Source: a virus
Reading direction: 5' to 3' (one strand)
IMG/VR virus record: IMGVR_UViG_3300035698_022898
Location: 22,235 to 86,234 of that record
Length of the DNA stretch: 64,000 nt
The position numbers and the translations under genes were made by a program. Shown piece by piece: positions 1 to 64,000 of the stretch. The number at the start of each line of letters is the position of its first letter. Positions within the stretch are counted from its first letter, which is position 1. The notes beneath the pieces are model-generated. The model searched no databases. It had not been told where the DNA came from and worked only from the letters and a program-made list of their open reading frames with translations.

Positions 1-3000
1 AAAGGTGCTGTACGAGTAACCACTGCATACGGCATTGCTGCCCGAGCCATTTTTGGATTTACCGAAGCAGTTAGTGGAGGCGTTGTTGAAATCGTATTAT
101 ACGATCAGGCACTCCGAAATCTGCAAGCCATCTCTGGTGCCACCGAAGCACAATTATCAGCCATGTCTAAAGAGATGGTTCGGGCAGCACAAAGCACAAA
201 ATTCTCCACCACAGAAATAGCAGAAGGTATGGTTCTTCTAGCTCAAGCAGGCTTGACTGCGGGTGAGGCGATGGATTCTGTCAATCCTACGATCACACTT
301 GCTGCGGGTACTCTGAGTGATATGAAGTTTACGACTGACTTGATGACCACAACCTTGAGGGCATTTAATCTCCAAGCCATAGAATCTGCTCGTGTTGCAG
401 ATGTTATGGCAAATGCCATCAACAGATCCAAACTCACAATCGACAAATTGCGTACTGCATTTAACTATGTAGGTGCGGGTGCTGCACAGATAGGGCTTTC
501 ACTCGAAGAAACCGCTGCCAGTATGATGGTACTTGCTAATAATGGTATGAGAGCAAGCACTATTGGTACTGGTCTTAGACAAGTTTTGAGTAGACTTGTT
601 GGTCCAAATAAAAAACTTCGAGAAGAGTTCAAAGCGTATGGTATTTCTTTACAAGATGTTAACCCGAGAATAGTGGGATACCAAAAAGCTTTGGAGAACC
701 TGGCTCCTGTTTTGTGGGATGTAGAAAAAGCTCAAGTTGATATGACAAAAGCGTATGCCCTTTTTGGATTGAGAGGGGCTCAAGCTTCCGCAGTTTTAAT
801 CAAGTCTCTTGTTAGTGGAGACTATCAAAAGATGTTGGATTATACTTATAGGGTAGGGTCTGCTAATAAAATGGCAGCTACTCAGGCTGAAGGTCTCGGT
901 TTTAAATTTAAGCAGTTGGTAGACATCGCAAAGACATTAGCGTTGGCACTCGGGGATGCCGGTATAGAAGGTGCTCTTCATACGTTTGTGGACACTTTAA
1001 GAACAGGCACCAAAGCAGCGGCCGACTTTGTTGAAACGGGCCTTGGTCGACTTATTACCAAAGCTACTTTGATAATTCCTTTACTTTTGGGTGTAGCCCT
1101 CGCTGCCAAAGGAGCTATGTTGGCAGTACGTGGTTTAGGAATGGCTTTAGAATTTGTAAAGTTACATCCTGTGGTACTAGCAATTTCTTTACTCACGGGT
1201 GGACTTGCTCTGCTTGCATCCATAGTAGATGAGGTTGTTAGTGCAGAAAGACGCTGGTTCACAGAGTTGGAGGTTGTAGCTGTTCAATTGGAAAGAACGT
1301 TGGCCGCCTCAAAGTCTTATTTAGGATTTTTTAAAGCCCTGCATGAAAAGTTCGGTGAAGGTGTTGAAGAAACCGAGGAGTACAAAAGCACTGTAATTCG
1401 ACTTAAGGAACAGCTTCCCGAACTTTCTAGTATGATAGATGAAAATACGGACTCTGTGGATGATTTGGTAAAGTCTTTGGAAGACTTTACCAATTCAAAA
1501 GCTGAGGAAGCCTTCTCCGCTTTGGTTACTACCATGGCCATAGCTCAAAGGAAAGCCAGGGAGTTAGACGATACTCCAGCTTTTAAGAATTTTAAAAAGC
1601 ACATGTCCATATCCCAAGGTTTTATAGGAAGTTTAGCAGCCTTGGGTAAAGAACTTAAATTAGAACCTTATCAAGGTAAAAAAGCTGAGGTTGATAAAAA
1701 GTATACGGCATTTTTTAAGGCCATGCTTAGGGATATGCCCAACGAGCTTTTAACAATAGAAGGTATTCAAGAAAGGATGAATCGCCTTTTAGTGGATAGA
1801 AATGTAACTGTAGAGTTTTCGGAAGAAATAATGGAGCGTTCTTCGGAGGCTCTTGCAAAATATGTTACGAGTACTCGTGAAGGACTTTTGGTTTTAAGTA
1901 AAGAAAGTAGAGCACTTCCTCAGAATTTTAAAGAGTCTATGGAAAGGTTAATGAACTCTTCCGAAAGAAGTGTAGCCATTTCCATAGCACAACAAAAAGT
2001 ATATTTTGAGAAAGGAAAGGTCACTGAGGAAGAATATACTAGATTCAAAGAAAATCAGGAATTAAAACTTTTGGATCTTAAGGTAAAAAATTTAACGGTA
2101 ATGCGGAATGCTTTAGGGGTTTCTTTAGGTTGGGAGACTGAGGAGTACCTGGCAGCCAATGAAGAAATTGTGGCAGCTAGGAGTGAAAAAGTAGAAAAGG
2201 AACTAGAAATAGAGGCGGATAGGGCCGAACGTGAAAGGGAATTGCGTTTGGAAGAAACCAAGGATTCTTTAAAACTATTCGATAAAATTAAAAAAGCTAG
2301 AGAAAAAAGTGCAGATGATCAAGTAAAAAAGATATCAGCAGAAATCAAAGCTACTGAAAAGATAGCTAAACTTCGATATGATATAGAAGTAGCGACCATA
2401 CAGGCTATATTCAATATCAATAAACATATGTGGCGTTTGTCGGAACAAATAGATATTAAGAAAGCTGAGGAAAATCGTCGTCGTCGTGAGAAAGACGCTA
2501 AAGACCAAATCAAGGATGCAATAGAACTTGCCCAAGTTTTAGAGCTTATTCGTATGGAACATGAAGCTAAAATGGCAGAACTTCATGAGAAATATGCTGA
2601 CCAACGCATAGCTGAGGAAGGCGGTGTAATAGATCAGATTAACCGGGGTTTGAAGAATGCTCAAAAGTCCGTTCAAACTTGGGGGATGTTTGTTATAAAA
2701 ACCACGGAACAAGTGGCTGAAAGATTTGCCGACGGAATGTCCTCAGCATTTACCGACTTTATTATGGGAACAGAAAAAGCCGGAAAAGCGTTTGAAGAGT
2801 TTGCCAAAGAGACATTATCTTGGCTTATTCAAATGATCATACGTCAACAACTGTACAATGCTTTAGTTGGTTCGCCGGGGGGCGGGGGCGGTCTTTTAGG
2901 AATGGCAACCAACTTAATAGGATCTTTTTTTTCACCGACTATGGGAGCAGGAGCCACAACCTCCGGAGTTGCTGCTTCTGGTGCAACAGGTTACGCCGCT

Positions 3001-3321
3001 TCACCTTCATTTGTTGTACACGGTGGGATGGATACAGGAAATGTAATTAGAGGCATATCCAACGGTCTTAAAGGAATGCACGTTCGACATAGTGGATTAG
3101 GTTCTGATGAAGTTCCAGCCATTCTACGAAAAAACGAGACCGTGTTGACACCTGCTCAGTTGGCCAGTGTATCAAAACCAGGATTAAATTTTAAAATGAT
3201 TGTTCATAATGAAATGCCTGAACAAGCATATGTATCTTCTAAACCTCCTAAATTTGATGGAGTTCGTTGGGTATCAGAAATGTATATTGAAGGAAAAAAA
3301 CGTAAAATGATTCCTAGTTAG
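1..3321 (+). CDS. Tail tape measure protein (TP901-family core), 5' truncated by the window edge
   Basis: Frame +1 is open from base 1. TP901-type core (LANNGMRASTIGTGLR, LFGLRG), long Ala/Leu helical and coiled-coil regions, C-terminal HSGLGSDEVPAIL..E.VL motif; first gene of the tail cluster. Confidence 0.93.
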   Translation, partial: KGAVRVTTAYGIAARAIFGFTEAVSGGVVEIVLYDQALRNLQAISGATEAQLSAMSKEMVRAAQSTKFSTTEIAEGMVLLAQAGLTAGEAMDSVNPTITLAAGTLSDMKFTTDLMTTTLRAFNLQAIESARVADVMANAINRSKLTIDKLRTAFNYVGAGAAQIGLSLEETAASMMVLANNGMRASTIGTGLRQVLSRLVGPNKKLREEFKAYGISLQDVNPRIVGYQKALENLAPVLWDVEKAQVDMTKAYALFGLRGAQASAVLIKSLVSGDYQKMLDYTYRVGSANKMAATQAEGLGFKFKQLVDIAKTLALALGDAGIEGALHTFVDTLRTGTKAAADFVETGLGRLITKATLIIPLLLGVALAAKGAMLAVRGLGMALEFVKLHPVVLAISLLTGGLALLASIVDEVVSAERRWFTELEVVAVQLERTLAASKSYLGFFKALHEKFGEGVEETEEYKSTVIRLKEQLPELSSMIDENTDSVDDLVKSLEDFTNSKAEEAFSALVTTMAIAQRKARELDDTPAFKNFKKHMSISQGFIGSLAALGKELKLEPYQGKKAEVDKKYTAFFKAMLRDMPNELLTIEGIQERMNRLLVDRNVTVEFSEEIMERSSEALAKYVTSTREGLLVLSKESRALPQNFKESMERLMNSSERSVAISIAQQKVYFEKGKVTEEEYTRFKENQELKLLDLKVKNLTVMRNALGVSLGWETEEYLAANEEIVAARSEKVEKELEIEADRAERERELRLEETKDSLKLFDKIKKAREKSADDQVKKISAEIKATEKIAKLRYDIEVATIQAIFNINKHMWRLSEQIDIKKAEENRRRREKDAKDQIKDAIELAQVLELIRMEHEAKMAELHEKYADQRIAEEGGVIDQINRGLKNAQKSVQTWGMFVIKTTEQVAERFADGMSSAFTDFIMGTEKAGKAFEEFAKETLSWLIQMIIRQQLYNALVGSPGGGGGLLGMATNLIGSFFSPTMGAGATTSGVAASGATGYAASPSFVVHGGMDTGNVIRGISNGLKGMHVRHSGLGSDEVPAILRKNETVLTPAQLASVSKPGLNFKMIVHNEMPEQAYVSSKPPKFDGVRWVSEMYIEGKKRKMIPS

Positions 3322-3335
3322 GTTAGGAGGAAACT

Positions 3336-3719
3336 ATGCATATAGCTGGACAAAAAGTAAAAGATCCGCTTCTTCCTATTAAGGAAGTTAAAATAAAAAA
3401 GATGGTAAGAACCAGCAAAGAAGCTTCTTACACTCAAATTCGTTCTCGTAGTACTCGCACTAGGAGAAAATGGACTTTAGAATGGAAGAATGAGGGTTGT
3501 TTGACCGAAGTGGATTTTCAAAAACTTATGGATATACAAGACGATTATTGGGGGTCTGTTTTAGAATGGACACACCCTTTTACCAACGAAACCTACACTA
3601 ATGTTTTTATAGCCGATGAGGAATTATCCAGTGAAGTAGTTATTCCTTCTCATGTTAGTGGAGAAGCTATAGCCTGTGGTGGTTATAGATCTCTAACTTT
3701 ACATTTGGAGCAGATATAA
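3336..3719 (+). CDS. Distal tail protein (lambda gpM-like)
   Basis: AGGAGG RBS; lies directly after the tape measure gene; R.W.L.W...F and WTHP pattern. Confidence 0.6.
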   Translation: MHIAGQKVKDPLLPIKEVKIKKMVRTSKEASYTQIRSRSTRTRRKWTLEWKNEGCLTEVDFQKLMDIQDDYWGSVLEWTHPFTNETYTNVFIADEELSSEVVIPSHVSGEAIACGGYRSLTLHLEQI

Positions 3720-3720
3720 A

Positions 3721-4338
3721 ATGCATCCTTTAAGCACAGCTGCCATTCAAGAAAAAAACAAACTTTCTTCAACCGAAGTATGGTGTTGGTTGTTGGAAGT
3801 TGCCATTGACACAGGTACGTTGCGTGTGACAGATAACGGTGAAGATATAGTTTGGCCTTCTTCCGGCAGCAATACTTATATCGCGTTTCCGTTTGAAATC
3901 GATGTTATCGCCGAAACGAGGACAGGGGAACTGCCCTACGTTGAAATTAGAATAAGTAATGTTACTAGAGCGATAGAACAGTATTTAGAGAATGAAATTC
4001 TTAGAACCGGGCAAGCTGTGTATCTTCGATTAGTAAATACAACTGCTCTAGCCAACACTTCATCTGAAATAGACTTTATTTTTTCTATCAACGGTATATC
4101 CTCCAATGCACAATGGGTCACTTTTAAATTGGGGGCTCGAGATATTTTTACAAGACGATTTCCTAGAAATCGTATTCATAAAAACAAGTGCAATGTTCGT
4201 AGATTTAAAGATGGTCATTGTGGGTATGCCGGTGCAGAAACCGTGTGTGATAGAACTTATGCCCGTTGTGTTGAACTAGGCAATCAATCCAGGTTTGGTG
4301 GGTATCCTGGAGTTGGAAGGAAGGGTTTGTATGTTTAG
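3721..4338 (+). CDS. Tail tip protein (lambda gpL-like, Cys-rich C-terminus)
   Basis: YIAFPFEI, ISNV and C-terminal C..CGY...CDRT...C...N..RFGGYPG typical of gpL; synteny. Confidence 0.85.
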   Translation: MHPLSTAAIQEKNKLSSTEVWCWLLEVAIDTGTLRVTDNGEDIVWPSSGSNTYIAFPFEIDVIAETRTGELPYVEIRISNVTRAIEQYLENEILRTGQAVYLRLVNTTALANTSSEIDFIFSINGISSNAQWVTFKLGARDIFTRRFPRNRIHKNKCNVRRFKDGHCGYAGAETVCDRTYARCVELGNQSRFGGYPGVGRKGLYV

Positions 4339-4768
4339 TGCCTATAAATACCTCAGAGTTCCTTTTGTTGCATTTGGTAAAGACCTCAACGGATTGGATT
4401 GTTGGGGGCTTGTGGTACAAGTCTTTAAGGATTTTGGAATGGATCTTCCTGACTACTATCAAGCTTGTTATGATAAAATTATTGAAATTCAAGGGCAAGT
4501 GGTGCCTGACCCTATTTGGTTAAATAAAGCCATTGAAAGTCATCGACCAGATTGGATACCGTTAGAAGAACCAGAAATTCCCTGCCTTGTAGTTTTTAGA
4601 GGCACATACATTGAAAACATTCATTTGAATGGACATTTAGGTGTTTATATAGGAAATGGAAAAATGCTTCATACTTTTCCGAAAAAGGGAGTTCATAAAA
4701 CTAGGCTGGACAACCCTTTATGGAAAAACAAAATAGAAGGGTTCTACAGGTATGTTGGCAAAAAATAA
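4331..4768 (+). CDS. NlpC/P60 tail tip peptidase (gpK C-terminal-like)
   Basis: GLDCWGLV catalytic Cys and HLGVYIGNGKMLH. ATG 4331 overlapping the gpL end chosen as start. Confidence 0.88.
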   Translation: MFSAYKYLRVPFVAFGKDLNGLDCWGLVVQVFKDFGMDLPDYYQACYDKIIEIQGQVVPDPIWLNKAIESHRPDWIPLEEPEIPCLVVFRGTYIENIHLNGHLGVYIGNGKMLHTFPKKGVHKTRLDNPLWKNKIEGFYRYVGKK

Positions 4769-7700
4769 AGTTCTTCTTACGGTTGTTCACAACCCGTTTC
4801 GGTTCGTTTCTAATCCTCATGAGGGACGAATTGTAAAGGTTATGGACTTTATTCCGGGAAAAACTTCTCAGGAATACTATGAAGAAGTGGAACCCCTTCT
4901 CAAAAGGGACATGGGCTTTTCTGTTTCAATAGACGGAAAACCTGTTCCCTTTGAGTTTTTAGGAACTAAAGAAGTAGAACCAGGAAGTAATATTGTTATT
5001 TGTCCTACTTATCACGGAGGTGGTGGTGGTCTTAAACTTGTGGCTATGATAGCCGTTGTTGTAATAGCTGCGATAGTTGCCCCTTATTTAGCCCCAATGA
5101 TAGGCAAGGGAATGGTTGCCATGGGAGTAGGGACCACGACCTTGACTGTAAGCGGAGGAGTAATATCTGCAGCCACAATGGCTACGGCCACCAGTATTGC
5201 TTTTAGTGCCGTAGCAATGATAGGTGCTTTTGCTGTAAATGCATTGATGCCTGCCCCTACTCCTTCTCTACCTTCAATAGGCGGATTAGGTGGTGCAATA
5301 GGAGGTTCTACTGGAACCAGTGTATCCTTAGATAAAGAGTCACCTACTTATTCTTGGCAATTAAGCAATAATACTTTGGAAGAGGGCGGAGTAGAGCCTG
5401 CTCTTTATGGATCTTTTAAAGTAACCCCGCCCATTATATCTAGACATATTACCACAGGAACAGATAATAAACAGTATCTTAATTTACTTTTATTGGTAAC
5501 TGGACATGAATTAGATTCCATCACAGACATACAATTAAACGATAACCCAATAGCCAACTTTACGGGTGTATCCACAGAAACTAGGTTAGGCACTTTAGAC
5601 CAATCTGTGATTTCCTATTTTAATGACACAATAACCGATCAAGCTGTCGGGGCAACAATGTCTACCTCTTGGATTACTCGGGTAACTTCGGGTAATTCTG
5701 TTGAAGGTTTGGGCATTGTTTTTACTTTTTTTGGTGGATTGTTTTGTCAAGCTACTACTGGAGAACTGGAATCTACTTCCGTAACCATAGAAATGCAATA
5801 TCAAAAGGATGCCGAGGGCTGGACATCTTGGCAAACGGTTACTGTTTCAGGAGCAACCTCAGCCCCTGTTCGAAAATATTACAGAGTTAACGATCTTACT
5901 CCTGGTTCATATAGTGTAAGAGCTCGTTTTACGACTACACCAGAATCCGGTGTTCGTTATCAAAACGGGTGTGTGCTAGATTACCTACAAGAAATTCTAT
6001 ATTCAGATTTTTCTTACCCAGGAAAATCTTTGTTGGCAATAAGAGCATTAGCCACAGACCAATTATCAGGGGGAGTTCCTAGAATAACTTGTGTAACAAC
6101 CAGAAGCACCGTACAAGTTTGGAATGGAAGTAGTTGGGTTTCTAAAGGGGCAACCAACCCTGCTTGGGCTTCTTACGATATGCTTGTAAATGGGTACTAC
6201 GGCGGAGAAGCAGATGAAACCAAAGTAAACTACGACGAGTTTTCGGAATGGGCAGATTGGTGTACTCTTAAAGGGTATGCTTGTGCAATTTATTGGGATG
6301 TGGAAACAGCCATCCCGTTAGCTTTAGGACGTGTATCCGAAGTAGGTAGAGGCACTGTTATTCAAAGGGGAGTCAACTATGGTGTGCTGGTTGACAAAAA
6401 AGACGACCCCGTACAATTTTTTTCAGTCGGCAGTATAGCGGAAGACAGTTTAAACATGGAGTTCATGGATCTAAGCGCACGATCAAATGCTGTCGAAATA
6501 ACTTACTTTGACGCAACAAAAAACTACGATAGACACACAGTTTTTGTTCAGAACGATCAATATGACGATACGTCAGAATTGGATAAAGTTACGAATCAAA
6601 CGATGTACGCTTGTACGAATAGAACAGTTGCAGCTCAGTTCGCTCAATTTCTTTTAAACGGCAATGCTTACCTTAAACGAATAATCAGTTTTCAAGTAGA
6701 TGTAGACGGTGTTGGTTGTCAACCTGGGGATGTAATTGAAGTTCAACATGATGTCCCCCAGTGGGGTTATGGTGGACGCATATTGTCTGCAACCACTTTT
6801 TCAGTTGTGTTGGATCGAGATGTTTTATTGGAAGTTGGAGTTGCTTATGTTGTAAAGGTAACTCACTCCCAATTACCTCCTAATTGGAATAATATTACTG
6901 GTTATGCTCAGGGGGATTATGTTGTTCATGAAGGCTATATGTATAAAGCCAAATTGTCGAACACCGATCAAGTACCCACTGTTCCTGCATATTGGCGTGC
7001 TGTTTCAGATTATTACGAACAGCAGAGTGTGGCTGCTGTTTTGGTCGAGACTACCACAAATGAAATTACTTTGTCAGGGTCTTGGGATGTAACTCCTTCT
7101 GAATACGATGTATTTAGTTTTGGTACCACTGCCAATGTTATTAAAAAGTTCAGGCTTTTATCCATAGAAAGAAGTCAGGATGTTCTTTGTGACTTGACTA
7201 TGATGGAATACTTTGATGAAATTTATGAGGATGGAGTAGAAATTCCAGAGTACCCAAATGAATCTTCTTTAGTAACATTAGCCGGCCTTGCTGGGGTTGC
7301 TTCTTGGTCCATAGTAGGAGGATCCGGTGTTCCTAGTGTGTACTTGACTTGGAGAGGTCAATCCATAGGGTGGGAAGTTTTTTATAAGGATGAAGCTGAC
7401 ACGGAATGGACTCTGTACTCCAATGCTAAGAATCCAAATTGCACCATAACCGGCTTGATCCCTGGAAAAACTTATGACTTTAAGGTAAACGGTGTAGCCG
7501 AAGAACAAGGAGCAGAAGAAGTATCCGTGGCATATACTTTTAATGTTCCCCCTCCTCAATTAGGAACTATTGTTTCAGACGAGTCTTCACTTTTATCAAC
7601 AGCAAGTGGAGACTTGATTAGTAGAATTCAAATACCTTTTGAAACAAGCTACAATGCATGGAACGGTCCTTACATAGATTTTGATACGGAGGTGCAATCT

Positions 7701-8900
7701 AAGAAATCTGCAGATGCAGATTGGGTTTCCTCCGGAACGGTAGCCTCCTCTTCTGAATTGGTTTTCGTATCCCCTGTAGACGATGGGGAAGATTACGATA
7801 TTAGACTTAGAAACGGGAAGGCAGGGTTTTACTCTGAATGGGTGTATTCCTATGACAACACTGTAATAGGTAAATCCTCTTTACCACCTGATATAGATTC
7901 TATGTTTTTAAACGGCACTCGTTTAGTATGGAGATACCCGTCTCCCCCCAGAGACTTTGCAGGGTTTAAACTGAAAATAGGTTTTGATTCTAATGCAAAC
8001 TGGAACACAGCTCAACTTTTACACGATGATTTAATTTTAGATTTATTCTTTAATATCCCCACAGTAACGGGGTATGCTGCATTTATGGTCAAAGCTGTTG
8101 ATGTTGCTGGCAACGAGAGCTCCAATTTTGCTTATGTTATAACAGGTTTTGGAGACGCTATTGTTGGTAATTTAATCACTACTTATGACCATCGTATATT
8201 AGGATGGCCTGGAGAAAAAACAGGGTGTACTCCTTTTGCAGGTGATTTGGATGCAGACGGGACTGTAGCTTTTTGGACTGAGGATGGGAATGTCTTTTGG
8301 ACTGAGGATGGGAATGCCTTTTGGAGAGCTATGTATTCCCAGATGACCTACATAGCAGAATATAATCCTATTGTAAATGAGTATACGGAAGAGCTCAAAT
8401 GGGATTATACTGTAGAAGGCACGAACGTACGAGCTTATTATGCTTTGGATAATAGACAAATCTTTTGGCCTTCATCTGAAACAGAATTATTTTGGGCAAC
8501 TACACATCCCGATGCGGATTTATTTTGGGAGGAACTTACTTGGGATGTTTGGCAAGGATCTTGGTCTCCCATAAGTGAGGGTTTTGCTTATTTTAAATTG
8601 CTTATAGCCGGCGGTATTGTAGGTGGAGAAGTTTCAGAATTTAAATTGTACATCGATGCAGAAGATATATTGGAACATTTTGAGGATGTGGTAATAAGTG
8701 TGGGCGGTTCTAGGCTTTCTTTAACCAAAACTTATAGAGTTATTCAAAACGTTCAAACGTCATTACAATATGACGGGGGTTCCGCTAAAAGAGTAGAGAC
8801 TTTAGATAAAGATAGTGCATTGGGACCTCTGCTCGTATGCTATGACAATTCAGATGTTTCTGTATCGGGAACTATTGATGCAGACATTCAAGGGTACTAA
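4752..8900 (+). CDS. Central tail fibre / tip attachment protein (gpI-gpJ-like) with FN3 domains and an inserted carbohydrate-binding module
   Basis: 1382 aa: ubiquitin-like N-terminus plus Gly-rich hydrophobic segment, PALYG, NPAW, QPGDVIEVQHD.P.WG.GGR, FN3-like GLIPGKTYDFKV and AVDVAGNES. Confidence 0.9.
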   Translation: MLAKNKVLLTVVHNPFRFVSNPHEGRIVKVMDFIPGKTSQEYYEEVEPLLKRDMGFSVSIDGKPVPFEFLGTKEVEPGSNIVICPTYHGGGGGLKLVAMIAVVVIAAIVAPYLAPMIGKGMVAMGVGTTTLTVSGGVISAATMATATSIAFSAVAMIGAFAVNALMPAPTPSLPSIGGLGGAIGGSTGTSVSLDKESPTYSWQLSNNTLEEGGVEPALYGSFKVTPPIISRHITTGTDNKQYLNLLLLVTGHELDSITDIQLNDNPIANFTGVSTETRLGTLDQSVISYFNDTITDQAVGATMSTSWITRVTSGNSVEGLGIVFTFFGGLFCQATTGELESTSVTIEMQYQKDAEGWTSWQTVTVSGATSAPVRKYYRVNDLTPGSYSVRARFTTTPESGVRYQNGCVLDYLQEILYSDFSYPGKSLLAIRALATDQLSGGVPRITCVTTRSTVQVWNGSSWVSKGATNPAWASYDMLVNGYYGGEADETKVNYDEFSEWADWCTLKGYACAIYWDVETAIPLALGRVSEVGRGTVIQRGVNYGVLVDKKDDPVQFFSVGSIAEDSLNMEFMDLSARSNAVEITYFDATKNYDRHTVFVQNDQYDDTSELDKVTNQTMYACTNRTVAAQFAQFLLNGNAYLKRIISFQVDVDGVGCQPGDVIEVQHDVPQWGYGGRILSATTFSVVLDRDVLLEVGVAYVVKVTHSQLPPNWNNITGYAQGDYVVHEGYMYKAKLSNTDQVPTVPAYWRAVSDYYEQQSVAAVLVETTTNEITLSGSWDVTPSEYDVFSFGTTANVIKKFRLLSIERSQDVLCDLTMMEYFDEIYEDGVEIPEYPNESSLVTLAGLAGVASWSIVGGSGVPSVYLTWRGQSIGWEVFYKDEADTEWTLYSNAKNPNCTITGLIPGKTYDFKVNGVAEEQGAEEVSVAYTFNVPPPQLGTIVSDESSLLSTASGDLISRIQIPFETSYNAWNGPYIDFDTEVQSKKSADADWVSSGTVASSSELVFVSPVDDGEDYDIRLRNGKAGFYSEWVYSYDNTVIGKSSLPPDIDSMFLNGTRLVWRYPSPPRDFAGFKLKIGFDSNANWNTAQLLHDDLILDLFFNIPTVTGYAAFMVKAVDVAGNESSNFAYVITGFGDAIVGNLITTYDHRILGWPGEKTGCTPFAGDLDADGTVAFWTEDGNVFWTEDGNAFWRAMYSQMTYIAEYNPIVNEYTEELKWDYTVEGTNVRAYYALDNRQIFWPSSETELFWATTHPDADLFWEELTWDVWQGSWSPISEGFAYFKLLIAGGIVGGEVSEFKLYIDAEDILEHFEDVVISVGGSRLSLTKTYRVIQNVQTSLQYDGGSAKRVETLDKDSALGPLLVCYDNSDVSVSGTIDADIQGY
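8271..8325 (+). repeat. 24-bp tandem repeat inside gpJ (FWTEDGNx, 2.3 copies)
   Basis: ttttggactgaggatgggaatg at 8271 and 8295, partial third copy at 8319. Confidence 0.9.
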
Positions 8901-8911
8901 GGAGAAATAAA

Positions 8912-10045
8912 ATGGCTGATTATCCTGCTGCTGGAGAAATTTCGGATGTGTCTGCTAATGAAGCTCAAATGAAAGCTAGGTTTGAGGAATGGTTAGCTGC
9001 AACAAAACAAAGTTTGGGTGGACTTCCTTACGCCGCATATACCATTTCTTCGGGGGATGTAACTCCTGTGGTGGGTTTATTTACTGTCGATGAGGAAGTT
9101 AACGGTATACCTGATAATTTAGATCATGTTGTATATACCAGTTTGAGAGACGGTGCTTTAATAGCCATTCAAGCCGCCGACGATGATGCAGTTATTACGG
9201 TCAGACATGCTCAGGGAGGAAACGGTCAATTTACCTTAGCCAGCGGTGCTGACAAAGTCCTTAAAAGTGATCGATGGATGCTTTTTTTTAGAAACGGGAC
9301 AGTGTGGGTTGAGCTTTCTTTGGAATCCTCTCTTCCTTCTTCAAATATACTAACCACAGACACCGCTCAAGATATTTCTGGAGACAAAGAGTTCCAAGAT
9401 GGAAACAAAGTATTGTTTGGAACGGATGGCGACACAGAAGTTTACCACGATGGTAGTAATTTTAAGTTACTAAACACCACAGGGGATGCGCAGTTTTATT
9501 CCAATACTGCAAAGTTAGGTCTGGTGTTAGTTCCCGATGCCGGTGTGCATCTGTACTTCAATGCCGTTTTGAAGGCACAAACCACAGCTCTGGGACTACA
9601 ACTTTCTGCAACAAATACCCTTATGGATCTTAATCAGGGTCAGTTGTTGGTGCACGAAACCCCTGCCTCGGACTTGACTGTTACCGGTGAAATTGTATCC
9701 TTAACTGCGGGGGAATTACTCGCTTTTGGTGATGTTTGTTATATAAAAGCGGCGGACGGGAAACTTTGGAAAGCAAACGCCACAGTTAGGGCAACCATGC
9801 CTTGTTTTGCTTTAGCTACTGCTGCCATTGCTGCTGATGCGACAGGTCTTTTCTTACTCACTGGGTTTGCGAGAAAGTCTACTTGGTCTTGGACTATTGG
9901 AAGTCTTATGTTTGTAAACACTTCCGATGGGGAATTAACACAAACTCAACCTAGTAGTTCTGGCGAACAAATTCAAATAGTCGGTATAGCTACTCATGCA
10001 AACAGAATATGGTTCCGACCTGAATTGATTATGGCCGAGGTTTAA
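8912..10045 (+). CDS. Tail fibre / virion appendage protein A
   Basis: Follows gpJ; paralogous to the next gene; one FGTDGDTEVYHDGSNF module; C-terminal AGE..FG..CY.K.DGKLWKA domain. Confidence 0.65.
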   Translation: MADYPAAGEISDVSANEAQMKARFEEWLAATKQSLGGLPYAAYTISSGDVTPVVGLFTVDEEVNGIPDNLDHVVYTSLRDGALIAIQAADDDAVITVRHAQGGNGQFTLASGADKVLKSDRWMLFFRNGTVWVELSLESSLPSSNILTTDTAQDISGDKEFQDGNKVLFGTDGDTEVYHDGSNFKLLNTTGDAQFYSNTAKLGLVLVPDAGVHLYFNAVLKAQTTALGLQLSATNTLMDLNQGQLLVHETPASDLTVTGEIVSLTAGELLAFGDVCYIKAADGKLWKANATVRATMPCFALATAAIAADATGLFLLTGFARKSTWSWTIGSLMFVNTSDGELTQTQPSSSGEQIQIVGIATHANRIWFRPELIMAEV

Positions 10046-10061
10046 TTTAAGGAGAAATAAA

Positions 10062-11690
10062 ATGGCTGACTTCCCTACCGCAGGACAGTTTGAGAGTAAT
10101 ACCGCAACTGGTGCTGAAATGAAGGCCCGGTTTGAAGCTCAATTGGCTGCTACCAAACAGTTAATAGGTGCTGAGTATAAAGAGGATCTCATCATTTCTG
10201 CAGGAACGGTAACTCCGACCTCTGTAGTTCTTACTATTGATGAAGAAACTGGTGGGATTGCTGATGATTTAGATAATATAGAACTCACCAATTTTAGGGA
10301 CGGAACTATTTTAGCTCTTAAAGCTTATGATGCAGATGCAGCCATTACCTTAAAGCATATGAGTGGGGGTTCTGGAGAAATATCTTTATCCAGTGGAGCA
10401 GATCAAGTATTGTCTTCTTCTGACTGGACTTTGTTGATTCGGGAAGGAGGGCAGTGGGATGAAATGGTGTTCAACTTCACCACTGCTCCTGGTACTACTC
10501 TAATGACTTTGGATACCGATCAAGATGTTTCTTCTAATAAAGAGTTTCAGGACGGCAAGAAAGTTCTTTTTGGAAGTGATGGGGATACTGAAAACTATCA
10601 TGACGGGAGCAATTTTTATCTTATCAATACTACCGGTAGTATGTACTTTAGGCCCAAAGCTGGAGAAGAAGGTATCGTTATTGCCCCAGACGGAGCAGTG
10701 TCTCTTTACCACAATGCTCTGTTGAAATTTGCTACCAGTGCAACCGGTGCTTCTGTTACCGGGTCTTTGGTTGCTACCGGGTTTTCTTTATTAGACGGTA
10801 ATTTTATGTACTTTGGTACTGATAATGATGCCAGTGTACAACACGACGGTTCCGATTTTTACTTACTGAATACCACAGGGACCATGTACTTTAGGCCCAA
10901 GACCGGAGAAGTTGGACTTTCTTTAGTTCCAGACGGAGCGGCCTCCCTGTATTATGATAATTCTGTAAAGTTTGCTACTTCGGCGACCGGAGCTACTTTA
11001 ACAGGAGATCTTGTTGCAGATAGTTTTTCATTGTTGGACGGTAAAAAAATGTTTTTTGGTAGTGATGATGATACTGAAATCTATCACGACGGAAGTAATT
11101 TTTATCTCCTCAATACTACCGGAAGCATACATTTTAGACCTAAGTCTGGAGAAGAAGGAATCATTATTGCTCCAGATGGAGCAGTAACCTTTTATCACGA
11201 TAATGTGTCTAAATTAGCTACGACGGCAGATGGAATGGCTCTTTCTCAAACCAATGATGAAGTAGACCTAAATTCTGGCACAGTTGAGATTGGTGCCGCT
11301 GGGGGTGGTTCAGACCATACTGTTTCAGGTCAGACCATTACTTTGACTGCTGGGGAAGCCCTCACTTTTGGTCAACTTTGTTACATGAAATCTGACGGAA
11401 AACTTTGGAAAGCCCGAGCAAATGCAGTTGGAACCATGCCGGCTTTGTTTATGGCTACCGCTAGTATAAGTGCAGACACCACAGGAAAGTTTTTAAAGGA
11501 TGGAACAGCAGTAGACGCCAGCTGGTCTTGGACTGCTGGACAAATTCTCTACACTTCTGAAACCACCGCGGGGTCAATGGAAAGCACAGCCCCGGCGGTT
11601 AGTGGAGATCAACTACAAGCCGTTGGAATAGCTCTCAGTGCCACGGTTGTTTTATTCGATCCGGATAAGATCCAAGGAGAGGTGCTGTAA
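10062..11690 (+). CDS. Tail fibre / virion appendage protein B (three internal ~81-aa repeats)
   Basis: Same upstream sequence as 8912 (taaggagaaataaaATGgctga); three FG.D.D....HDGS.FYL.NTTG...FRPK.GE modules; same C-terminal domain. Confidence 0.7.
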   Translation: MADFPTAGQFESNTATGAEMKARFEAQLAATKQLIGAEYKEDLIISAGTVTPTSVVLTIDEETGGIADDLDNIELTNFRDGTILALKAYDADAAITLKHMSGGSGEISLSSGADQVLSSSDWTLLIREGGQWDEMVFNFTTAPGTTLMTLDTDQDVSSNKEFQDGKKVLFGSDGDTENYHDGSNFYLINTTGSMYFRPKAGEEGIVIAPDGAVSLYHNALLKFATSATGASVTGSLVATGFSLLDGNFMYFGTDNDASVQHDGSDFYLLNTTGTMYFRPKTGEVGLSLVPDGAASLYYDNSVKFATSATGATLTGDLVADSFSLLDGKKMFFGSDDDTEIYHDGSNFYLLNTTGSIHFRPKSGEEGIIIAPDGAVTFYHDNVSKLATTADGMALSQTNDEVDLNSGTVEIGAAGGGSDHTVSGQTITLTAGEALTFGQLCYMKSDGKLWKARANAVGTMPALFMATASISADTTGKFLKDGTAVDASWSWTAGQILYTSETTAGSMESTAPAVSGDQLQAVGIALSATVVLFDPDKIQGEVL

Positions 11691-12700
11691 TGGCGGATGT
11701 TGGTAAAATATGGGCCACTACTGCAAGTGAGCTAGGCGGAGATTTATTGGGAACCGCTTATGAAGACGTAAGCAAATTGTGGGGAACTTCTGTACCACAT
11801 GGACCAGCGGATGGTTTATATTTTGCTTTTTGCCGGTATATCTCCTCTCCATATTATCGCGATGATACTTTTTGGTACGACCCCGTAGGAAATTCTTGGG
11901 CTACTTTAACAGACCAGCCCTTATCTGCGGGATCATGGGATACCGGTCCATGTTCTCAACCGGAGGATGGTCTTTGGTATAATTTTTCTTACTATATTAC
12001 CAGTTACCAGCAAAAAACAAACATTTGGAATTTGGGGGCGGATTCTTGGTCCACTGGATCAGATGGTTCAGGAACATCTGGGTATGGAAAAATTGCGACC
12101 TTCGATGGAGGGGACACTTTTTATAGATACCTGGCCGCTGACAACTTGTGTTATAAATATACGGTCAGCACAGACACCTGGTTAGTTAGAACTGCTCCAA
12201 TCTTTACTAGTTATTATGGTGGACACGCACTTAATACGCAGGGGGATCGTTGTTTGTCCGTCACTGGGAATGGGGGTGGATGGAATACTAATCTATGCCA
12301 TTATTACGATTCTGGCTCAAATTCTTGGGGTTCCGTTGCTAACCACCCTGTGACTATGTGTGGTCCAGGTGGAGGAAATAATCAAGCAAGCGATCAAAGT
12401 TATTCCATGGGGGGAAGAAGCTATGCTGCTGGAGGCTCTTCTTTAAGTGCCAGTTATAAATTTGATTATTCGGCCAATTCTTGGTCAGCTATTACTTCTT
12501 TAAATATAGCGGATTCGGACTGTGGTGGCGGAAATCCAATCATAGACGATGATGTATGGTGTGCGGTTGGATATAATAAAAACGGTTCACCAGAACATGG
12601 TGGGAGATGTCAAATGTATGATATTTCAGCTAATACTTGGACTACCAAGACCCAAGGAACCACCGGTTATAACGGAATGCCAGGTTGGTCGAACACGTAA
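11690..12700 (+). CDS. Kelch-like beta-propeller protein, putative receptor-binding virion protein
   Basis: Repeated YD...NSW / Y....DTW blade ends (YDPVGNSW, YTVSTDTW, YDSGSNSW, FDYSANSW, YDISANTW); TAATG coupling to the fibre gene. Confidence 0.72.
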   Translation: MADVGKIWATTASELGGDLLGTAYEDVSKLWGTSVPHGPADGLYFAFCRYISSPYYRDDTFWYDPVGNSWATLTDQPLSAGSWDTGPCSQPEDGLWYNFSYYITSYQQKTNIWNLGADSWSTGSDGSGTSGYGKIATFDGGDTFYRYLAADNLCYKYTVSTDTWLVRTAPIFTSYYGGHALNTQGDRCLSVTGNGGGWNTNLCHYYDSGSNSWGSVANHPVTMCGPGGGNNQASDQSYSMGGRSYAAGGSSLSASYKFDYSANSWSAITSLNIADSDCGGGNPIIDDDVWCAVGYNKNGSPEHGGRCQMYDISANTWTTKTQGTTGYNGMPGWSNT

Positions 12701-12716
12701 ATCAAGGGAGAATAAA

Positions 12717-13496
12717 ATGAGTTTAAAAGTATTTTTAGAAGATCATAATTCTGGCATGTCTGCATTCCAAGAAAAATATTTCGTCATTGGCAGCAATGGT
12801 TGTACGGCCTTTGGACAATACCATCAGTGTTTGCGAGAATTGATGACTCGGGTAGGAGAACTCCATAACGATTTAAATGGTCGACAGGGGTACCTTAGTC
12901 TTCTGCTTAAAATAGAAAAACAAGAAGAGGTGGTAAAAACCACTGGAGAAGAAACTATAAAACGTGGAGCAATTTTAGAAATTGTTCGATTTCGATCTCA
13001 GATAGTCACCGTGCTTATTCGTATGAAAAGTAATTGGAAAGCTTTTCTTCATTTTAAAGCAATGGCCACTAGATTGAAACAAATAGTAGGGGAACTTACT
13101 CCAGAACATACCTTAAAGTTAGAGCGGGAAGAGTGGGCACAGCATTTTCAAACTCTTGCAGCTTTAAATATTTTGGGGGAGGGTCGGATCAGAACATCCA
13201 CTTGGAGATTGGTGCGCACTCTTCCTGAACCGGAAAGGTCCAGAGTGGCTGCTTTGATGATGGCGAACCCCCCGGTTGATTCGGATGGGCGTATTTGTGG
13301 TATTCACCCTGTGGTAGCCTGGTACTTGAATCAATCGCCGAGTCAAATATTTGATATGGATTCTCTTGTTTCAGAAGAAGTGGATATTTTAAAAATGCTT
13401 CCTTCTATTCAAGATGCAGTTGAGCATTACCAAGCCACAGGGGCAACCATGGTTGGTTTATCTTCATCCAAAGCACTGGAGGAATCTAATGTCTAA
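12717..13496 (+). CDS. Hypothetical tail-associated helical protein
   Basis: GGGAG RBS before ATG 12717; within the tail operon. Confidence 0.6.
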   Translation: MSLKVFLEDHNSGMSAFQEKYFVIGSNGCTAFGQYHQCLRELMTRVGELHNDLNGRQGYLSLLLKIEKQEEVVKTTGEETIKRGAILEIVRFRSQIVTVLIRMKSNWKAFLHFKAMATRLKQIVGELTPEHTLKLEREEWAQHFQTLAALNILGEGRIRTSTWRLVRTLPEPERSRVAALMMANPPVDSDGRICGIHPVVAWYLNQSPSQIFDMDSLVSEEVDILKMLPSIQDAVEHYQATGATMVGLSSSKALEESNV

Positions 13497-14064
13497 TTTT
13501 GAGCCCATTATATTATCCACTGGTAGAATTATCAAGTCAACAAGAGAAGAGCTGGTATTGGATAATGGTCTGGTGATAAAAGGAAATGGGTGGACAGACC
13601 CCGATCGTCTGGCTGAAATGACTAGAACAATAACCTATAAAATGTATGTTGACAATCCTCCTTATTATGGAAAATTTCATTTACGAGTACAGGGAGAACC
13701 GGTCGAAACAGATACGGTATATGAGGAAATATATTCAGTTATTCCCAACCCTCTTTGGAGTGAAGATTTGCCGGCATTAAAAACAGAAGTAATAAACGAG
13801 GTAAAGTACAAAGTCAGAATGTTCCTGTCTCAATTTTCAGGGCTGCGTTGGGAAGTGGAAAGGGCTATTGCTACGGCCCAGGACGCCAATCCAATTCCAG
13901 TTAGTGATGAAACAAAGCTTTTTAGAAAACAAGTTCTTAAAGTAGTTGAAGATTACGAGCAAGCAGTAAACGATGCAGGAACCTTTGAAGCCATTTTGGC
14001 TATCAAACAACCGCTTGAACCTAATCCAGCCGAGATGGATAAAATTCGGCTTGTAGAGGTGTAG
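13489..14064 (+). CDS. Putative tail fibre assembly chaperone
   Basis: GGAGG RBS; helical C-terminus (YEQAVNDAGTFEAILAI) resembles fibre chaperones. Confidence 0.5.
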   Translation: MSNFEPIILSTGRIIKSTREELVLDNGLVIKGNGWTDPDRLAEMTRTITYKMYVDNPPYYGKFHLRVQGEPVETDTVYEEIYSVIPNPLWSEDLPALKTEVINEVKYKVRMFLSQFSGLRWEVERAIATAQDANPIPVSDETKLFRKQVLKVVEDYEQAVNDAGTFEAILAIKQPLEPNPAEMDKIRLVEV

Positions 14065-14065
14065 A

Positions 14066-15127
14066 GTGTCAAATGCCACTAAATTGTTTGATGTAGATAT
14101 CAATAATATAGTAAAGCTTTATGATACTGATAGAGCAAATTTGTCATCTGTAATGGACGGCGTGGTCATAGCTGTTCCTATGCCTGCAGGTTTGATTATT
14201 CTTTTAAATGACAACGCGGCCCCTGCTGGTTGGACTCCGCTTGCGGCTGCGGATGGCCGAATGATCGTAGTGGCTGGAAATACTTATGCAGTGAAAGAGT
14301 CTGGTGGTAGTTGGACCACCGCTTCTCAAGTAACTAGCTCTACAGACGGCACGCATGTCAATCACCCATCTGTGGGCGGCAAAATGGCTGTAGGTGGAAA
14401 ACCAGATACGGATATATATGGAGGAGCTCATTCACACGAAGTAGGTGTAGTACATAAACCTGCGCGTCAAGAATGCCTTCTTATAAAAGCCGATGCTGAA
14501 GAGACCGTGTTGCCAACTAATGCGGTAATGTTAGCAGACCAGGCTATTGGAGCTCTATCCACTATTTTTAATGACGGTCATTATTTGTATGGCGGTACTG
14601 TAGTACAAACAGTGGCTTTGGAAACCAATGAAGATATAGCGGCAGCTGGTACCCACGACCATGTAAAAGACCAATCAGGTACCGGTGGGTATGTTGGTAA
14701 GCTTAGACATATTTCATCTGGATCACATGATAGTGAACACGGAATAACTGGTTTAACAGTCACCGAAAAAATTAAAAAAGTGGTATTGCGGGCGCTTAAT
14801 TGCTCTGGACAAAATTTACAGGCGGATTTAATTGGTCTTTGGGATGGAGCCACCATCCCTTCTGGATGGTCTGAGCTTTCCAGCTTACAAGATTATTTTA
14901 TAGAATTAGATGCCGCAGGGGATGGAACTAAATCCGGTACGAATGAATTGGAATTGTCCGGCGGGATAGACACATATGCTTGGTTACATGCTCATTTGGG
15001 GATAAACGATTCATACTTGAATGCTCCAAGTGGAACAATGACTGCCTCGCATAGCCACACTGTTGCGGGGGATGTGGATTACGTTCCTTCTTATTATGCT
15101 CTTAAATTAATCAAATATACTGGATAG
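14066..15127 (+). CDS. Tail fibre protein with collar-like and HxH metal-binding motifs
   Basis: P.G.I......APAGW and WDGATIPSGW collar motifs; HSH, HDH, HAH, HSH motifs; terminal PSYYALKLIK. Confidence 0.75.
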   Translation: MSNATKLFDVDINNIVKLYDTDRANLSSVMDGVVIAVPMPAGLIILLNDNAAPAGWTPLAAADGRMIVVAGNTYAVKESGGSWTTASQVTSSTDGTHVNHPSVGGKMAVGGKPDTDIYGGAHSHEVGVVHKPARQECLLIKADAEETVLPTNAVMLADQAIGALSTIFNDGHYLYGGTVVQTVALETNEDIAAAGTHDHVKDQSGTGGYVGKLRHISSGSHDSEHGITGLTVTEKIKKVVLRALNCSGQNLQADLIGLWDGATIPSGWSELSSLQDYFIELDAAGDGTKSGTNELELSGGIDTYAWLHAHLGINDSYLNAPSGTMTASHSHTVAGDVDYVPSYYALKLIKYTG

Positions 15128-15139
15128 GAGAGGCACAAC

Positions 15140-15709
15140 ATGGAAAAGTATACTCATGACAAATGGCCAATGTTGTTGGTAGAGAAAGGCACGATTGTTT
15201 GTGTTCGTGATGGTTTAGTTGAGGTTTACTTTGACATAGGAGAATTTAAGGCCTATTCTGGGTATGACCTTACTGATAAAACATACTTGGATTACCAACC
15301 GGATCGTAAGCATCATATAGATGAATCTTTGGGGATAAAAAAGTTCACCGAAAGGATTCCTGCGTACGATTCCATAATTTCTTCTGCCAAAGTTCTTAAA
15401 GAACGCCGTAATGACCCCTTCTTTGGAAAATCCTTAGAGGAGACAAAAGAAATAAAGATCATGCAGATCAAAATGGAAGCATCCGCAAAGCTTAGATTGG
15501 TTTGGGCGGAACACAAACAGACCAACGCTGCCATCGGTGGGATACTAAAACGTGAGGACGAAGTTGCGATTAAGGCAGATATCAAAAAGACAATCCTCGC
15601 AGTGGCTAAAACCAAAACAAAGATTTTAAGTGCCAGAAACCACGAACAAGTTTTAAAGATCGTCCTTTCCGTCTTCACATTGACAAAGAGAGGAATCTCC
15701 AATGATTAA
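15140..15709 (+). CDS. Putative tail fibre chaperone / hypothetical
   Basis: AGGAGAGG RBS; LEETKEIKI..IK pattern downstream of a fibre gene. Confidence 0.5.
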   Translation: MEKYTHDKWPMLLVEKGTIVCVRDGLVEVYFDIGEFKAYSGYDLTDKTYLDYQPDRKHHIDESLGIKKFTERIPAYDSIISSAKVLKERRNDPFFGKSLEETKEIKIMQIKMEASAKLRLVWAEHKQTNAAIGGILKREDEVAIKADIKKTILAVAKTKTKILSARNHEQVLKIVLSVFTLTKRGISND

Positions 15710-16139
15710 ATTACTTGAGGGTTGGAAAGAACGTTGGTTGAAAAAGGAAGAATTTGTAGATACTTACTCTCAAATTCTTCCTCCCGAAGTTATAATCGAT
15801 GCCAAAACAAGTAGTGGTTACGCTGTTGGTACCAACGACATAAACACTCTGTTCTACTTTAAAACAAAACTCAGGACGATACTATATGTGCTTCTGTATT
15901 TTCCTGGGTGTGTCTATGACTTCTTTCTTATCACTCATGAACGAACGCATCCCATCCATAAAACAAATGGATGGGATATGAAAGATTGTGAGAAGAAAAC
16001 CTGTGTCATGTCTCAATATAAAGATGCTTTCACTCGAATCAAAATAGTAATTTGGGGAATTGGAAGATATTTGAGGAGGGAGGATAATCCTTTTCATTGT
16101 CGAGAGTGTGACTTTCGATTGCGTGTTCATAAAACCTAG
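15702..16139 (+). CDS. Hypothetical protein
   Basis: GAGGA RBS, overlaps the previous stop. Confidence 0.55.
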   Translation: MIKLLEGWKERWLKKEEFVDTYSQILPPEVIIDAKTSSGYAVGTNDINTLFYFKTKLRTILYVLLYFPGCVYDFFLITHERTHPIHKTNGWDMKDCEKKTCVMSQYKDAFTRIKIVIWGIGRYLRREDNPFHCRECDFRLRVHKT

Positions 16140-16149
16140 GAGCCGATAT

Positions 16150-16665
16150 ATGGGAAAAAACCCATCAGGTGGTTTTTCTGTGGACCCCGAGAGTTCTACT
16201 TCTTTTCTTCCTCCGGATGAAGCTTGGATTCTGAAAAAAATCAAAGAAGGAATATCTGCTGAATCTGATATACAATCCACTAAATTGGCAAAAGCTGTTG
16301 TTGCCATTTTGGAGGAACTTGAGCCCGCTCTTATTCGAAGTGCCGCCGCCGCCGCCGTACAAGCTATAAACGCAAAACCTCCTTGTGGAATGGATTCTAA
16401 AGTTCTTTCTCAAGCAGTTCATTCTTTGCACATGTTAGGGGATTTAGGTGGGGGTGGAGGTAGTGCCGAAGCTATCTCCCGCGGTATTGAAGAATCCAGA
16501 GAAAATCATAAGTACGTTAAAGATTTACGAGAACGATCGCGTCGGTTACGAGAACGAGTAGCCTCAGGTTGTATCGTGGGAGTTATTGTTCTTGTTTTAG
16601 GTGGCATAGGCACTCTTATTTGGTTTGCTATAACGTACGGCGGAAAATCAGGAGTGGGAGTTTAA
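16150..16665 (+). CDS. Membrane protein with a C-terminal TM helix (lysis module)
   Basis: AGGAG RBS; hydrophobic CIVGVIVLVLGGIGTLIWFAI segment. Confidence 0.6.
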   Translation: MGKNPSGGFSVDPESSTSFLPPDEAWILKKIKEGISAESDIQSTKLAKAVVAILEELEPALIRSAAAAAVQAINAKPPCGMDSKVLSQAVHSLHMLGDLGGGGGSAEAISRGIEESRENHKYVKDLRERSRRLRERVASGCIVGVIVLVLGGIGTLIWFAITYGGKSGVGV

Positions 16666-16689
16666 ACCTGCATACATCGTATAGGATTA

Positions 16690-17142
16690 TTGGTGCAAAC
16701 AATGCTCGATGTGTATATACTCCGGGATGAAACAAGTTACCAAGGAACATTTGGCCGTCTTATTATTCCAGGCAAACTAACTCTATTTGTAGGGGAGTTG
16801 CCCTGGAGAGATAACGAGCAGATGTATTCCTGTATTCTCTCGGGGACGTACATCGTAGTACCCGGGGTTCCCAATAATAGGCGTCTGCTAGCCGGTCTTC
16901 CTTACATTTATCGAATAAAAAACATCCCCAACCGTTCTGGTGTATTTGTACACAGTGGAAACCTCTGTGGTGATAGAAGACAAAACCTGATAAGTCACTC
17001 CAGAGGGTGTCCTTTATTGGGCAGACGTTTAGGCACCCTCAGAGGGCAACAAGCTGTATTGGTATCTAGACCTGCCGTTAGAGACTTAATAAACTGTATT
17101 GGGGAACAATCTTGGAAGCTTCATATCCTATGGAATATTTAA
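16690..17142 (+). CDS. DUF5675-like (L,D-transpeptidase-fold) putative endolysin
   Basis: ELPWRDN, SCI..G.Y, PNRSG..VHSGN and S.GC.L.G motifs; flanked by membrane proteins. Confidence 0.75.
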   Translation: MVQTMLDVYILRDETSYQGTFGRLIIPGKLTLFVGELPWRDNEQMYSCILSGTYIVVPGVPNNRRLLAGLPYIYRIKNIPNRSGVFVHSGNLCGDRRQNLISHSRGCPLLGRRLGTLRGQQAVLVSRPAVRDLINCIGEQSWKLHILWNI

Positions 17143-17152
17143 GGAGGTGTAT

Positions 17153-17731
17153 ATGGAATGGGTAGCAAGTTTAATGGGCGGTCCTTTTTCCGCTATCTTT
17201 GGTGGGGTGTTGGGAGCCGCTGCTGGTATTTTTAAACAGTGGCAAGAACTCAAAGCCATTCGTGAGCAAAACCGTCATAAAGAAAATATGATGGAAAAAG
17301 AAATGCTCATGATGGAAAAGGAACTAGCTTCCACCGAAAAACTACAACAAATCAACGCCGACAAAGAACGGGATGTTGCTCAAGAAGGAACTTTCCGGGA
17401 AGCTGTTCGTCAAGAAGGCAAAGATATTTTGGGAAGCATATCCCAAGGAGCTCCTGACTGGGCACGGGGCATTGTGATGGTAGTGCTCACACCTGTTGAA
17501 GTCTTACGTAGAGGTATACGACCTGGCGTATTTATTTACCTGACATATAAAGTGGTGGGTTTTATGAATGAATTCAAAGCTGCGGGGATTGCTATGACCC
17601 CCGCAGTAGCTGGGGATTTGTATTTACTCACTGTCAATGCAATCATAGCCGGGTTTATGACTGCACTCAATTTCTGGTTCGTAGGTCGGAGTAAATTTGT
17701 TCAAAACAAATTGGAGAAAATGACCAGCTAG
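17153..17731 (+). CDS. Holin-like membrane protein
   Basis: AAGGAGG RBS; several TM segments, IRP motif and terminal FWFVGRS. Confidence 0.65.
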   Translation: MEWVASLMGGPFSAIFGGVLGAAAGIFKQWQELKAIREQNRHKENMMEKEMLMMEKELASTEKLQQINADKERDVAQEGTFREAVRQEGKDILGSISQGAPDWARGIVMVVLTPVEVLRRGIRPGVFIYLTYKVVGFMNEFKAAGIAMTPAVAGDLYLLTVNAIIAGFMTALNFWFVGRSKFVQNKLEKMTS

Positions 17732-18291
17732 TTTCGGGGGCCGCCACCTACTCGACCTCCTTCACTACCATATCCAGAGGTGGAGTAATCGTCTGCTTCT
17801 CGAATTGCTGCCCAACACTCCTCACATCGATAATTAGAGGTGGGTTTTCCGCAAGTAGTACATACGCGAGACCCACCTCTTGAATTTTTTTGTACTCTTA
17901 TATTAGCTTTTTTTAGACAAGACGGACAGAGTTTTTTATAGGATCTAATGTCTCCCATGGGGTGTATTTCTAAGCACTGAGAACAAGGTGCTTTTCCTTC
18001 ACAACGTAATTCTTTTTTATGTTGATTTGTGGCGATTCTTATCTGCCGTACGAACTTTTCGTAGTTGAAGACTACATTACCCTTATAGTGTTTCATTAAG
18101 GAGAACAAAGATATCTTGACGAGACCGCCGTCTCCTGTTGTAAGGACATAGTGTGCATTGCTATTCCCCGCTGTAACAATAATGGGAAAGGAAAATAGGC
18201 CCTCTTTTTTAATTCTAAGTCGAGTAGAAATGAAGTGGTCAGGGTATCCTTCATACGGCTGCCACGTCTCTGGTGGTATTTTCTTTTTCAT
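17728..18291 (-). CDS. Hypothetical protein with NUMOD4-like N-terminus and CxxC zinc fingers
   Basis: ETWQPYEGYPDHFIS; four CxxC pairs. Confidence 0.55.
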   Translation of the reverse strand: MKKKIPPETWQPYEGYPDHFISTRLRIKKEGLFSFPIIVTAGNSNAHYVLTTGDGGLVKISLFSLMKHYKGNVVFNYEKFVRQIRIATNQHKKELRCEGKAPCSQCLEIHPMGDIRSYKKLCPSCLKKANIRVQKNSRGGSRVCTTCGKPTSNYRCEECWAAIREADDYSTSGYGSEGGRVGGGPRN

Positions 18292-18913
18292 TGATTACCT
18301 TTATGGTTTGTTCCTTTACCTTCACCATCCCCTCATCCACTTCAAAAACAGTGTCCGCGGATTCTATAATTCTAGGCAGATGAGAGATCATGATTATTTG
18401 GATGCCCAACTTCTCCGAAATCATTTTAAGCATCTCTGAACAAGCTTCTTGAAGATCTACAGATACATATTTGAACGGTTCATCCAGAATGACTACTCGT
18501 CTCTGGTTGGCTAAGCTTATGAAAGCTATCCTAAGAGCAAAGGATGCAACATCCATCGGTCCACAACCAGAAGCATCCTCAGGCTTTAAGAGTTCTTCAC
18601 CACGTTTGAACCACAGCATTGCTTCTGTCTGGTTCCTCCTCTCTACGAATTCTAATACAAACTCGTAGGGGTCAGGAAAAACAGAACTCAACGCCAAGGA
18701 AACTATGGAGGCTATATGGAGTTCTAGTTTAGATAGTGTGGATTTGGCAACATCCTGCACAACGGCACGAGCTTGAACCAGATACTCTGCTGACTGCACA
18801 TTAGTATCTAACTTGATTTTTTCAGAGGCAAGTTGTTCGTTCAAGACTTTTCGTTCCCCTTCAAACTGGGAGATTCTTCTAAGGATTTTGTTCAATTCTT
18901 CTTTAGGAGTCAC
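18251..18913 (-). CDS. SbcC/Rad50-like ATPase, C-terminal half
   Basis: Coiled coil, signature-like ASGCG, Walker B VVILDEP, H-loop ISH; no Walker A. Confidence 0.85.
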   Translation of the reverse strand: MTPKEELNKILRRISQFEGERKVLNEQLASEKIKLDTNVQSAEYLVQARAVVQDVAKSTLSKLELHIASIVSLALSSVFPDPYEFVLEFVERRNQTEAMLWFKRGEELLKPEDASGCGPMDVASFALRIAFISLANQRRVVILDEPFKYVSVDLQEACSEMLKMISEKLGIQIIMISHLPRIIESADTVFEVDEGMVKVKEQTIKVINEKENTTRDVAAV

Positions 18914-19145
18914 CTAAAGCCTCCTTGATAGATGCTAAGACTTCGGTAATCTGTCCTTCCAGAAGATCGGCCTCCTTCTGGAAAGTACACAGAAGCTCGT
19001 CACCCTCTTTGGTAGAGGTGACACTAAATTCTTTTTCCAGTTGGTCTCGATTAGCAGAGAGTTGACCCTCGACACGAGCTTTACTCTGTTCCGCTTCACT
19101 TACTTTTTTATCAAGTCGTTCTAATTCACTAACTATTGGGTCCAT
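18903..19145 (-). CDS. Small coiled-coil protein
   Basis: 80 aa heptad pattern, overlapping both neighbours. Confidence 0.65.
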   Translation of the reverse strand: MDPIVSELERLDKKVSEAEQSKARVEGQLSANRDQLEKEFSVTSTKEGDELLCTFQKEADLLEGQITEVLASIKEALGDS

Positions 19146-20061
19146 CGTCTATCTCCTCAAATGCTCTTTGTATAACGTCCTTTACACCCAAAGGAACGCT
19201 TTCAACAACCTTCCCTAAGTTTTCTCTAAAATTGAGAGTCACTTCATGTTGGACGGTTAAAGAAGTAACAAACTCCTCCAGCTTCTCGTTTCGATCCGAG
19301 ACAATCTGCACCCTGTCAAGATCCATAACTTCTTCAATAGGTTCGATAGGAATAAGATATTTTTCCAAACTTGTATCGTCCGTATCATAAACATAGAAAC
19401 AGGGTTGGTGTTTTGTTTGAGCAATCGTAGTACGCATCATAGAACCACAATTAACTAAGTAACGCATCCTGTATGTTTGATCAAACGAAGTATGATTATC
19501 TCCAGATATAATTAAATCATATGGATGATTTTTTAAGAACGCACTACAAAAATCAAAGGATTCCTGCCCAGCCCAAAGTTTTTCATTTACAATCATTCTG
19601 TGGAGTATAAGAATGTTGGTCACTCCGGGAACAGATTTTATTTTAGGGACTTCTTCTCCCCAGGCCGCAAAATGGAAATTAACAGTTCTGTTTGAAGTTA
19701 CAGTGATTGGGTTAGTCGCCAATCCTATTTCCAAAACGCCTGCTTTTTGTAATGTAGTTAACGGGGTATTGAACCTGGATTGTAAAGAGTGATAACGAAG
19801 ATCATGCTGTCCGAAAGTAGTATATATCGGAACAGGTGTGATAAACCCTTTTAAGTAATCCAGGTATTTGTTTAGTAAAGAGTAGGGCGGAGAATGAAAA
19901 TCAAAGAAATCTCCAGGTTGTGCAATCGCATCAACAAAATTATCTATCGCCCACTCGTAAATGTAACAAAATTTATCGAATTGAGTTTCAAGATAATCGT
20001 CCATGCGATTCTTAGGGCGGGAAGCCCTTAAGTGAACATCCCCTAAACAAAGTATTTTCAT
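19129..20061 (-). CDS. SbcD/Mre11-like metallophosphoesterase nuclease
   Basis: GDVH, GDFFD, GQHD, GDNH and NCGS motifs. Confidence 0.92.
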   Translation of the reverse strand: MKILCLGDVHLRASRPKNRMDDYLETQFDKFCYIYEWAIDNFVDAIAQPGDFFDFHSPPYSLLNKYLDYLKGFITPVPIYTTFGQHDLRYHSLQSRFNTPLTTLQKAGVLEIGLATNPITVTSNRTVNFHFAAWGEEVPKIKSVPGVTNILILHRMIVNEKLWAGQESFDFCSAFLKNHPYDLIISGDNHTSFDQTYRMRYLVNCGSMMRTTIAQTKHQPCFYVYDTDDTSLEKYLIPIEPIEEVMDLDRVQIVSDRNEKLEEFVTSLTVQHEVTLNFRENLGKVVESVPLGVKDVIQRAFEEIDDGPNS

Positions 20062-20330
20062 CTGGTAGCCCTTCTAGTTCTGGATTCCACCACAGTATCA
20101 CTCTTTTGTTCTGCCAATTGTTCTAAGGCAAAATCTGAGGGGGTTGTGAACATAGGAGCGGCTTCTTTATCTGAATCCTCTACTTTCATAGTGATACATC
20201 TTCCGCTTACAACCCCTAAAATTTTATGTTCTTCACCATCCAGAACAATAGTTTTGCCTTTTCCGAAAAGATTTAAAAGGTAACCCAAATCTTCTCTGTC
20301 CTTAGTTTCAGGAACCATTGCTATGGTCAT
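20058..20330 (-). CDS. Hypothetical protein
   Basis: GGAGGAG RBS; ATGA overlap with the SbcD gene. Confidence 0.6.
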   Translation of the reverse strand: MTIAMVPETKDREDLGYLLNLFGKGKTIVLDGEEHKILGVVSGRCITMKVEDSDKEAAPMFTTPSDFALEQLAEQKSDTVVESRTRRATR

Positions 20331-21453
20331 GTGACTCCTCCCAGGGTTTTTTGCACACAGGACAGACACCTATTTTCTTTCGGTAAAGTCTCAGAGCTTC
20401 CTGTGCATCATATAATTTTTCTTGTTCGCCTTCTTCAAAAAAGTATAGATCTTTTGATTGCTTTATGAGTGTAACCAAGGATTTTATTTTTCGATCCAAT
20501 TCAGTTTTTTTATTTAGAACCACACGAACAGGCTCTAGAAAACTTCTACATGCTATAATTCCATCAAAAGTAGGTAACTTTTCATCCAATTCTTTAATGC
20601 TGTTCAGTAAGGGTCCCAGTTTACCTATTTTCTTATCTAGTTCTACTTTATCCCCCACCAAACCTCGCAATAAATCTATCATTTTGCGTTGTAAAGCTAT
20701 CTTGGCAAACTTTCTACGATTAGCATTTTGAGTATCTATAAAATCAAGTATAAAAATCAACCTTTCAATTTTTTCTCGTAATTTCTCAAGTGCAACTACT
20801 TTAGATTGGAGACCCTCAGCTTGCTGTTTGATATCATCTAGTCCGTCATAACTCAGCAATCGTTCTTCGGTGTCAGTGATAACACCTCTACCTGTTTCGA
20901 TATCTCTGTTAGTGCCCAGAGTCCATTTATTGATTATCTTAAAGACAGCTTGAATATCTTCTAATCCAACTACAGAGTTCAACTCCCGCATAACTTCGCC
21001 AGGTGTGGATCTGATAAGAAAGTGCTCGTCAAGCTGGGGTTGTAAGCTATATTTGGATATGTTGAGAAGAGAAGCAACCTCAGGGGGAACATCGGATTTT
21101 ATGGCTTCATACTTATTAGAGTCATCTGTTTTTCCTTCCCCTCTGGATCTACGAAGAACCCCGTCTTCTCGTTGTGCTTTGGAAACTAGATATACATTCT
21201 CTCCTTCCGTTTTTCTTCTGGTGATTGTTTGTTCATCTATATCTAAGTTAACGGTTACAAGACCGCCTTTTCCGCAGTCCCAATTACGAAAGGCAAAACC
21301 TCCAGGTCGGTTTAGAATAACCCAACGTAATGCCCTGAATACAGAAGACTTGCCGTTATCAGAACTTCCTACGATGGCGTTGACACCGGGCCCGAATCCC
21401 ATGAAGGATTCTTTATGGATCTGGAAGTTCTTTATGCGTAGGCTTCGTATCAT
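20308..21453 (-). CDS. SbcC/Rad50-like ATPase, N-terminal half ending at the zinc hook
   Basis: IKNFQ.H, Walker A GSSDNGKS, Q-loop, coiled coil, terminal CPVC. Confidence 0.88.
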   Translation of the reverse strand: MIRSLRIKNFQIHKESFMGFGPGVNAIVGSSDNGKSSVFRALRWVILNRPGGFAFRNWDCGKGGLVTVNLDIDEQTITRRKTEGENVYLVSKAQREDGVLRRSRGEGKTDDSNKYEAIKSDVPPEVASLLNISKYSLQPQLDEHFLIRSTPGEVMRELNSVVGLEDIQAVFKIINKWTLGTNRDIETGRGVITDTEERLLSYDGLDDIKQQAEGLQSKVVALEKLREKIERLIFILDFIDTQNANRRKFAKIALQRKMIDLLRGLVGDKVELDKKIGKLGPLLNSIKELDEKLPTFDGIIACRSFLEPVRVVLNKKTELDRKIKSLVTLIKQSKDLYFFEEGEQEKLYDAQEALRLYRKKIGVCPVCKKPWEESHDHSNGS

Positions 21454-21491
21454 TTTTGAAGTCCTTATAGTTCCTAAATATATACTTGATA

Positions 21492-22889
21492 TTATAGATC
21501 GTCCCGCACCCGTTGAAAGATGGGGAAGAACAAACTCTTGTCCTCAGTCTCACTCTCTGCAAATACTTCTATGATCTGTGGGGTATTGGTCATAAAATCT
21601 ACTCGTTGTGCTTCGGAGTACCCGCCACCCACACTTACTTCCACACCATTGTAGTCGCATATTAAGGAGCCCATACAATCTTTGAACTTTCCTGTGGGCT
21701 TTCCGTATTCCCATCTAAGAACGGGCAAGTCAACTTCAACTCCAGAACCTTTAATGTACAATGCTTTATTTTTGCACCACTGATTGTCTCTTTTTCTTTT
21801 GTATCCACCATCTATCTTTTTAAGAACCAAACCTTCACATTTCTTAGAAATGAAAGCTTTGGTCAGTTGATCAACATCCTCTTTCGATCTTAAATCATGA
21901 TTAAAAACGTGTTGCAAAGTAAGAACTTTATTGGGAACATTCAACTCTGCAGGTATGCCCGTTTGTATGGGAAAGTGTTGAGTTAGAAGATCGTATCGAG
22001 CATAAAAAGGAAGATCACAAATTACATCAAAGATAAAGAATCTAAAAGTGGACGGGTCCATTTCTTTTTGTCTTCGAACTTGAGTCATAACTTTCTGGAA
22101 TCGAACATCTGTTGTGGTCACTTCACCATCAAGTTCTAACGGCCAACCTACATTGTGCATATTTTGAATATGCTCTGCTTGAGCAAGGATCTCTTCATTT
22201 AATACAGCAAAATTGGGGTACGGAAGACCGTTGCGGGAAATATGATGTATATCTCCGTGTTCGAAAACCATAGCCGTATTGCGTACACCGTTCATCTTTA
22301 CGGAGTAACAAAACATATCCCAGAAACAGGAATTATAAGCGTCCATACCTGCTACAGCTTTTCGGAATTTATTGAAATCTCTTTGACAAAGCATAACCTC
22401 ATAAATCTCAAAGTCGGGCCATACTTTCTGGATGGTCTTAGCACCCACACCACAACGAAGGTCCTTGGTCACAATCCTACGTATCACTTCCACAGTTTGT
22501 CTATCGTAAGAGGAAAGTACATCCAAGGCTGCTCTTTCATCGTTGGTACAACCCCGTTTCTTTGCTAAAATCTCCAGGTAGTCTAGGGCCGCTTCTGCAT
22601 CAGCCATAGCTGTACGGCCTAAAAAATTTACTTGTGTGGTATTAAATCGAAGAAGAGGATCATATGCCATAAAGAATATTCTTTTGAAGACCCCGCCTAG
22701 CTTTTGGTACTCTTCTGCAAGTATATCCTGTTTGGCATTTTTACTACTTACCGCCGCCAACCTTTCGAGGGCATTAAAAACTACTGCTAACGATGCAGTC
22801 GAGTCCTCGGCAGTAACTTCTGCAACCTGCCTATGAATTCTTCGCACTTTAGGAGCATCGGCTAAGGAAAAAAATTTGTTGTCTGACAT
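21492..22889 (-). CDS. ATP-dependent DNA ligase
   Basis: Motif I KMNGVR, LDGE, FFIFD, EGLVLK, KR..W.K.K and OB domain VGGGYS...FPIF.R.R.D. Confidence 0.92.
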   Translation of the reverse strand: MSDNKFFSLADAPKVRRIHRQVAEVTAEDSTASLAVVFNALERLAAVSSKNAKQDILAEEYQKLGGVFKRIFFMAYDPLLRFNTTQVNFLGRTAMADAEAALDYLEILAKKRGCTNDERAALDVLSSYDRQTVEVIRRIVTKDLRCGVGAKTIQKVWPDFEIYEVMLCQRDFNKFRKAVAGMDAYNSCFWDMFCYSVKMNGVRNTAMVFEHGDIHHISRNGLPYPNFAVLNEEILAQAEHIQNMHNVGWPLELDGEVTTTDVRFQKVMTQVRRQKEMDPSTFRFFIFDVICDLPFYARYDLLTQHFPIQTGIPAELNVPNKVLTLQHVFNHDLRSKEDVDQLTKAFISKKCEGLVLKKIDGGYKRKRDNQWCKNKALYIKGSGVEVDLPVLRWEYGKPTGKFKDCMGSLICDYNGVEVSVGGGYSEAQRVDFMTNTPQIIEVFAESETEDKSLFFPIFQRVRDDL

Positions 22890-23031
22890 ACAAGAACTCC
22901 TCACTTTTCCGTTAAAACTCGCTACGAGCTCTTCGTTCTAAGCATAGGTAAAGTGTTTTCTTGACATAGTATACATAGCTTTTTTGTTCCAGCGTTCTCC
23001 GTGAAATTTCCCTAGTTGTAATCATTGAAGT

Positions 23032-23283
23032 TTAATGTATGATACCAGCAGACGCACGCCTTGTGATATCTGCAACCGTGCCTTCAAACTCTGCAGAGTG
23101 ATTGTCTCTACGAGCAACAGCATCCATGAGCGAAATATTCAGTTCGTTTGCTGCCAGTGATACGGTGATCAGTTCGTCGAAGGAACCCAGCTTTTGAAGA
23201 GCACCTCTGACAGTCAAGGGGTTCTCCCCCAAAGTAGTTGCTACAGATTCGACTAGGTTGTTGAATAGTTCTGTGGTTTCCAT
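23032..23283 (-). CDS. Hypothetical protein
   Basis: AAGGA RBS, 83 aa ORF. Confidence 0.55.
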   Translation of the reverse strand: METTELFNNLVESVATTLGENPLTVRGALQKLGSFDELITVSLAANELNISLMDAVARRDNHSAEFEGTVADITRRASAGIIH

Positions 23284-23346
23284 TTCGATTTCCTTTTAAT
23301 AGATTAAATCTAATGCATGTACTTATAATATATGTATTTTTTAGAT

Positions 23347-23931
23347 TTAGCAAGTCGTTCTTATAGAACGTTTTATTTTCCCCATAGGGTATGTATAATT
23401 GTTTTGGTGTGCCAAAGACAGTAGAGACTCGTCTACACGACCTGGGTTTCCCCCTTTGGAATGAAACAACATATAAATCATTTTAGCCAGTCCGACTGCA
23501 TCGGCTTCGTCGTCACACCTAGACTCAATTCCCCAAGTTTTGAATACTTCCAACATCATTTTATCTTTTTGAGCGTTACCCTTACCGGCAACGAAAATCT
23601 TTAATGTAGTAGGAGAAACATCCAGAATGTTTCTTACAGGAACCGCCATTTCCTGTGCCAAAATATAGCGCAGTACGCCGCCCAACTCAGCTATGTCAAA
23701 AGTTCTGCCCTTTGCCCCCATAGCATACCCTTCAAACAGAACGAACGTGTCTGTCTTGATATCAGAAATAAAGGAATTAAGAAACACATCCGCAATCATC
23801 AAAACACGTTGAACTTTAGTAACCTGTTTCTTGGAGGGGATAGAACCTAAACCCACAACCTCTCCTTCTTCATCAAGAAGACACCAGCCTGTATTAGATA
23901 GACTTACATCCAATCCTAGGTAGTTAGGCAT
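23347..23931 (-). CDS. ruvC: RuvC-like Holliday junction resolvase
   Basis: LGLDVSLSNTG, FEGY, ELGG, P.TLK.FV.GKGNA.K, DDEADA. Confidence 0.88.
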   Translation of the reverse strand: MPNYLGLDVSLSNTGWCLLDEEGEVVGLGSIPSKKQVTKVQRVLMIADVFLNSFISDIKTDTFVLFEGYAMGAKGRTFDIAELGGVLRYILAQEMAVPVRNILDVSPTTLKIFVAGKGNAQKDKMMLEVFKTWGIESRCDDEADAVGLAKMIYMLFHSKGGNPGRVDESLLSLAHQNNYTYPMGKIKRSIRTTC

Positions 23932-24772
23932 TAAAAAATATCCTTTTCCAGTTAGTTAAGGAGTTCCCCGAGTTGAGGGACATAAAAGAATATCTATCAC
24001 AAACAGCAAGAAATCCATCTATATCAAATTCGTCTTCTACTAATGTGATGGGGTTTGTTCTTGGGTGAGGAAGTCTTACCAAAGTTTCATTCAAAGGAAA
24101 CTGAGGGTCAGCTTTAAATTCTAATATTGCAGGTAGCTTAGACACTACAGCACCCTTAAGATATTTGATAGCAGTTTTTACTCCTACACCCTTTACCCCA
24201 GGAACACAGTCACCAGGGCAACCCATAAGCTGTTTTGCTTTCCACCATAAGGAAGGTTCGATTCCAAACTCTTCAATGAAATCCTTTTTGGAGTACACAC
24301 CCTTCTTCCGAAGTTTATACATTTTACAGTAGTCTAACAACTGATATAAATCCTCATCTGAGGATACTAAAATATTAGATCCGGGGGTATGCATGACGAT
24401 CTCAGCAACCAGATCGTCTGCTTCCATTCCGTTTTGTATAAATATGTTACGAAATCCTATTTCTGGAAGAACTTTTGTGCGTAAAAGATTAAATTGATCA
24501 ATCGCTAACCGTTGTAAGTTTTTCTCTTCCTCGGTCATCTCCTTTCTTCTGTTGGACTTATATCCATCGTATACAGCATGGCGACAAGAAAGAGGGGAGT
24601 CCCAGGCAAACGCGAATCTCTTTGTCTGGAACTCCACCGCTAACTTGAGCACCTGTCGCAGGAACCCGTACATCACACCCGTCTGTTGGTCCTCGAAAGA
24701 CATGTCTTTGATTGAGTGTTTTACAGTATGCCCAACCGCATGAGAATCGAAGACAACAAGGGTGTTATCCAT
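23924..24772 (-). CDS. 5'-3' exonuclease / flap endonuclease
   Basis: D..., YKSNR, EADD, SSDEDLYQL, G.PGD.VPGVKGVG.KTA (H3TH). Confidence 0.92.
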   Translation of the reverse strand: MDNTLVVFDSHAVGHTVKHSIKDMSFEDQQTGVMYGFLRQVLKLAVEFQTKRFAFAWDSPLSCRHAVYDGYKSNRRKEMTEEEKNLQRLAIDQFNLLRTKVLPEIGFRNIFIQNGMEADDLVAEIVMHTPGSNILVSSDEDLYQLLDYCKMYKLRKKGVYSKKDFIEEFGIEPSLWWKAKQLMGCPGDCVPGVKGVGVKTAIKYLKGAVVSKLPAILEFKADPQFPLNETLVRLPHPRTNPITLVEDEFDIDGFLAVCDRYSFMSLNSGNSLTNWKRIFFNA

Positions 24773-25883
24773 GGAACTTCGCCTTTCGTGTAAGTTTTAA
24801 AGAGTCCTCTCTGTCAAGCCATACCGTCCTAGCTATTTCAAAGAGTTTATCCTCCAGTCCTTGTTCCTCAATTTCTTGAATCAACTCAGCTTGGGAACCC
24901 CCCATGTCGAGGTCGAAGGCGTCGATTTCACGAGTACGAGCAGCACGTTTCCAGTGCTTCTCCTCAACTAGAAAATCGAACACGGATGTGATATCATCCA
25001 CACCGTAGTCGTCAAAGATGGAAAATTCCACCTTTCTTTTCTTTCCAGTAACTTTGTTTTTGGATACTTTACCAATAACTTTGTTTCCAATTTGTTGCCC
25101 CTTGGCCTTCTCTGCTCCCCGCCCAGCTAACCAGATTTCATGGGTAGAGTAAAACTTGAGAGCCCTGCCTCCAGAGCGAACATTCTTGGGGTCCCAGGGG
25201 CTTTTTGCTTTCATGTTATCCCTTGTTTGGGAGATAACGAGAAGCATACCCTCAGACTTGAGAATGTCCCGAGCAACAACCCGAAACAACTCACTCATAA
25301 GGCGTTGTTTGTCTGTCTTGAAAGAACCACCTACCTCTTCTTCATTAGCGTACTCGTCAGAGCGTTCAACCTCAGCTTTGGAAGTGAGGGCGTCCAAACT
25401 GTCAAGGACATAGATGAAGGGTTTGTTTTTCCGGATTGCTTTTAGAATGTTAGTGTAAAATTCTTCCACAGTCCCTGACATGACATCCTTGGTAAGTCTT
25501 TGGACCAAGTTCGGTCCAAACATTGCCTCCATGTTGAACTGTCGAGCAGCTTCCGCGTCGTCGTGAATAAGATCATAATCTTTCCAACGATCGTGGTTAG
25601 CCATTTCAGCCAGCCCCGAAAGAGCAAGCAATGACTTACCTGCGGAACTATCCCCGATCAAGTTTGCCATTCTGCCGACACCGTAACCCCCAAAAGGGTC
25701 GTTACTACAAGCAAGGTTCAGCATAACGGATCCTGTCGGAAGAAAAATACGAGGTGCAGGAGCATCCTTTAAAAAAGAATTATCTCCTTCATCATCTCCT
25801 TCCTTAAACCCGTCGTCGTCAGGAGGTGCTTCGGGTTGTTTTTCAGGAGTTGTGGAACGTCGGGCCCTTCTCAACTCTGCCAT
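24765..25883 (-). CDS. recA: RecA/UvsX-like recombinase
   Basis: PTGS..LN.A, Walker A GDSSAGKS, DAE, VLDSLDAL, SQTR, SGGRALKFY, KNKV. Confidence 0.92.
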   Translation of the reverse strand: MAELRRARRSTTPEKQPEAPPDDDGFKEGDDEGDNSFLKDAPAPRIFLPTGSVMLNLACSNDPFGGYGVGRMANLIGDSSAGKSLLALSGLAEMANHDRWKDYDLIHDDAEAARQFNMEAMFGPNLVQRLTKDVMSGTVEEFYTNILKAIRKNKPFIYVLDSLDALTSKAEVERSDEYANEEEVGGSFKTDKQRLMSELFRVVARDILKSEGMLLVISQTRDNMKAKSPWDPKNVRSGGRALKFYSTHEIWLAGRGAEKAKGQQIGNKVIGKVSKNKVTGKKRKVEFSIFDDYGVDDITSVFDFLVEEKHWKRAARTREIDAFDLDMGGSQAELIQEIEEQGLEDKLFEIARTVWLDREDSLKLTRKAKFHG

Positions 25884-25901
25884 GTGTTCCTCTTTTGAGT
25901 T

Positions 25902-25923
25902 AAGGGGGAGTTTCCTCCCCCTT
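25902..25923 (-). terminator. Hairpin (terminator or processing site) between SSB and recA
   Basis: aagggggag / ctccccctt 9-bp stem with a GAAA loop on the minus strand. Confidence 0.5.
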
Positions 25924-25929
25924 TATTTA

Positions 25930-27183
25930 CTACGCTCCGCCACCCCGTCTACGGGAAACGGGGGTCTCTTCTTTGGCGGAAGAAGCTCTGCGGGCAGTTC
26001 CGGAAGGTGTCTGAGCTTTACGAGCATGTTCTAGCTCGTCTGCTTTTTTCATGCATTCCTCCCAGACAGCACAGGGTTTGGAACAATGATCCAAAGTGTC
26101 GATGTCCTTGCCGAAGGTCCCACCACCCGGACATGCTCCCTGAGCAACCTTTTCCGGGGCTTTCTGTTCCGGGGGTTCTTCTGCGGTCTCAGGTTCTTTG
26201 GGGGTGTCTGAGCCTTCTTCAAAAGGGATATCGTCCTCGGGAGGCGTATCCGGCTCTTGTTCGGGTTCTTGTTCCGGCTCTTGTTCCGGTGTTGCTGCCC
26301 GTCGTTTCGGGGAAGCTTCATCCGGTGCCGGAGTTCCTGTTTGAGGAGCACCACCAGCTCGACGAGAAGTACGAGGAGCATCTGCAGGGGTGTCGTCGGA
26401 TTTATTCTTCTCGCCAGTATTGAATAAAGCTTCACCCGAAGCACCCGCATAGAACATAGCGCAGAGTTCCTCGTAATTCTTGATGTGTAGTCTCTCGTCC
26501 AGTTGGATACAAGCTTCGAGTTCGTCGTCGGAGATTTTGTAATCCCTTTCGAGGAACTCGTGGGCCGAGTACTCCGTGGAGTTCATGGTAGTACCGGTGC
26601 GTGTGAAGAAAACCTGCTTACCCTCGTCGGGGTCGGTGAAGAGCATGAAACCGCCGTCTTTCTTGTTACGAGCACGCTCTGCCAGATGTTTCTGCATGTA
26701 GAAATGGGAGACTTCCCAAACCTGCACACCTTTTCGTTCTTCGTTACCGTCGTAACAAATGAGGTTGTACATAGTTCGACGGGCAGCACGAATCTTTCCG
26801 ATCATCTTCTTGAGAGGTTCCTTGTCGGCGTCAGGGTCTTTGCGAAGTTCGTTCACGTATTCGCAGACAGGACAGGGCAACCCGTAGTTGGCCAAGGGGC
26901 AAACGATCGAGTCGTCACCGGCACCGATGTTGCGATGGATCCATACGTCCAAGAAGTACGCCCACTTTCCAGGAACGATGTTTGCATAGTTTTTGGTTGG
27001 GTATTTGGTTCCAACTTGCCAAGGAAGAATGTCCACATAGTGGTCACCCTCAGCACATTTCCAGAGTTTCATGTTTGCTTTGTCAAAGAACGTTCCGAAT
27101 CGACCAGAGTCATCCTTGTTCTGATATGACTCCTCACTTCGACCCAGAAGGTCATCCTTCATTGCTTTACGATCAATCCCCAT
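25930..27183 (-). CDS. Single-stranded DNA-binding protein (gp32-like) with long acidic tail
   Basis: ILP...H....C......CPVCE zinc motif, acidic EQEP repeats, DDIPF motif; sits between recA and a UvsY-like gene. Confidence 0.78.
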   Translation of the reverse strand: MGIDRKAMKDDLLGRSEESYQNKDDSGRFGTFFDKANMKLWKCAEGDHYVDILPWQVGTKYPTKNYANIVPGKWAYFLDVWIHRNIGAGDDSIVCPLANYGLPCPVCEYVNELRKDPDADKEPLKKMIGKIRAARRTMYNLICYDGNEERKGVQVWEVSHFYMQKHLAERARNKKDGGFMLFTDPDEGKQVFFTRTGTTMNSTEYSAHEFLERDYKISDDELEACIQLDERLHIKNYEELCAMFYAGASGEALFNTGEKNKSDDTPADAPRTSRRAGGAPQTGTPAPDEASPKRRAATPEQEPEQEPEQEPDTPPEDDIPFEEGSDTPKEPETAEEPPEQKAPEKVAQGACPGGGTFGKDIDTLDHCSKPCAVWEECMKKADELEHARKAQTPSGTARRASSAKEETPVSRRRGGGA

Positions 27184-27667
27184 TGGCTTTCCTCCTTTCT
27201 TCTATTTTTTGTAATCGGGGGTTGTTACCTAAACCAGCAGAAGTTTCTTGTTGTTCCTCAACCTCCTTTTTAGAGAAATGAGAATCGGCATAGTAAGCCG
27301 CAAAATATAATCGTTGTAGGCTTTCCAGAGCAACCTTTCTGTCCTGTAAAGCAAACACTCTACCGCGTAACATGTTGGCGTGTTTGTTGGCATAAATCAA
27401 TTTTAATTGCATTGCTTGAAGCTCAGGATCTCTTATTATGGCTTTAGGAATGGCAGTTTCTGCAGGCTTATATTGGAAATCATAGACCTCAGGGTTTTCC
27501 CTAATGTCTTTGTCCAACAAAGCTTCCCTGTTTCGTATGTCGTTGGCGATTAAATCCCGTGTTTCCATCGCTTCGGCTAACTCGTCCTGGTACGCTTCAA
27601 CTAACTCTGGTTGAAGTTCCCACTCTGTATCTAACGACCATTTATCTATGACGGGTAGTTTTTCCAT
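27173..27667 (-). CDS. UvsY-like recombination mediator
   Basis: Helical 164 aa protein (ETAI..AI..DP, AL..RK..LE.L..L) next to SSB and RecA. Confidence 0.55.
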   Translation of the reverse strand: MEKLPVIDKWSLDTEWELQPELVEAYQDELAEAMETRDLIANDIRNREALLDKDIRENPEVYDFQYKPAETAIPKAIIRDPELQAMQLKLIYANKHANMLRGRVFALQDRKVALESLQRLYFAAYYADSHFSKKEVEEQQETSAGLGNNPRLQKIEERRKANGD

Positions 27668-27673
27668 AGCTTC

Positions 27674-27701
27674 ATTTTAACTTATCGCGTTTAAAAAGCA
27701 A
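27674..27701 (-). promoter_or_regulatory. sigma70-like promoter, likely leaderless mRNA
   Basis: TTGCTT-16-TAAAAT with the ATG 7 nt downstream and no SD sequence. Confidence 0.55.
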
Positions 27702-27717
27702 GATATATTTTGCGGGG

Positions 27718-28659
27718 TTATGCTTTGCAGCACATATAGATTTGGGCTGTGAGCCCCGGCATCCCCGAGTACATGACCGACTCCGAAAGTACAACCAACA
27801 TCCTGGCTATCGAATCATCCCCGTTGGCTTTTCCTACCAACACTTTACTCAAGTATGTGAGTAAAGCATAACGGGATTTTTCTGCATCTTCTTCCAAAAT
27901 CTTCAACACAGGAATTATGCGTGTCCACTTGCTGGCAAAGTCACCTTTGTCTGCAAGCACCCTGCATACTTCGATAATAGATGCTTCATCGGGAGAAAAA
28001 GATTCAATGGCAGCCAGAGCCCCCGCGTCACTTGGAATATCTATTATTTGATCTAAAATCTTAATTCCTGCTCTCGGAGAACCTTCCGCTACTTTGACAA
28101 TAGCTTGTATGATGTTATCCGGAAAATTTACTCCCTCTTCTTTACAAATGGAGTTCAAAAGCCTGGTCATTTGTGACCGTTGCAGACTGGACACTTTGAA
28201 AGTAGAACACCTGTTTCGGATTGTTCCCAGAAGTTTTTGAGGATCCGTAGTACAAAGAATGAAGTATACATGATCAGGAGGATACTCCAATATACGAAGT
28301 AGAGCATTCTGAGCCTCGTTGGTCAGCTTATGACACTCGTCCAAGAGATATACTTTCGTAGGACCAGCCATGGGTCTGTATGACGCTTTGGCAGTCAAGT
28401 CCCTGATGGTGTCAATGCCCCTCAAATTGGAAGTATTCAAATACATGAAGTCCGTATCCGCACACTTGAGGTATTGTTGCAGGATGAATCCTAGGGTAGT
28501 CTTCCCACAACCTGATGGTCCGTGAAATAGAAACGCATGGGGAAGACCTGTTTCCCTTGCAACGATAGTTCCTAAGCTTTCCAGGATGCTTTCATTCCCC
28601 ATCATTTCAGCGAAGTTTCTGGGGCGATATTTTTCGGGGAGGTTCCTAGTTGCGTCCAT
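27718..28659 (-). CDS. Clamp loader AAA+ subunit (DnaX/RFC-like)
   Basis: KYRP..F, GPSGCGKTT, LLDECH.L...AQNALL..LE.PP, CTT.P..L..TI..RC. Confidence 0.92.
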   Translation of the reverse strand: MDATRNLPEKYRPRNFAEMMGNESILESLGTIVARETGLPHAFLFHGPSGCGKTTLGFILQQYLKCADTDFMYLNTSNLRGIDTIRDLTAKASYRPMAGPTKVYLLDECHKLTNEAQNALLRILEYPPDHVYFILCTTDPQKLLGTIRNRCSTFKVSSLQRSQMTRLLNSICKEEGVNFPDNIIQAIVKVAEGSPRAGIKILDQIIDIPSDAGALAAIESFSPDEASIIEVCRVLADKGDFASKWTRIIPVLKILEEDAEKSRYALLTYLSKVLVGKANGDDSIARMLVVLSESVMYSGMPGLTAQIYMCCKA

Positions 28660-28799
28660 GTTTTTTAACTCCTTTCCACATTAAGAAATGCTTATTGAAT
28701 TCCCTACCATCCCCGTGCCAGAAAAAGGAGAAGATTCTATTTCCCCCTACTCGGAGGATCATATCTTCTCTCATTATGCCCGTTTTTCCGTTACCGGAA

Positions 28800-29015
28800 T
28801 TACCTGCTAGGTATAAATTCACGTTTTATACACTCTTCAGTGTTGATTTTAAGATCGTGGATCTTTTGTTCGAAGTCTCTAAACTTCCTATCCAATTCCA
28901 TAAGATGCACATCCACATCTATTTCATGAATAGGGTTTTGAACTAGAGCAGCAAGGTCTGCCGCATCCTCGGTCACACTTTCCGTCCACGCTAGGAATAC
29001 TTCTTTCCGTGTCAT
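28800..29015 (-). CDS. Hypothetical protein
   Basis: AGGAGA RBS. Confidence 0.55.
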   Translation of the reverse strand: MTRKEVFLAWTESVTEDAADLAALVQNPIHEIDVDVHLMELDRKFRDFEQKIHDLKINTEECIKREFIPSR

Positions 29016-29023
29016 AGGTTCTC

Positions 29024-31705
29024 CTAATGAACTAGGTTGTACTCAACACCCTTCTTGTCTTTCCAGGTGTTGTCAGTAAAGGTGACTTCCGTCTTGTCGA
29101 ACCAACTCCCGTCAATGGGGGTGAACTCTGTTTCAATGTCAAGTGGAACGATAATCCAGGGGTGTTCCTCTCTGATGTATTCACAAGAGATAGTTCGTAT
29201 GGTAGACACCACTTTGTTTTGTTCTTCGGGAACAGTATCCGTGAGCATACAGTCATGTATCTGCCCTATAAGGTCAGAATCCCACCCAGCAGCCTTAGCT
29301 TCCTCGTTAACCTCATTTGCTGACCAAAGCAGACAGTGAAAAGCAGTCCCCTGAATCTTTGTATTGATAATCTCGTTTTTCGATAGGTATCCAGAGCGTC
29401 TATGTCCAAAGAACATTTCCACATACCCATCGCGAACAAAATCTTTGATGGATTTTTCTTGCCACTTCTTGGTAGCTGCAAGGCGTGTCCAGAAATCATC
29501 TTCAACATCTTTCATGTGTTTTTCAAAATCTTGGAATACATGAATGCCTATATCATGGAAGTGTTCTTGTATGGGTATACCGTCTTCGGTCTTCATATTG
29601 GTAACCCAACAGGCATCCCAAATAGTTCTGGCACATGCTTTATACCATGAACCGTAAACCATGGGAAAGACTTGTCCGTTTTTAGCATGGAAACGTAACA
29701 TCTTAGCAACTTGATCTTGGCGCAACTGAAAAATCTTCATTGCTTGGTCCCTGTGCATATCTGTAGTTGGGTCTTGAATATAATTTACTAACACAGGGTC
29801 CTGAGTATAACATGCTAAAATACGAATTTCAATCGCGCCGTAATCGTTTTCAGCCAAACGTCTTCCGGGTGAAGCTTTTACACCGCTCCTACAAGCTCTA
29901 CGTGCCGCTTCATCTCTTACAGGAACATTATGAAAATTAGGTTTACTACTAGAACTACGATATGTTCGAGCAGTATGTAGATCGAAGAAGGGGTGGATTT
30001 TTTCATCGTCGTCAATTTCCCTGAGGAATTGAGCCATATAAGTATCACATATCTTTTCTAACTTCCTCAAGCGCATGAGGCGTTTAATGAATGGATTATC
30101 CATCCCTACAAGCACTTCCTCATCTACGGAAGCAAGCCCGGACTCTGTTTTCTTTTCAGGAACCATCCCCATGAGGTCAAACAATAAGTACCTAAGATCT
30201 TTATCCGATCCTATTTTAATGCGACGACCGGTATTCTTTATAAAAATCTCTGCTTCGAGAGAATCTTGTAGTCGGATAGTTATTCTATTTATCTGTTCTC
30301 GTAGGCGTTTTTCTTCCTCAAGATAGTATTGTCTATCCATGGGGATGCCTTTCCGTTGCATCTCACCACATACAACTAATCCTTGTTGCCAGAAACGACG
30401 AGCCCGAAGCAACCCGTTCTTTCCCTTTAATTCTGCACGTTGTTCCAAGTACAGTCTCTTAGTGAGCAGAGAATCTATTCCGTTGTATTTTAAAACATGG
30501 GGGAGTGGCACTTCCTCCATACGATTAAAGAATTCTCCAGGAGCCGATTTTTTGTAAGGGTCTATGTCTTTATCATATTCTTCTACACCCCATCGAACAT
30601 AAGCTTGAAATTTTAATCCCGATACTTTCTTTCTATCATCAAGTAGGTGAGCCGTGTTCATGGAACACCAACTTAAATTCTGAACCTCAACACCGTGTAT
30701 TTCTCTATCCCACTCCCCCTCAAATTTAGAGTTATGAGCAATTTTTAGTATTTCTTTATGCTCTAAGATCCGTTTCCACATGTCCGTGATGCCCTTGAGT
30801 TGATTGGAGTCCCAATAAGACTTCCACATCATAGGCCAAGCATAAGCAAGATCATCGTATCCTAAAGAAGTGGTCAGTATTTTGCAACCGCGTCTGTACG
30901 GTTTCAAGGCGTTGGTTTCTATGTCATAAGAAATAGGAGGCTTTTGATCTAATACATTCTTAAACATTCCGATAACATCTTCATACTTATATAAACAATG
31001 TACAGTGGTTTCTATGTCCACAGGAGCTGGCATTTTCCTTTTGAGGCATTGTACAGCAAACTCTAAATCCTTACGAAAGACAGATAAGGTAACATCACTT
31101 CGGTCCTTTCTATCCCGATAAGCATAAGAAGGGTGAAATAAAGGTATAATGAGTGCGTTTAAGAAATGATCTGGAATACAGAACTTGCGAAACCGAGAAG
31201 CTGTGATTTGAGAGAACCTACCCATAAACATCGACTCCATAGGTGCTTTACCCAGAAGCCATATATGAGTAGGTTTAAGGTCTCTAATAGCCTTCATCAC
31301 ATAAGGCTTGCAACATTTTAATTCTGTTTTGTTCGGGGGTCTGTTGGCAGGGGGGCGACAATTTGCGGCATTGATTACATGTGCGTCTCTAAATACATTT
31401 ATTCCAAAGGATTTAAGTTCATCTCGAAACCAGTTACCTATAGATCCTTGTAGCGGCATCCCGTTATTATCTCCTACTTCATCCGGAGCCTCAAGAATAA
31501 TCAACAGTCGTTTCTCCCCTTTGCCCATCCAAGGCATTCTAGGAGTCACACAACCTTTGTCTAGCCCGCAAGACTCACACATAGGTGGGCCGGGGTTCAT
31601 ATAAGTGTAAGGATTTGGAAGAGATGTTCCAAAAGGGGTAGCATTCTTGGATAAACTGACACAAGTATTGCCGGGCATATCTTTAATAGAGAAAAATCCG
31701 TTCAT
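29024..31705 (-). CDS. polA: Family A DNA polymerase with N-terminal family-4 uracil-DNA glycosylase-like domain and 3'-5' exonuclease
   Basis: UDG4 motifs (CESC..C, EAP, CRPP.NR.P, HPSY); exo DIETN and HNSKF; polymerase motifs A DYGAIEIRILA, B R..AK.....VYG, C QIHD. Confidence 0.93.
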   Translation of the reverse strand: MNGFFSIKDMPGNTCVSLSKNATPFGTSLPNPYTYMNPGPPMCESCGLDKGCVTPRMPWMGKGEKRLLIILEAPDEVGDNNGMPLQGSIGNWFRDELKSFGINVFRDAHVINAANCRPPANRPPNKTELKCCKPYVMKAIRDLKPTHIWLLGKAPMESMFMGRFSQITASRFRKFCIPDHFLNALIIPLFHPSYAYRDRKDRSDVTLSVFRKDLEFAVQCLKRKMPAPVDIETTVHCLYKYEDVIGMFKNVLDQKPPISYDIETNALKPYRRGCKILTTSLGYDDLAYAWPMMWKSYWDSNQLKGITDMWKRILEHKEILKIAHNSKFEGEWDREIHGVEVQNLSWCSMNTAHLLDDRKKVSGLKFQAYVRWGVEEYDKDIDPYKKSAPGEFFNRMEEVPLPHVLKYNGIDSLLTKRLYLEQRAELKGKNGLLRARRFWQQGLVVCGEMQRKGIPMDRQYYLEEEKRLREQINRITIRLQDSLEAEIFIKNTGRRIKIGSDKDLRYLLFDLMGMVPEKKTESGLASVDEEVLVGMDNPFIKRLMRLRKLEKICDTYMAQFLREIDDDEKIHPFFDLHTARTYRSSSSKPNFHNVPVRDEAARRACRSGVKASPGRRLAENDYGAIEIRILACYTQDPVLVNYIQDPTTDMHRDQAMKIFQLRQDQVAKMLRFHAKNGQVFPMVYGSWYKACARTIWDACWVTNMKTEDGIPIQEHFHDIGIHVFQDFEKHMKDVEDDFWTRLAATKKWQEKSIKDFVRDGYVEMFFGHRRSGYLSKNEIINTKIQGTAFHCLLWSANEVNEEAKAAGWDSDLIGQIHDCMLTDTVPEEQNKVVSTIRTISCEYIREEHPWIIVPLDIETEFTPIDGSWFDKTEVTFTDNTWKDKKGVEYNLVH

Positions 31706-31896
31706 CGCACCCTCTCTGCAAAATCTTTAAATTGGGAACTATCTACATCCAAACCCTTGTAATATTGAAGGGTCACTACTGTCTTTTGAGTGTAGAAAAA
31801 GGTGACGAGTCGATTTGTCATATCCCCCCTTTCCAAGAGTTCTACTTCACGTTGTTTTTGAGCCCCGCCTGGAACACCTGCAAAATATATAATCAT
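31702..31896 (-). CDS. Small protein, MxIYxAG...RLxxFxY family (copy 1)
   Basis: ATGA overlap with polA; similar to 33591 and 34093. Confidence 0.65.
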   Translation of the reverse strand: MIIYFAGVPGGAQKQREVELLERGDMTNRLVTFFYTQKTVVTLQYYKGLDVDSSQFKDFAERVR

Positions 31897-32084
31897 AATA
31901 TCGGGTTGTTGCCCTTATTTTAAATTGGAATAGACCCTTGGCTACCCCCGGAGTCTAGGCCTCTCTGTGTGCGAATTTGCGGGTGAGAGCCTCTCAGAGC
32001 GTGCAGGGCAACAACACTGCAGTCCCTCTGAGCATGATTGTTGCCCGCTTCAACGATTGCGAATATGACTGCGGGATGGCAAGA
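31897..32084 (-). ncRNA. Putative structured intergenic RNA
   Basis: No ORF of note; consecutive hairpins (CUCAGAG/CUCUGAG enclosing UGCAG/CUGCA; CUCUC/GAGAG; UAGAC/GUCUA). Confidence 0.35.
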
Positions 32085-33116
32085 TTATGACTTGCCGCTA
32101 TTACTCACGGGCAGGGATATCAGGTGCTTGAAAGTACCTGAGGTAAACAACGCTGCCCCTTCCGCGATTGTGAGTATGGTTGCTTTCTCCAGAATCTGAG
32201 AAAGAAAACTCGGGTTGATGACAAAGCGAACCGGATCTCTTTTGAACTCGAAGTCCAGTTGCTTTTCGATCCAGCCCACTTCCTTCTCTGCGCGACAGGA
32301 GATTACCTTTCCAGTCACGTTGACGTCCACTCTCTTATCGAGAGAAACTTCACCCTCTGTCATAAAAGAGATGGAGTCAATAAGGTCTTTGAGTTCCCCA
32401 GGAAGTTTGAGTTTCGTCCCCTCCACGTCCAAAAATTTGGAAAGATCGGGGAAGTCGCCGACCAGGATGCGGGAACTGAAAACCACACCTTCTTCCGTTG
32501 TGAAGTGGATCCAGTTGTCGGTCATGGCATACTTGACGACGTTGAATTTGACAAGCTCAGCGACGGAACGTGCGGGGATAAGCACTTGCATACCCGTGTC
32601 GCTTTCCAGCTGGTAGATGCTGATTCTCGTTTCATCTGACGACATCAAACGAGGGCCGTCAACGTAAACGCAAGTCAAAACGCCTTGCGTCATGTCCGAA
32701 GCAGCGGCAAACATTGTGAGAAACATTCCCTGGATGAAATCGGGGGGAACAGGTTTCCACATTTCCGTAAGCCTGGGCAGATCGAGAACAGCAATCAGTT
32801 TTTCCGCTTCCTGTTCCACAGTAGTTGAAAGGCCGGCTTTGGTCTTTCCCGAGTTGACATTCAACTGACCGTCTTCAAAAGAAATGTCTATCTCTTCTTC
32901 CTGGATGCCGGCAAGCATCTTGTGAAGGTCATCGGCCTTAACCGAACAAGCGAAGTCTGTCTCAAAAGGGTGACAGATACAGAGTGTGTCGTTGTAGGTC
33001 ACAACCTCACCACCTGTGAAGATGAAGTGAGTAAACTGTTCAACGATTGCTTTCTTCGCCAAACCAGGTTTGACTTTAGTAAGAACAGTGATTGCGGTGT
33101 TTCGATTAAGCTTCAC
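32085..33116 (-). CDS. Sliding clamp (DnaN beta-like)
   Basis: GTG 33116 with AGGAGG; ~343 aa; SSDETRI, SR.L.G.FPD and INP.FL patterns of the beta clamp. Confidence 0.8.
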   Translation of the reverse strand: MKLNRNTAITVLTKVKPGLAKKAIVEQFTHFIFTGGEVVTYNDTLCICHPFETDFACSVKADDLHKMLAGIQEEEIDISFEDGQLNVNSGKTKAGLSTTVEQEAEKLIAVLDLPRLTEMWKPVPPDFIQGMFLTMFAAASDMTQGVLTCVYVDGPRLMSSDETRISIYQLESDTGMQVLIPARSVAELVKFNVVKYAMTDNWIHFTTEEGVVFSSRILVGDFPDLSKFLDVEGTKLKLPGELKDLIDSISFMTEGEVSLDKRVDVNVTGKVISCRAEKEVGWIEKQLDFEFKRDPVRFVINPSFLSQILEKATILTIAEGAALFTSGTFKHLISLPVSNSGKS

Positions 33117-33201
33117 GGAAACCTCCTGTAATTTCAATAAGAAATAGCACAATTAAAAATGGTATGCAAGCATTACCACTACCCCAATTTAATTTTCTCC
33201 A

Positions 33202-33579
33202 TTAGTGTGTTATTTCAGAATAAATCCTTTCTTTTTTACCTTTTAAGTAAGCAACAAAACCAATGGCGTCCTCTACAGCATCGAACAAAGTGTTTTCTGA
33301 AAAAGATAAATTTCCTGTTTCTAATTTTTTCCAGTAATATTTTTTATCGCTTCCTTTAACAATGATAAACCCTTTAGGTAAATCCTTTATAGTATACATT
33401 TGTTTTTGAGTATGAACTTTTTTAATCGACTTCTTTTTAACACTTTGAGTTTTGGATAAAACACCTTCATTGAAACTGTTGATAGCCAAAGAAAAATTTG
33501 GTTGTGAACCTATAAATCCTCCCAATGCAACCGAAAGAAGTATAATACCAAGTAAAGTAAACGCTTTCGGTGTGTCCAT
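33202..33579 (-). CDS. Membrane-anchored hypothetical protein
   Basis: N-terminal hydrophobic helix. Confidence 0.6.
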   Translation of the reverse strand: MDTPKAFTLLGIILLSVALGGFIGSQPNFSLAINSFNEGVLSKTQSVKKKSIKKVHTQKQMYTIKDLPKGFIIVKGSDKKYYWKKLETGNLSFSENTLFDAVEDAIGFVAYLKGKKERIYSEITH

Positions 33580-33590
33580 AAGACCCCCTT

Positions 33591-33782
33591 TTATAGGTTA
33601 TTCATATCCTCAGGTAGTACAGAGTTGGTTATATTTTGCCAACTACGCCTACGGAACTTAAATCCTGCTAGGAATAAATCATAAAAAGAAAATATAACCG
33701 TGGGTTTAACTCCAGCCTTTTCACAAGCACCCTCTACACAATCCCACAAATCGTCTCCTGCCCCTGCTAAATAGATATGCAT
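33591..33782 (-). CDS. Small protein, MxIYxAG family (copy 2)
   Basis: GGAG RBS; MHIYLAG...VIFSFY. Confidence 0.65.
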   Translation of the reverse strand: MHIYLAGAGDDLWDCVEGACEKAGVKPTVIFSFYDLFLAGFKFRRRSWQNITNSVLPEDMNNL

Positions 33783-33795
33783 AATTCTCCAAATT

Positions 33796-33826
33796 AAAAG
33801 GGGAGGGGGTGTTGCCCGCCTCCCCT
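33796..33826 (-). terminator. Intrinsic terminator
   Basis: AGGGGAGG/CCUCCCCU stem followed by UUUUAAUUU. Confidence 0.6.
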
Positions 33827-33848
33827 GTAGATAGGGTCAGAGCCCTCC

Positions 33849-34127
33849 TTACCCTACATGAAACAAGTGCCAAATATCGAAGTTTGCTCTGTTTTCCCAG
33901 GAGCCTAAGTAGACCCCCTTTTTGGGTAATTTATGTCCAGTTCCTACAGCTTCAAACGTGTGTGTGATTTTGACGGCATCCGTATCCACCTCTATCCACA
34001 TGCAGGCTTGATCGTCTTGTGTATCTACTCGTATAATTCTTTCCCAAATGCATTTGCCACTTGCGGGCGGTATTTCTAAGGCAAATTTACCACTACTCGG
34101 GATTAGGTACTTCCAAATCGTTTTCAT
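33849..34127 (-). CDS. Conserved phage hypothetical protein
   Basis: MKTIWKY...W.EVD...GTGH...YLGS...WHLF. Confidence 0.65.
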   Translation of the reverse strand: MKTIWKYLIPSSGKFALEIPPASGKCIWERIIRVDTQDDQACMWIEVDTDAVKITHTFEAVGTGHKLPKKGVYLGSWENRANFDIWHLFHVG

Positions 34128-34290
34128 CTTCCACTCCCAGAGCCCGGAACACCGTTTCGCAATCCCCTTTATAGTAGAATGCCAACAGTCTGGCATAATG
34201 AGGACTCCGTTGAAGAACTAGATCACGCATACCTCGTTCCAAATCCGGGCTCTTCATTTGGGGAAAGTTCCCTGCGTGAAATATGATCAT
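34093..34290 (-). CDS. Small protein, MxIYxAG family (copy 3)
   Basis: MIIFHAG...RLLAFYY. Confidence 0.65.
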   Translation of the reverse strand: MIIFHAGNFPQMKSPDLERGMRDLVLQRSPHYARLLAFYYKGDCETVFRALGVEDENDLEVPNPE

Positions 34291-34296
34291 GTACTC

Positions 34297-34674
34297 TTAC
34301 CCTTTGTTAGCAGGGTTGAGGTGTTTGGGGATAATGAGTCCTGTGGGAGGAGCAGCTACTTTGGAGGGGCCTTGAATATGGGCCTCCTTAGCCCTGGCTA
34401 CGGACTCTTCCCACTCAATCATTTTCCGAACAAGGATGGAATTGGCCTTGTAAGTGATTACAATTTTGTCCTTGGAAACAGCTTTGCAGCTTTTGAAATC
34501 CGAGAATATCAACCAGTCTTCAATTTGAAGACCTTTCATCATAGGTTGTTCGGGGTTGGTGTGGACAATTATACTCCTGGGATTATGCCACAAATCATCA
34601 CCAGGGACTTTGTAATAGGCTATAAGTTGCCCGGAGACGAGTTCTGCCACATGTAATTCTTTTTCCTTAACCAT
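34297..34674 (-). CDS. Hypothetical protein
   Basis: GGAGG RBS, overlaps the dpdA stop. Confidence 0.6.
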   Translation of the reverse strand: MVKEKELHVAELVSGQLIAYYKVPGDDLWHNPRSIIVHTNPEQPMMKGLQIEDWLIFSDFKSCKAVSKDKIVITYKANSILVRKMIEWEESVARAKEAHIQGPSKVAAPPTGLIIPKHLNPANKG

Positions 34675-35776
34675 TGTTTCCTCCCTGTAAGTCCTTCAAA
34701 CAGAAGAGCTTGGGTTGTGATTGTTGTTTTACCTTATGTTGAAACACCCAGGGCCATTCTGGAATACTTTTTTCCAGATCTAAATAATAAAGGATGTTTA
34801 GTTCATCCCTTTTCCGATAATCGTTAGACAAGCCTCGAATAAGAATTTTCTCGACACTACGTTGACCGTCAACGGCTTTTCCGTCCCAACGCTCGTCTTC
34901 TTCGAGTTTGTAGTCTGACGGTTCCATGCGAAACTCGGATTCTCCGAGAACGAACCCTTTTTCTTCAAAGTAGCGAGTAATGAATTTTCGCTCAGCATCG
35001 GTAAAGTTTTTCAAATGCTTTCCTTCAATCTTAATAGAAGGTGAGCGGGTAGAGACGACAACGGACCACGCAGGCTCGTCATAAATGTATTCTCCTGACC
35101 TCCATCTAGGTACACACACAATGCCATATTTTCCGAACTTGACCCAACTGGTACTGTCACAACTATACCAGGGGTAACGATTGACAAGCTTTGCAGATGT
35201 GACCGCGAACCCATGTACTTTGACAAGGGGCATTCCTTTGTCGTCGGTTAACATGGTAGACCAAATTCTGTCAAGGTTGGGGATAAGCACTTTGGGAGGG
35301 TTAGGAATCATACCGCCCATAGCAATGTAAGTATATCCCAATTCCAAGTACATTTCCAACCACTTTTCATCACACCCGAAATGAAATACTGGAATAGGTG
35401 TCAACCCGAAAGACTCTAGGTACTTCTGATTATCCCATGTCGCTTCTGGGTTGTTAATCACATCCAAATTTGCGTAAACCTCCAGATGGTCTTTGTACTT
35501 TAGAATAAATTGTACATAACCGTCTCTGTACTCTAAATATATTTTCCTACTACTGCATATTTCAGAAAGAGGACAAGATAAACAGGGCTCCGCATTTTCC
35601 CAAGTACCGTAGTCCCTACTATTGGGACATTGGTGAACATCTAAAAAAGGGTAAACGTCAAATTTCCTATCCTCAAGATAGGAGCCCATATAGGTAGCCT
35701 TTTTGTCTTTACGCACCAGAGTGTTGTAAAGACTAGGGGCACCAGAGTCAAGAAATATTCTTACATTCTCGGTCAC
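34667..35776 (-). CDS. dpdA: DpdA-like (TGT-fold) DNA 7-deazaguanine transglycosylase
   Basis: FLDSGA.S, NLDVI, PVFH.G, IAMGG, VHGFA.T and PWYS.DSTSW motifs; in a queD/queE/folE cluster. Confidence 0.8.
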   Translation of the reverse strand: MTENVRIFLDSGAPSLYNTLVRKDKKATYMGSYLEDRKFDVYPFLDVHQCPNSRDYGTWENAEPCLSCPLSEICSSRKIYLEYRDGYVQFILKYKDHLEVYANLDVINNPEATWDNQKYLESFGLTPIPVFHFGCDEKWLEMYLELGYTYIAMGGMIPNPPKVLIPNLDRIWSTMLTDDKGMPLVKVHGFAVTSAKLVNRYPWYSCDSTSWVKFGKYGIVCVPRWRSGEYIYDEPAWSVVVSTRSPSIKIEGKHLKNFTDAERKFITRYFEEKGFVLGESEFRMEPSDYKLEEDERWDGKAVDGQRSVEKILIRGLSNDYRKRDELNILYYLDLEKSIPEWPWVFQHKVKQQSQPKLFCLKDLQGGNNG

Positions 35777-36771
35777 AGAAGCCTCATCTCGTTGATCATT
35801 TTGGGGATGGCTTTTTCACCCATTCTCCGAAGAACTTTTTGAGTAACTTTAATTTGAGTATCAAATAATTGGTTATTTACGGGGTTCTGAATCATATGGA
35901 TTTTGTCAACTAAATCATTCCAGCTTGTATAAATGAATCTTTTGGGGTATAATTCAGGATAACTGAGGTCATTGGGCACCAAGGGGATACACCCACAGAA
36001 AAGAGCTTCCTGCATGGCAATTCCCCACGTTTCTTGTAAAGCAAAGGAAACGGCTATTTTTCCAGTGCCCAACAATTCATAGTACGACCGTTTATCCATG
36101 CAAGCATTTTTGGTTCTGAGGAATCTTGTTTCTGGTAATTGAAATTCCAAGTTATCGAAAAGATCCGGTCGTTTTTCAGGATCCAAACGGTGAGGAAACA
36201 GGATGCACTCCCTTTCGGCGTCGGGTTCTGTTTCTGGAATAAATTCGTCGGGGTACATGGGGAATCTTGTTACTTTCACCTTTTTCGCGGATCTGGTCTT
36301 TAACAAAAGATTCCTGTGATAATCTGTGGCTACAAAGATGCAGTCTATGAAGTTGAACCAGGCATTCTCTTGAAAAGAAGCCCAATATCGCATTCCTTTA
36401 CGAGTAAGGAAATCCTGGGAATCGTAAGTCCCTGCGTGAAGGCACCCAGCGATTTTGAAATTTATGTCATTTCCTTGACGGATGTATTGCAAAGCTTCCA
36501 GCCCAGGAAACCACAAATCATGGAAAAACAGTATGTCTCCGTCCTTCAACAAATGTAGATTTTTTATGAACCATTGAAGTTGGGAAAGCTTGTAATGGTT
36601 GGTAGAAACCACATCCAAGAAAGCACCTGTGATGATGGAATCTGTCAGAGCTATTCCGGGAACGTCAATCACAGGAATGTCATGATTGGCAAACTCCCGC
36701 AGAAACCACTTTGCCCATTGGCCTGAGTATCTTTCTTCCAGAGGCTCTATGGAGAAGTTCCAAATTCTCAT
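35773..36771 (-). CDS. Glycosyltransferase (GT-B, GT4-like)
   Basis: E.RY..QW, D.W.PG, HAGTYD, FPHR..PEK, QETWGIAMQEAL..GC.PLVP...SYPE; 4-nt overlaps with both neighbours. Confidence 0.85.
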   Translation of the reverse strand: MRIWNFSIEPLEERYSGQWAKWFLREFANHDIPVIDVPGIALTDSIITGAFLDVVSTNHYKLSQLQWFIKNLHLLKDGDILFFHDLWFPGLEALQYIRQGNDINFKIAGCLHAGTYDSQDFLTRKGMRYWASFQENAWFNFIDCIFVATDYHRNLLLKTRSAKKVKVTRFPMYPDEFIPETEPDAERECILFPHRLDPEKRPDLFDNLEFQLPETRFLRTKNACMDKRSYYELLGTGKIAVSFALQETWGIAMQEALFCGCIPLVPNDLSYPELYPKRFIYTSWNDLVDKIHMIQNPVNNQLFDTQIKVTQKVLRRMGEKAIPKMINEMRLL

Positions 36772-38090
36772 AAAATTCCCAACCTTCCACAAATTGCGTA
36801 ATATGTGGAAATATCTTCGAGACTAATCTCGAGTACTTTGGATTGTTTCAAATGATCTTTTACAGTCTTTCCCGAAAAGTCGGACATGTTGTAAGGGTCG
36901 ATTTTATACATTCTAAACCAAACAAGATCTGAATCTTGAATATCCCTTTTGTACACGATTTCCTCATTCAAAAAGGAATTGGGGATAAAACTCGGAAGCA
37001 GTCTCATTGGACGTTCTGTGAGAATAAACCCGTCTTCCCAAGTAACTTCGGCCGCCGTTCCGTGATAAGGTTGAAAGAACTGACCCAACCCTGCTTCGGT
37101 CCCGTTAGTTTGCACCCTGCTGTACAGTTCTTCGGGCTTAAACCCGTATTTTCGCAGGAAGTCTCCCGTCATATTGAGAGTCTTGAAAGTTTCTCCAGGG
37201 AAGAAAGTCATCGTAAGCCAGAAAATATTTGTGGGTTGGTTTTCCGCAAGTTCCATACAGGAACGAATTACACCGCTTTTTTTCATTTCCGAAGCCACTT
37301 CGGGGGAAGCAGTTTCCAAACCGACTTCAAGAAGGCGTACACCCTGTTCACGGAAAGTTTCGTGTCCGTATTTTTGGGTGTACTTGAGAACGCTTATGGG
37401 TTCTGCCAAGGCGATGAAGTTAAAGCCCCCCAATTTGCGGGCATATTCCAAAATGTGGTAAGCACGATCAGTATCGAAAAGGAAGTTTTCATCAGTGAAA
37501 TGCAGATTTCTTATTCCACGATCGTGCATTTCATGAAGAATATTACAAACTACACTCTCAGGCAACGCTAATCGTTTTCGTTCACAATTCCTTGTGGCGG
37601 GGCAAAAAGTGCAACCCTTGGGGCATCCGTATGAAGTAAAAAACGGATAAACCTGACCTTCGTATTCTCGTAAGTGCATATCACAATCACTCAGGAGAAT
37701 TGTTTGAAAATCCTCATAATATCTATGATACTTGGAAATCCCTTCAAGTATGCGATGATTGGGGATTACTTCCGAGGGCAAACAGTATCTGTCGATCAGC
37801 GGGTAATAGCCGAAGAAGACTTTGTAGCCCTCAAGGAAACGATTTATTACTTGACAAGCCTCAATCTGCGGGTATGACCACAAAGCAACCATGTACTTCT
37901 TTGCTTTGGGAAGATTGTCCAAATTGGCAACAGTGAAATCCTCAATCAGGAGGGTATCCAAACCATCTGCCTTACATGAAGCATAGAGAATGTAAGGTAG
38001 GTAGCAGAAGCTTCCCCTGTTAAACTCGGTAGATGCAGGGTCTATGATAACTACATCGTAGACCTTATCCTTCGACAGATTTACAGTCAT
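36768..38090 (-). CDS. Radical SAM enzyme (class B / BchE-like architecture)
   Basis: TSYGCPKGCTFC (CxxxCxxC), F.DENF, GLET; Rossmann-like N-terminal extension. Confidence 0.85.
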   Translation of the reverse strand: MTVNLSKDKVYDVVIIDPASTEFNRGSFCYLPYILYASCKADGLDTLLIEDFTVANLDNLPKAKKYMVALWSYPQIEACQVINRFLEGYKVFFGYYPLIDRYCLPSEVIPNHRILEGISKYHRYYEDFQTILLSDCDMHLREYEGQVYPFFTSYGCPKGCTFCPATRNCERKRLALPESVVCNILHEMHDRGIRNLHFTDENFLFDTDRAYHILEYARKLGGFNFIALAEPISVLKYTQKYGHETFREQGVRLLEVGLETASPEVASEMKKSGVIRSCMELAENQPTNIFWLTMTFFPGETFKTLNMTGDFLRKYGFKPEELYSRVQTNGTEAGLGQFFQPYHGTAAEVTWEDGFILTERPMRLLPSFIPNSFLNEEIVYKRDIQDSDLVWFRMYKIDPYNMSDFSGKTVKDHLKQSKVLEISLEDISTYYAICGRLGIL

Positions 38091-38433
38091 AATAAGCCTC
38101 CGCTCCATTTTCGTTATCCTCAAATACCGAGGTGTAAGCAGCACCGAATCTGTCTATCAGTTCGGCACACATCATTTCGCATGACATTTTACCTAAGTCT
38201 TGGTCCCACCAGTTATCTTTAAGGAACTTTTCGACGAGCATTTTTTTGCTGATAAATTCAATATCTCTATCATCATGAAATACCGGCCATTTCATAGTAA
38301 TGTGGAATACATGACGATGGGGAGTCTTTAGGAAGGATACAGCTTCAATGGGACATTCGGGCCAACAATGGATAGCGGGGAAACTTGTCTTTATGATAAC
38401 CGAGGATATTTTCCTAACGCTCATAATTGTCAT
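38065..38433 (-). CDS. T-fold QueD paralogue (DpdL-like, putative CDG decarboxylase)
   Basis: IH.WP, LKTPHRHVF (LxxxHRHxF), DRDIEF, SCE, V.ED.ENG. Confidence 0.7.
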   Translation of the reverse strand: MTIMSVRKISSVIIKTSFPAIHCWPECPIEAVSFLKTPHRHVFHITMKWPVFHDDRDIEFISKKMLVEKFLKDNWWDQDLGKMSCEMMCAELIDRFGAAYTSVFEDNENGAEAYYDCKSVEG

Positions 38434-38460
38434 TTCCGACTCCGGGTAAAGTGTTAATCA

Positions 38461-38490
38461 AAGAAGGGGTTGTGGAGGTAACCCCTTCTT
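38461..38490. terminator. Perfect 11-bp hairpin after folE
   Basis: aagaaggggtt / aaccccttctt. Confidence 0.5.
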
Positions 38491-38500
38491 CTCAAAGACT

Positions 38501-39079
38501 TTAACCTTGTTTAATGGATAAGTGAATGAGGGATAGCGCCTCCCCTCGAGCTTTGGCGTCTTTTTCATGAACACCATACACCGCTGATGTTGTCATAGAG
38601 GCTCCACCATACTGGTTAACACCCCTACAAGTCATACAGCCGTGTTCTGCTCTCATGACCACAATAACCCCAGCGGGATCTACGGTTTTGACGATGCAGT
38701 CCAGAACTTGTTTACAGAGGTTCTCCTGCAACTGAGGACGAGCTGCGAAATGGTTGACAATTCTTGAGGGCTTGGACGCTCCCAAAAGAAAATCTTTGGG
38801 AACGTAAGCGATCCAAGCCTTCCCGTAAAAGGGAAGGAAGTGGTGGGAACACATGGAAACGAAATGAATGGTGTCTAGTAGGATCAGCTCGTTATACTTC
38901 TCGTCGTTGGGGAATACCGTGACTTTGGGGGGCTTCTCATTCAAGCCTTTTAAGAACTCCGTACACCACATTTTTGCAATGCGTTTCGGAGTTTCCTTCA
39001 GGTTGGGGTCAGACAAGTCCAACCCCAACCCTTTGGATAGAATCTCCGTTAGGAGATCGGTAATCAGTGCTTGGTTCAT
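38501..39079 (-). CDS. folE: GTP cyclohydrolase I
   Basis: TP.R.AK, SMCSHHFLPF.G, G.SK..R, RPQLQE.L, H.CM..RG. Confidence 0.95.
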   Translation of the reverse strand: MNQALITDLLTEILSKGLGLDLSDPNLKETPKRIAKMWCTEFLKGLNEKPPKVTVFPNDEKYNELILLDTIHFVSMCSHHFLPFYGKAWIAYVPKDFLLGASKPSRIVNHFAARPQLQENLCKQVLDCIVKTVDPAGVIVVMRAEHGCMTCRGVNQYGGASMTTSAVYGVHEKDAKARGEALSLIHLSIKQG

Positions 39080-39091
39080 GAAGGTGCCGGA

Positions 39092-39760
39092 TTACTTGGT
39101 TTTGGCGTCGGTGGCCGGCGCGGCAGTTTCCGTTTTGGTCTCGGCGGCTTTTTCAGCAGGGGCTTCCGTTTTGGTCTCGGCGGCTTTTTCAGCAGGCTTC
39201 TCGGCGGGCTTTTCCTTCTTTTCCGGCTTGAGGGATTCGCGGGCCTTGGTGGCGAAGGCGATCTGGTCGGCGGTGTAGGTCTTTTTCTCGTTTTTGATGA
39301 CCCGTTTGGCGCCGATATCGTAGTAGATCTTGGCACGGCCGGCGATGAAGGTGGCGTCGGTCTGACCCTTGGCTTTGTAGATCTCGGTATAGAGGGCCAC
39401 GGCATCAGGCATGCCCTTGCCGGCGGCAACCAGGTCTTCGGCTTTCTGCTCGTTGTTCGGGCCGCGTTCCTTGGGCTCCTTCTTCTTCTTGGCCGCTTGC
39501 TCTTCTTCCGTGGGGTCTACCCCGTCCACGATGGAGTTGAACATGTCGATGACGCTCTCGGGGATTTTCTTTTCATCCTCGGAGCCTTCGGGAACGGATT
39601 CCACACCGGCCAGAAAGTCCTTCACGAGCTGTTCCTTCTTGGAGCCCATGGTCTGGATTTTGCGGAGTTTGCCGTCGGCGTCTTTGAGCACGCCGGCATG
39701 ATTGAGAATCCCGATTTCCACTCGCAGGTTTTTTGCGTTTACAAATTCCGGTGACAACAT
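39092..39760 (-). CDS. Highly expressed Lys/Glu/Ala-rich hypothetical protein
   Basis: AGGAGG RBS and own promoter; strong G/C third-position bias; PAEKAAETKTE repeat (36-bp period, 39128-39196). Confidence 0.75.
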   Translation of the reverse strand: MLSPEFVNAKNLRVEIGILNHAGVLKDADGKLRKIQTMGSKKEQLVKDFLAGVESVPEGSEDEKKIPESVIDMFNSIVDGVDPTEEEQAAKKKKEPKERGPNNEQKAEDLVAAGKGMPDAVALYTEIYKAKGQTDATFIAGRAKIYYDIGAKRVIKNEKKTYTADQIAFATKARESLKPEKKEKPAEKPAEKAAETKTEAPAEKAAETKTETAAPATDAKTK

Positions 39761-39835
39761 TGTTGGCTTCCTCCTTTAGAGGTTTTAAGAGGTTAATGAC
39801 CTTTCCTGTAAATTGTCCTCCACGTACAAAAAAAT

Positions 39836-39863
39836 ACTATACAGGAGTTCACAGCTTTGTAAA
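39836..39863 (-). promoter_or_regulatory. sigma70-like promoter
   Basis: TTTACA-16-TATAGT. Confidence 0.55.
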
Positions 39864-39897
39864 GAGGTTTATTTGGTATTTATTAAAAGTATCGTTT

Positions 39898-40539
39898 TTA
39901 CTCCAACCCTAAAAGTTTGTGAAGTTGAACATTGAGCACGGCAGTACAGCATTGTGCTTCCAAAGCACTCAATATCTTTTTGGGGTGTATGGCAAAACCA
40001 TTATTGTCACAAACAGGAGAGATTGCAAAACGAGCTTCGGTTGCAGATTGCAAAGATTTAATAATCTTGATAGCCCTAAGAAGTTGCGGCTCGTTAGCAA
40101 TCACAAACTTAATAAAATCTTTAAATCGAAGCTTCGGCAAATTCTCTGCCAAAAAGTAAGAATTTTCGGTTAACTTGTAATCAATAACCCAGAAACAATC
40201 TGCATTGTACCAAACTTCTTGAGTACCGTTAGTTTCTACAGTGACAGAGTATCCCTCTATTCCCAAGGCTTCAACAAGTAAACGTAAATCTTTTTGGAGG
40301 AGAGGTTCACCCCCCGTAATTGTTACCTTTTTGGTGTGTGAGTATTGAGGCAACTCCTTAACTATTCTACTTGCAGCCATATTTCGATCCGATTCATTAT
40401 ACTCTTTTGCCTCGGGGGCATCACAGTAAACACAGTCCAGATTACACCCTGCAAGACGAATAAAAATTGACATGGTTCCTTGACCAAAGGCGTTGACCTC
40501 ACCGTCAATGGAAGAAAAAATATTATTCACCCGAAGCAT
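39898..40539 (-). CDS. queE: 7-carboxy-7-deazaguanine synthase
   Basis: FSSIDGE, FIRL.GCNL.C.YCD, TITGGEPLLQ, ETNG, KFVI, QLHK. Confidence 0.93.
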   Translation of the reverse strand: MLRVNNIFSSIDGEVNAFGQGTMSIFIRLAGCNLDCVYCDAPEAKEYNESDRNMAASRIVKELPQYSHTKKVTITGGEPLLQKDLRLLVEALGIEGYSVTVETNGTQEVWYNADCFWVIDYKLTENSYFLAENLPKLRFKDFIKFVIANEPQLLRAIKIIKSLQSATEARFAISPVCDNNGFAIHPKKILSALEAQCCTAVLNVQLHKLLGLE

Positions 40540-40768
40540 CGTGAAACTCCTTTTCTGGAAGAGTTTTGTATGGTTTAGCCACACATTCTATCAAATGTTT
40601 TTCTGGATTATGAATAATTCGTATAATTCTAAAACTGACCGGTCCTTTCAAATCTAAGGACTTTTCAAGAACAAGAGACTCCCCTTCTCTAGGTAGTATA
40701 TCCAGAAATAAATCTAACTGATCTACTGGTCCACCCTTCCACCTTTTGAAGAGGAGTCTAATTTTCAT
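40523..40768 (-). CDS. Hypothetical protein
   Basis: ATG 3 nt after the queD stop; LPR.GE motif. Confidence 0.5.
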   Translation of the reverse strand: MKIRLLFKRWKGGPVDQLDLFLDILPREGESLVLEKSLDLKGPVSFRIIRIIHNPEKHLIECVAKPYKTLPEKEFHDASGE

Positions 40769-40770
40769 GG

Positions 40771-41193
40771 CTATTCCGTATCCGTCCATTCTGCGTAACA
40801 AGTGGATGTTTCCCAAATCCTGACACGGGTAAGTCCACAGCCGATGGGTGTTTGATGGATTTTGTCCCGAACATAGAGACACATGTGTTCTGCGGTAGGA
40901 GGAAGGTACCTGCCGGTGTACTCTGGTCTAGCCAAAACTTCATTGAGATTGGCATGATCCAAAGAATCGATGATCGGATTGAGATACTCCTTCAATTCAC
41001 CAAAGTCGAGGACCATGCCCGTTGAATCGTCCTCATTTGGGTATCGTATTTCCTCGTTGTGATCGAGCAGACGGAACTCCACCTCAATCTTGGCGTTGTG
41101 TCCGTGGGGGTTTTTGCATTTCCCAGGATGTTCCGGAAGTACATGAGCATACGCCACGTTCTCAAAAATCTTAACTACACTGAGCATTTTCAT
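40771..41193 (-). CDS. queD: 6-carboxytetrahydropterin synthase
   Basis: AH.L...GKC...HGH, GMV.DFG.LK, LDH..LN, PTAE, WET. Confidence 0.95.
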   Translation of the reverse strand: MKMLSVVKIFENVAYAHVLPEHPGKCKNPHGHNAKIEVEFRLLDHNEEIRYPNEDDSTGMVLDFGELKEYLNPIIDSLDHANLNEVLARPEYTGRYLPPTAEHMCLYVRDKIHQTPIGCGLTRVRIWETSTCYAEWTDTE

Positions 41194-41199
41194 TCCTCC

Positions 41200-41352
41200 T
41201 TACTTGTGATCTTCCAAGTGACGATTAAGATCTGCCAAAAAACTAGAACCTTTCAAAAGTTGTTGCCCCTTATCCGTATATACAATTTTTGTGGGTTTAT
41301 GTCCTAATTCACACAAAGGACAAAGCTTTACGTCCCGTTTATCTTTTTTCAT
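41200..41352 (-). CDS. 50-aa ORF with CxxC (not in the ORF track)
   Basis: MKKDKRDVKLCPLC...; AGGAG RBS; stop abuts the queD RBS. Confidence 0.5.
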   Translation of the reverse strand: MKKDKRDVKLCPLCELGHKPTKIVYTDKGQQLLKGSSFLADLNRHLEDHK

Positions 41353-41372
41353 AAGAGCTCCTCGTTCTATGT

Positions 41373-41401
41373 ATTGTATAAAAGTTTTCTTGATAATGCA
41401 A
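41373..41401 (-). promoter_or_regulatory. sigma70-like promoter of the deazaguanine operon
   Basis: TTGCAT-17-TACAAT. Confidence 0.65.
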
Positions 41402-41421
41402 GAGAATCAAGAAAATATATC

Positions 41422-42981
41422 TTAGGATGTTCCATCTTCATCCTCAGGGGATACAATCTGTTGTTCAACGTATATTTCACCATCCAAGAAAGGCTGCCCC
41501 AAATACAGACATTGCAGAAGTTCCGCTTGTAAGAACTCGTCAAAGAAATGGTGCCTGTGAGCTAATAGACCAATACGCATGATTCCGTTTCTCTTTTCTA
41601 TAGGTGTCTGATTTAAAACAATCATCATATCCAAGTGAGCAAGCTTTCTAATATCCTCACCGGTGTGTTTCTGCTTCACGTTTTTACGGTCAAAGGAATC
41701 CCTGTTTGACTGGGTAGCAGTAACTACCAAACAACCTCTGGATTGTGCCATTCCTTTCAAAGCTTTCCAAGTAGCATTGGTAGCTTCTCGTTCCTTTTGC
41801 CCCGATTGCTCAGGAGCAAGAATATCTGCGTAGTCAATTATTATTACATCAGGAACAAACCCTTCTGTGTATTCCAACATGTCCAGATTTCTTTCTACCA
41901 TAGACACGTTTGCACTTCCCATTGGGTGAGCAATCAAACGCACACCTGCTCCTCCCCAAGTCTTCTGGAAAGCATTTATTTTATTCATTGTACGACCGTA
42001 ATTCAAACCTCTTCTTTCTACAGTTGTGTACCACACCGCAGGAATGAAATCTCCATCACGTTTGCCTCTACAAGCAGAGCAAGGCTGATATGTCATGTGC
42101 TTCCTAAATTTAGGAATATCCCCGTCTTCATCCATAAGAGGAACATCACAAGTCCTGCAAGCTAGATTACACTCTCCATTTTGATTAAGCAAGCAATCAA
42201 ATATAGGTAGCGTAAACTCTCCCTCTTCTAAGGGTTCCCCCATTAGACGCATATAGCCTCTTTGGGCCATTTCTTCTCGTGTCATCTCCAATGAAACAAC
42301 ACATACTCGCAAGTTAGTAGTAAGAGCAGCATACATAAACTCATTTAGGTACCAAGTTTTGCCTCGTTTCATGGGGGCCATCCAGGATAATAGCCAACCT
42401 CTTTTCAGTTTGCCAAGAAGTTGTCCTAGTATTCCGGGCATCGCCATTAAATAATCGTCCCCTTTCTCAAAAGAGGATGTTGCAAATTTCGGGTCAAATA
42501 AGTTTACCCACTCCGTAGTTTGTTGCGCTACTTCTTTATAACCAGCAACCTCATCCTCAGCTTCATCGAGTTTGCCGGCATCTGTTAAAGCTTTAACCAT
42601 ATCCGAATGAAACAACAATCTACGGGAACGAATATAGTCACGAGATTTATCTAAATGATAGTCTTCATTGAAGTGATCTAGGTCTGCATAATTTTCGGAA
42701 AGTTCCGTTAGAAACCTTCGAACATTATCAGCCTGTTCCTCAATAAGATTCTGTTTTTCGGAAAGGAATATTTCTTGTATGTCCCGACCAGGAGCTTTTT
42801 CATAATCCTCGTAATGTCTTTTAATCCATCGAAACAGGATGCGAGCGTAATCTAATTCTAAGTGTTCGGGTTTTATTGCAGGAATCAAATCTCTGCAAAA
42901 TCTATTGGACACAATCAACCCTGTAACAAGCTTCTTTTCATCATCAGAATCAATACGTTCTCTACGCATTCGTGGGCACAT
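41422..42981 (-). CDS. Replicative DnaB/gp41-like helicase with a Cys-rich insertion
   Basis: Walker A APMKRGKT, SLEM, IIIDYAD, TATQSNR. Confidence 0.9.
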   Translation of the reverse strand: MCPRMRRERIDSDDEKKLVTGLIVSNRFCRDLIPAIKPEHLELDYARILFRWIKRHYEDYEKAPGRDIQEIFLSEKQNLIEEQADNVRRFLTELSENYADLDHFNEDYHLDKSRDYIRSRRLLFHSDMVKALTDAGKLDEAEDEVAGYKEVAQQTTEWVNLFDPKFATSSFEKGDDYLMAMPGILGQLLGKLKRGWLLSWMAPMKRGKTWYLNEFMYAALTTNLRVCVVSLEMTREEMAQRGYMRLMGEPLEEGEFTLPIFDCLLNQNGECNLACRTCDVPLMDEDGDIPKFRKHMTYQPCSACRGKRDGDFIPAVWYTTVERRGLNYGRTMNKINAFQKTWGGAGVRLIAHPMGSANVSMVERNLDMLEYTEGFVPDVIIIDYADILAPEQSGQKEREATNATWKALKGMAQSRGCLVVTATQSNRDSFDRKNVKQKHTGEDIRKLAHLDMMIVLNQTPIEKRNGIMRIGLLAHRHHFFDEFLQAELLQCLYLGQPFLDGEIYVEQQIVSPEDEDGTS

Positions 42982-44273
42982 TAAAAATTCTCCTGTAGTA
43001 CGCCGTGAGAATTAAGAAATGAAGGTAGCCTTTGTGTGAATGTGATGTCAGACGACATAAATCCTGGAGAAATCGTTTGTTGCATGTTTTCGGTATACTC
43101 TTCAATACATTCACAAACTAAATCTACCCAATCTCTTTGACCGTTCCGCATGAGTGATTGTCTAAATCTTCTTTTGTTTTTGGTGAAAAATTCATAAGTA
43201 CGAGCAGCAGCTTTCCTGGCGTGGAAAACTTCCATCTCTGTAGGTTGCCTAGTTTCCAAACCTTTCAGTACATTCTTAAACCACCATTTTAGGAATCGAG
43301 CAGAAATCTTAGGGTATGTATCTGGCATATCATCTAGAGGGGTCTTTTTTAGGTCTGTTCTTTTCGGGGGGTCCAAGAAGTTTAGAACTTCAAACAAGCC
43401 GCCTTCAAACTTGGCGTAGGGGAAATGAAGAAACTGATCTAGAGCAATATTTTTTAAATATTGGTGATGTTTAGATCCTTTCCTAGGTAAATAATTATTT
43501 TCAAATACAGCTAGATGTAGATTATGAAAAGCTTTTTTGAGTGTATCTGCATCTAACCCCTCAGCTAGTTCATACCTGTTGTGCATTTTAAACAGGGTAC
43601 CTTTGATTGTTTGTTTGATTGTAGCTATCAACTTCAAATTGGTCTTTACAGCACGAACTCCTGGAAGTTTGAAACCTTCTAATTCCCAGGTATGCATTAT
43701 TTCTGCAATGTTTTGTGGTAGATCCTCCAACAGGGTTTCTGCTTGCTCTGAATCTTTAAGTATATTATCACACATCATTCTTTCAGCCCTTGTTCGTCTC
43801 CTTATTACAGGTTTTCTTTCTTCCACACAAGATTCTTGATCTTGTGTTAATTTAAAAGTATTAAAGGAACTTAAAGGACGAAGGACTTTTAAGTCTTTAA
43901 GGCTTTTAAATTCTTTTTCTACTATTTTTGCGCGCGAAGCACCTTGGATGTTTTCCTTGCTAGAGCCTCCATCTGGCGCCTCAGAGCCTCCATCTGGCGC
44001 CTCAGAAACAGCCTTACCGGCTATTGTAATTTTTCTAATTCCGTTTTCAGAAACGATAGACAGGTAACCAAGTTCCTGTAAATGTTTTAGGGAAAAGGCA
44101 ACCTTAGAACCAGAAAGTTCCAAACATTCTGCAATGTATTTATTAGATGAGGTTGTAAGTGTGGTTAAATCTAAAGTGTGTATGAGACTAAATATTATTA
44201 TGTCGGCTTTGGTGAGTTCTTTATCTAAAAGAACGGCCATAGGAAGTACAGCGTACCGAGGGCTGTCATTCAT
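42981..44273 (-). CDS. Putative replication initiator / helicase loader with N-terminal wHTH
   Basis: YAVLP..VL.D..L...SNKYIAE.L......V...L..L.ELGYL; internal repeats; coupled to the helicase. Confidence 0.65.
   Translation of the reverse strand: MNDSPRYAVLPMAVLLDKELTKADIIIFSLIHTLDLTTLTTSSNKYIAECLELSGSKVAFSLKHLQELGYLSIVSENGIRKITIAGKAVSEAPDGGSEAPDGGSSKENIQGASRAKIVEKEFKSLKDLKVLRPLSSFNTFKLTQDQESCVEERKPVIRRRTRAERMMCDNILKDSEQAETLLEDLPQNIAEIMHTWELEGFKLPGVRAVKTNLKLIATIKQTIKGTLFKMHNRYELAEGLDADTLKKAFHNLHLAVFENNYLPRKGSKHHQYLKNIALDQFLHFPYAKFEGGLFEVLNFLDPPKRTDLKKTPLDDMPDTYPKISARFLKWWFKNVLKGLETRQPTEMEVFHARKAAARTYEFFTKNKRRFRQSLMRNGQRDWVDLVCECIEEYTENMQQTISPGFMSSDITFTQRLPSFLNSHGVLQENF
43962..44006. repeat. 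21-bp tandem repeat in the initiator gene
   Basis: agagcctccatctggcgcctc x2 (SEAPDGG x2). Confidence 0.9.
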
Positions 44274-44595
44274 CTACAGCTCTCCTTGGCTTGGGGGATA
44301 TTCTAATTGAGTTTTTGTGCCGAATGGAGATTAGCGTTGTAAGCACTCTTTGGGAGTTTTTGCCACGTTTACGCTCAAAATATTTCTTGGAGCATAAACT
44401 TCCTATCAAAAAGGAAATGCGACCTACATTTACATCTAATAGGTCGGCAAAGTATTCATTTGTGGCAGTACACCCCACACCGGTTTCTAAATTATGCACC
44501 AACACCCACAGGATCCTTTCAGAATCTGTTAGATCTGGTGACAATAATATAGCCACAGGTGCTACAAGTGTATCTATATCGACAAATTCACTCAT
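44266..44595 (-). CDS. wHTH protein paralogous to the initiator N-terminus
   Basis: P..ILL..DLT..E.IL...GC.ATNEYFADLL.V....IS..I..L. Confidence 0.75.
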   Translation of the reverse strand: MSEFVDIDTLVAPVAILLSPDLTDSERILWVLVHNLETGVGCTATNEYFADLLDVNVGRISFLIGSLCSKKYFERKRGKNSQRVLTTLISIRHKNSIRISPKPRRAVDE

Positions 44596-44617
44596 TTCAG
44601 CCCTTACATGTTGCAGG

Positions 44618-44695
44618 TTTTATAGATGTCGGGGGCCGTAAGAAATTCACTGGGGCTGGCAGCAAAAAACCTTCGGACCCCCGACATCTATAAAA
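44618..44695. repeat. Perfect 18-bp inverted repeat
   Basis: ttttatagatgtcggggg (44618-44635) / cccccgacatctataaaa (44678-44695). Confidence 0.92.
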
Positions 44696-44770
44696 TCAAC
44701 AGCGTGAAGTATTAAAATGACACACTCAAAACGAAAAAGCAATAGTGATTTTCATTTATATCGTAAAATT

Positions 44771-45688
44771 TTATGAGGTCAACAACTCTTTTTTCAATGA
44801 AATGGCATCTTTAGGGGATAAATCAGCGGGGTCTCCGTCTTCCAATGCTACATTTTCAACATAAGGGATCAAAGAAGAGAGATTTTTAGCCAAGATTCTA
44901 GCTAATTTTTGTGCTTGGGGTTCCCCGTCGAATAGCACAAAAGCTCTTCTCACACCTTTTTTAAATAGTGCATTTACTTGCCCAGAAGTAACCTCAGTAC
45001 CTAAGGTTGATACAGTTCCGTCTCCTAGACGCCACACATCTGTGGGACCTTCTACAAGAATTACCGTATCTTTTACGGTGTCAATATTATATAACCATAA
45101 TCTTGGGTCTAGAGTAACTTCAGTTTTAGGACACATTCTATATCGTTTACTGCTTCGATTTGTGATGTCTCTTGATGTAAACCCCACAATTCTGCCATAC
45201 ATTATAATTGGTATAATAATTCTAAATTTGTAGGTTCCCACAAAGGTGCAGCATTTAATACGGTATTTTTCTCTAAGCTCTTCTACCGAGAAATTTCTCG
45301 TATTAAGATAGTCTGTAAACACTTCGGGGAATTGATCGGTAGATTCAGGAGGTAGTTTAGCTTCTCCTTTCCGGACAATTAGCTCTCGAGCTTTACCTAT
45401 GGAATTGAGGAAGAAAGGGTCTATAAATTCACTGATAATACCGTTTGCTTCCATTCGCGAACAGTTCTCAATCTCCTGTATGAATTGAGTAACCACTCCT
45501 TTCTTCTTACATCTCCAACATTTGAAGTATTTAGATTCGATATTGATACCTAGGTGTGTGCTTCTGTCGTCACACCAAAGGCATTGAGTTCCTATCCACC
45601 CTGGAGAGATATTGGGTCCCTCCAGGGCGTAGTGAATACCTCTATTTTCGAGGTAGTTGATAGTATCAAAAAGCTGGAATTTATTCAT
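44771..45688 (-). CDS. DNA primase (zinc finger plus TOPRIM)
   Basis: C.WC...H...CWRC, RIIIPI, R.I, LVEGPTD, FDG, DP.D. Confidence 0.9.
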   Translation of the reverse strand: MNKFQLFDTINYLENRGIHYALEGPNISPGWIGTQCLWCDDRSTHLGINIESKYFKCWRCKKKGVVTQFIQEIENCSRMEANGIISEFIDPFFLNSIGKARELIVRKGEAKLPPESTDQFPEVFTDYLNTRNFSVEELREKYRIKCCTFVGTYKFRIIIPIIMYGRIVGFTSRDITNRSSKRYRMCPKTEVTLDPRLWLYNIDTVKDTVILVEGPTDVWRLGDGTVSTLGTEVTSGQVNALFKKGVRRAFVLFDGEPQAQKLARILAKNLSSLIPYVENVALEDGDPADLSPKDAISLKKELLTS

Positions 45689-45902
45689 CTAGTAGTCGAT
45701 GACTTTCATTCAGGATTGTTTCCCCAGCATCTTCAAGTTCTCTGGCTTGAATATAGTTCTGGGATCGACTTCTATACATTTCCCCCATTGTGTGAAAGAT
45801 ATCGGATGCCAGTTTCATTAAAGGTTTAATCTCAGAACAGAGAATCTTCTCCCCGACGCGCAGGGAGAGCTCATCTGCCACTTCCTGAGTTGTGTACCGC
45901 AT
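45681..45902 (-). CDS. Hypothetical protein
   Basis: GGAGG RBS; overlaps the primase start. Confidence 0.6.
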   Translation of the reverse strand: MRYTTQEVADELSLRVGEKILCSEIKPLMKLASDIFHTMGEMYRSRSQNYIQARELEDAGETILNESHRLLDE

Positions 45903-45985
45903 CGCCGCCTCCAGGTAAAATGCCTTGCTTTTATGGAAATTTGAAGAATTCGTCTATAGGCCTAATACTAGCATGACCAAAAAAA

Positions 45986-46192
45986 TTAGTCAAGACGTAC
46001 CAGTTCCACGTACTCTTCAATCACAGCAAGGGCTTCCTCGTACCCGCCAGCCGAGAAAGCCCTTTTTTTCATTTCTTCGGAATGTTTCTTTCTTCCATCC
46101 CCACAGAGGGCTTTGGACGCTTTGGCAAGAATCACCATTGTGTTTCCTTCGGGACCATCCGTATCAATTTCCACTACGGGTTTGTTGGGCAT
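45986..46192 (-). CDS. Small protein (GPEGN motif) translationally coupled to tas
   Basis: TAATG overlap at 46194-46190; 68 aa MPNKPVVEIDTDGPEGN...YEEALAVIEEYV. Confidence 0.7.
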   Translation of the reverse strand: MPNKPVVEIDTDGPEGNTMVILAKASKALCGDGRKKHSEEMKKRAFSAGGYEEALAVIEEYVELVRLD

Positions 46193-47184
46193 TATTTGTT
46201 CCTTGTTTTGAGGATGTTGCCTCGGTAATCGTACTTTCCAAAAGGAGAAAGTTCCATTTCCCAAGGCTTGCTGTGTTGTATGTGGAGTTTTTCCTCGGCG
46301 TATTCTCTCGCGACAGGTAGATTTTCTTGTTCCTTCCAGGCAACGTATAGATCGACAAGAAATCTTTTGATCATATATCGCATTGCCATTCGTTGGAGAT
46401 GTTTGTCAGAGGCTTCCAAAAGATCAACCCTGTGTTGGAGACGCATACGGTAGTTATCGTAAATAAGTCGATACTTTCCGCCGCCGATGATTATTCCGCC
46501 CTTGTCTTTGGGCTTATTGTAAACCACTTGTTTCATAAAGCTTGAGGCAAGAACCTCAACCAGTTTGGTTTTCAGCCAGGGATTAAAAGTGATACTATCC
46601 TTTTCCTTAACTTCTCCTTCTTTATCAGTGTACGCTTTTTTTACCAAGTGCTCTTTGCGTTTACTTGTTCCTTTTCCGTCTTTTTCAACGCCAAGACCTG
46701 CGTAAGCCCAGAAACTGGAAGGGTACTGAGCTTTGTAGATGTCCAGTTCACTAATAATAACGCCAGCCATAGCTGGACCTACACCTAGAATCTTGTCTAA
46801 GAAGTTTTTGAAGATAGGGAAGTCGCCGAGAATTTTTTCAATGAGAGCAAAATGTTCCTTCTCAGCTGCAACGAGTTTTTGAAGTTGATGGATAAGAACC
46901 AATTCCGTGTAGCTGGAAATCAGTCCGAAGGGTTTAAACTGTTTGAGTGTGGGGAGTTTGAAACCCTTGGTGTTTTCAATCCCTCCCCCAGTTACAGTGC
47001 GATAGTTTTTTACAAGAAGAGGGAGGAGTTTGCTTGCTTCCAAGGGTTTTTCCCCAGAAGCAATAGCTCTGTCTCTCCAGTTGCTTGCGATTCGATTAGA
47101 CGTTTGCATTCGAAGTTTTTGGACGTCATACGCACCTCTAACCAATGCTCTCAAATTCTCTTTTAAAACCGAATTGCACAACAT
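46192..47184 (-). CDS. tasA: TasA-like Nop-domain RNA-guided protein (IS110/Nop5-related, no nuclease domain)
   Basis: N-terminal coiled coil (LVR..YD.QKLR....NR), GVGP..AGVIISE.DI......SFWAYAGL, FNPWLKTKL, H..RMAMRYMIK.FL.DLY..W. No N-terminal DEDD RuvC and no HNH. AGGAGG RBS directly below the array. Confidence 0.85.
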   Translation of the reverse strand: MLCNSVLKENLRALVRGAYDVQKLRMQTSNRIASNWRDRAIASGEKPLEASKLLPLLVKNYRTVTGGGIENTKGFKLPTLKQFKPFGLISSYTELVLIHQLQKLVAAEKEHFALIEKILGDFPIFKNFLDKILGVGPAMAGVIISELDIYKAQYPSSFWAYAGLGVEKDGKGTSKRKEHLVKKAYTDKEGEVKEKDSITFNPWLKTKLVEVLASSFMKQVVYNKPKDKGGIIIGGGKYRLIYDNYRMRLQHRVDLLEASDKHLQRMAMRYMIKRFLVDLYVAWKEQENLPVAREYAEEKLHIQHSKPWEMELSPFGKYDYRGNILKTRNK

Positions 47185-47202
47185 AAGACTCCTCCTATTT
47201 AG

Positions 47203-47783
47203 ATGTTCGTTTTTGGCTTTTGGGTTTCTCCAGTGAAATGACTCGCTACCAATATTTGGGTTTCTTGGTTTAAGTGGCTCGTTTTTTCTATTTGGGCATC
47301 TTCCACATAAAGACTCACTTGCTTATCTAGGGTTTCTACATCATATTGGTTCGTTTCCGGCACAGGTTTCCTTAGAGAATTTGTCTCGCTCGATAACTAA
47401 GGGTTTCTTGCCCACTCTGGCTCGTTTTATCTACCTGGGTTTCTACGCAATGCTGACTCGCTCCTTGCTACGGGTTACTAGAAACTAATGACTCGATGCC
47501 GCACTTTGGGTTTCTTCGGTCAATGTCTCGCTAGTTAGATTCGGGTTTCTTAGGGGCCGTGGCTCGTTTCTGGGTGTGGTTTACTCTAATCCTTGACTCG
47601 CTGTATGATTTTGGGTGTCTCTTTTTCATCGACTCGCTTTCTGGTTCTGGGTTTCTCCCGATCCTAGGCTCGCTCCACTTTTTTGGGTGTCTTTAAAGAT
47701 ATGGCTCGCTCGTTGAGGATGGGTTACTTGCCTCGGATGGCTCGTTTCACGCTGATAGGGTTTCTTCCCGGCTCCGACTATGT
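47203..47783 (-). ncRNA. TIGR-type dual-repeat guide-RNA array, 16 units of ~36 nt
   Basis: Plus-strand motif TGGGTTTCT (variants) at 47221, 257, 293, 329, 364, 400, 436, 471, 507, 542, 577, 612, 648, 684, 720, 757. It alternates with TGRCTCGYT (variants) at 47239, 275, 311, 347, 382, 418, 454, 489, 524, 560, 594, 630, 666, 702, 738, with degenerate copies at 47203 and 47775. Unique spacers are 8-10 nt, mostly 9. Confidence 0.92.
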
Positions 47784-47814
47784 AAAATTGTCAAAGAACC
47801 TAGCTACTTACTCT

Positions 47815-47887
47815 TTCGTTCTAAGACACGGAACTTTTCAGTGTGACGTAACATACACAAGACAGGCGTTCCATGTCTTAGAACGAA
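47815..47887. repeat. 20-bp inverted repeat in the array leader
   Basis: ttcgttctaagacacggaac (47815-34) / gttccatgtcttagaacgaa (47868-87); the one mismatch is G-U on the minus strand. Confidence 0.88.
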
Positions 47888-47936
47888 GGATTCTACGTAG
47901 GTTTTTCACAGATCCAGCTTCATTATTACAGACTAG

Positions 47937-49433
47937 CTACATCCACCCCCATTCACAGTACATTGCAAGTCTCTGTCCAAAATGAGAGATGAAGTAGGTG
48001 CAATCGAAATCTAAAATGTCAATGATCAGTCCCTCTTCTTTTCCCTCAGCCTTAGTAAGTGATCTACTGGCAGACTGGATTGTAATTATTTCAGACTTAC
48101 CTCCGCCAGCATTTATAACAGCATTAAGAGTAGGTAAGTTGATACCTTCATTCCATATTTTTGTGGCTATGACACAACGATGGTCCCCTTCGATAAGACC
48201 ATGTCTGTATTCCCCTCGATTTTTAGACCGGGTTTCAACTTGACGACGGAGAGCATCCAACTCTTCTAATCGTTTTTCTATTTTATGAATACTTTCTTGG
48301 GCAATACGACCAGACATTCTATGCAGTCGAGTCTTTTGTGTCTCTATCTCTTTTCGGGTGTCTGCATCAATTCCTGCACAGATGAAGGGCACCTTAAGTT
48401 CTGGTGACATCTTTTCAAACATCTGTTCCAGTTTGAATCCGTGCAACACTCTAGTTACCAGGATGAGGACAGTGTTGCCTTCTTCCACAAGCTTTCGAGT
48501 TTCTAATACAATAGCTCTATTCCTGGAATTACTGATAACGATTCCATGATGGTAAGCATCTTGGTAAGCTTTTCGTTCCCTCAATCCAGGATTAGGTGGG
48601 GCTTTGATAAATTTCATTCTTGGTTTAGCTTGTATGTCCATATCCAACGCTTCCTGTGAGGTTATTTTATCTACAATGGGACCTAAGTAGGCTTCCATAG
48701 CCATTAACCCTTCTGGGTCGTTAATCTTAGGAGTTGCTGTCAACCCAATACGAAATTCAGCCAATAGTCTGCTAAGTATCTTAGCGTACTCCCCGTCAAA
48801 CTTGGATACATGGTGACATTCGTCTACTATAACCACATCATATTTGTCGATGTAAGTTGCAGGATCCAGTAAAGCAAAGGATCTGCGGGTGGCAACGAGT
48901 ATTCTTTTGTGTACTTCTCGTTTACCATTTCCTAGCATTCCTACATCTTCTTTGGGGAAGCCCATTTTTATGAGTTCTTCCACAGTCTGCTCGACCAAGT
49001 CTTTACTATGACATAAGAAAAGAAGATTGGATTCAGGGAAACAAGAGAAGATCATTCCAGCCATAACAGTCTTCCCTGTTCTTGGAGGGGACTGAATCAC
49101 ACCCCTACGTGCCTGGAGTATATTGTCAACAAGTTTTGTTTGATGTAGTTGTGGGGTTATGTTGGGTAAATTTACCGGGCAGTGTTGCAAAGAGGGCTCA
49201 AATCCAACAAGTTCTATCTCTTCATCGTGGAGTCGAGCATATTCCATTACACGGTCAAGCAAACCTGTAGGAAATCGGCCATCTTTGACCAAGTTGCAGC
49301 GGTAGGTTTTTCTTTCTTTGCTATATCTTCCAGGTCGCCACATCTCGGTTTCGTAAGATAGACAAGGCTTGAGGAATTTAGCCCCAGCCTTGTCTACCTC
49401 ACAATGAACAGGATGTAAAACTTTTATGATCAT
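47937..49433 (-). CDS. SF2 DNA helicase (UvsW/Res-like)
   Basis: PRTGKT, VDECHH, GLTATP, EGINLP, Q...R.L. Confidence 0.9.
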   Translation of the reverse strand: MIIKVLHPVHCEVDKAGAKFLKPCLSYETEMWRPGRYSKERKTYRCNLVKDGRFPTGLLDRVMEYARLHDEEIELVGFEPSLQHCPVNLPNITPQLHQTKLVDNILQARRGVIQSPPRTGKTVMAGMIFSCFPESNLLFLCHSKDLVEQTVEELIKMGFPKEDVGMLGNGKREVHKRILVATRRSFALLDPATYIDKYDVVIVDECHHVSKFDGEYAKILSRLLAEFRIGLTATPKINDPEGLMAMEAYLGPIVDKITSQEALDMDIQAKPRMKFIKAPPNPGLRERKAYQDAYHHGIVISNSRNRAIVLETRKLVEEGNTVLILVTRVLHGFKLEQMFEKMSPELKVPFICAGIDADTRKEIETQKTRLHRMSGRIAQESIHKIEKRLEELDALRRQVETRSKNRGEYRHGLIEGDHRCVIATKIWNEGINLPTLNAVINAGGGKSEIITIQSASRSLTKAEGKEEGLIIDILDFDCTYFISHFGQRLAMYCEWGWM

Positions 49434-50263
49434 TCCCAGCTCTTCCCGTACAGGATATGACGCATTGCTTCCTGGAGTTGGATGCGTCTGCTTAAGGAGT
49501 ATATGTCGTGGGTGGTGAACTGTGTCAGAATGTTGAAGGCGACCCAGAGGTTCATGCCGTATGACTTGTCGGCACCGGCCTCGTGGTAGCTTTCCCAGTC
49601 AAGCAGAGACAGATTGGTACTGGTCTCTTTTACCAGTTTCAGATTGGTAGTTTCTGTCTGGTTCAGCTTGAGAGGCTTGAGAATCTTGGCTTGGAAGGTG
49701 TCGAAGGGGAGTTCAATATCTTTCCAACGATCCCACATAGTCACCTGTTCCCCGATTCTCTCCATTCCTTTTTCGAGAACAAGAGAAATGTCTTCGAGAA
49801 ACAGGTCAGGGAGGTGCCGTTTACGGAATTGAGCGAATCTTTCGCCGACGATCATGCCGTTTGCACAAACGAGTCGGAAGACACCCAACTCAATTTGCAA
49901 TCGTCTGCTGAGGTCATAGGAGTTGAAAACTTCGATAGTCGGGTGAACCATGTCTCCTTTACCGACGGCAATTTTTTGATCCGTCATGGTGAAGGTAGTT
50001 TGCATACTGGCTCCACCGAATTCCATGCGAAGTGTTCTACCCCAGGTGCCCCCAACAGTTTCAAGTTGTTGTTCCACCTTTTCGAGAATTTCCTGATGTG
50101 AAACCAACTTGTAGTCGTTGGACACGATAGAGAATATTTCCTCAGTTTCCGGATTGACAATGGCCTTCTTCCCTTCGATGGGAATGAAGTCCTTACCATA
50201 GTAAACGGGGTGCTCTTCAACAGGAGGTAGCAACTCCAATCCTGCCGAAACGATTTCTTTCAT
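49430..50263 (-). CDS. DUF932/DUF945-like phage protein
   Basis: VS.DYKLV.H, NSYD.S, G.FRLVC.NG, H, LW..FN..T. Confidence 0.75.
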   Translation of the reverse strand: MKEIVSAGLELLPPVEEHPVYYGKDFIPIEGKKAIVNPETEEIFSIVSNDYKLVSHQEILEKVEQQLETVGGTWGRTLRMEFGGASMQTTFTMTDQKIAVGKGDMVHPTIEVFNSYDLSRRLQIELGVFRLVCANGMIVGERFAQFRKRHLPDLFLEDISLVLEKGMERIGEQVTMWDRWKDIELPFDTFQAKILKPLKLNQTETTNLKLVKETSTNLSLLDWESYHEAGADKSYGMNLWVAFNILTQFTTHDIYSLSRRIQLQEAMRHILYGKSWE

Positions 50264-50302
50264 GAGTAACTCCTTTGCGGTTAAACGTCCTTGCTTTCAA
50301 AC

Positions 50303-50331
50303 ACTATACTTGATTTCTTCTGGGAAAGCAA
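50303..50331 (-). promoter_or_regulatory. sigma70-like promoter
   Basis: TTGCTT-17-TATAGT. Confidence 0.7.
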
Positions 50332-50360
50332 TAGGTTCCAGAAAATTTCTCATATTAGTA

Positions 50361-50963
50361 TCATATTACATGCAGGTTCTTGGCTCGGTGATACAGGGCA
50401 CCAAAACTCTCCACATCCAATTTGATAGCAAATACTTCACCGCCAGTGTTGGGAATTAGTTTAAGAAGAACTCCATTGGGTATCGCATCCATGGTGTAGC
50501 CACAGCCCTGTATGGAGTTTTGTGCAGGAAGATACGGTTGTGGAGCATGAACAGTAGGTGGTTCCACATCTTCCTGAGAACAATTTCCAATAGGAGGCAC
50601 CCCCTGTTCGATAGCCCACTCCCTTCTTCGGAGAGCAAAGTTGAGCTGTTTGATCTGATCTTCTCTGAGGAAATGGGCCTGCTTGATCCATTCTTGGAGT
50701 TTTTCCGCGGTGACAGCACCCAGATAGTGATGGTCTACTCTGGGGTTTTTCTTGAAGAAATCGAAATCGGCTTTGGAAAGCCAGGACATCTGTAGACCTT
50801 CCGCTTCCATCTTCATTGCATAGTAGCGTTGGGTTCGTGTGGCACGATTGGTGAGGATGTTTCCATGCATCCAACCATCCGGCCAAATCCCCTTCTCCTT
50901 CTTTTTTAGGTAGAAGTGGGGATCGTTTACGTGATAAATCGTCATCGTTTGTTTCTCAGCCAT
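50361..50963 (-). CDS. Hypothetical protein
   Basis: AAGGAGG RBS before ATG 50963. Confidence 0.65.
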   Translation of the reverse strand: MAEKQTMTIYHVNDPHFYLKKKEKGIWPDGWMHGNILTNRATRTQRYYAMKMEAEGLQMSWLSKADFDFFKKNPRVDHHYLGAVTAEKLQEWIKQAHFLREDQIKQLNFALRRREWAIEQGVPPIGNCSQEDVEPPTVHAPQPYLPAQNSIQGCGYTMDAIPNGVLLKLIPNTGGEVFAIKLDVESFGALYHRAKNLHVI

Positions 50964-51326
50964 GATACGAACCTCCTTTTTATGAAAATTCCTCGAATTC
51001 CATGCCAGTTTAATGGCCCCTATATCCCGTTTCGGAGGTGCCGTTAGCAGGCTGGGGCCATTTAGGCTAGGATGGAATCCAGCGCAGACAGCGGTTCCTG
51101 TTGCATACATCGAACAGGACTTCTTTCGCTTTCCGCTGACCAGAGCCATCCTGCGACCTGTCTAGGATGTAATACTGATGCAATGCTCTTCCATAAGGAC
51201 CGCCCACACGTTGTTTGCAGATGTGTAGGTGTCCCACTAAATGTTGGACATTTTTGTCTTTCGACCATGAAAGCCGACGTGGAAACGAAACGCCGAAGGA
51301 CTTAGCCACGTTTGCTGCATCGATAG

Positions 51327-51962
51327 CTAGTATCCGAGCGGTATTTGGCATGACTCCCCACTCTCCCATTTGTGGCCACATTCGGGACATCTGCTGTTTT
51401 TTGTCCTCATCTGTGTCCAGTTTGCAAACAACTCTGTTTGAGTTATTTTGTGGAACTCGTGGTTGCAGGGGTTGTTGACCAACGTGGGCCTAAAGTACGT
51501 CTCAGAGGCATAACGGTTGTCGGTGTCAACAACTTCCACAGATGTTAATCGTACATTGGGAAGAAATTGAACCAACGCTTCCTGTACAACGGAAAGAAGC
51601 ATTGCTCCTCCGAAGAAGGTGTACCCCCTTTCCCAAGCATCCAACTCTGCTGTGTAGGATACTTCGAGAGAGGGGGGAAATCCCATCTGGGTCATTACGG
51701 AAGAGCGTGACGACCAGGGACCTATTAGTGTTTCGACGGTGCCGTCCTTCATGGGAAGTTCAAACTTCCTGCCAGTGTACCCCTCACCAGGTTGTACATA
51801 ATAAAAGAAACGCACAAAGCCGTCGGCGTTGGCAGCAAAGTAGCAACCGCTTCTCATTTCGTAGACGAAATCGTTTTTGAGTGGTTCTGCTTCCACAAGG
51901 GCTTTTAAACTGGAAGAGTTGGCCCAGTCAAAGTTCCAGTCAACCTTGAGTTTTTTTATCAT
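51327..51962 (-). CDS. Hypothetical protein with C-terminal zinc ribbon
   Basis: GGAGG RBS before ATG 51962; GPWSS motif; C.H...CPECG. Confidence 0.65.
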   Translation of the reverse strand: MIKKLKVDWNFDWANSSSLKALVEAEPLKNDFVYEMRSGCYFAANADGFVRFFYYVQPGEGYTGRKFELPMKDGTVETLIGPWSSRSSVMTQMGFPPSLEVSYTAELDAWERGYTFFGGAMLLSVVQEALVQFLPNVRLTSVEVVDTDNRYASETYFRPTLVNNPCNHEFHKITQTELFANWTQMRTKNSRCPECGHKWESGESCQIPLGY

Positions 51963-52026
51963 AGATCCTCCCCCGAGGATAAGAGAAGAGCCCCCAGCCC
52001 GTAAAGCAGGGGGCTCTTGTTGAGGT

Positions 52027-52575
52027 TTACGCCTCGGTCGCGGTCTCGGCTTCGTCGGTGACCGGGGCTTCCGTCGTGGGCTCTTCCGTGGCCTCGGCGT
52101 CAGCTTTGGGCTCTTCCGGGGTTTCGGCTTTGGTCTCGACCTTGGGAATCTCGACGACGATGGCGCCGTTTTCACCCGACTTCGTGACCCAGCCTTTGTT
52201 TTTCTTCATGTCGGCCAGAGTACCAGCGATAGCCTTCTTGTTCGCCGATTCGGGCCAGTCCCCGTTGATCTCTTCCAGCTTCTTGGCCAAGGTAGCCGGT
52301 GTCCAGGTGCCCTGTTGCACCAATTCGATGATCGTTCCCCGACGAGAGGGGCTCTTCACCGTGGGGGTTTCCTCCGCCGCCTCGGCGAAGTCGAAGGCCA
52401 GTTCTTCGGGAAGATCGCCTTCCACGTAATCCTTGAGACGCAACTTGTACTTGGAACACAGGCTTTCGAGAACCTGTTTGGCACTGGAACGTGCCTTGTC
52501 GTCGCCAGCTTCTTGGTAACGCTGGAACATCGACGTAACCTTTTCCCGAGTTTTCTTTGAAACGTTCATAACCAC
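52027..52575 (-). CDS. Putative DNA-binding (wHTH-like) protein, paralogue of 60873-61391
   Basis: Own promoter and AAGGAG RBS; high GC3; SRR..I......G..T...NKKAI.G...D.K; downstream hairpin 51988-52017. Confidence 0.7.
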   Translation of the reverse strand: MVMNVSKKTREKVTSMFQRYQEAGDDKARSSAKQVLESLCSKYKLRLKDYVEGDLPEELAFDFAEAAEETPTVKSPSRRGTIIELVQQGTWTPATLAKKLEEINGDWPESANKKAIAGTLADMKKNKGWVTKSGENGAIVVEIPKVETKAETPEEPKADAEATEEPTTEAPVTDEAETATEA

Positions 52576-52634
52576 GACTCCTTATTCATTGAAGTTAAAA
52601 TCTGAAATCGTTGTTCCTGCCTCTGCATGTAAAG

Positions 52635-52663
52635 ACTATATGACAATTCAAATGGTATTGCAA
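52635..52663 (-). promoter_or_regulatory. sigma70-like promoter
   Basis: TTGCAA-17-TATAGT. Confidence 0.75.
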
Positions 52664-52692
52664 GCTTTTCTCTAGGTAACAATTACAATTTT

Positions 52693-53245
52693 TTAACTTT
52701 TACCAGGGTTTAATAAGTCCTTATTGAGAAGACGCCGAACCTTGTTTAAATCTTCTTCGGTATGAGGTGTTCCCCCAAGAGTTCATTTCCAAACACCAGT
52801 TCAGTATATCCTTATGATGTTCCAGATCGTTGATGTTAAAGAGTAAATCATATTTTCGGAGTAGGATTTCCCACCCATCTATATCTTTGAGTTTGTGTCC
52901 TCCAAAAACTTCCAGTTCGTTATTAACGAAATCCCATATCGCTGTAATTCTTTGGAGGCCGTCCACTAACTCAAAAGGTCCGCGGAAGTCATTCATCCAT
53001 CCTGGGCAGTTGAAATAAATAACTCTTCCTGAACGTCCCCCTCGTAGTATGTATTCCACAAAGGTGATTTGTTGCTCCTCTGTCCAAACGTGTGCTCGTT
53101 GATAGTCAGGGTACATATTGAGTGGAAAGGATCGGTCTTCATTGCAGTATCTATCTAGAGTTTCTATAAAATGATCCAATCCTATGTTCACTTGGTAATG
53201 ACCGTCTCGGGTCATTTGATGTATATCTGTGTGTTTCATTACCAC
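52693..53245 (-). CDS. DUF262 (ParB/GmrS-like) protein with an apparent 1-nt frameshift near the 3' end
   Basis: PDYQR..VW and VDGLQRITAI. The in-frame stop is at 52721, but removing one base at 52777/8 gives NSGGTPHTEEDL ending at 52693. Confidence 0.75.
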
Positions 53246-55111
53246 TTCCCGTTTTCGTTAGGAATAAATCTAGGGTTGACTATTGCATCTAGTCCTATAA
53301 GATTTAAACTGTCTCTGCTTGCTTCGATGTCCTGACCTCTACGGATAGAGTCAATGTGAGGTAAAGCTTTCTGGAGATTCTCCCAATCAACTTGATCCCA
53401 AGGAAACTCCTCAGGTGCGTTGAAATTGAAACAGGGATGATCGTAAGCAAAGTAGGGAGCAAGTTTGATCATACAAACCAGTGCTTGTGTTTTTGGGCCT
53501 TTTTCCAGCTAACCCACAGATTGTTTGCAATCTTCCACAGGTTGCCCGGGTCCTGTATTTCTTTCAGGGTGCAATTAGTGATCTTGGGGGCAAGGCAGGC
53601 TACGTGGGCTTGTCTGTTGGGAAGAATATTTGGAGCAGTAATCCAGACCGCCATGTGTCCCCTCACATCTTCTCTGCAGATAGGACATAGAACCTCGTGG
53701 ACGTGATTGGCAGGGAATCGTTCGTCGTAGAACCCAAAGACTACTGGGTGCTCTTTAATCAGAATACTTACCCTTTTCATTTCCATTCTCCTAGACTTCT
53801 CCAAAACCTTTTTAACGGCTTCCGCCATTTCGAGTATGTTTCCAGAGTTTACAGTGAGGACTTTCATCGTCCCCTTCTTTCCTCTTCATACGCCTCTTGG
53901 TGTAGTTTCCAGTAACATTTGGAGCATATTCCCCCAGATTCCATATCTCCAATACACATCTCTTTACCGCAGTCTGGACACGGAATGCCAGAAGGGGAGT
54001 CAAGTCGAGTTTGTTCCTCAGGAGAAATCTTCAATTCTTGTAGATCCAGTATATCCATCATCCCCTCCTAAATAAGCCCGTAATCCATAAAGGAAAAGGG
54101 CAATTTTTATGATCTTCTAGGGGGCAATCCCCTGTTTCCTCTGGAGTAGGAACTGGCATAGCTTCCGCTTCCTCTTCTAAGTAAACAGGGCAGGGTCCCT
54201 TCTTCATCTTGCACTTGGCTTTGGGAAACTTCTCTTTAATAACACGGATTTCCGCTGCCATGGTAGTTATTGTTGCATGGCCACAGTGAACACCCAGCCC
54301 GTCTGCTTCTTTAGCTTGGCAAGCTGGTATTCCGTTTATAGTCCAGTGGTATACAGTTTCCCTTTTGATTCTTTTTATGGTGTTAAGCACACCCATGTAA
54401 GTACACTTTTCCGTTGTGTAGATAGTATTGGTATAGTTTGATGAGTCTGCCTCTCTTCATTTTATCAATAAGAGACATAAACTTATATGACAAGTTGTTG
54501 TCCGCACGGTAGAACTTATTTGCCAGCTTTAAAACTTTGGCTCTAAGTTCGAGCGTGGTTAGTCTAGGACTAAGCATCTTTTATTATCCTATCGTAGTAG
54601 AAAGTTCCATTAAGGAAAAACCCCAGCCTAAATGAACCAACACCAATAATCTGTAATCCTATATTTTCACATTTCCATAGGTAGTAAATTCGTTTGTACC
54701 AAGGAAGTTCTGTTGCAAGCTTTACATCTATTTCATTTGGTGAAACTCTGATACTTTTACTGTTCATGAGTAGAGATGTAAAGTTATCAGAGTCTTTTTG
54801 GGTCATAAGCCTACCGTTTTGTCTGTATCGCATCACCACTCTCCTCCAAAGAGGAAGTCAAAGCACTTCTCACACATACCAGAAATGCCGTACTCCTTTT
54901 TGCCAGCATCGGTGAAGAACAGGTCTCTTCGGAACTCGCCTTTATCGTCACTGACCTGCTCTTTACATTTGATACAAACTAATCGATCAAGGGCATCTGT
55001 TCTGGTCACCCCGAAAGCCGTCATAGCCGTTTGGTCTTGAAGCTTAGTGAGTGCATCGTTTGATACACTAAGCATATCAGGATGCATGGGTCCTTTAATA
55101 CCTTTTTTCAT
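53239..55111 (-). other. Operon of small overlapping hypothetical genes (53239-53472, 53469-53867, 53864-54061, 54058-54396, 54383-54577, 54570-54839, 54833-55111)
   Basis: ATGA or short overlaps and SD motifs; several CxxC zinc fingers. Confidence 0.65.
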
Positions 55112-55192
55112 TTTGTGTTCCTCCTTGGAGTCGCGAGCTTCGATGCAACCCAACACCGAAGCCCGCTGTTCTTAGGGGGACGCTATGAAGTA

Positions 55193-55221
55193 AATATAAT
55201 GTTAACCATCTGGGATTGCAA
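55193..55221 (-). promoter_or_regulatory. sigma70-like promoter
   Basis: TTGCAA-17-TATATT. Confidence 0.65.
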
Positions 55222-55261
55222 GATAAAACTAACAATTTCTCAGATGTAAAATTTTCTCATA

Positions 55262-55648
55262 CTAATTCCAAATCCCCTTATCGGAAGGTAAATCGTCCAT
55301 TGAGTCTTCAACCATCAACATACCTACACGGTATGTGGTGTTGAGTAGGAAACAACACATTTGCAAACAGATGTCGGCTTCTCCATGAATGACAACACAC
55401 CGATCTCCTCCTTGGAGAACCAGGCCACCTGTTGTGGTGGGATACATTCTGGCTCCGACGTCCAGAAGTTCTTTGATTGTGTCGTTGATAGTGTCTCGTT
55501 TCCTCAATTCCAGATTAAAGGAAGCTTTAAACACCTTCCCATCTTTTGAACCATCTATGAGGACTTCTCCTCTCCAAAAACCCTCAGGATTCATTGCTAT
55601 GTTCACAGGAACTGTTCCTATGATTACTTTGTCCTCAAAATTATCCAT
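55262..55648 (-). CDS. Hypothetical protein
   Basis: GAGGA RBS, overlap with the upstream gene. Confidence 0.6.
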   Translation of the reverse strand: MDNFEDKVIIGTVPVNIAMNPEGFWRGEVLIDGSKDGKVFKASFNLELRKRDTINDTIKELLDVGARMYPTTTGGLVLQGGDRCVVIHGEADICLQMCCFLLNTTYRVGMLMVEDSMDDLPSDKGIWN

Positions 55649-55958
55649 CGTCCTCGTCCTCGTCCTCAAACAAGCTGCTGGGGTTAATGGAAAAGGTAAT
55701 GCCGTTGAGCATATTGAGAATGGCCTTGGTTTCAATAATAGCACCTTCAACCTGCTCTTCTTTGTAGACCTTACATTGCACGCCTGGGGTGAGTTGCCTG
55801 AGACGGAGAATAGCTTTCTCAAGAAAAGCTATCTCTATGTCTATCGTTTCTTCATTTTCCTTCCAGAATTCCGCGTGGAGCCTTTTTATGGCTCGATGTC
55901 GTTCTTTTAGCCCGTTAGAAAGAATTCTTTGTACTTTAGCCTCATTGGATTCTGACAT
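55641..55958 (-). CDS. Hypothetical protein
   Basis: AGGAGGAG RBS; promoter TTGTAG-17-TATTAT at 55980-56008. Confidence 0.65.
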   Translation of the reverse strand: MSESNEAKVQRILSNGLKERHRAIKRLHAEFWKENEETIDIEIAFLEKAILRLRQLTPGVQCKVYKEEQVEGAIIETKAILNMLNGITFSINPSSLFEDEDEDDG

Positions 55959-56046
55959 TATGTTCTCCTCCTTTTTCTTATAATAGCATATATCATAGTG
56001 TTCTACAAGATAAAAATAGTAGGCCTTGTATTTGTATCATAATTGT

Positions 56047-56075
56047 AAAAAAGCCCCCCGACCAAGCCGAGGGGA
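56047..56075 (-). terminator. Intrinsic terminator
   Basis: CCCCUCGG/UCGGGGGG stem followed by U6. Confidence 0.7.
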
Positions 56076-56477
56076 TTTAGTTTGTCCAGCTTTGCACTTA
56101 TCGGTGCATTTGTCTTTTCTGACAGGGCTGGCGCTTTTTAGGGATTCGGAGGTATCGATTGCTTTCACGGGCCACTTCCGTGAGCGATTTCATATGGTAG
56201 CCTCTTTACCGTTGTTTACAGTGTTCTCTGTGGGTACAGAGTATTTCTCTAGTTAAAACCCACACTTCTTCCCCTCAACCGCCACGCTTCTACCGGCCTT
56301 TTCGGTATGCGCTTTCACGGGCCCTCTCTTTGGGAAATTTTGGGCAGTTGCTCCGCAGCAATATGCTTGGAGCGACGCTGGTGGATGTGGTTCAATTTTT
56401 ACCTATCCCGATGTTTTTCAGGACAATCATAAAAACCACCTCCTTTCACTTGGTTTATTTTCCTTCTTTAAAAATAG

Positions 56478-56506
56478 ACTATAGCATGTCCAATTGCGAT
56501 GTGCAA
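56478..56506 (-). promoter_or_regulatory. sigma70-like promoter with extended -10
   Basis: TTGCAC-17-(TGc)TATAGT. Confidence 0.75.
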
Positions 56507-56523
56507 GATAAAAATTTGTGTAT

Positions 56524-59435
56524 CTACATGATTGCAGACATGTCCTGGTGACAAGTCACAATGCATCCGCAATTGGCACACAGGAAGAGAGTTTCTCCCG
56601 GAAAGCCATCTGCGGAGATCAATTTCCGGCACTGACAAGAGGGGCAAGTGTACCGAATGCGGGTATAAGCTTTCTCGAAAGCCCAGAGATTCAATCCGGT
56701 AATGTTTTGGAATTCCTGTTCAGCTTCTTTGAAATCCATGTAATCGGTTCTTACGCCGGCAAAGTTAACCCAGATTGCCAATCCGGCGTGTATAGTGGCT
56801 TCCGCACCGTTTTCAACCAGTGTGTACTCTCCGTACCCATAAGGATCGTGCCTGGGACCCTCAGTTCCTGTCTTACGATATAATCTTCTCTCGTCTAGCA
56901 TAGCGTCCTCCTTATTGGTTGATTAGAGACAACGATCACTCGCTGTCTCTATCAATCAGGAGTTACACAGTTAAGTGATGCTTTACGGGGTATATGTTTC
57001 ACCCATAATCTTACCAGTTTCGATAGCATCTACCATGTCCGACGTAAAGTAGACACCTGAATCTTGCATGTGCCCGTTTACGATAGGAACACAACGATAC
57101 TCGTTCCAATTTGCGTCATGAACTACACGGATAACACCGTCTCCTTTCATCATCGGATACTCTGCAATTTTTCTCATTAGTCGGCAGCCTCCATCGGAAA
57201 GACTTTCAGTCCCGAAAAGCGGGGCTCTTCCCAATTCAACACGGACGCCTTCACGGGAGCAGACATATTGATTTGGTTGGCGATGTTAATCAGTTCTTTA
57301 TCCGTAGTCCGATGCATGTACAGCAGAACAGTACAGTATCCAAACATGTCCCGCTCTGTGATTGACATGGACTTCATGATTGGATTGAAGTCCGTCTTGA
57401 ACAACTTGTGGAACTCTTCGTTGTCCCTGGGCCGTCCCATCATAATGATTTGAATCACACCTTTACTCATAGCGTCCTCCATTTGGGTTAGTCATTAATC
57501 AGAGCGGCGAGTATTGTACGGGGTGGTTTCTACTCGCTTATGACTCGCCGCCCTGTTAATACCTAATCGTGGATAGTAAGTTCGATCAGTTTGTCATGCG
57601 GGATAACGTCTTTGAAAAAGTCGGTCGCAACGATGTAACGTCGGCCGATGTGGTCGATGCAGGCAATGTGTGTATAACCAGCCCAGGCACCTGCTTTTCC
57701 ACCTGGGGTAAGCAGTCTGTGGTGACCTTGATTGTTTCTCTCCCACTTAAAATCCTTCCCCAGTTTCTTGGTTCCTGTGATAAACTTAGGCATTTTTCGT
57801 CCTCCCATATGGGTTTTTGTGCATTTGATTAGTAAATGACGATTCGGCTTATGGAAATGGTAAAGAGACAAACTTTGCTTCTTGGGGCTGTGGGGTAATC
57901 TATCAGGATTTCTGTCACATCCTTCCTGCCCAACAGCTCCATCACAGTACCTATAAGCATACTTGCTTGGTTGATGCCGGTGTGATGCTTTGTGGTCCCA
58001 GAATCAGTACTCCGTATCGAAGTAATATCTAGGGGAAGTGTGTCAGTATCACACAAATGATGTGATCTGCCGGTGATTAGCTCAGTGAGTAAAGCCATGT
58101 CGAGCCCTTTCTCAGTATTCCGACAGAAGGACTCTGTGTTGCACCAGCTACTTGATACTTTGAGTGCTTTCATCACATGCTCCTAAGCGGCGGGGATTGC
58201 TTCCCCGTTTTGGGTGGTCATGCTGCCGTCGGGGTAGACATAGTAATCAGGCTCAAACGGACATTCCTCAGACCAATCCTCAACCCTTGCTCTGAAAGAA
58301 TCTCCCTCATACTTCAATTCTAACGCTTGAAGAGCAAGAGCAGTGGCGCCGACGCTACTGAAATCGTCCCTGGTGAAGTCTCCCCACCAACAGGGAGTCT
58401 TTTCATTCCTGACCTGTATGATGATCTGATACTTTTTCACGGCGTCCTCCATTTGGGTTGTTGTATCAATTGAAGCAACGAGCGGACTCGCTGCTTCTCA
58501 GATACTAATTCGGATTGATGTTGGTCAGATCGTCTACCTGGACATTGCGCTGTCTGTTGTAACGGACTTGGACAGTGGTGTAGCCGCCTTCAATCAGATT
58601 GGAACGGTTGCAAGGCTTTCCATCCCAAGGTGACATAATGTCACAAAGGATGAAATCCTTGTTGGCGTGGAAGGCTGCCAAAGCATCGGCCTTGTTCTTA
58701 TAGTCTCTACCGTAAGCTGGAACAACACTACATCCTCTCGACATGACGTCCTCCTTCAGTTTCCACTACTATACTGTCTTCCAGGTTAGGGAGTCAAGGC
58801 AATAATGCTGCATCCGAAATTGTTACCGTGTACCCGTTATGTTCCCAGCAACTCTTAACGATCTTTGCTGCTCGCATAGTGGCACAGTTGGTGGCTACCT
58901 TTAAACCATCTTTCTCACCAGCAATGTGAACACTACTCATAGAATCTTCTTCTGGGGGGCAACTCTTATCATGCATTAGCTTTTCCCTTGTTAATCGCAA
59001 TTTGGTTTTCGTGTACTACCATCTCCAAGGGGAGCTCACATCCTCCGTCATTGTGATCGGTGATTGCGCCGTCGGGGTAGATATAAAAGTCTTGAATCGG
59101 TATCAGCGTAGTCGTCCAATCCTCCACCTTTGCTCTCCAGAAATCTTCTTCAAAGTCGTCAGAGAGTTGATTCAATTTATCAAGTGTTACCTCCATACCT
59201 AACCAGTCCATCAAATCGTAATTAACGTATCCTAAATTACGATTAGGGTTTCTGACCTGGATAACAACCTGCCAAGTTCTCATCAGCTTCTCCTTTTGGC
59301 GTTTTTGCAGCATTTATCTGAACCTCGCATAAACTCTTTCCTCTCCATACAGTAATAGTCGTATGAGGTTTGGAAAGCGCAAGGAGCAGGTAAACTCTTG
59401 GTACATTCGCTGCACCTTTCGGGCTTCTTACTCAT
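56524..59435 (-). other. Early operon of small hypothetical genes (56524-56901, 56983-57177, 57177-57470, 57563-57808, 57829-58176, 58183-58440, 58505-58744, 58794-58976, 58969-59283, 59283-59435)
   Basis: Strong SD motifs (GGAGGACG four times), stop/start overlaps and intergenic hairpins. Confidence 0.65.
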
Positions 59436-59493
59436 AGCATACTCCCTGGGGTTAAAGTTTTCTCTTGAACCTATACCTTCAGCGTACAGCACT

Positions 59494-59522
59494 ACTATAA
59501 TGACACCCGCTGAGTTTGTCAA
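59494..59522 (-). promoter_or_regulatory. Near-consensus sigma70 early promoter
   Basis: TTGACA-17-TATAGT. Confidence 0.82.
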
Positions 59523-60566
59523 GATAATAATAGCAGATGTCCGAAAGAATTACCAGGAACATGCTGTTCTCCCAAAATAAGAGGTGTATGAAAGGCAGCA
59601 CAGAATACTGGAGAGTCAACGTGGGACATCGCCTACCAGCATCCATGATCTATTTCTCTCAATCTAATCAATAGAGTAGATTTTCTCGTATTTTCTCACG
59701 ACCTCCTATCAGCCAACCCCAACAGCAAAAGGGAAGAGGTAAACTCTAGGAACAATCCTAAAAGTTACAAACTATCACCCAACCATAAAGAAGCAGTAAA
59801 GACTGAAAACAACTTATTTGGTATGAACGCACTAATCAACCATGAAAAACAATAAAAAGCAAGTAGTAAAGTGAGTACTAATGGTAGATAGGATACTGTC
59901 AAGAGACTAATTGTAGTAGAATAGATAATAATTAAATGTATCTAATCAGTTAATAGATAATAGTAGATAAGTAATCGAATCAAGTAATCTAAAAATGTAT
60001 ATATCAGAATCAATCCTAAAATGTTTTTGTAGTAAGTGGAGAAGTAGTAGAGTAGATAAAAGAGTAGCAATCATTATCTGTCAGAGGTGTTTGTTAAATG
60101 AGGATGGAATTGGGGAGGAGAATCTGTTTGAGGAGTTTATAGGGGAAATTGGGTGGTGGTGGTGGTGGATTGACGCAGAGCTCATTTATGGAGGAGCGGC
60201 TGTATATGTCCGAGAATAAAACACCAAACCCCAACCATTGAGGCTATAGGAGTGGATGATGGTGTGGGTTGAGTTGGCGGTGGGGAAACCTATTGTGAGA
60301 CCGCTCAATATCAGACCGCCGTGGATATGGGTATCAGACCCACTCACGCCAATAAAAATAGGACGGCTTGGCACCGCCCTTGGTATACGTCCATCTGTCC
60401 TGGCACATAACGAACGTCCTGTACCATTATAGACCATCCTTGGTAAGCGTCCACCCATACCCAAACCTGGTGATTGCGTAACGAATGTACGCACTCTTAT
60501 AGACCAGGACAAGGACGTGTTCATCCACACCCAAATCAGGCGGTTGCTTCCCACTTTCAATCAGCC

Positions 60567-60595
60567 AAAAAAAAGGGGACCGAAGTCCCCTTTTT
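60567..60595. terminator. Bidirectional intrinsic terminator
   Basis: A8-GGGGAC-CGAA-GTCCCC-T5 (UUCG loop on the minus strand). Confidence 0.85.
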
Positions 60596-60598
60596 CAC

Positions 60599-60775
60599 CT
60601 ACCCGCGCTTTGCCCACCAACTTGCAAAACCTGCAATCGCCAATGTTGACATTCCCAAGACAAGCAAAAAAACGAAAAGCTCACCCAAGTACCCAAACTC
60701 GCCGCCGTAAAGGGCCCCGTAAACGTCTGCAAAAAACTGGGAGATAGCCTCGCTTGACTGCGGAAAAAACGGCAT
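60599..60775 (-). CDS. Small membrane protein
   Basis: GAGGTG RBS before ATG 60775; TM segment LFVFLLVLGMSTLAIAGFASWW; ends at the terminator. Confidence 0.6.
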   Translation of the reverse strand: MPFFPQSSEAISQFFADVYGALYGGEFGYLGELFVFLLVLGMSTLAIAGFASWWAKRG

Positions 60776-60799
60776 ACGCACCTCGCTGGTTAGTGGTGT

Positions 60800-61441
60800 G
60801 AGGGACGCTTTCTGCACTCGCTGCCATTAGGGTTATTTTACACTGTTACTTTTTGCTGGTACAGAGGTTCAGCTATGCTGCGGTAGCGTGCAACTTGCCG
60901 TCTTTTTCAAAGACAACATACTTATGAGTCTTGAGGTCGTAGGCACAACCCGAAATCGCTTTGTCGTTTGCTTTGTCGCTGTCGGCGTATTTGGGGCATT
61001 GCGCGGCGACTGCGGCAAGTATGTCTTTGCGGGTATACATTCCCGCTTTTAACATTGACATAATGACGGCGCGTCGGGATACTGCTTTCGGGCCGCTGCT
61101 TTTCTTGTTTTCTTGCTTCTTTTCGGTGCGAGCTTGCTTTGCTTGCTGAGCGCGGGCTTGTTGCTTTGCGTATGCCTCTCTGACAAGCTTTTCTTTTTCG
61201 GCGCGTTTTACTTCTTCGGGTCGAAAGTCGAGGTCAAAGGTGCAGTCAGTAACAAAGTCAGACAGTCTCGCGGCGTATTTTTGAAGCATTGCAGAAAGCT
61301 TGCTATGAGCAGTGGCAGACTCGTTGGTGTTGTCATTATTGACACAATGCTGGTAATAGTCATTGATACGCTTAAGTTCTTTCGCTTTCATGGGGATCTC
61401 CCTTTCGCTTTTAATGACAGCGAGTGCAGAAAGCGTCCCTC
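60800..61441. repeat. 30-bp inverted repeats (29/30) enclosing the gene at 60873-61391
   Basis: gagggacgctttctgcactcgctgccatta (60800-29) / taatgacagcgagtgcagaaagcgtccctc (61412-41). Confidence 0.92.
60873..61391 (-). CDS. Basic putative DNA-binding protein, paralogue of 52027-52575
   Basis: AGGGAG RBS; SRRAVIMSML..G.YT...NDKAISG...DLK. Confidence 0.7.
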   Translation of the reverse strand: MKAKELKRINDYYQHCVNNDNTNESATAHSKLSAMLQKYAARLSDFVTDCTFDLDFRPEEVKRAEKEKLVREAYAKQQARAQQAKQARTEKKQENKKSSGPKAVSRRAVIMSMLKAGMYTRKDILAAVAAQCPKYADSDKANDKAISGCAYDLKTHKYVVFEKDGKLHATAA

Positions 61442-62200
61442 TATTTAATTGTCAAATAACAAGTTACAGTGACACACTACGCTTCTCAGAGCTTTTGTAT
61501 ATAGGCCTAAACATGCGAGTTAATTGACTATTCATTGTACTAAATAATAAACACAACAAACACGACGGCTTACAGATAAAAATAAATTGCAAATAATTTG
61601 TACATCTCCTATCTACTTGAAATAACACAACAAAGCACAACCCCTGCACTACGAGCATACGCTGTCAGAAGACTACGCATCACTGCCTATTCAGCGTTCT
61701 GTGCTGCCTCTCTTGCACGTTGCCTAGCAAGGCAGACAAGTATACGTTTCTTCATTTTAAAACGCTGGAGATGTGCGGCTTTCTATTGGCTCCCTTCAGC
61801 CTTTGTCTGGGCATCTTCTTCCCCAGCTTCCCCTTGTGTCATCAGCTGATGTGTTGCTGGTGTGTCAGGTGTGTGGAGCATCAGCTGGGCATCTGGCTAA
61901 CCTATTAGGTGTGTCTGGTACTATACAGCACCAGCTTACCAGTGCGCTCCACGTGTCCATCTACTACCTCATAGAGTATCAGCATGTGGTGTGTCGGCGA
62001 GTCTATCCGTGTGGGGGGCTATGTGGTATGCTATCCTAATCAGTGCACCAGCCTATGCCTACGTATCAGTGCGTAGATGCTATGTGTTGGGGGATATAGA
62101 TGGTGGAGACCCGACCCCTCGGTTTCCCTTCTGTAGGGGTGGGTGTATGCTGTAGCGGGGTACCCACCACAATTTTTTTTGTCAATTTTCAGAGGTAGAA

Positions 62201-62262
62201 AGGGGACTCTGGTCAATAGTTAGTCGCGCACGTATCACCACCAACCACAACCAGAGTCCCCT
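62201..62262. repeat. Perfect 13-bp inverted repeat
   Basis: aggggactctggt (62201-13) / accagagtcccct (62250-62). Confidence 0.8.
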
Positions 62263-62285
62263 AACGATTGCAGATACTTGAGGAT

Positions 62286-63994
62286 CTACACGCCATCAAA
62301 AACGAAAGAAGCACCAAAATCAAACAATACCAAATATTTGAATCCGTGTCGCGTGTACGGCTTAGCTTGTAAAAAAGGAATGAGCGTTTCTTGCAATCGT
62401 TCAAGTGTGATGCTTTCTATTAGAGGAGGCACAGGATTAAACCAATCCAACATAGTAAAGTGTACTGTGATTCCTCCCATGAAACAAAAGTCATCCGAAA
62501 AAGAAGAAGGCAACTCAAACACTCGACAAAAATTGTTTCCTTCATGAACTACATATTCCACAATCAACCTCCTGTTACAGATTTTACGATACCGGACCCC
62601 CTGTTATTCAAAGACACCCTGGACAAAGTTTTCCTGTAGCTTGCTGCTCTAACACAAGACGGACAGTAATGCGTATGTGGTTTGCCCTTCACTGTTACCC
62701 AACCAATCACACCTGCGTCACGCTCCGCGCGATAAAGTGTTTTGGCTCCGTCTACAGTCTCGGCCTGCCCACAATAGTCACACTCTAATATTATAGCTGG
62801 ATAGTAACTCATCTTGGACCTTTATAAGACATTAAACCACATCCATATCCATTCCACAAACCACATTCTGATGCTAGACAGCGGGACGATGGAGGATTTG
62901 GAACATCCGAAGTTCTGTTTACACTTGCCATACTTATGCCGGTTACAGAACCCAAGGTTGTAACCTGGACTGTAGATTTTACTCTAGAGAACGGACACCA
63001 CTTTGTTTTGGCTTCATCTTCGGTCATCTTCGGTCATCTTAGTCTCCTATTGGACATGTCCGGCGTTTTCTTCCTTTTAGGTGCAGAACTTCTCTGCGAG
63101 CTTGCCGTAAACGCTTGAGCAAATCCGGAACACTTCTGATTGACCATACTAAAAATTCGGACAGTTTTGAAGGAAGATCGGAGTAGACATCCTCATCTAT
63201 GATAAGATGTACTCCAAAACCATTCTTACCCAGATGTACTTCATACTCCTTGATTTCTTTCAAAGCACAATCAACCTGTTTTAATGTCTGTAGATTGGTC
63301 TTCCGCTTTTTTGGGGTACGTCTTTTCTTTTTGATCATTTCCTACCACCCTATTGATTTGCTGGCAGCAACATGACCCGCATTACCGACGGCTTTTCGTT
63401 TCTCTGCCAGTACCTTAGAATAATACTTTCCTGAATCCCCGTGGAATATACTATCCCCAGCTGGAGCTTTTCTCCAACGTTCTAATAATGTTGAGTAAGA
63501 AGATTCATCTATCCATTTTTTTTCTTGGGCATTCATTTTCCTTCCTCCAGTTCTTTGTCGAGGGCTACACGGGCGCGATTGCCGTAGTCAAAAAAGATTT
63601 CGGCTATCCCAACCCCTTCAGGTTTTTGCCACTTGTCCAAATCCCCATAGAACTCCAGTGCAACCCGTAGCGCATCCCGCTCCTTCTCGGCGGCTTCGGC
63701 GCGATCACGCTCTAACCGTAGACCATCCCTCATTTCCTTACGGCCATTGACCGCGCTCTTGTACATACCCTCTAGCTGATCGGCCAGTGCCTCGGCTGCT
63801 TCTCTTAACTGTTTTTCCTCTTCCCAGTATGTTTCCCACTCTTGTACCCGTTGCTTATAATCTTCAAGCACTGTCACTGGATCATAGATTTCAAATGCAT
63901 TATTATACCGCTCCACCTCGCCGCCCTTGAGCGCGTTCGCTATCCACCAGTCAGGCATAAATGAGCAGAAGCGTTTCATGGGGTCTCTCCGCAC
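62286..63994 (-). other. Operon of small hypothetical genes (62286-62567, 62564-62812, 62809-63027, 63039-63338, 63342-63536, 63533-63994)
   Basis: 4-nt stop/start overlaps and SD motifs; CxxC motifs; coiled coil in the last ORF, which may start beyond the window. Confidence 0.65.
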
Positions 63995-64000
63995 TCCGGA

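What the first reader, a model, noticed from the sequence alone, without database searches (positions are those of the whole stretch)
31702..35776. DpdA appears split: three ~64-aa paralogues resemble its missing N-terminal barrel strands
Seen: the DpdA-like ORF starts only six residues before the IFLDSGA motif. Three nearby small ORFs share M-x-I-[YF]-x-A-G...[RV][LI]xxF[FY]: MIIYFAG..RLVTFFY (31702-31896), MHIYLAG..VIFSFY (33591-33782) and MIIFHAG..RLLAFYY (34093-34290). From recall of this family, many full-length phage TGT/DpdA-like proteins start MKIYLAG...L.S[FY].Y before FLDSGA. Inference: the peptides complete the TIM barrel in trans as interchangeable subunits that could switch sequence or base specificity.
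Basis: partly seen in the sequence, partly recalled or inferred. Interest (0 to 1): 0.72.

Follow-up and report, generated by a model that had tools for sequence, protein, structure and literature searches.

The report
Split phage DpdA with four barrel-quarters
This phage's DNA-modifying enzyme DpdA is encoded without the first quarter of its barrel fold, and four small conserved genes scattered among the replication genes each encode a different version of that quarter, a layout that could let one enzyme core work with exchangeable parts.

Summary
The DpdA-like ORF (34667-35776, minus strand) starts six residues before IFLDSGA. An in-frame stop lies 14 codons upstream. Its model aligns to solved DpdA/TGT structures only from nine residues before the general-acid Asp, so strands b1-b2 are missing.

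The window holds four, not three, ~60-aa paralogues: A 31702-31896, B 33591-33782, C 34093-34290 and a missed D 28646-28822. Profiles built only from other sequences pick them out of 1114 window ORFs; B is weakest. All four have syntenic orthologues in related IMG/VR phages.

The same module occurs in relatives fused to the N-terminus of DpdA, fused to its C-terminus, in tandem arrays of 2-4, or free. Of 80 related loci, 72 carry free copies.

A complex prediction for core plus C scored 0.86 against a best control of 0.00. It places the peptide between the last and first core strands.

Trans-completion is well supported. The idea that the four are interchangeable specificity subunits is inferred, from strands shared between types and exposed loops conserved only within a type.

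I found no paper describing this. This scan has already followed up the same layout on at least seven other genomes.

The parts
34667..35776 (-). DpdA catalytic core (369 aa), three-quarters of a TGT-type TIM barrel (b3-b8 plus C-terminal subdomain); starts six residues before IFLDSGA
   Evidence: phrog_887 E 3e-36. tblastn to annotated phage DpdA, e.g. Iggy 39% identity, E 1e-35. AF2 pLDDT 82.4 with six barrel-type strands. VIA-align: 7ui4_A Z 10.6, model 1-340 = chain 86-409. D10 and D207 invariant in 30 sequences. In-frame stop 14 codons upstream.
34093..34290 (-). Module C (65 aa): quarter-barrel b1-a1-b2, signature AGNFPxM...RLxSF[FY]; first module gene downstream of dpdA
   Evidence: 49% identical over residues 1-47 to residues 1-47 of the fused 384-aa DpdA P0045, E 4e-12. 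Profile E 5.4e-5. Orthologues directly after dpdA in L005-L010 and L016. Complex prediction 0.86 against best control 0.00.
33591..33782 (-). Module B (63 aa): most divergent type, signature FAAVG...LFSFYDL..G.FQFRK.SW; lies before the clamp gene
   Evidence: Orthologues in 9 loci ORFs, E 5e-13 to 4e-4. Independent profile E 0.019, fourth-best of 1114 ORFs. hhalign against fused N-extensions 89.2%. Natural fusion of a B-type module with another module type in P0188.
31702..31896 (-). Module A (64 aa): signature AGVPGGxQ..RE...NRLVTFFY; between clamp and polymerase, with a 4-nt overlap onto the polymerase start
   Evidence: Fused-only profile E 1.7e-6. Independent profile E 1.3e-11 and hhalign 98.3%. 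Orthologues in L006-L010 at 44-50% identity.
28646..28822 (-).
   Evidence: Fused-only profile E 1.2e-5. Independent profile E 1.7e-8 and hhalign 97.7%. Orthologues in L006-L010 at 37-50% identity.
35773..39079 (-). Upstream context in the same direction: GT-like ORF 35773-36792, radical SAM 36768-38144, conserved 122-aa ORF 38065-38433, GTP cyclohydrolase I 38501-39079
   Evidence: Pfam: Radical_SAM E 4.4e-12, weak Glycos_transf_1, GTP_cyclohydroI E 2.2e-52. The 122-aa ORF has no Pfam hit. Same order in L005-L010.
27718..33152 (-). Replication genes among which modules A, B and D sit: beta-clamp 32085-33152, family A polymerase with UDG domain 29024-31705, clamp loader 27718-28659
   Evidence: Pfam DNA_pol3_beta_2, DNA_pol_A + UDG + exo, DNA_pol3_delta2/AAA. 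Conserved order DpdA-C-B-clamp-A-pol-D-loader in L007 and L008.

Best explanation
The phage makes its DNA guanine transglycosylase in pieces. The 369-aa DpdA chain holds the catalytic residues and strands b3-b8 of a TGT-type TIM barrel, but not b1-a1-b2. A ~60-aa mini-protein supplies that quarter. Its b2 pairs with the core's first strand (IFLD, carrying the general-acid Asp10). Its b1 pairs with the core's last barrel strand (WYSCDS, carrying Asp207). This closes the barrel.

Module C, the gene nearest dpdA and the type found fused to close relatives, is the default partner. Modules A, B and D keep the same two strands but carry different, type-specific b1/a1 loops and tails. These sit on the substrate face by TIM-barrel topology. 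I infer that they are alternative partners giving holoenzymes that differ in DNA context, substrate or recruitment.

Shown:
- homology of the modules to the fused N-terminal module;
- conservation and synteny of all four;
- the fusion patterns;
- the truncated fold of the core.

Predicted: docking of C.

Inferred: docking of A, B and D, exchangeability, and any effect on specificity.
For: 1. The core is truncated.
- The model has six barrel-type strands.
- The top structural matches are DpdA 7ui4_A (Z 10.6, rmsd 3.8, 219 aligned, model 1-340 = chain 86-409), TGT 3unt_A (Z 9.9, from chain residue 93) and ArcTGT 1iq8_A (Z 9.6, from 86). Each alignment starts nine residues before the general-acid Asp.
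- No upstream reading frame is available.

2. The modules are homologous to the cis module.
- Profiles give the E-values listed in the observation check.
- C matches P0045 at E 4e-12.

3. Fusion evidence.
- N-fused in 30 of the 120 best homologues.
- C-terminally fused in P0068, P0076, L014 and L020. The same module is free in L018, with 67-85% identity and E 7e-29 to 7e-31.
- Tandem arrays of 2-4 modules precede the core in 5 of the 150 best profile hits.
- No other fusion partner appears among those 150.

4. Co-occurrence.
- Of 80 IMG/VR loci, 72 have at least one free module and 64 have at least two modules in all.
- 45 of the 51 loci without a cis module have a free one.
- 0 of 4 genomes with single-chain DpdA have one. 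The same profile finds 4 in the window's own genome.

5. Complex prediction, core plus C.
- Scores 0.86, 0.87 and 0.86; best of 3 controls 0.00.
- The mark was reached by 58 of 80 solved complexes and 2 of 110 mismatched pairs.
- The runs agree in at least 90% of contacts, and the partner pLDDT is at least 80.
- Peptide residues 32-38 touch core 6-10, and peptide 2-4 touch core 203-209.
- Because TGT and DpdA barrels are solved, this pass may reflect likeness to them.

6. Subfunctionalisation.
- All four types are conserved in position and signature in L005-L010.
- Predicted contact columns: within-type identity 0.46, between-type 0.28.
- Non-contact columns: within-type 0.42, between-type 0.11.

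7. ORF A alone has a poor Atlas model (pTM 0.22, pLDDT 0.44), as expected of a fragment.
Against: - AF2 did not model the cis module of the natural fusion P0045. Residues 1-55 have pLDDT under 50, so the cis arrangement is not confirmed by a fold.
- Only C was folded with the core. A, B and D were not.
- Profile comparison of the modules with the N-terminal quarter of classical single-chain DpdA (Vid5, Iggy, Kpn2-P2) is not significant; the best probability is 27%.
- Sequence profiles of the family reach solved DpdA only marginally (7ui4_A, E 0.012) and not over the module.
- 29 of 80 loci have a cis module and mostly still carry free ones. A simple split-gene picture does not explain this.
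- Tandem cis arrays fit simultaneous use as well as alternative use.
- L014 and L020 have a single, C-fused module and no others. One module therefore suffices for some phages.
- L074 has none in the 4.3 kb available.
- Contact positions come from a predicted model.
Confidence: 0.6

Rival explanations
1. Only module C is the structural partner of DpdA. A, B and D descend from it but now do something else. They might tether or regulate the neighbouring replisome proteins (clamp, polymerase, clamp loader), or complete some other incomplete fold.
For: - C is the type fused to close relatives and always lies next to dpdA.
- A, B and D each sit beside a replication gene in a conserved order.
- Some relatives manage with one module (L014 and L020).
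Against: - A, B and D keep the two strands that make the predicted interface.
- The own genome holds no second DpdA/TGT-like core.
- In more distant loci the extra modules cluster next to dpdA rather than next to replication genes (offsets).
- Among the 150 best profile hits, the module is fused only to DpdA or to other modules.
Confidence: 0.18
2. All modules are used at once. Core plus several quarters form one larger assembly, for example domain-swapped oligomers or an extra sheet or barrel made of quarters. They are not alternative one-to-one partners.
For: - Single polypeptides carry 2-4 tandem modules before the core (P0137, P0170, P0185, P0244, P0262). L015 is the same, read from DNA.
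- Two-module proteins without a core exist (P0121, P0142, P0179, P0188, P0189).
Against: - The core offers one gap of two strands.
- Module numbers vary from 1 to 5 per locus, which is awkward for a fixed assembly.
- Each internal module of the tandem forms starts with Met, as expected of recently joined genes.
- No fold of a tandem form could be run.
Confidence: 0.12
3. The short DpdA core is self-sufficient. The mini-proteins are regulators or inhibitors, or unrelated small phage proteins that merely resemble the N-terminal segment.
For: - 77 of the 120 best homologues are short forms, so the short form is the common state.
- L074 shows no module.
- The modules match no Pfam or PHROG family.
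Against: - A six-stranded open barrel lacking b1-b2 is not a known stable TGT architecture. All solved matches have about 85-92 residues before the aligned start.
- Short forms almost always co-occur with modules: 45 of 51, plus C-terminal fusions.
- The module is found fused at either end of the core.
Confidence: 0.08
4. The small ORFs are chance open frames or gene-calling artefacts.
For: They are short, about 60 aa, and match no family library.
Against: - All four have syntenic orthologues at 35-50% identity in phages whose DpdA is about 52% identical.
- 810 clusters match the profile at E up to 1e-3 among 1.84 billion representatives.
- 135 of the 140 short hits start at residues 1-3.
Confidence: 0.02

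Closest known systems
Single-chain phage DpdA (PHROG 887; Pseudomonas phage Iggy, Pantoea phage Vid5, Klebsiella phage vB_Kpn2-P2)
   Same: - Homologous catalytic core: 33-41% identity over query residues ~86-277.
- Shares the FLDSGA and RYPWYSCDSSSW motifs.
- Sits beside FolE/QueD and the clamp gene.
   Different: - These enzymes carry about 55-85 residues (VFMAAVYTN...ILESWHYV) before FLDSGA in the same chain.
- Their genomes have no free module: 0 of 4 at E up to 1.
- Sequence similarity between that N-terminal quarter and the modules is not significant.
Long-form members of the same family (e.g. P0045; P0071, which one source names BcepGomrgp31)
   Same: 47-50% identical core, and the same module (MKIYLAG...RLxSYY) directly before FLDSGA.
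   Different: - The module is in cis.
- 29 of 30 keep a Met where the short forms start.
- Most such loci still carry free modules.
Bacterial DpdA of the Dpd restriction-modification system (Salmonella Montevideo, PDB 7ui4)
   Same: - Best structural match: Z 10.6, rmsd 3.8, 219 aligned.
- The general-acid Asp is in register.
- Both are DNA-guanine transglycosylases that use the TIM fold (passages of PMC10164549).
   Different: - 7ui4 is a complete (b/a)8 barrel in one chain.
- It has Ins1 and Ins2 loops on b1/a1 and b2/a2.
- It has a CXCX2CX22H zinc site.
- It needs the DpdB ATPase.
- The window protein aligns only from chain residue 86 and shows no such Cys motif.
Eukaryotic TGT heterodimer QTRT1/QTRT2
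   Same: A TGT-superfamily enzyme that needs a second polypeptide. QTRT2 (6fv5_A) is a structural match at Z 8.8.
   Different: Both subunits there are full barrels. That description is from recall, not from a call. Here the partner is a fragment of the barrel itself.
Exchangeable specificity subunits of Type I restriction-modification enzymes (HsdS); functional analogy only, from recall
   Same: One catalytic machine combined with alternative small specificity-bearing subunits, sometimes switched by repeat tracts.
   Different: HsdS is an unrelated fold and an independent domain, not a piece of the catalytic fold.

Membership tests
Phage DpdA (DNA 7-deazaguanine transglycosylase, PHROG 887) | Significant sequence match to the family | tested here: met
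   phrog_887 E 3e-36 over residues 82-275. 180 phage records matched by tblastn, with features annotated DpdA or queuine tRNA-ribosyltransferase. No Pfam TGT hit.
Phage DpdA (DNA 7-deazaguanine transglycosylase, PHROG 887) | Catalytic Asp after b3 (xLDSGA) and second Asp in the DS[ST]SW strand | tested here: met
   D10 and D207 are invariant in the 30-sequence alignment. D10 is in register with Asp95 of 7ui4 and Asp102 of 3unt by the start of the structural alignments. The role of D207 as nucleophile is inferred by analogy with Asp256 (passages of PMC10164549).
Phage DpdA (DNA 7-deazaguanine transglycosylase, PHROG 887) | Complete (b/a)8 barrel in one polypeptide | tested here: not met
   The model has six barrel-type strands. 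Alignments to 7ui4, 3unt and 1iq8 begin at chain residues 86-93. No upstream frame is available. The missing quarter is encoded separately.
Phage DpdA (DNA 7-deazaguanine transglycosylase, PHROG 887) | Deazaguanine precursor genes in the neighbourhood | tested here: met
   GTP cyclohydrolase I E 2.2e-52 and radical SAM E 4.4e-12, in the same direction upstream. I did not check for QueC or QueE.
Phage DpdA (DNA 7-deazaguanine transglycosylase, PHROG 887) | Guanine-to-deazaguanine exchange activity on DNA | not testable with these tools
   Needs an enzyme assay or nucleoside analysis of virion DNA.
Bacterial DpdA / TGT proper | Structural zinc site CXCX2CX22H | tested here: not met
   The sequence has no CxCxxC motif. 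No Cys is invariant in the family alignment. The motif is taken from passages of PMC10164549.
DpdA quarter-barrel module family (unnamed; defined here) | About 45-90 aa, starts at Met with M-x-[ILV]-[YFW]-x-A-[GAST], then about 20-35 residues, then R-[LIVM]-x-[ST]-[FYW]-[FYWH] | tested here: met
   A, C and D match fully. B has V-I-F-S-F-Y in place of R-L-x-S-F-Y.
DpdA quarter-barrel module family (unnamed; defined here) | Encoded in a phage genome that also encodes a DpdA of this family | tested here: met
   The own genome has 4 modules and 1 DpdA. 72 of 80 related loci carry free modules.
DpdA quarter-barrel module family (unnamed; defined here) | Binds the core between b8 and b3 | tested here: inconclusive
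   Prediction only, and only for C: score 0.86 against best control 0.00. The cis module of P0045 was not modelled by AF2.

The most novel reading that the evidence does not exclude
One catalytic three-quarter TIM barrel is served by a family of swappable quarter-barrel subunits that carry the DNA-facing b1/a1 and b2/a2 loops. A phage could then retarget or broaden its guanine hypermodification by choosing among four to six mini-proteins. In some relatives individual modules are switched on and off by slippage of an (AG)n tract that encodes their conserved RERE motif. This would be a natural combinatorial split enzyme and a phage counterpart of phase-variable restriction-modification specificity.
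Probability: 0.3. Interest if true: 0.88.

Novelty: new variant of a known kind. Interest (0 to 1): 0.74.

Why it matters
DpdA enzymes let phages replace guanine with 7-deazaguanines and so escape restriction. How their target motifs are set is an open question. Iggy has a strict GA motif and CAjan has two motifs (abstract and title seen in the listing).

A natural enzyme whose TIM barrel is closed by a separately encoded quarter would matter in three ways, given that several conserved alternative quarters are available:
- It would be a rare natural case of fragment complementation inside a single fold.
- It would give a testable handle on DpdA specificity.
- It would be a ready-made scaffold for engineering DNA-modifying enzymes.

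The family is large. 810 module clusters match at E up to 1e-3, and 1049 DpdA relatives were found. The modules are absent from Pfam and PHROGs.

Tried and rejected
- **Pfam and PHROGs on the three small ORFs:** no hit.
- **phmmer of DpdA against PDB sequences:** only a chance histone hit.
- **blastn of the region against phage genomes:** no match.
- **Foldseek of the core model against PDB:** nothing at E up to 1e-3, only weak generic TIM barrels. VIA-align wide then found DpdA and TGT.
- **Family profile A5 against PDB:** 7ui4_A only at E 0.012. Its weak first stretch (i-E 2800) over the module is not usable.
- **Module profile A4 against PDB:** a chance MKIY match to a pyrophosphatase, E 0.48.
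- **AF2 of the natural fusion P0045:** the module region was not modelled, pLDDT under 50. This neither supports nor refutes the cis arrangement.
- **hhalign of the modules against the N-terminal quarter of Vid5, Iggy and Kpn2-P2:** best probability 27%, inconclusive.
- **Pairwise BLAST of ORF C against the C-fused P0068:** no match to its tail, E 4.7. The link was made instead through the free L018 module.
- **ESM Atlas for ORF A:** only unnamed or DUF4367-tagged clusters at 0.91-0.93 with low shared features. I treat these as uninformative.
- **First thought that MKIYLAG marks a nucleoside 2-deoxyribosyltransferase-like N-terminus (from recall):** dropped, because the only fusion partner seen is DpdA.
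- **Literature:** searches returned no paper on a split DpdA or on these mini-proteins. The DpdA lists in the supplements of PMC6884629 and PMC10516641 may include short forms, and I could not look.
- **Papers, and what I saw of each:** PMC10516641 and PMC10164549, passages only. PMC6884629, PMC10484667 and PMC7544227, listing and start of abstract only.

Full report
**Setting.** The window is part of an 86,234-base IMG/VR virus record, estimated 98% complete. All genes discussed lie on the minus strand in one direction:
- GTP cyclohydrolase I, 38501-39079
- a conserved 122-aa ORF, 38065-38433
- radical SAM, 36768-38144
- a GT-like ORF, 35773-36792
- DpdA, 34667-35776
- a 125-aa ORFan, 34297-34674
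- module C, 34093-34290
- a DUF7352 ORF
- module B, 33591-33782
- a 125-aa ORF
- beta-clamp, 32085-33152
- module A, 31702-31896
- family A polymerase with a UDG domain, 29024-31705
- a 71-aa ORF
- module D, 28646-28822
- clamp loader, 27718-28659

**The observation.** The DpdA-like ORF begins MTENVR-IFLDSGA at a GTG that overlaps the stop of the upstream gene. An in-frame stop lies 14 codons upstream, and the open frame is 382 aa. No N-terminal extension can be hidden.

The ORF is a real DpdA relative. It matches phrog_887 at E 3e-36. tblastn finds 180 phage records, with features annotated DpdA or queuine tRNA-ribosyltransferase, for example Iggy at 39% identity and E 1e-35. There is no Pfam hit.

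**The core is truncated relative to the fold.**
- An AF2 model with a 30-row alignment (pLDDT 82.4) shows six barrel-type strands: 8-9, 100-102, 130-132, 150-154, 186-189 and about 205.
- Foldseek found nothing clear.
- The exhaustive VIA-align search put the TGT superfamily on top:
  - bacterial DpdA 7ui4_A: Z 10.6, rmsd 3.8, 219 aligned, model 1-340 against chain 86-409;
  - TGT 3unt_A: Z 9.9, from chain residue 93;
  - ArcTGT 1iq8_A: Z 9.6, from chain residue 86;
  - QTRT2: Z 8.8.
- In each case the alignment starts nine residues before the general-acid Asp (Asp95 in 7ui4, per passages of PMC10164549 read).
- The first 85-92 residues of the solved enzymes therefore have no counterpart. In DpdA those residues hold b1, Ins1, b2 and Ins2.
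- D10 and D207 are invariant in the family alignment.

**The recalled N-terminal pattern is real.** I examined the 120 best of 1049 homologues.
- 77 start 12 or fewer residues before the FLDSGA strand.
- 30 carry 45-75 extra residues of the form MKIYLAG...RLxSYY.
- Two more carry 86 and 97 extra residues.
- Classical single-chain DpdAs (Vid5, Iggy, Kpn2-P2) also have about 55-85 residues before FLDSGA, reading VFMAAVYTN...ILESWHYV.

**The small ORFs are homologous to that module, and there are four.**
The next unrelated ORF scored 0.46.
- A profile of 86 free modules from other loci, with no window rows, gave A 1.3e-11, D 1.7e-8, C 5.4e-5 and B 0.019. The next ORF scored 0.26.
- As families (window sequence plus orthologues), hhalign against the fused N-extensions gave 98.3% (A), 97.7% (D), 94.7% (C) and 89.2% (B).
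- ORF C is 49% identical over residues 1-47 to residues 1-47 of P0045, a 384-aa full-length relative (E 4e-12).
- The own genome contains exactly these four modules and one DpdA. Note that the profile includes the window rows.

**They are real genes.**
- All four have orthologues in the closest IMG/VR contigs (L005-L010), at 35-50% identity.
- They keep the same order, DpdA-C-B-clamp-A-polymerase-D-clamp loader, while the DpdA cores are only about 52% identical.
- Each type has its own conserved signature:
  - A: AGVP[GA]GxQ..RE...NRLVTFFY
  - B: FAAVG...LFSFYDL..G.FQFRK.SW
  - C: AGNFPxM...RLxSF[FY]
  - D: AGNxGxGKxG..RE...RLxSYFW
- In 1.84 billion representative proteins the module profile finds 810 clusters at E up to 1e-3 and 57 at E up to 1e-10.
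- Of the 150 best, 140 are 100 aa or shorter, and 135 of those match from residues 1-3.

**Fusion patterns.** Besides the N-terminal fusions there are three further arrangements.
- **C-terminal fusion.** P0068, P0076 and the DpdA ORFs of L014 and L020 have a short N-terminus and a module at the C-terminus. The same module is a separate ORF starting at the DpdA stop in L018. It is 85%, 71% and 67% identical to the tails of P0068, P0076 and L020 (E 2e-30, 7e-31 and 7e-29). The independent profile recognises it as a module at E 4e-4 among 21,927 ORFs.
- **Tandem arrays with a core.** Five of the 150 best hits are DpdA proteins with two to four tandem modules before FLDSGA: P0137, P0170, P0185, P0244 and P0262. 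L015 shows the same layout read from DNA.
- **Modules joined without a core.** Five hits are two modules joined together.

One hit, P0125, is repeat junk. No other fusion partner occurs among the 150. A module that can sit at either end of the core is what a strand pair closing the ring between b8 and b3 would allow.

**Co-occurrence.** I examined 80 IMG/VR loci with flanks of up to 10 kb. Hits counted at E up to 1e-3 with three profiles.
- 29 have a cis module.
- 72 have at least one free module.
- 74 have any module.
- 64 have two or more modules in all.
- Of the 51 without a cis module, 45 have a free one.

The six loci with none break down as follows:
- L014 and L020 are the C-fused forms.
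- L067 has a weak cis module (E 0.005).
- L065 and L076 have divergent candidates directly after dpdA. I judged these by eye only.
- L074 has none. Its DpdA lies at the contig edge, with 4.3 kb of sequence downstream.

Four complete genomes with single-chain DpdA (Nadezda, Kpn2-P2, Vid5, Iggy) have no match at E up to 1.

**Docking.** Complex prediction with the core (alignment A3) and module C (alignment A6) gave these results:
- Scores 0.86, 0.87 and 0.86, against a best of three controls of 0.00.
- The mark was reached by 58 of 80 solved complexes and 2 of 110 mismatched pairs. These counts hold only roughly, because my own alignments were used.
- The runs agree in at least 90% of contacts, and the partner pLDDT is at least 80.
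- Peptide residues 32-38 (YARLLAF) lie against core residues 6-10 (RIFLD).
- Peptide residues 2-4 lie against core 203-209 (WYSCDST).
- The peptide helix lies against the core's last helix, 321-341.

This is the b8-b1-b2-b3 order of a TIM barrel. Because complete TGT and DpdA barrels are solved, the pass may come from likeness to them. It shows that the peptide fits as the missing quarter, not that it binds.

Against this, AF2 failed to model the module of the natural fusion P0045 (residues 1-55, pLDDT under 50). ORF A alone has a poor Atlas model (pTM 0.22), as expected of a fragment.

**Are the four interchangeable?** This is inference. The evidence for it:
- In a joint alignment of the four types from the window and L005-L010 (22 sequences), the strand columns are shared between types.
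- Positions 8-12, the start of the b1/a1 loop, are 0.76-1.00 identical within a type except at position 11 (0.38). Between types they are 0.03-0.35 identical.
- Over positions 1-52, predicted contact columns have within-type identity 0.46 and between-type 0.28. Non-contact columns have 0.42 and 0.11.
- Each type therefore conserves its own exposed surface on a shared docking frame.
- By TIM-barrel topology the b-to-a loops lie on the catalytic face.
- In bacterial DpdA, the b1/a1 insertion helps form the DNA-binding surface. The b2/a2 insertion flanks the active site and was proposed to contribute to sequence recognition (passages of PMC10164549).
- 29 of 30 long forms keep a Met 3-14 residues before the FLDSGA strand, exactly where short forms start. 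Chance expectation is 28%. The sequences are related, so the binomial tail of 2e-15 overstates the case. This leaves room for a core-only isoform even where a module is fused.

The evidence against, or neutral:
- Only C was folded with the core.
- Tandem cis arrays fit simultaneous use as well as alternative use.
- Some phages have a single module.

**Comparison with what is known.** The core is a member of the phage DpdA family by sequence, fold and catalytic residues. It fails the feature of a complete barrel in one chain, and it lacks the zinc motif of bacterial DpdA and TGT.
- The DpdA subfamily papers describe bDpdA and DpdA1-4. In the passages I saw they do not mention split forms or accessory mini-proteins. 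In PMC10516641, 'split' occurs only in the name of a clustering method.
- Four literature searches returned nothing on this layout. Supplements were closed.
- Notes of this scan show the same layout already followed up on at least seven other genomes, with the same verdict. My tests agree with them.
- I did not see the following stated in those summaries: the C-terminal (permuted) fusions, the register of the structural alignments, the within-type versus between-type analysis, and the repeat tracts.

**Verdict.** Trans-completion of a split DpdA barrel is well supported by homology, synteny, fusion patterns and a controlled complex prediction. Exchangeable specificity remains a reasoned hypothesis. 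I class it as a new variant of a known kind, with interest 0.74.

Noticed in passing
L035:9787-9906, L041:320-439, L046:9784-9903, L021:9665-9784, L034:10586-10705 (related IMG/VR loci, not the window): In many related loci the conserved RERE motif of a module is encoded by an (AG)n tract of 10-15 nt. In several loci the reading frame changes exactly there, so b1 and b2 lie in different frames. By a heuristic count, modules with a tract of at least 10 nt are 17 in-frame and 10 shifted. One of the 17, L041:320, is in fact shifted by eye. Modules without a tract are 113 in-frame and 9 shifted. This could be slippage-driven on/off switching of single modules, or assembly error. In L011 the break is in a G8 run. 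The window's own modules have no tract longer than 6 nt.
   Followed up: partly
L006:14391-14822: In one relative the A-type module is fused at its C-terminus to a DUF4326 domain (Pfam E 9.8e-20).
   Followed up: partly
window 34667-34720 (C-terminus of DpdA): DpdA ends ...QSQPKLFCLKDLQGGNNG. The QxxLF-like stretch resembles a beta-clamp-binding motif (from recall), and the phage encodes its own clamp. Another first-stage note (e1-6126367) makes the same suggestion for polymerase, ligase and DpdA. Not tested here.
   Followed up: no
window 35560-35630 (DpdA residues ~50-75): The window's DpdA carries a Cys-rich insert (CPNSRDYGTWENAEPCLSCPLSEIC) that is absent from the relative P0068 (gap in the BLAST alignment). 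It is modelled with low confidence. Another note (e1-6126368) links it to a similar segment on the SSB.
   Followed up: no
window 34297-34674 and 33202-33579: Two 125-aa ORFs sit between dpdA and module C, and between module B and the clamp. They have no Pfam or PHROG family at significant level. Among the 80 related loci, the first has no homologue and the second has one weak hit.
   Followed up: partly
window 35773-38433: dpdA is preceded by a GT-like ORF, a 458-aa radical SAM protein and a 122-aa ORF with no Pfam hit. All three are conserved with this DpdA subgroup in 16-17 loci ORFs. This suggests further processing of the inserted base, and other notes of the scan address it.
   Followed up: no

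Follow-up and report, generated by a model that had tools for sequence, protein, structure and literature searches.

The dual-repeat array and the tasA gene described here are located in the replication module of a tailed phage, in which a DUF932 gene, a helicase gene (ResIII/DEAD), the array, tasA, two small ORFs, a primase gene and initiator genes are all found on the minus strand. The window, which is the whole stretch of DNA that was analysed (64,000 nucleotides), is part of an 86,234-nt record. This phage genome is 98% complete according to CheckV and contains a single array and an intact TasA. The features of the locus, in the direction of the minus strand, are as follows:

47784..47936, minus strand: intergenic leader from the helicase stop codon to the array, read from the sequence
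47203..47783, minus strand: dual-repeat TIGR array of 16 units, from sequence reading and repeat scoring
47775..47783, minus strand: first edge repeat with a degenerate 5' half (ACATAGTCG), read from the sequence; unit 1 scores 23.6 bits
47203..47211, minus strand: terminal edge repeat with a degenerate 3' half (AACGAACAT), read from the sequence
47191..47196, minus strand: Shine-Dalgarno AGGAGG, read from the sequence, 6 nt before the ATG
46192..47184, minus strand: tasA, encoding a nuclease-less TIGR-associated protein of 330 aa with a Nop domain, from homology searches
45986..46192, minus strand: 68-aa ORF of unknown function, whose ATG overlaps the tasA stop codon (TAATG)

[quoted passage not shown] A dual-repeat array is defined by the alternation, over many units, of two distinct 8-12-nt repeats separated by spacers of about 9 nt. 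In published arrays the first edge repeat is truncated on its 5' side and the last one on its 3' side, and a terminator "typically" follows (Faure 2025, PMC12045711). The ribonucleoproteins of TasA, TasR and TasH contain 36-nt RNAs with both ends in the middle of edge repeats, and the two spacers of such a tigRNA target opposite strands in tandem (Faure 2025, PMC12045711). For TasA, transcriptional repression without cleavage has been described (Xu 2026 preprint). The preliminary description of this DNA recognized a TIGR-type array next to a nuclease-less TasA-like protein and stated that the class is not new. Both statements hold, as the locus matches the published definition and the published systems (Faure 2025, PMC12045711; Xu 2026 preprint), and the protein has TasR and TasH as its only homologs among solved structures. 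The proposal of binding or repression without cleavage, also made in the preliminary description, has published backing in other TasA proteins (Xu 2026 preprint).

Each unit of the array consists of the edge repeat A[G/A]CGAG[C/T]CA, spacer A, the loop repeat AGAAACCCA and spacer B, with a period of 34-37 nt. The successive units measure 37, 36, 36, 36, 36, 34, 36, 35, 35, 36, 36, 35, 36, 36, 36 and 36 nt. Both repeats are 9 nt long, and the 32 spacers, each of which is different, are 9 nt long in 26 cases, 8 nt in five and 10 nt in one according to our parse. This unit-by-unit reading agrees with the number of units and spacers, the period and the strand given in the preliminary description, whose four example spacer pairs are units 1-4. 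Positions A1, G2, C7 and C8 of the loop repeat are invariant in all 16 copies, as are positions A1, G4, A5 and C8 of the edge repeat in 15 of 15 copies. In terms of box D and box C, the loop repeat reads AG...CC[A] and the edge repeat A[G/A]...[C/T]CA. The variant of the terminal edge repeat is also found in the array of a related locus, L002 (AGCGAACAT).

Matches to the repeats are concentrated in the 0.58-kb array. With at most one mismatch, 12 of the 35 matches to the loop consensus in the window and 15 of the 35 matches to the edge consensus fall inside it, all on the minus strand. In a score based on three consecutive repeats, using a matrix trained on the 16 units themselves, these units reach 23.6-45.4 bits, while no other place in the 86-kb genome scores above 13.9 and five shuffles reach at most 13.5; independent support comes from the arrays in other genomes. 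The weaker units are found at the ends of the array, namely unit 1 (23.6 bits) and units 12-14 and 16 (32.5-34.0 bits). By the same score, no dispersed or orphan unit above chance level is present outside the array in the 86-kb genome, and a candidate unit at 57505-57549 was rejected with 7.7 bits, which is not above chance. Taken together, the repeat matches, the scores and the arrays in other genomes confirm that the array is not a product of chance. The array RNA is predicted to be less structured than all of 100 shuffles (z +3.1), which fits the expectation for single-stranded guides.

The preliminary description placed the end of the array 18 nt from the ATG, and this is the case, with the last edge repeat at 47211-47203 and the ATG at 47184. 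These 18 nt include the Shine-Dalgarno sequence. A terminator after the array is absent because tasA follows directly. With only this short stretch between the last repeat and the start codon, the tasA mRNA probably carries the array as its 5' leader. On the other side of the array, the intergenic leader contains a hairpin of 20 bp, in which about 47815-47834 is paired with 47868-47887, and its RNA has a predicted fold of -51.2 kcal/mol (z -6.0) that is reached by none of 200 shuffles. Searching Rfam over 45000-49000 gave nothing significant, the best match for the leader having an E-value of 0.15, and no sigma-70-like promoter was found upstream of the array on the same strand. An ATTTT..CATAG motif that had seemed to be shared with other loci was rejected, since it was observed two times compared to a shuffle mean of 1.6, and it is part of the repeat-spacer layout.

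The TasA protein has a weak match to Transposase_20 in Pfam (E 0.033) as its only match, without any nuclease domain, and matches PHROG 4285 (1e-28). Using the single sequence as a query against the PDB, the TasR structure 9MTY was found at 3e-8 and TasH at 0.032. A profile of 39 family members matched TasR 9MTY (the TasR ribonucleoprotein model of Faure 2025, PMC12045711) with an E-value of 9.8e-22 and TasH (21kl/9w03) with 7.2e-17, and these two were the only matches up to E 10 among 177,635 distinct sequences. The alignment with TasR begins at TasR residue 123, past the N-terminal domain of TasR. Therefore, the earlier observation that the protein lacks RuvC and HNH is supported by both Pfam and the TasR alignment. 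There is also no room for a split N-terminal nuclease domain because the array lies directly upstream of tasA. An ESM Atlas model of exactly this sequence has a pTM of 0.76. Viral Transposase_20 clusters (TM 0.80) and an IS110 transposase cluster (TM 0.57) are similar to it in structure, and this serves as a lead, which is different from a comparison of the model with 9MTY or 9W03.

In SpTasH, Y289 and H296 are the catalytic residues for processing (PMC13421893). In the TasA studied here, Y295 aligns with Y289 and is invariant in all 39 sequences, and H301 aligns with H296. A second histidine, H304, is shared by at least 90% of the family, and its distance from the conserved KLG is greater by two residues than that of H296 in SpTasH. 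At the sequence level, a C-terminal Tyr/His processing dyad is thus retained, with H301 or H304 as the putative catalytic histidine. In addition, 1204 homologs of TasA were found, the closest of which are only about 50% identical, and TasA departs from the consensus at 15 alignment positions where the other 38 sequences show at least 90% conservation. These departures include H264Q, G301H, D165G and R173T, and H264Q alters an H-x-H motif that is also seen in the TasR and TasH alignments. Judged from these alignments, this TasA is a divergent member of the family.

Such divergence could also be read as decay, in which a real family member is processing-defective and its guides are no longer matured or used. 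The altered conserved columns, with H264Q and G301H next to the dyad region, the distance to the closest relatives, the weaker repeats at both ends of the array and the absence of targets in the searches described below are in line with this reading. However, the tasA ORF is intact and full length, there is a strong Shine-Dalgarno sequence in front of it, and its product can be aligned with the family over the entire length. The invariant box positions are kept in all 16 units, and all 32 invariant columns of the 39-sequence alignment are kept as well, including Y295, which is necessarily so since this TasA is among the 39. The same sequence is also present unchanged in pieces from four salt-lake runs. 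A decaying system is therefore considered quite unlikely.

Viral relatives were identified through the protein, and all six carry adjacent, co-oriented dual-repeat arrays, with repeats that change with protein distance. The same repeat type as in this phage was observed in at least 119 viral and at least 36 prokaryotic stretches. In 84 of the 85 loci with a TasA homolog and at least one unit, every unit has the same orientation as tas (1411 of 1440 units), and of the 40 loci in which units lie upstream, 31 have the end of their last unit between -37 and +76 nt from the inferred start codon. The preliminary description had pointed out that both repeats start with A, where published repeats start with U. 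This is true and common across the relatives, so that the A-initial repeats are, as far as the compared sequences go, a widespread variant of the clade and no peculiarity of this phage. Box motifs have been described to diverge yet covary between edge and loop repeats (Faure 2025, PMC12045711), and the presence of AG instead of UG as box D in both repeats fits this rule.

The distribution of the repeats also bears on the question whether they are guides at all. The array lies between the helicase and primase genes, where DNA-level iterons or an origin could be expected, its 36-nt period is a multiple of three, as in a repeat protein, and the family is labelled "transposase" in PHROG and Pfam, which would suggest cargo of an IS110-type transposase. 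Against this, the same repeats accompany tas homologs in unrelated contexts with the orientation described above, and Tas proteins are the only solved relatives. A translated 12-aa repeat protein, which had been weighed in the preliminary description, is not encoded here, as each of the six frames of the array contains 7-11 stop codons, the longest open stretch is 83 codons and unit lengths of 34-37 nt break any frame. The IS110 DEDD domain (PF01548) was detected neither in TasA nor in the whole virus record, using a search that was positive in 6 of 14 genomes as a control, which argues against transposase cargo. Repeats with a role other than that of guides are thus extremely unlikely.

The surroundings of tasA were examined for partners. 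The 68-aa ORF that is translationally coupled to tasA matches PHROG 1933 (unknown function) at 1e-9 and nothing in Pfam. A homolog of it was not found in loci L001-L006, indicating that it is not a conserved partner. No relatives of the helicase were found in viral contigs, and blastn of 8 kb against phage records gave nothing. The location inside a replication module, beside a ResIII/DEAD helicase and a primase, and the coupled small ORF would be compatible with TasA being a targeting module for an effector in trans, such as a nuclease of the phage or host, the adjacent helicase or an integrase, with cleavage, recombination or replication control as the outcome in place of simple repression. 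Integrase assistance and an association with ParB have also been raised as possibilities in the literature (Faure 2025 discussion, PMC12045711). However, none of the neighbouring genes in the window is adjacent to tas in L001-L006, where L002, for example, has other neighbours such as RecT, and no nuclease family was detected with Pfam or PHROG in the two small ORFs downstream of tasA. An effector in trans is therefore regarded as very unlikely.

Several characterized systems can be compared with this locus. By its published description, FpTIGR-TasA of Flavonifractor plautii (PMC12045711) is likewise a solo nuclease-less Nop-domain protein in a phage without conserved partners, and its array has alternating edge and loop repeats of about 9 nt, 9-nt spacers, a period of about 36 nt and truncated terminal edge repeats. 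The two differ in box D, which is UG in FpTIGR and AG (AR in the edge repeat) here, and in the position of the array, which here is found upstream of the gene, next to its start codon and with no terminator at the end. The SpTIGR-TasH system of Salicola phage CGphi29 (9W03, 21kl; PMC13421893) shares a homologous Nop domain, a dual-repeat array and the Y289/H296 region that aligns with Y295 and H301/H304. In contrast to this TasA, SpTasH has an N-terminal HNH nuclease and cuts DNA, and the variable sequence of SpTIGR is 16 nt compared to about 18 nt here. TaTasR (9MTY), which binds a 36-nt tigRNA as a dimer (Faure 2025, PMC12045711), is the best match among solved structures, and its coiled-coil/Nop core is presumably shared by the TasA studied here. 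TaTasR differs in its N-terminal RuvC domain of about 120 aa, which is absent here, and in its UG...CCA repeats.

The nuclease-less TasA proteins MbTasA, BlTasA and PlTasA belong to stem-loop systems (10.64898/2026.09.09.750476; 10.64898/2026.08.11.744272), and it has been demonstrated for stem-loop TasA proteins that they bind DNA under RNA guidance and repress transcription in a reversible way. The guides of BlTasA and PlTasA are framed by hairpins, whereas plain dual repeats are present here. The TasA that was shown to repress (MbTasA) and the one that was solved (PlTasA) both come from studies of stem-loop systems, and for dual-repeat TasA the published function is RNA binding (FpTasA) only. 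Among 50,697 phage records, three records from two phages contain a TasA homolog, the best of which is ORF034 of Ralstonia phage phiRSL1, annotated as "transposase", with 32% identity over 90% of the query. This gene is followed by about 1.3 kb of AGTGAGYCA / AGACACCCA-type dual repeats. Different from the phage studied here, phiRSL1 is a 231-kb jumbo phage with a much longer array on the downstream side of the gene, in which the repeats are more degenerate; its locus is not mentioned in the main text of Faure 2025 (PMC12045711). More distantly, the Nop/Transposase_20 RNA-binding core indicates kinship to the IS110 recombinases and to Nop5 of the box C/D snoRNP. The IS110 bridge-RNA recombinases differ by their DEDD catalytic domain and Nop5 by its fibrillarin partner, both absent from this record, in which fibrillarin (PF01269) was not detected using a search that was positive in 5 of 14 genomes as a control.

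Based on the anatomy of the array, the homology of the protein to TasR and TasH, the lack of a nuclease domain, the dyad and the co-oriented arrays in relatives, the locus is very probably a dual-repeat TIGR-TasA system of a tailed phage, which would produce processed guides and use them to bind and block DNA without cleavage. The steps proposed here, from transcription and processing to the binding of DNA and repression, are modelled on published findings for other Tas proteins. The 581-nt array would be transcribed in the direction of tasA and would most likely form the 5' leader of its mRNA. Dimers of TasA may then attach to the edge and loop repeats at their box D (AG) and box C (CCA/YCA) ends, after which the C-terminal Tyr/His dyad would cut within each edge repeat, resulting in up to 16 tigRNAs of 34-37 nt. 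Each ribonucleoprotein is expected to read a DNA site of about 18 bp, with spacer A on one strand and spacer B on the adjacent stretch of the other, so that the predicted target site is 5'-spacer A followed by the reverse complement of spacer B. The nuclease-less complex could bind and bend the DNA, thereby blocking transcription or replication at the site.

Searches with 18-mers built from both spacers, as outlined in the preliminary description, were performed on the phage genome with all guides and on viral contigs with 4 of the 16, and gave no target above chance. In the 86,234-nt record, no site with at most one mismatch was found for the 16 guides in both spacer orders and with gaps of 0-2. 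At two mismatches there was one site, which has a 2-nt gap and a spacer order that does not fit the geometry, and at three mismatches the counts equalled those of shuffled-spacer controls. The guides of units 2, 7, 10 and 11 were compared with viral contigs, using the order derived from the 8-nt 3' overhang and the C-5 rule. Unit 2 matched three stretches, representing two independent viruses, with gaps of 1 and 2, and units 7 and 10 had no matches. The guide of unit 11 matched 16 stretches, all with a 2-nt gap; 14 of these are at one site, where the representative matches lambdoid E. coli phages in the region of the large terminase subunit, and the remaining two are in another group. With these four guides, no gapless match and no contig matched by two guides was observed, and the matches in viral contigs are interpreted as a result of chance and database redundancy.

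Targeting between loci was assessed for 159 sequences, namely this phage and 158 loci, whose 1,783 distinct 9+9 guides were compared with 1,517,156 bases. In the correct order there were no exact sites and five with one mismatch, compared to 3.4 in a re-paired control, and in the wrong order one exact site and ten with one mismatch, compared to 6.6 in the control. Thus, guides with this type of repeat show no cross-targeting above chance within 1.5 Mb of their neighbourhoods, and this phage has no guide in common with the other loci in the 159 sequences.

The locus is one clean example of a published system and not a new kind. A tentative, on balance rather unlikely, proposal is that the 16 guides form a multiplex silencing programme of the phage against its salt-lake host, directed at genes on the chromosome or at mobile elements that reside there, with a self-limiting loop between guides and TasA. 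Because the array would be the 5' leader of the tasA mRNA, the Tyr/His RNase of TasA is proposed to trim its own message, and guide production and TasA synthesis would thereby limit themselves. If true, natural targets and such a feedback would be the first for any dual-repeat TasA. The lack of self-matches and cross-targeting and the chance level of database matches to the 18-nt sites are useful negative results. Since the phage recurs in salt-lake metagenomes, its host and targets might be found there. Together with an array that abuts the start codon and a nearly whole phage genome, this makes the locus a compact test case for two questions that are open in the published papers, namely what the natural targets of TIGR spacers are and whether arrays and tas genes are co-transcribed.

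The locus lies within a replication module, with its genes all on the minus strand, in a linear IMG/VR virus record of 86,234 nt (GC 43.5%, CheckV completeness 98), of which the window covers bases 22235-86234. Its features are as follows.

Gene order, minus strand: DUF932, ResIII/DEAD helicase, array, tasA, two small ORFs, DnaG-type primase, two initiator-like genes
Within 47784-47936, minus strand: hairpin with a 20-bp stem, after the helicase stop codon and ahead of the array
47783-47203, minus strand: dual-repeat array of 16 head-to-tail units, from sequence reading
46192-47184, minus strand: tasA, a 330-aa ORF
45986-46192, minus strand: 68-aa ORF sharing its first base with the end of the tasA stop codon (TAATG); PHROG 1933, function unassigned

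The preliminary description had placed a 16-unit dual-repeat array 18 nt from the start codon of this ORF, and the counts of units, spacers and repeats on the minus strand bear this out. [quoted passage not shown] Edge repeats follow the consensus A[G/A]CGAG[C/T]CA, A1, G4, A5 and C8 being present in 15/15 copies; for loop repeats it is AGAAACCCA, and A1, G2, C7 and C8 are present in 16/16. Degeneracy affects the 5' half of the first edge repeat and the 3' half of the last, AACGAACAT; the 18 nt between this last repeat and the ATG (47184) contain AGGAGG. Among the 9-nt spacers only, A is found in spacer B at position 1 in 8/12 and at position 2 in 9/12, and in spacer A at position 9 in 8/14; this may mean that the repeats reach into the nominal spacers, or that some constraint acts on these positions.

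Allowing at most one mismatch, the loop consensus is matched 35 times in the window; 12 of these matches fall inside the 0.58 kb of the array, as do 15 of the 35 edge consensus matches, all on the minus strand. On an edge-loop-edge matrix, the 16 units score 23.6-45.4 bits, compared with 13.9 for the best site elsewhere in the genome and a five-shuffle maximum of 13.5. This matrix was trained on the array's own units, and the independent evidence is therefore the conservation of the repeats in other genomes. A candidate orphan tigRNA-like unit (57505-57549, minus strand) was rejected, as its 7.7 bits are within the range of the shuffle maxima (4.0-13.5) and below all real units. Stop codons, 7-11 per reading frame across the array, speak against a translated repeat protein, which the preliminary description named among the outcomes that would refute a guide array. 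Compared with 100 dinucleotide shuffles, the array RNA has the poorest fold (z +3.1), which fits single-stranded guides. The hairpin region at 47784-47936 folds at -51.2 kcal/mol (z -6.0), with 0/200 shuffles as good; it has no U-tract behind it and no significant Rfam family match, and could be a processing element, a stability element or a protein-binding palindrome.

The only Pfam match of the 330-aa ORF, Transposase_20, is sub-threshold (E 0.033), and PHROGs gives phrog_4285, annotated as 'transposase' (1e-28). A single-sequence search of all PDB sequences retrieved 9MTY (E 3e-8), which is the TasR RNP of Faure 2025 (PMC12045711), and TasH chains (E 0.032). With a profile of the ORF and 38 relatives, these matches reached 9.8e-22 and 7.2e-17, respectively, and no other match up to E 10 was observed among 177,635 distinct PDB sequences. 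The alignment begins at TasR residue 123, indicating that the RuvC part of TasR has no counterpart in the phage protein, and neither an IS110 DEDD domain nor fibrillarin was found in the whole 86,234-nt record. In SpTasH, Y289 and H296 are reported as the pre-tigRNA cleavage residues (Xu 2026, 10.64898/2026.09.09.750476; NAR 2026), and these align with Y295 and H301 of the phage TasA. Y295 is unchanged throughout the 39-sequence alignment, in which a further histidine, H304, is conserved in at least 90%. The array anatomy and the PDB matches to TasR and TasH only thus support the earlier identification of a dual-repeat TIGR array with a nuclease-less TasA.

The phage TasA deviates from a fully typical family member. 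Of the columns with at least 90% conservation among the other 38 sequences, 15 are off-consensus in it, including G301H and H264Q, the latter in an H-x-H motif also seen in the TasR and TasH alignments, and it carries a short insertion within the chain and an additional C-terminal stretch of about 22 residues. Homologues number 1204 proteins at E <=0.001 among 4146 candidates, the closest being only about 50% identical. As a lead only, the model of the exact sequence in the ESM Atlas (pTM 0.76) lies nearest in structure to viral Transposase_20 clusters (TM 0.80) and, at TM 0.57, to a cluster of IS110 transposases.

According to Faure 2025 (PMC12045711), TasA, TasR and TasH RNPs hold 36-nt RNAs running from mid-edge to mid-edge, and the two spacers pair with adjacent 9-bp stretches on opposite strands. 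Dual-repeat Tas proteins have been described to cleave the precursor by their own Y/H dyad (NAR 2026), and nuclease-free TasA to repress transcription reversibly (Xu 2026, 10.64898/2026.09.09.750476). By extension from this work, as many as 16 tigRNAs, each 34-37 nt long, would come from the array and direct a TasA dimer to 18-bp sites, which would be left uncut. In the predicted site, spacer A comes first and the reverse complement of spacer B second, an order based on the 8-nt 3' overhang and the C-5 rule. Co-transcription is, according to Xu 2026 (10.64898/2026.09.09.750476), not decidable from sequence. Since only an 18-nt Shine-Dalgarno stretch, in which no promoter-like site was found, separates the array from the ATG, the array would most simply be the 5' leader of the tasA mRNA. 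Among the matches listed, the last upstream unit is located -37 to +76 nt from the crudely inferred start codon in 31 of the 40 relatives that have upstream units. A leader position would, in our reading, couple guide processing with the tasA message.

A protein-based scan of viral contigs yielded six loci with 33-48% identity to the phage TasA, and a dual-repeat array adjoins the gene in 6/6. The repeats of the two closest (L001, L002) and of L006 are nearly those of the phage; more distant loci have diverged repeats, e.g. AATGTATCA or AGTGAATAA. None of the window's neighbouring genes recurs in these six loci, and the 68-aa ORF is not beside tas in any of them. A strict repeat-type pattern (edge, 9 nt, loop, 9 nt, half edge) was found in 36 stretches of prokaryotic genome assemblies, from many bacterial and archaeal phyla and nearly all MAGs, and in at least 119 stretches of viral contigs. 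The A-initial repeats pointed out in the preliminary description are thus confirmed and, to judge from these matches, are a widespread clade variant. Among the matches listed, a TasA homologue is also encoded in 82/155 strict-pattern stretches, and in 84 of the 85 loci with a homologue and at least one unit, all units are on the tas strand (1411/1440 units co-oriented). Of these listed loci, 18 have arrays upstream only, 44 downstream only and 23 on either side of the gene.

The 36 genome contigs (L027-L062) carry the identical repeat type in bins as different as Saccharibacteria, Dehalococcoidia, Planctomycetota, Marinobacter, Altiarchaeales, Bathyarchaeota and Halobacteriota; as nearly all are MAGs, viral contigs may be mis-binned with cellular genomes. 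One of these, from a Saccharibacteria MAG (L051, CAZCSJ010000002.1), has eight strict-pattern matches over about 5 kb of one 8-kb stretch, one on the plus and seven on the minus strand, which indicates arrays that are dispersed and lie in both orientations. Four salt-lake metagenome runs have contigs with exact pieces of 151-431 nt; one of these runs may represent the sample of origin, and the studies may form a single campaign. In one run (X2; records 11, 12 and 14; window 47251-47728), contigs match only single units, with 8-9 differences, and run on into different sequence that has the edge repeat in reverse complement; one such contig is 1184 nt long at depth 22. That lake therefore harbours further TIGR arrays of the phage's repeat type.

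The 18-mer guide search proposed in the preliminary description gave no sites beyond the shuffled-spacer level for the 16 guides in the phage's own 86 kb. For four of the 16 guides searched against viral contigs, two had no matches and two had gapped matches only, one of them to lambdoid E. coli phage terminase genes over 14 near-identical contigs, and we read these matches as chance. The 1,783 same-type guides from 159 sequences, among the matches listed, showed no correct-order excess in 1.5 Mb including the phage. Spacer GC (42.3%) is near that of the phage itself.

The class had been described as already known, and rightly so: the phage locus is one more member of the published TIGR-Tas family, for which 20,096 tas loci and 4,126 annotated dual-repeat arrays are reported (Xu 2026, 10.64898/2026.09.09.750476). 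Natural TIGR targets are left open by both Faure 2025 (PMC12045711) and Xu 2026 (10.64898/2026.09.09.750476). Among 50,697 phage records, a TasA homologue was found in only two phages, a Microcystis phage and Ralstonia phage phiRSL1 (two records). In phiRSL1 (NC_010811.2, ~14288-15588; L010 3540-4840), about 1.3 kb of like dual-repeat units, a region with no annotated feature, comes after ORF034, which is annotated as 'transposase' and is 32% identical to the phage TasA. The cultured pair of phiRSL1 and its host could help locate natural TIGR targets.
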